Positions 1 to 10,564 of a DNA stretch of 10,564 nt are shown piece by piece. The stretch lies in assembly GCA_038851565.1 (NCBI GenBank), contig JAWCKV010000029.1, positions 1-10,564 on the forward strand, read 5' to 3'. Every line of letters begins with the position of its first letter. Positions within the stretch are counted from its first letter, which is position 1. This DNA is from Candidatus Hadarchaeales archaeon (GTDB lineage Archaea; Hadarchaeota; Hadarchaeia; Hadarchaeales; Hadarchaeaceae). The notes beneath the pieces were generated by a model that worked only from the letters and a program-made list of their open reading frames with translations, did not search any database and was not told where the DNA came from. The position numbers were made by a program, and so were the translations under genes.

Positions 1-267
1 CAGGGAGATCTCCACCACGCCTATGGGAAATATCTTTCCGCTCACAGAGAACTTCAGACCGCTCAGCTCCCTTGTCCCGAGATCGACCTCCACGGGCTTG
101 AGCCCGATCTCCTCGTACTTGGGCGCCAGGATTCTGGCGGTCCTCTGGCGCGGCCTCTCTATAACCTTTAGCTTTCCGGCAGGCAGGTTCTCCAGGGATA
201 TGTCTCCCCCGGCGTCGTAGAAGTACTGGAAGATCACCTTTCCTGTGAAGGTCGGAAGCTTCGGCAT
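1..267 (-). CDS. Hypothetical protein, N-terminal part (runs off the window edge)
   Basis: Not in the ORF track. Manual translation from ATG at 267: MPKLPTFTGKVIFQYFYDAGGDISLENLPAGKLKVIERPRQRTARILAPKYEEIGLKPVEVDLGTRELSGLKFSVSGKIFPIGVVEISL, open to base 1. GGGTGA RBS just upstream and codon usage like the neighbouring genes. Family not recognised. Confidence 0.8.
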   Translation of the reverse strand, partial: MPKLPTFTGKVIFQYFYDAGGDISLENLPAGKLKVIERPRQRTARILAPKYEEIGLKPVEVDLGTRELSGLKFSVSGKIFPIGVVEISL

Positions 268-287
268 TTTTTTCACCCTTTATCTCG

Positions 288-394
288 TGGCGCCGGGGGT
301 GGGATTTGAACCCACGAGGCGCAATGCGCCAACAGGTCTCCGCGGGCATTTGCCCATAGCAACCTGCCGCCTTACCTGGCTGGGCCACCCCGGC
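288..394 (-). tRNA. tRNA-Ser(GCT) with 19-nt intron at 37/38, CCA encoded
   Basis: Reverse complement: GCCGGGG TG GCC CAGCCAGGTAA GGC G GCAGG TT GCT A [TGGGCAAATGCCCGCGGAG] A CCTGT, long variable arm GGCGC-ATT-GCGCC, T arm GTGGG TTCAAAT CCCAC, CCCCGGC, discriminator G, CCA. Anticodon at 360-358. Confidence 0.96.
338..356 (-). other. BHB intron of tRNA-Ser(GCT)
   Basis: Central helix U32U33G34C35 pairs with intron GCGG (two G-U pairs). Bulges are UA|U and AG|A, and the inner hairpin is GGGC-AAAU-GCCC. Canonical 37/38 geometry. Confidence 0.92.
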
Positions 395-419
395 CCGTTT
401 AGGAGTTCTTCCGCCTCCG

Positions 420-432
420 ATTTAACTTTTTG
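420..432 (-). promoter_or_regulatory. BRE/TATA-like promoter for tRNA-Ser
   Basis: Minus strand CAAAAAGTTAAAT, with TTAAA 27-31 nt upstream of the tRNA 5' end. Confidence 0.65.
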
Positions 433-493
433 TCCGGTGGTCAGGTGCAGGACGATTTACCTGCAGCGGATGTCATTCATGATGATCGCGAAA

Positions 494-828
494 GGCGACG
501 GGCGCACCCGAAGTCGACGCCTTCTCCGCACGCAGGTTGCCGGCTCCGAGCTCCGCTCCGTTGGCTGCCAGCGCCGAACGTCCTGACCACCCTTGCTGAT
601 TCGGATCGGGTTTTCCCGATCTTCCGCCCCTGGGGGATTCGCCAGGTAAGGGCGGTTCACCCCGACCCTCCGGCCGGGGCCCCGCCTCCGCCGACCCAGC
701 AGGACGGAGCATCCACGCCGGAAACCGGGCCTAACGCGCGGTTCCAGCGCCTTCTCCGGGCTTTCGGCCCACCGTAAACCCCATTTGTGGTCACAGGGGA
801 GGGGTAGCCCCCCGCCTAGCCCGCCGCC
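494..828 (-). ncRNA. ffs: Archaeal SRP (7S) RNA, 335 nt including a 21-nt insertion in helix 8
   Basis: Terminal helix 1 GGCGGCGGGC/GCCCGTCGCC (10 bp). Alu-like 5' domain GGGCTAGGCGGGGGG...CCCCTGTGACC with a UGUNR motif. Helix 6 CCCCGGCC-GGAG-GGTCGGGG. Helix 8 GAATCCCCCAGG...AGCAAGGGTGG followed by CAGGACGTTCGGCGC, as in euryarchaeal SRP RNAs. Confidence 0.95.
600..620 (-). other. Putative BHB intron within SRP RNA helix 8 (ATCGGGAAAACCCGATCCGAA)
   Basis: 4-bp central helix CGGA(626-623)/TCCG(605-602), 3-nt bulges AG|A (622-620) and AA|T (601-599), inner hairpin TCGGG-AAAA-CCCGA. Removal gives CAGG GGC GGAA GTC AGCA. Confidence 0.8.
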
Positions 829-832
829 AATA

Positions 833-1780
833 TTAACTGGAGCTCCTTAAGATAAGTTCTTTTCTGGGGAGTCCAAGCTCCTCCAGGATCAGGCATGATT
901 TGCACAGGGAAGATGGCGTGGGTTCGCCGCATCTCTCGCACCTGCGGAGGGATATATCCCCGGTGGCCTGGGAAAGCAATGGCTTGATCCTGTCGAACAT
1001 CCTGAGGATCATGAACTTAGAGTTCGGATGTTTCTCCTCGAGCGAGTTCAGAAAGTCCCTTATCTCGGAGTGAAGGCCGCCTGCGTACGGGCAGACTCCC
1101 ATGTGAACGTCGAGTCCCCTGAGCAGCGCGTAGATTGCCATCTCCTTCTCCGGAATTTCCCGCAGGGGCTTTATCCTGGGAACAAAGCCCTCTCTGGGCT
1201 GGTACTTCGGTCCCAGGCGGTAGAGCCTTGATATGTCAGACCTCACGTAGTTGAGCATTATCGCCTGTACCTCATCGTCCAGGTTGTGAGCGGTTGCCAG
1301 CCTGTCGGCCTCCAGCTCCTTGGCAGCGCGGTTCAGAAGCGACCTCCTCATGACACCGCATATGGTGCATGCCCCCATCCTCTTTCCCCTGGTTCTCCTC
1401 ACCATCTCATCCAGCGTGGAGCCGAAGATGTCCCTGAAGCTCACTGTGAAGTGCTCCACCCCCAAGATCTTCGCGTTTTTTCTGGCCGCCATAAGTCCGT
1501 GTTTCCTGTAACCCCTTATCCCTTCATCCACGGTGATCGCAACAAGCTCGCACCTCCTTCTCGAACAGTATTCGGCCAGCATGTGCATGCAGCTCACGCT
1601 GTCCTTTCCGCCGGACACCGCCACAGCCACCCTCTCCCCCGGGGATGTCAGACGGTTCTCAGCCATGGCCCTCCTGAACCTTCCCTCCACGGCCCTGATC
1701 AGGCAGCGGTCGCAGAGAAATAAACCGGCATACCTCATGTGGTACACGGCCCGGCGCCCGCATCTGGAGCAGGTCATCAT
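833..1780 (-). CDS. ttuA: tRNA 2-thiolation protein, TtuA/NcsA (TIGR00269-like PP-loop ATPase)
   Basis: N-terminal CSRC..CDRC Zn finger, PP-loop SGGKDS, CTICG, AHNLDD, CPY and C-terminal CERC..CKSC Zn finger. Adjacent to a GG-ending sulfur carrier. Start is ATG at 1780 or 1777 (track uses TTG 1786). Confidence 0.9.
   Translation of the reverse strand: MMTCSRCGRRAVYHMRYAGLFLCDRCLIRAVEGRFRRAMAENRLTSPGERVAVAVSGGKDSVSCMHMLAEYCSRRRCELVAITVDEGIRGYRKHGLMAARKNAKILGVEHFTVSFRDIFGSTLDEMVRRTRGKRMGACTICGVMRRSLLNRAAKELEADRLATAHNLDDEVQAIMLNYVRSDISRLYRLGPKYQPREGFVPRIKPLREIPEKEMAIYALLRGLDVHMGVCPYAGGLHSEIRDFLNSLEEKHPNSKFMILRMFDRIKPLLSQATGDISLRRCERCGEPTPSSLCKSCLILEELGLPRKELILRSSS
847..864 (-). promoter_or_regulatory. 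Putative SRP RNA promoter inside the 3' end of the thiolase gene
   Basis: Minus strand GAAAAGAACTTATCTTAA: purine run followed by an AT-rich box about 20-28 nt upstream of the SRP 5' end at 828. Confidence 0.5.
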
Positions 1781-1782
1781 CC

Positions 1783-2004
1783 TCAACCACCGGTCACAAC
1801 TCTCATGATCTCCACAGTATCTCCACTCTTCAGCCGCTCCTCCTCCGGCGATATCCTCCCGTTTATCCTGATAACGGCCGTCTCCCTGTTTATCCCCAGC
1901 TTCTTCAGGAGGTCGATGGCTGTTGATCCTCGCCTGAGCCTGACCACCCTGGTTCTCCCCTCGCCCACTATCTTTGATTTGACGACAACGGTTTTCGTGC
2001 CCAT
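1783..2004 (-). CDS. ThiS/MoaD-family ubiquitin-like sulfur carrier (TtuB/SAMP-like)
   Basis: About 73 aa with a beta-grasp pattern (LLKKLGI..AVIRING..LKSGDTVEI) ending VTGG-stop. ATG overlaps the upstream stop (TGATG); GTG 2007 is an alternative start. Confidence 0.9.
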   Translation of the reverse strand: MGTKTVVVKSKIVGEGRTRVVRLRRGSTAIDLLKKLGINRETAVIRINGRISPEEERLKSGDTVEIMRVVTGG

Positions 2005-3182
2005 CACCTCAGGAAGGATGGAATGAAGTTAGCGATGATGAGGAAGAGTATTACAAATGAGAGGATTTTAGTTATCCTGGCCGCGCTCCTCTTTGACATC
2101 CTGCACTCAAGCAGAGCGCGCAGCATGTAGCCCCCGTCCAGCGGGACCGCCGGGAGCATGTTGAAGAGCCCAACTCCAAGGTTTAGGATGAAAATCCACT
2201 TCAGGACGTCTATCAGCCACCAGGGTGCATGGGCCTGGTAGATGTATGGATGGAAAACAGGCGAGCCGACGAGCTCAGCCATGGCCACTCCCGCCACGTA
2301 GAGGGGATTGATGAAGTTGAATGTGTCAGGAGCAGATGCCAGGATCACCGGTAGAAAGGTTGAGTTCTCGTTTTCCGTCCTTCCCATGAGAACTCCGCTC
2401 ACCTCTCTCCCATCAACCACAGCATAAATCCTATCCCCCGCACTGAGCCCCTCTATGGCAGCGTAATAATCGTCAAAGTTTTCAATTGAATGTCCGTTTA
2501 TAGAGCACAGCCTCGCCCCCGGCGGAAAGTTGTCGACGTAGTTCTCGGCAGATGCCCAGATGTACACGCCGGGCTTCGGGCTCAGCAGGAGGAGTATCAG
2601 GCCAAGGCTTACAAATGCGAGGAGCACGTTTGCCACCGAGCCGGCCGCGTAAACCCTCATGCGCTTTGAGGGAGCGGAGGCCTCAAGCTGTTTCTCGTCG
2701 GGCTCGACAAATGCGCCGAAGAGCACGACGAGGACCATGGCCCCAACCGATCTTGTCCTGAGCCCATGCGCCCTGAGCATGATCCCGTGCGAGAACTCGT
2801 GGACAACAAGCAGGAGGCCAACAGCGATCAGCCAGGGAGCTATGGGCAGCCAGGGGATCAGTCCCGGGTATACCAGCATCACCCCCGGGGCCCTTATCGG
2901 GGTGGTGAGCATGATGATGAGGTTCGCGAGGAGCATCACGAATATGAAGGCCATCATCATGAATCCGGCGGCCGCCGCCAGGGTGCCGTATGCGATCCAT
3001 CCCCTCCTGGATAGCCCTGCCGTTCGGTCTATGAAACCCAGGCCCCTTTCGGTCCTCCACATTACGTATCCCGGGGAGACGGTGAACCCGTGCCTTTTAA
3101 GCTCGAACCAGCGGTTGATCAGCCCAATCGCATTCCAGCAGAGGACAAGGAGGGCAACAGCGAAGAGCGCGTCATCTAGCAT
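2004..3182 (-). CDS. Site-2 protease (M50) intramembrane zinc metalloprotease with PDZ-like insert
   Basis: HEFSH (HExxH), GAFVEPD, AGSVAN and FNMLPAVPLDGG motifs, several hydrophobic segments, GGGGTGA RBS at 3192-3186. Confidence 0.93.
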   Translation of the reverse strand: MLDDALFAVALLVLCWNAIGLINRWFELKRHGFTVSPGYVMWRTERGLGFIDRTAGLSRRGWIAYGTLAAAAGFMMMAFIFVMLLANLIIMLTTPIRAPGVMLVYPGLIPWLPIAPWLIAVGLLLVVHEFSHGIMLRAHGLRTRSVGAMVLVVLFGAFVEPDEKQLEASAPSKRMRVYAAGSVANVLLAFVSLGLILLLLSPKPGVYIWASAENYVDNFPPGARLCSINGHSIENFDDYYAAIEGLSAGDRIYAVVDGREVSGVLMGRTENENSTFLPVILASAPDTFNFINPLYVAGVAMAELVGSPVFHPYIYQAHAPWWLIDVLKWIFILNLGVGLFNMLPAVPLDGGYMLRALLECRMSKRSAARITKILSFVILFLIIANFIPSFLR

Positions 3183-3206
3183 TCTTCACCCCAATCCACT
3201 CTCTTT

Positions 3207-3219
3207 CAAAAAACTTAAA
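3207..3219 (+). promoter_or_regulatory. BRE/TATA-like promoter for cutA (likely leaderless mRNA)
   Basis: CAAAAAACTTAAA with TTAAA 26-30 nt upstream of the cutA ATG. No RBS seen before that ATG. Confidence 0.55.
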
Positions 3220-3244
3220 CCGATGGGAGAAGCCCTTAACACAG

Positions 3245-3556
3245 ATGTTTTGCGTTGTGCTCTCCTCCGCTGGCAACGCGCGCGAGGCGCTCCGCATCGG
3301 AAGGGCCCTCGTGGAAGAGGGCTTGGCTGGGTGCGCGACGGTCATCCCCGGAGGCGTCTCGATGTACAGATGGCGCGGGAGGGTGGAGAGGTCAAGGGAA
3401 GCCGTGCTCCTGATAAAGACCAGAAGGTCAAAGCTGAAGCGGCTGATGGCCAGGTTGAAGGAGATGCACAGCTACGAGGTGCCCGAAATCCTGGTGCTGG
3501 ACGTCTCCGGAGGTTCGGAGGAATATCTGGACTGGCTTAAGAAGGTGACGGAGTAG
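3245..3556 (+). CDS. cutA: Divalent-cation tolerance protein CutA
   Basis: 103 aa with LVEEGLAGC, SMYRWRGRVE..E..LLIKT, HSYEVPEI and EYLDWL signatures. Confidence 0.93.
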   Translation: MFCVVLSSAGNAREALRIGRALVEEGLAGCATVIPGGVSMYRWRGRVERSREAVLLIKTRRSKLKRLMARLKEMHSYEVPEILVLDVSGGSEEYLDWLKKVTE

Positions 3557-3564
3557 CTGGACGG

Positions 3565-4275
3565 ATGGCAAGGCCTGCTAGAAGACCCGACACAAGGGAG
3601 GTCGTGTACGCCGAGGACAGGTGGAGGATACTTGAGGACCTGCGGAGGGAGGCTGAAAAGATCATGAGGCCGCTGGAGGAGGCCGGGCTGAGCCCGACGG
3701 TCCACGGCAGCCTCGCGCGCGGGGATGTTGACCGCAGAAGCGATGTCGACGTCTTCATCCCGTTTGAGGTTCCCTCGTACAGGGTGGAGCTTTCCCTTGA
3801 GGGGGCCGGCATAACGTGGCTGAGGAGGGAGATAGTGATGGCCACGCCCTGGCAGCTCCCGAAGGCCCACATAACGATAGACGAGGGCAGATCGGTAACC
3901 TTCCCCCTCGTGAAGCCGGTGAGGACTGAACTGGAGTTCTACAGGTTCGGGGGCGCGATATCGTTTTCGGAGGTGTTGAAGGGCGCGAGGACGCCCGGCG
4001 TGGATAAGAGGCTCATGCTCATAGAGCCCACCCCTGACGGTCATCTGGAAAGTCCGGTGATCGGAAGGGAGGCAGAGGTCGCGAGAAGGGTTGGCGTAAG
4101 CCTGGACATAGTGAGGGAGAGGGTGCAGGTGCTGAGGAGGAGGGCGGAGATCGGCCACACGGGAATATTCGTTAAGAGGGAGCTGGCGCCGGATGAGAGC
4201 TTCGAGGAGGTCTTCAGGGAGCTGGTGAGGGAAAAGCCGGCAATGAAGCTCAGGATGAAGAGGCGACCTCCCTGA
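3565..4275 (+). CDS. Archaeal DNA polymerase beta-superfamily nucleotidyltransferase (COG2413-like)
   Basis: HGSLARGDV..SDVDVFI (GS...DxD) motif plus EFYRFGG, PGVDKRL and ERVQVL..R..IGHTGIF blocks typical of this archaeal family. Confidence 0.85.
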   Translation: MARPARRPDTREVVYAEDRWRILEDLRREAEKIMRPLEEAGLSPTVHGSLARGDVDRRSDVDVFIPFEVPSYRVELSLEGAGITWLRREIVMATPWQLPKAHITIDEGRSVTFPLVKPVRTELEFYRFGGAISFSEVLKGARTPGVDKRLMLIEPTPDGHLESPVIGREAEVARRVGVSLDIVRERVQVLRRRAEIGHTGIFVKRELAPDESFEEVFRELVREKPAMKLRMKRRPP

Positions 4276-5842
4276 ACCTGGATATGACGAAATCCCTGTC
4301 TAGAACTGAGAGGAAGTTGCCTGCCTTGGGACCTGAGGGCCTTCCCAGAAGGGAGATGTATATTGCCCTGAAGAGGGAGGATGGCTCAGCGCCGGCCGCC
4401 CTGCTGACCTCATATATGTGGTTGTGCAGTTCTACCGGGGTGTAGCTCCTCTTTGAGAGATCGGCTGCGAGCATTTCAAGTCCCTTTTTCTGCTTTTCGT
4501 CCAGGTTCCGGGCCTCCGGCGGCATTGTTTGTGCCACCTGGAAGCGCATGGTCTCAGGTGCATAGGACAGAACCCAGTTCTTCGCGCATGAGATCCTCCT
4601 GGCTGCCAGCCTGATGTCCAGCGGCGTCGGGTTCCTGAGCACGTTCCTGCTCTTCAGAATTTCGATCGCATGTTTCTCATCCCTCATGACCTGCGCCAGG
4701 GTCGCCGCAAGCCTGAAGGGCACGCGCTGGATCGGGGAATCCGGAGCCCCTTTTGGCTGGGAGAGCTCATATATCCTCTTCATCTGCCCGGCCTTCCTCC
4801 CCCTGGCCCTTTCGAGCCCGAAGTAAACCCTCTCCACCATGTCAAACTCCTCGTAGAGCTCAACGAGCGTGCTGGAGGGGTCGAACTCCCTGGCCTTCAT
4901 CGGCTTGCTCCTGAATATGAAATACCTGAGAAGCTCCGGCTCAGCCACCTGGAGCCACTGCGGCAGAGTGAAGACGATCCCCCTGGAGGACGACATGTGC
5001 CTGCCGCCGAGGCTCACCCACTCATACGGGACCGGATACGGGGCCCTGCACCTGAACACCCACCTGGCCACCTGTTTTCCCGTGTCATAGCTTCCCCCTG
5101 CCGCAGCGTGATCCTTTCCGAACGGCTCGCACGTCACCCCGAGCAGCTTCCACCTCGCCGGCCACTCCACCCTCCAAGTGAGCTTTCCCTCCCCCCTCGT
5201 GAAGTCCGCCTCGCCTGTGTGCCCGCAGCCCTGCACATAGTCGGTCCCCTCGCACCTGTAGCTCACAAGGTCACCCTTCCAGGAGCAGGCCCTGGTGGTG
5301 GATATCCTGCCGCAGTTCGCGCATATGGGGTCATAGGGGAGCCAGTCGTCGGGAAGAGGAGTTTCCCTGTACCTGTTCAGAATTCTTCTTATCCTCTCCG
5401 CGGATTTCAGGGCGGTCCTTATGAGCTCGGCCATTTTTCCGCTCCTGTACACCTCTGCTCCGGAGTATATCCTCACCTTTATGCCGAACTCCCTCAGAGA
5501 CCTCACGAAGTCTTTTGAAAAGTAATCCACGAAGTTCCTGTAGGCAGGGTCTGGAGAAGGAATGTTGACGTACGGGAATCCAAGATACTGTTCAAATTTT
5601 TCAGCGTTCTCTCCCTGGTTCAGCGGCCAGGGTACCCTCCTCATAGGATCGTAATCGTCCGCGTACCATATCGCAACGGCCTCCCCGCCGAGCTCTTCAA
5701 CCGCCTTCCTTATCCCGTCCGCTATGAACACGTCGTTGCAGTGCCCGATGTGCACGTGGCCGGATATGGATATTCCGCTGGCTACCACGTGTTCCTTTCC
5801 CCTCTTCATGAGCGCTCTTGCGACCCGATCAATCCAGTGCAT
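4250..5842 (-). CDS. lysS: Lysine--tRNA ligase, class I
   Basis: MHWIDRVA start typical of class I LysRS, SGHVHIGH (HIGH), DDYD, CANC Zn motif, GKLTWRVEWPARW, EPFGKDH..GGS, HMSSSRG (KMSKS-like) and Y..LLG..SGPK. Start set at ATG 5842 rather than the track's 5893. Confidence 0.96.
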   Translation of the reverse strand: MHWIDRVARALMKRGKEHVVASGISISGHVHIGHCNDVFIADGIRKAVEELGGEAVAIWYADDYDPMRRVPWPLNQGENAEKFEQYLGFPYVNIPSPDPAYRNFVDYFSKDFVRSLREFGIKVRIYSGAEVYRSGKMAELIRTALKSAERIRRILNRYRETPLPDDWLPYDPICANCGRISTTRACSWKGDLVSYRCEGTDYVQGCGHTGEADFTRGEGKLTWRVEWPARWKLLGVTCEPFGKDHAAAGGSYDTGKQVARWVFRCRAPYPVPYEWVSLGGRHMSSSRGIVFTLPQWLQVAEPELLRYFIFRSKPMKAREFDPSSTLVELYEEFDMVERVYFGLERARGRKAGQMKRIYELSQPKGAPDSPIQRVPFRLAATLAQVMRDEKHAIEILKSRNVLRNPTPLDIRLAARRISCAKNWVLSYAPETMRFQVAQTMPPEARNLDEKQKKGLEMLAADLSKRSYTPVELHNHIYEVSRAAGAEPSSLFRAIYISLLGRPSGPKAGNFLSVLDRDFVISRFREVASSS

Positions 5843-5889
5843 GTGAACCGAAGTAGGTTCTCGCTCTGAGCCTAAAAAAAGTGTATGCG

Positions 5890-6543
5890 TCAATCCTTAC
5901 CATACCTTGAGGTAAGGATCAGGCGGATTGTCCTCGCCTTTTTCCTTCCTATTCCGGGAGTCTCCATCAGCTCCTCCTGGGATGCGCTCATTATTCTCTC
6001 CACAGTTCCGAAGCGTTTCAGGAGCCTCTCAGCAAGCACACTGGAGATCCCGGGAAGCCCCTCCACCACAAAGCGCTGGATCTCCCCGAGCGTCAGCTTT
6101 CTGATCTTTGCCCTGATCGATATGTCCCTCCTCTCCTTCAGCTGCTCCCTTCTTGCGAGCGCAACGATGATCTTCGCCGTATCCTCCTCGTCCTCCGAGC
6201 GCAAGATCGACAAACCGTGATCCAGGACGATCGAGGCCATGGCGCCCCTGATTGCGTTCGGATGGATCAGCCTGCGCGAGAAGATTTTGTTTCCCTCGAC
6301 TATGAGGACGGGCCTCTCGCAGGACAGGCTCAGTTTACCCGCCTGTCTCACGAGCCTCCTGTCCACTATGGACTGGAGGAAGTCATCTGCAGACTTCCTC
6401 TCCACGATCACCCTGTCGCTGACGACGTAGTCCCCGGCCGGGAGATTTCTCAGCTCCACCTCGGCAAGCTCGCGCAGCCATCTCACTACGCCCGAGCCGT
6501 TTTCCCTCCTGTCCGCTATTATCCTTATCCTTCCCTCGCCCAT
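5890..6543 (-). CDS. XPF/ERCC4-family structure-specific endonuclease (nuclease + tandem HhH, no helicase)
   Basis: IADRRE, GDYVV..VERKSADD (GDxnERKx3D) and C-terminal GLPGIS / TPGIG HhH motifs. 217 aa. Confidence 0.9.
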   Translation of the reverse strand: MGEGRIRIIADRRENGSGVVRWLRELAEVELRNLPAGDYVVSDRVIVERKSADDFLQSIVDRRLVRQAGKLSLSCERPVLIVEGNKIFSRRLIHPNAIRGAMASIVLDHGLSILRSEDEEDTAKIIVALARREQLKERRDISIRAKIRKLTLGEIQRFVVEGLPGISSVLAERLLKRFGTVERIMSASQEELMETPGIGRKKARTIRLILTSRYGKD

Positions 6544-6558
6544 CGGGCCACCGCGCGC

Positions 6559-6912
6559 CTAGAAAAATGTGACCACGGAGGAGTAGATCATCACCCATGC
6601 TATGAGCCACATTATGAAGAAGGGCCAGAACCCGGTCATCCATATTCTAATGTTCTTCTTGACCTCAGACTGCTCCAGCATGGCCATCAGGTACCTGTTT
6701 CTGAACTTCTCGTTGCTCGCCAGCTTATATGAGGCGTAGAAGAGAAATATCGCAAGGAGGAGGCAGAGGGTGCCCATGCCGGTGCCGAGGGTCAGGCTTA
6801 TGGCCGAGGACAGCGCCCCCGTGACCATCCCGGTCAGCGCGAAGAACAGGGTAAGCTTAGCCTCGGAGAGCGCCTGCACCTTCGCCGGTGCCGCCTGTGC
6901 TGGAGCCTCCAT
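6559..6912 (-). CDS. Small three-TM membrane protein, possibly archaeal EMC6-like
   Basis: Three hydrophobic segments, C-terminal W..GFWPFFIMWLIAWVMIY and GGAGG RBS at 6924-6920. The CDS is likely real; the family call comes from recalled pattern only. Confidence 0.6.
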   Translation of the reverse strand: MEAPAQAAPAKVQALSEAKLTLFFALTGMVTGALSSAISLTLGTGMGTLCLLLAIFLFYASYKLASNEKFRNRYLMAMLEQSEVKKNIRIWMTGFWPFFIMWLIAWVMIYSSVVTFF

Positions 6913-6933
6913 GTTTCTTCCTCCGGTGAGGGC

Positions 6934-8862
6934 ATGAAGCTGGCTATGTCGCGCCTTGACATTATGGTCTGCGTCAGCGAGCTTGAAAACTGCATCGGAG
7001 CCAGAGTTGAGAGGATATACGAGGTTGATGGCTCAATCGTGATCTTGCTGCGCCAGCAGGAGGAGCGCATGTCGCTCGTGTGCGAGATGGGGCGCAGGAT
7101 CTCGCTGACGCGCAGAGCTCCCAGGGCACCCAGGATCCCCACGTCATTTGCCATGCTCCTGAGAAAGCACCTGATGAACTCCGTGCTCTCCGGGGTGGAG
7201 CAGCCTGAGCTCGAGAGGGTGGTTTGGCTTGAGTTTTCGGGGGATGAGAGGAAGGTACTTGTCGTGGAGCTCTTCGGGAGGGGGAACATCGTGCTGTGTG
7301 ACGGGTCAATGAGGATCATTCATCCATACAGGGCAGAGGCATGGAGGGGCAGAGCGCTGAGGGCCGGTGAGACGTACTCGCTTCCACCCGGTCCGAGGCC
7401 GAGGTTGGAGGGCATGGGCATGAGTGAGTTTCGGGGGCTGATTCGGGGAGCGCCGGATGTGGTCAGGGGACTAGCGGTGAACCTTGGGCTGGGCGGAACC
7501 CTTGCGGAGGAGATATGCGCGAGGGCCAGGGTCGGGAGGGAGCTCAATCCAGCATCGGCCACCGATGAGGACGTGAAAGCGCTCCTCTCCGCGATCTCAC
7601 AGGTGTTCGCCTCGGAGCCTGATCCCAGGATAGTGTACGAGGACGGAAGGCCGCTGGATGTCATTCCATTCGACTTCTCGATATATCTGGGCAGGGAGAT
7701 CAGGCGCTTTTCAACCTTCAACGATGCGCTCGACGAGTACTTCACGCACATCGCGGAAAGCGCGGCCGCCGAGCGCGCCAGCAAAAGGCTGGAGGAAGAG
7801 CTCGAGAGGCTGAGGAGAAGGCTCGCAGATGAGCAGGCGAGCTTCTCATCGCTCTACGAGAGGTCTGTGCAGATGAAGAGGAAGGCTGATCTAATATCTG
7901 TGAGGCATCAGTTCCTGGACGGGCTGCTCGCGGAGATGAGGTCACTTCTGCGGAAGGCCGGGCCAGAGAGATGCATGGAGGAGGTGAGAAGGGCCGCTGC
8001 CGAGGGGAAGGGGTGGGCAGGCTCGGTGAAGGGCATCAGAAGATCTGGGGAGGTGGTGGTTGAGGTCTCCGGGGAGGAGATTGCGCTTAACCCGGGAATC
8101 ACGGCGTTTCAGAACGCCTTGAGGTACTACGATGAGTACAAGAGGCTCGCGGAGAGATCCGCCGGGGCAAGGAGGGCCATGGAGAGGACAGCGGCGGAGC
8201 TCGAGCGCCTTCAGAGGGAGGGCCTTTCCGCGTTTCAGCCCCAGCCGAGGACGGAGCGGCTGTGGTTCGAGAGATACAGGTGGGCGATTTCATCCGGGGG
8301 ATTTTTGATCCTCGCCGGCAGGGACAGGAAGACGGGTTTTGAACTCGTTGCGAAGAGGATGGGTCCCGGGGACATCTACCTCCACGCGGAGATAAAGGGA
8401 GCACCCCACGTGATCATCAGGTCAGGGGGAAGGGAGATCCCGGAGGATGATCTGAGGGAGGCAGCTGAATTCGCCGCGATGCACTCCAGCGCCTGGGGTG
8501 ATGGAATGGGGTCGCTCAGGGTATTCTGGGTCAGGTCGGATCAGGTTTCGAGGCGCGCACCATCCGGGATGTATCTGCCAAAGGGGAGCTTCATGGTCAC
8601 GGGAGAGAGGAGATACATTGATGTGCCGCTGCGTGCGGCCGTAGGGGTGGTTGGCCTTGAGGGGAGGGAGGCGGTTATGTGCGGTCCGGTGAGCGCTGTG
8701 AGGAAACGATCCAGGATTGCGATCGAAATTTTGCCCGGGGGGAGGAATAAACGCGATGTGGCAGGGGAGATCGCGAAGAGGCTGGCGGAGGAAGGATTTG
8801 ATGTGCCGGCGGGCGAGGTGGAGCGCGTGATGCCTCCGGGCGGCTGCAGGATTCTCAGCTAG
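6934..8862 (+). CDS. rqcH: Ribosome rescue/quality-control protein RqcH (Rqc2/NEMF, NFACT family)
   Basis: NFACT-N (MSRLDI, F.MLLRKHL, Q.ELERVV, ELFGRGNIVL), HhH (LGLGGTLAEE), FNDALDEYF, coiled coils and NFACT-R (WFERYRWAISSGGFLILAGRD, HAEIKGAP, QVSRRAPSGMYLPKGSFMV). GGTGAGG RBS. Confidence 0.93.
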   Translation: MKLAMSRLDIMVCVSELENCIGARVERIYEVDGSIVILLRQQEERMSLVCEMGRRISLTRRAPRAPRIPTSFAMLLRKHLMNSVLSGVEQPELERVVWLEFSGDERKVLVVELFGRGNIVLCDGSMRIIHPYRAEAWRGRALRAGETYSLPPGPRPRLEGMGMSEFRGLIRGAPDVVRGLAVNLGLGGTLAEEICARARVGRELNPASATDEDVKALLSAISQVFASEPDPRIVYEDGRPLDVIPFDFSIYLGREIRRFSTFNDALDEYFTHIAESAAAERASKRLEEELERLRRRLADEQASFSSLYERSVQMKRKADLISVRHQFLDGLLAEMRSLLRKAGPERCMEEVRRAAAEGKGWAGSVKGIRRSGEVVVEVSGEEIALNPGITAFQNALRYYDEYKRLAERSAGARRAMERTAAELERLQREGLSAFQPQPRTERLWFERYRWAISSGGFLILAGRDRKTGFELVAKRMGPGDIYLHAEIKGAPHVIIRSGGREIPEDDLREAAEFAAMHSSAWGDGMGSLRVFWVRSDQVSRRAPSGMYLPKGSFMVTGERRYIDVPLRAAVGVVGLEGREAVMCGPVSAVRKRSRIAIEILPGGRNKRDVAGEIAKRLAEEGFDVPAGEVERVMPPGGCRILS

Positions 8863-8875
8863 CGCTGAATTGTTA

Positions 8876-8948
8876 AGCCGCCGGTGGGGATCGAACCCAC
8901 GACCTATCGCTTACAAGGCGATCGCTCTGCCGGCTGAGCTACGGCGGC
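8876..8948 (-). tRNA. tRNA-Thr(TGT), no intron, CCA not encoded
   Basis: Reverse complement: GCCGCCG TA GCTC AGCCGGCA GAGC G ATCGC CT TGT AA GCGAT AGGTC GTGGG TTCGATC CCCAC CGGCGGC T. Anticodon at 8915-8913. Confidence 0.97.
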
Positions 8949-8988
8949 TCAATAAAAGATTGCCCAGATGAAAAATAGGCTTTCCTCT

Positions 8989-9687
8989 TCATTTTTTGCC
9001 GAAGGCCAGCACGCCGTTCACTATATCCCTGAACGCCGCCTCCTGATCCTTCGCGCACACAACTCCCGATGCTATGAGCACGCCCTCGGCCCCCAGCTCC
9101 ATGGCCTTCGTCACGTCCTCCCCCCTTGTTATCCCGGCCCCGCAGAGGACCCTTATCTGTTGGTTGACATCCTTCACGACCCTGACGGACTCAAGCACCA
9201 CCTCCGGCCTGGCCTTGGACACGGGTATTCCCGTGCCTATCAGCTCAGGTGGCTCGACCGCGATCACATCCGGTGCCAGAGCCGCCACGCTCCTGCTCTC
9301 CGCAGTGTCTGCGGTGCACGCCACAGTCACGAGTCCTGCCTCCTTCGCCCTCCTTATGATCGCGCCAACCTGATCGAGCGGAAGCTTGTGCTCTGAGTGG
9401 TTCACGAGAGTTCCCACAGCACCCGCGGCCCTCACGCACTCGGGGGAAAGGAAACCGGTGTTCCTCCCGGGCTTTATCGGATCGACGTGCTGGGCGAGCA
9501 CAGGTATCTTCACCCTTTTCGCAATATCCTTTATATCAGGAGCCTGGGGGGCAACTGCCGACGATACTCCCATCTCCTGTGAGATGTCTGATATGATCTC
9601 TGCGAGACGCACTCCGTTATCCCCGGTCGACTCGGGATACGTCTTGAAGTTCACGATGACCAGCGGGAACCTCAATATGGTCACCAC
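8989..9687 (-). CDS. tpiA: Triosephosphate isomerase, archaeal type
   Basis: VNFKTY, AQH, NHSEH, AVEPPELIGTG, GAGI and GVLIASG motifs. About 230 aa; exact start uncertain (GTG 9687 or 9684). Confidence 0.96.
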   Translation of the reverse strand: MVTILRFPLVIVNFKTYPESTGDNGVRLAEIISDISQEMGVSSAVAPQAPDIKDIAKRVKIPVLAQHVDPIKPGRNTGFLSPECVRAAGAVGTLVNHSEHKLPLDQVGAIIRRAKEAGLVTVACTADTAESRSVAALAPDVIAVEPPELIGTGIPVSKARPEVVLESVRVVKDVNQQIRVLCGAGITRGEDVTKAMELGAEGVLIASGVVCAKDQEAAFRDIVNGVLAFGKK

Positions 9688-9710
9688 CCGTGTGAATTGG
9701 TCTCATCCGG

Positions 9711-9760
9711 ATAAATAAGTCTCGCCCGGGCACCCGCAGGGATGCAGTCAAGGGTTTTAA
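9711..9760. promoter_or_regulatory. Divergent TATA-like boxes for tpiA (-) and the MFS gene (+)
   Basis: Minus CTTATTTAT at 9719-9711 (24-32 nt upstream of tpiA). Plus TTTTAA at 9755-9760 (24-29 nt upstream of ATG 9784). Confidence 0.5.
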
Positions 9761-9783
9761 CCGCCATGATCTCATTTTCATAC

Positions 9784-10564
9784 ATGCGCGGGCTGATGCT
9801 CTGCACGTTTGTGCTTTCGCTCGCCATGGGGATGGTCAACTTGGCGGTCCCGCTTTACGCGAGCGAGCTGGGGGCCAGCTACACCGAGATCGGAATGCTC
9901 GGCGTGACCTACATCCTGCTTTACGTTGTCCTTTGTGTCCCTGTTGGAAGGTGGAGCGATCGGTTTGGCAGGAGGATATTTGTTCTGCTCGGATTCGCCG
10001 GGACGGCGGCTGTTTTCTCCGGCTATTACTTCGCGTTCTCATTTCCGGTTCTTCTGGTCGCGAGGCTTTTCCAGGGAGGGATGGAGGCGTTCATCTGGAC
10101 CAGCCTTCAGGGGATCGTGGCAGACACCTCGAGCCCATCGAAGCGCGGCCTGGCGATGGGGAAATACGGGAGTTCCTGGGCGCTTGGATTCGGCATGGGA
10201 CCGCTGGTGGCAGGATCTCTTTACGCGTCTCTCGGGGCCAGAACTATATTTGCGATTGGAGCCATCGTGGCAGCGGTTTCCACGTCGATGATGCCTGAGC
10301 TGCCACGGCCGACCGGTTCCGGCGGGCGTGGTGTCAGCATCGAGAAGATAGCCTATCCCGCGTTGATTGGTTTGCTGTACACCGGAATGATCTCTGTAAT
10401 GCTGATCATGCTCCCTCCCTATGTCAGGACGGCGCTTGGGATGTCGGAGGCTGAGGCCGGGATTTTGATAACGGTCTTCACCCTGACGCGCGCGCTGTTG
10501 TTCATTCCCTTTGGCACGCTTTCCGATAGGGCCGGAGCAAGGAGAATAATGAAGTGGGCGTTGC
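9784..10564 (+). CDS. Major facilitator superfamily transporter (3' truncated by the window)
   Basis: Not in the ORF track. Manual translation MRGLMLCTFVLSLAMGMVNLAVPLYASELGAS... is open to the window end. Motif A GRWSDRFGRR, ARLFQG, RGLAMG, GFGMGPLVAG and a second-half GTLSDRAGAR. In-frame alternative ATG at 9766. Confidence 0.92.
   Translation, partial: MRGLMLCTFVLSLAMGMVNLAVPLYASELGASYTEIGMLGVTYILLYVVLCVPVGRWSDRFGRRIFVLLGFAGTAAVFSGYYFAFSFPVLLVARLFQGGMEAFIWTSLQGIVADTSSPSKRGLAMGKYGSSWALGFGMGPLVAGSLYASLGARTIFAIGAIVAAVSTSMMPELPRPTGSGGRGVSIEKIAYPALIGLLYTGMISVMLIMLPPYVRTALGMSEAEAGILITVFTLTRALLFIPFGTLSDRAGARRIMKWAL

Follow-up and report, generated by a model that had tools for sequence, protein, structure and literature searches.

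SRP RNA is a universal, essential RNA, and one gene for it was found in the window, a stretch of 10,564 nucleotides that forms contig C29 of a fragmented metagenome assembly (Hadarchaeota genome G000, 86.7% complete). The gene lies on the minus strand (Table 1), where Rfam model RF01857 matched positions 826-496 over its full length (model positions 1-317) with 131 bits as compared to a gathering score of 96.5. At this completeness no other Rfam match to SRP RNA occurred in the genome, and a second, intact copy, which the initial annotation had named as evidence that would speak against its reading, was thus not encountered. The gene is colinear with model positions 1-317 and includes helix 1, and inspection of the window sequence revealed no terminal BHB at the ends of helix 1.

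A tRNA-Ser(GCU) gene with an intron of its own is located directly downstream, and a tRNA gene was also found 3' of the SRP RNA gene in two other loci, L177 and L214. Positions 833-9687 hold ordinary housekeeping genes encoding an NcsA/TtuA-like tRNA thiolation protein, a ThiS/SAMP-like protein, an M50-like protease, CutA, class I lysyl-tRNA synthetase, Xpf, RqcH, tRNA-Thr and triosephosphate isomerase. A sigma-70 promoter scan was set aside as uninformative in an archaeon.

Table 1. Features of the SRP RNA locus and intron-bearing tRNA loci elsewhere in G000 (positions without a contig label refer to the window; a slash in a bulge or cut site marks the predicted cut)
Feature	Positions	Strand	Remarks
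Archaeal SRP (7S) RNA gene	496..826	-	331 nt with intron, 310 nt without; Rfam RF01857
5' exon	621..826	-	Last part is the loop of helix 8 with the closing G; junction in RNA contig
3' exon	496..599	-	Rfam alignment; RNA contig; exon comparison
Helix-8 tip	594..632	-	Symmetric loop strands 632-629 and 597-594 (SRP54-binding motif) flank the interrupted stem-loop; role from available text of PMC2905702
21-nt BHB intron (very probable)	600..620	-	Not present in 49 of the 55 phylum genes, the other 6 having an insert at this site; missing from X1 record 1
Central-helix exon strand CGGA	623..626	-	After splicing, closing C and GGA of the tetraloop
Central-helix intron strand UCCG	602..605	-	Fold; intron comparison
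5' bulge (AG/A)	620..622	-	Predicted cut 621/620; BHB rule and empty-site allele
3' bulge (AA/U)	599..601	-	Predicted cut 600/599; exon side closed by one weak pair only
Intron inner hairpin	606..619	-	5 bp (619-615 with 610-606), 4-nt loop
Helix-6 GNAR tetraloop (GGAG)	668..671	-	Partner of the helix-8 tetraloop adenosine; Rfam alignment, available text of PMC2905702
tRNA-Ser(GCU) gene	291..394	-	Canonical 19-nt BHB intron 356-338; ARAGORN 122 after in silico removal
tRNA-Glu, intron-bearing	C15:11845-11962
tRNA-Gln, intron-bearing	C7:26131-26235
tRNA-Gln, intron-bearing	C17:16412-16508
tRNA-Gly, intron-bearing	C12:23300-23400
tRNA-Lys, intron-bearing	C7:22440-22591

The helix-8 insert and its BHB geometry

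On the minus strand the tip of helix 8 reads, as initially described, CAGG (632-629), GGC (628-626), GGAA (625-622), G621, the insert (620-600) and TC AGCA (599-594). The tip comprises 27 nt in the gene versus 6 in the RF01857 model, and the extra bases are exactly the 21 nt that had been predicted to map as an insertion. The bounds 621/620 and 600/599 are unambiguous because they are fixed by the intronless allele of relatives, and the ends set by this empty allele are BHB cut points. A 4-bp central helix (626-623 with 605-602) is placed between two 3-nt bulges, and if the insert is removed by cuts behind the second base in both bulges, the result is a conserved host RNA that agrees with both the exact empty allele and the gap in an RNA contig described below. 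Helix 8 with its symmetric loop, 3-bp stem and GRRA tetraloop is present only after removal of 600-620; this rebuilt tip is part of the minimum-energy fold at 37 °C and absent from it at 70 °C.

In the whole precursor the BHB is the minimum-energy form at both 37 and 70 °C. Among 100,000 shuffles of the 21 nt, four central plus at least two inner pairs arose in 8 and the full four plus five pairs in none. Pair probabilities at 37 °C were 0.58-0.83 for the central helix, 0.24-0.40 for a slid alternative and 0.01 for the outer pair G627:C598, beyond which lies a G.A mismatch. The outer helix of the strict hBHBh' form is therefore essentially unpaired, and we assign the motif to the relaxed HBh' type because of this low outer-pair probability; the earlier caveats of a single weak outer pair, a relaxed motif and a competing slid fold are all borne out by these values. 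A BHB scan allowing G-U pairs gave many chance hits in GC-rich tRNAs, so that the motif by itself is weak evidence, and the sequence-based case is carried by the exact empty site and by conservation, not by the motif alone. No further copy of the intron with up to 4 mismatches was found in G000.

Distribution of the insert among archaeal SRP RNA genes

The Hadarchaeota set consisted of 66 genomes, of which 55 had an SRP RNA match, one each, and all 55 genes were compared. Six carried an insert at the same junction (G000 21 nt, G001 20, G043 22, G037 23, G026 29 and G006 38). These were selected by the length of the Rfam match and not by motif, and every one of them begins after the same G and stops before the same UC. 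The six genomes span three families and five genera, and covariance-model scores of the intron-bearing genes were 127-163 bits over the full length. The insert was absent from the other 49 genes (48 parsed by program, G038 by eye), and 19 intronless genes have, in the helix-8 tip, the exact sequence predicted by removal of the insert. Presence and absence with retained BHB geometry, as the initial annotation had proposed to look for in relatives, was thus found.

Inserts occurred in 6 of the 27 genes whose stem allele is GGC/GUC and in none of the 28 others. The genus of G043 also contains three intronless genes, one of which (G016) has the exact empty site. A further Hadarchaeota-like locus, L170, was left out of the counts because its insert is identical to that of G026. 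On an exon tree of 59 rows, with G038 omitted, the intron label requires 8 changes, a number as low in 11 of 500 shuffles, and well-supported branches force only 2. We therefore describe the intron as patchy and do not count gains and losses, because the SRP RNA tree is too weak. Some intronless Hadarchaeota SRP RNAs, in f4/g15 and f1/g8 (for example L002, L007 and L022), have an altered symmetric loop with CGCA or AACA in place of AGCA and GAGG or TAGG in place of CAGG.

A motif scan of metagenome contigs yielded 66 loci. Of these, 17 are SRP RNA genes according to a profile search on all 66 and an Rfam search on 20 chosen loci, which agree with each other. The remaining 49 matches are not SRP RNA; two are glycine riboswitches by Rfam, and L182 had no Rfam match. 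Lineages were assigned by the labels that neighbouring proteins carry in their source records, and one of these proteins is labelled Thermofilum as well. On this basis six loci are Hadarchaeota-like, three adjoin a ribosomal protein labelled Candidatus Bathyarchaeota, seven form a group whose neighbouring protein is labelled Baldrarchaeota or Baldrarchaeia in some records, and L203 is unplaced. The SRP RNA at L203:183-485 (+; 303 nt with a 29-nt intron) appears to be without helix 6. A pattern scan of genome contigs was too loose, with at least 119 matches, one of them an intron-bearing archaeal SRP RNA gene (L170); the others among the matches listed are chance or ordinary bacterial SRP RNA, and the scan is silent on prevalence outside the phylum.

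Because the scan pattern preset three central pairs and the bulge letters, these features provide no test in the metagenome loci. Among the features left free, an inner helix of at least 3 bp was present in 17 of 17 loci and a Watson-Crick fourth central pair in 13 of 17. The 23 intron-bearing genes (6 from the phylum and 17 from metagenomes) represent 18 distinct introns. In these the first four inner positions are paired in 68 of 72 cases as compared to a column-shuffle mean of 48.9, and none of 20,000 shuffles was as high, with the reservation that kin are not independent and relatedness inflates this figure. Exchanges at the inner pairs were T-A/A-T, C-G/T-A/G-C and G-C/A-T/G-T. The central helix is complete in 13 of the 18 introns and has an A.G mismatch at the fourth pair in the other five; this pair is A-U in seven and G-C in six. 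A GGGA tetraloop goes together with C as the partner in the intron, and GGAA with U (7) or with G (5, the A.G mismatch). The inner loops share no sequence, which indicates that they do not replace the tetraloop.

That the insert is an artefact of assembly or sequencing has a negligible probability: beyond the fragmented state of the G000 metagenome assembly nothing was found in its favour, and it is refuted by independent assemblies, in which different inserts occur at the same junction in five other genomes and 17 metagenome loci.

Splicing machinery and RNA evidence

G000 encodes two EndA paralogues of 179 aa, each beside trpS. In both, Tyr, His and Lys are conserved at the aligned catalytic region, and the L1 loop, 9 residues long in A. 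pernix EndA, is absent. They are colinear with the EndA of M. jannaschii (1a79). The two similar endA-trpS pairs (L241 and L242; G000:C49:3322-3861 and G000:C10) could reflect duplication or contamination of the bin (2.4%). RtcB (partial, at a contig end) and SRP54 are encoded in the same genome. EndA was found in 59 of the 66 phylum genomes, mostly as a single copy, and gave no match in two intron-bearing genomes, G001 and G043, that are 88% and 76% complete. In the available text of PMC5829648, loop-less EndA is described as cutting relaxed motifs poorly, and Hadesarchaea as combining many disrupted tRNA genes with an EndA of the alpha4 type that has an L3 loop; this L3 loop was not located in the G000 EndA.

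Five further tRNA genes of G000 (Table 1) contain BHB-bounded introns outside position 37/38, in the D-arm, the 8/9 region or the anticodon stem. Three of the introns have no outer pair. ARAGORN missed or misread all five loci before in silico removal and scored them at 120-127 afterwards; a low-threshold ARAGORN run produced many false tRNAs and was used for leads only. The genome itself thus seems to have the capacity for relaxed introns, judged from the presumed splicing of its own tRNAs.

In metatranscriptome run X1, in which 0.06 of the words of the region were present, record 1 (118 nt, depth 53) aligns to positions 523-640 without mismatches and with one gap, of 21 nt at 600. It shows no differences to the G000 exons over 97 nt, and exactly 600-620 are missing, so that the junction anticipated in the initial annotation was recovered in one contig. 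The joint in record 1 is flanked by 77 nt on the longer side and by only 20 on the shorter, as compared to a bridging rule of 31 nt. Because a unitig is built from 31-mers in reads, words that span the joint and carry G000-specific 3' bases should exist in X1. Support from RNA consists of a single assembled contig, taken from one study that provides contigs without raw reads or a matching DNA run. Within positions 400-1000, no X1 contig crossed the intron or covered the flanks outside the RNA gene, and run X2 had no contig on the region and carries no weight either way. Among 62 SRP loci the exon stretches of the contig are closest to G000 (0 differences), G001 (6) and L177 (10), all intron-bearing, and intronless genes show 15 differences or more. 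Record 3 of X1 best matches the intronless genes of G014 and G005 on 9 listed variants, which indicates that the sample also contains transcripts of intronless relatives.

These data also bear on whether the interrupted copy could be dead, with an intact second SRP RNA gene missing from the assembly. The completeness of G000 (86.7%) would leave room for such a gene, but each of the six intron-bearing genomes has exactly one SRP RNA match, the exons still score 127-163 bits over the full length, the inner helices keep compensating and the exon sequence was found in an RNA library. We consider this explanation very improbable.

Searches for SRP19 (PF01922) were negative in all 66 phylum genomes, 26 of which are at least 90% complete, and the same search also missed a Sulfolobus control. 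A review from 2010 reported SRP19 in all archaeal subgroups. Helix 6 is kept in the phylum even so, and the missed control makes divergence of the protein possible. In the available text of PMC2905702 the adenosine clamp between helices 6 and 8 forms without protein and is highly conserved, and SRP19 is dispensable in Haloferax; the tetraloop should therefore matter with or without SRP19. From the failure to detect SRP19 in 66 genomes it follows that the contact probably forms without SRP19 or with a very divergent protein. The initial annotation had the tetraloop packing on helix 6 with SRP19 next to an SRP54-binding loop; SRP54 was indeed found, and the SRP19 part as written probably does not apply to this phylum, where the protein was undetected.

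Next to the SRP RNA gene in Baldrarchaeia-labelled loci (L201:971-1168 (+), L194:89-286 (-) and relatives) we observed a gene for a 66-aa protein whose language-model features (179 of 256 shared, 0.82) point to eukaryotic SRP9, a similarity that serves as a lead only. The 66-aa protein had no SRP9 Pfam match, and SRP9/14 homologues are reported as absent from archaea in the available part of PMC2905702.

The insert might instead be an unspliced extension of helix 8, tolerated as the phylum may lack SRP19, with the RNA contig derived from an intronless strain with identical exons. This would agree with the undetected SRP19 (0 of 66 genomes), the uninterrupted symmetric loop, the slid, continuous hairpin with its probability of 0.24-0.40 and the RNA of intronless relatives in X1. 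However, in an extension there would be no reason for a 4-bp helix with two 3-nt bulges to persist over 18 sequences of 20-38 nt while the inner loops vary freely, nor for the insert to start and stop at BHB cut points. The clamp between helices 6 and 8, protein-free and highly conserved in the available text of PMC2905702, also speaks against it, and no intronless gene among the 62 SRP loci is within 14 differences of the contig. We regard an unspliced extension as improbable.

We conclude that the G000 SRP RNA is very probably spliced and that helix 8 contains a genuine BHB intron. With a similarly high degree of confidence, positions 620-600 would be a tRNA-type intron that is cut by EndA at both bulges and ligated by RtcB. 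As sequence and folding show, the precursor forms a relaxed HBh' motif to which the exon contributes CGGA and AG and the intron UCCG and AA. The alpha4-type EndA would then cut at 621/620 and 600/599 and RtcB would join the exons, giving a product that, as suggested by the one RNA contig, crosses the junction without 600-620. In line with established SRP structure, the rebuilt three-pair stem with its GGAA tetraloop would clamp helix 6, and the adjacent loop would bind SRP54. As the only SRP RNA gene found is interrupted and the RNA contig lacks those bases, protein targeting in this organism likely depends on tRNA-splicing enzymes.

Origin of the intron and comparison with known systems

A search of the other 65 phylum genomes with the intron, allowing up to 3 mismatches, returned one match; the reversed control also returned one. 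In G022 a tRNA gene with several interruptions has a 21-nt intron in its D-arm, and the match coincides with this intron in register; the intron shares the 14-nt inner hairpin and the AG/ and AA/ bulges and has a central strand fitted to its own exon. Outside G000 the 14-mer hairpin has six exact copies, five of them in non-tRNA sequence, so that the word is common enough by chance; an in-register landing on an intron is not. Intron transposition is reviewed for tRNAs of Thermoproteales in the available text of PMC4090602, and the G022 match would fit such a transposition, as one case of a simple hairpin. For the longer hairpin of G026 no tRNA donor was found, and two other matches were in apparent coding sequence. 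The G022 tRNA gene itself (L243:1575-1440 (-)) has about three introns, was missed by Rfam and is read by ARAGORN as Phe after removal of three candidate introns.

The intron likely stems from a pool of mobile tRNA introns, and introns seem to have landed repeatedly at the helix-8 junction across archaea. A wider proposal would be that mobile tRNA-type introns repeatedly hit the helix-8 tip through exchange between tRNA and SRP RNA genes, were acquired there more than once (in Hadarchaeota, Bathyarchaeia, Baldrarchaeia and others), made targeting dependent on tRNA splicing and represent a living intermediate to the permuted, circular SRP RNA of Thermoproteus. We give this proposal an even chance. 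An intron processed by EndA and RtcB in SRP RNA would be a new host class for archaeal introns and would tie membrane-protein targeting to tRNA splicing; it also implies that SRP RNA annotation in these lineages must allow for introns.

No report of an intron inside SRP RNA was found in the literature searched, in which subscription journals were thinly covered. SRP was mentioned neither in PMC12397907 nor in a 2026 preprint on Asgard tRNA introns (10.64898/2026.10.13.758758). The chemistry is a known one, in a host RNA where it was predicted but, within the literature searched, is not described.

Pre-mRNA introns of cbf5 are among the non-tRNA substrates of EndA. In Haloferax volcanii such substrates comprise rRNA processing stems and the HVO_1309 5' UTR intron, and neither 'SRP' nor 'signal recognition' occurred in the available text of that study (PMC7714728). 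All of these show that a BHB is recognised outside tRNA, as would be the case here, and none of them lies inside SRP RNA. The non-canonical HBh' introns of pre-tRNAs (available text of PMC4090602 and PMC5829648) have the same 4-bp helix, two 3-nt bulges and inner helix, a weak or absent outer helix, a length of 17-38 nt and a patchy occurrence among kin. They differ in the host, which is a tRNA there and an SRP RNA without a tRNA body here. In the SRP RNA intron, an alpha4-type endonuclease lacking the L1 loop would have a natural relaxed substrate with no tRNA part; enzymes of this class have long been described as strict.

The closest parallel comes from Thermoproteus tenax and T. uzoniensis, in which the SRP RNA is permuted and circular (Plagens et al. 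2015, PMC4731332). According to the available text of this study, T. tenax EndA cleaves a BHB at the same SRP RNA position and in the same register in vitro, binding of SRP19 and SRP54 is weaker in the open RNA, and the permuted RNA is suggested to derive from an ancestor that had simple BHB introns. In the available portion of its supplementary file 1 the 'Open' construct ends and begins at CCGGGAG/GGAGCA, and the BHB substrate pairs CGGG AG/A with CCCG AA/G; we took the cut points from these construct ends and the BHB rule. On this reading the junction is the same nucleotide in both systems, after the closing G of the tetraloop and two bases before AGCA, as the initial annotation had stated, and the register is shared as well: a central exon strand CGG(A/G), bulges AG/A and AA/N and a partner strand ending in CCGAA. 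The introns labelled Bathyarchaeota and Baldrarchaeia further have the exon context and a CCCGAA end in common with Thermoproteus. In Thermoproteus, however, the halves are swapped, the termini lie in helix 8 and helix 1 is absent, whereas the G000 gene is linear and colinear, with helix 1 and normal ends. Its exons are separated by a closed 21-nt hairpin that would be removed, and the predicted product is linear rather than circular. The two also belong to different phyla and differ in their endonuclease, which is alpha4-like without the L1 loop in G000 and (alpha-beta)2 in Thermoproteus. The suggestion of a precursor state to permutation holds for the layout of the gene only; this layout supplies, at the same nucleotide, the intermediate proposed by Plagens et al. 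(2015) and makes the permutation model testable by genome comparison.
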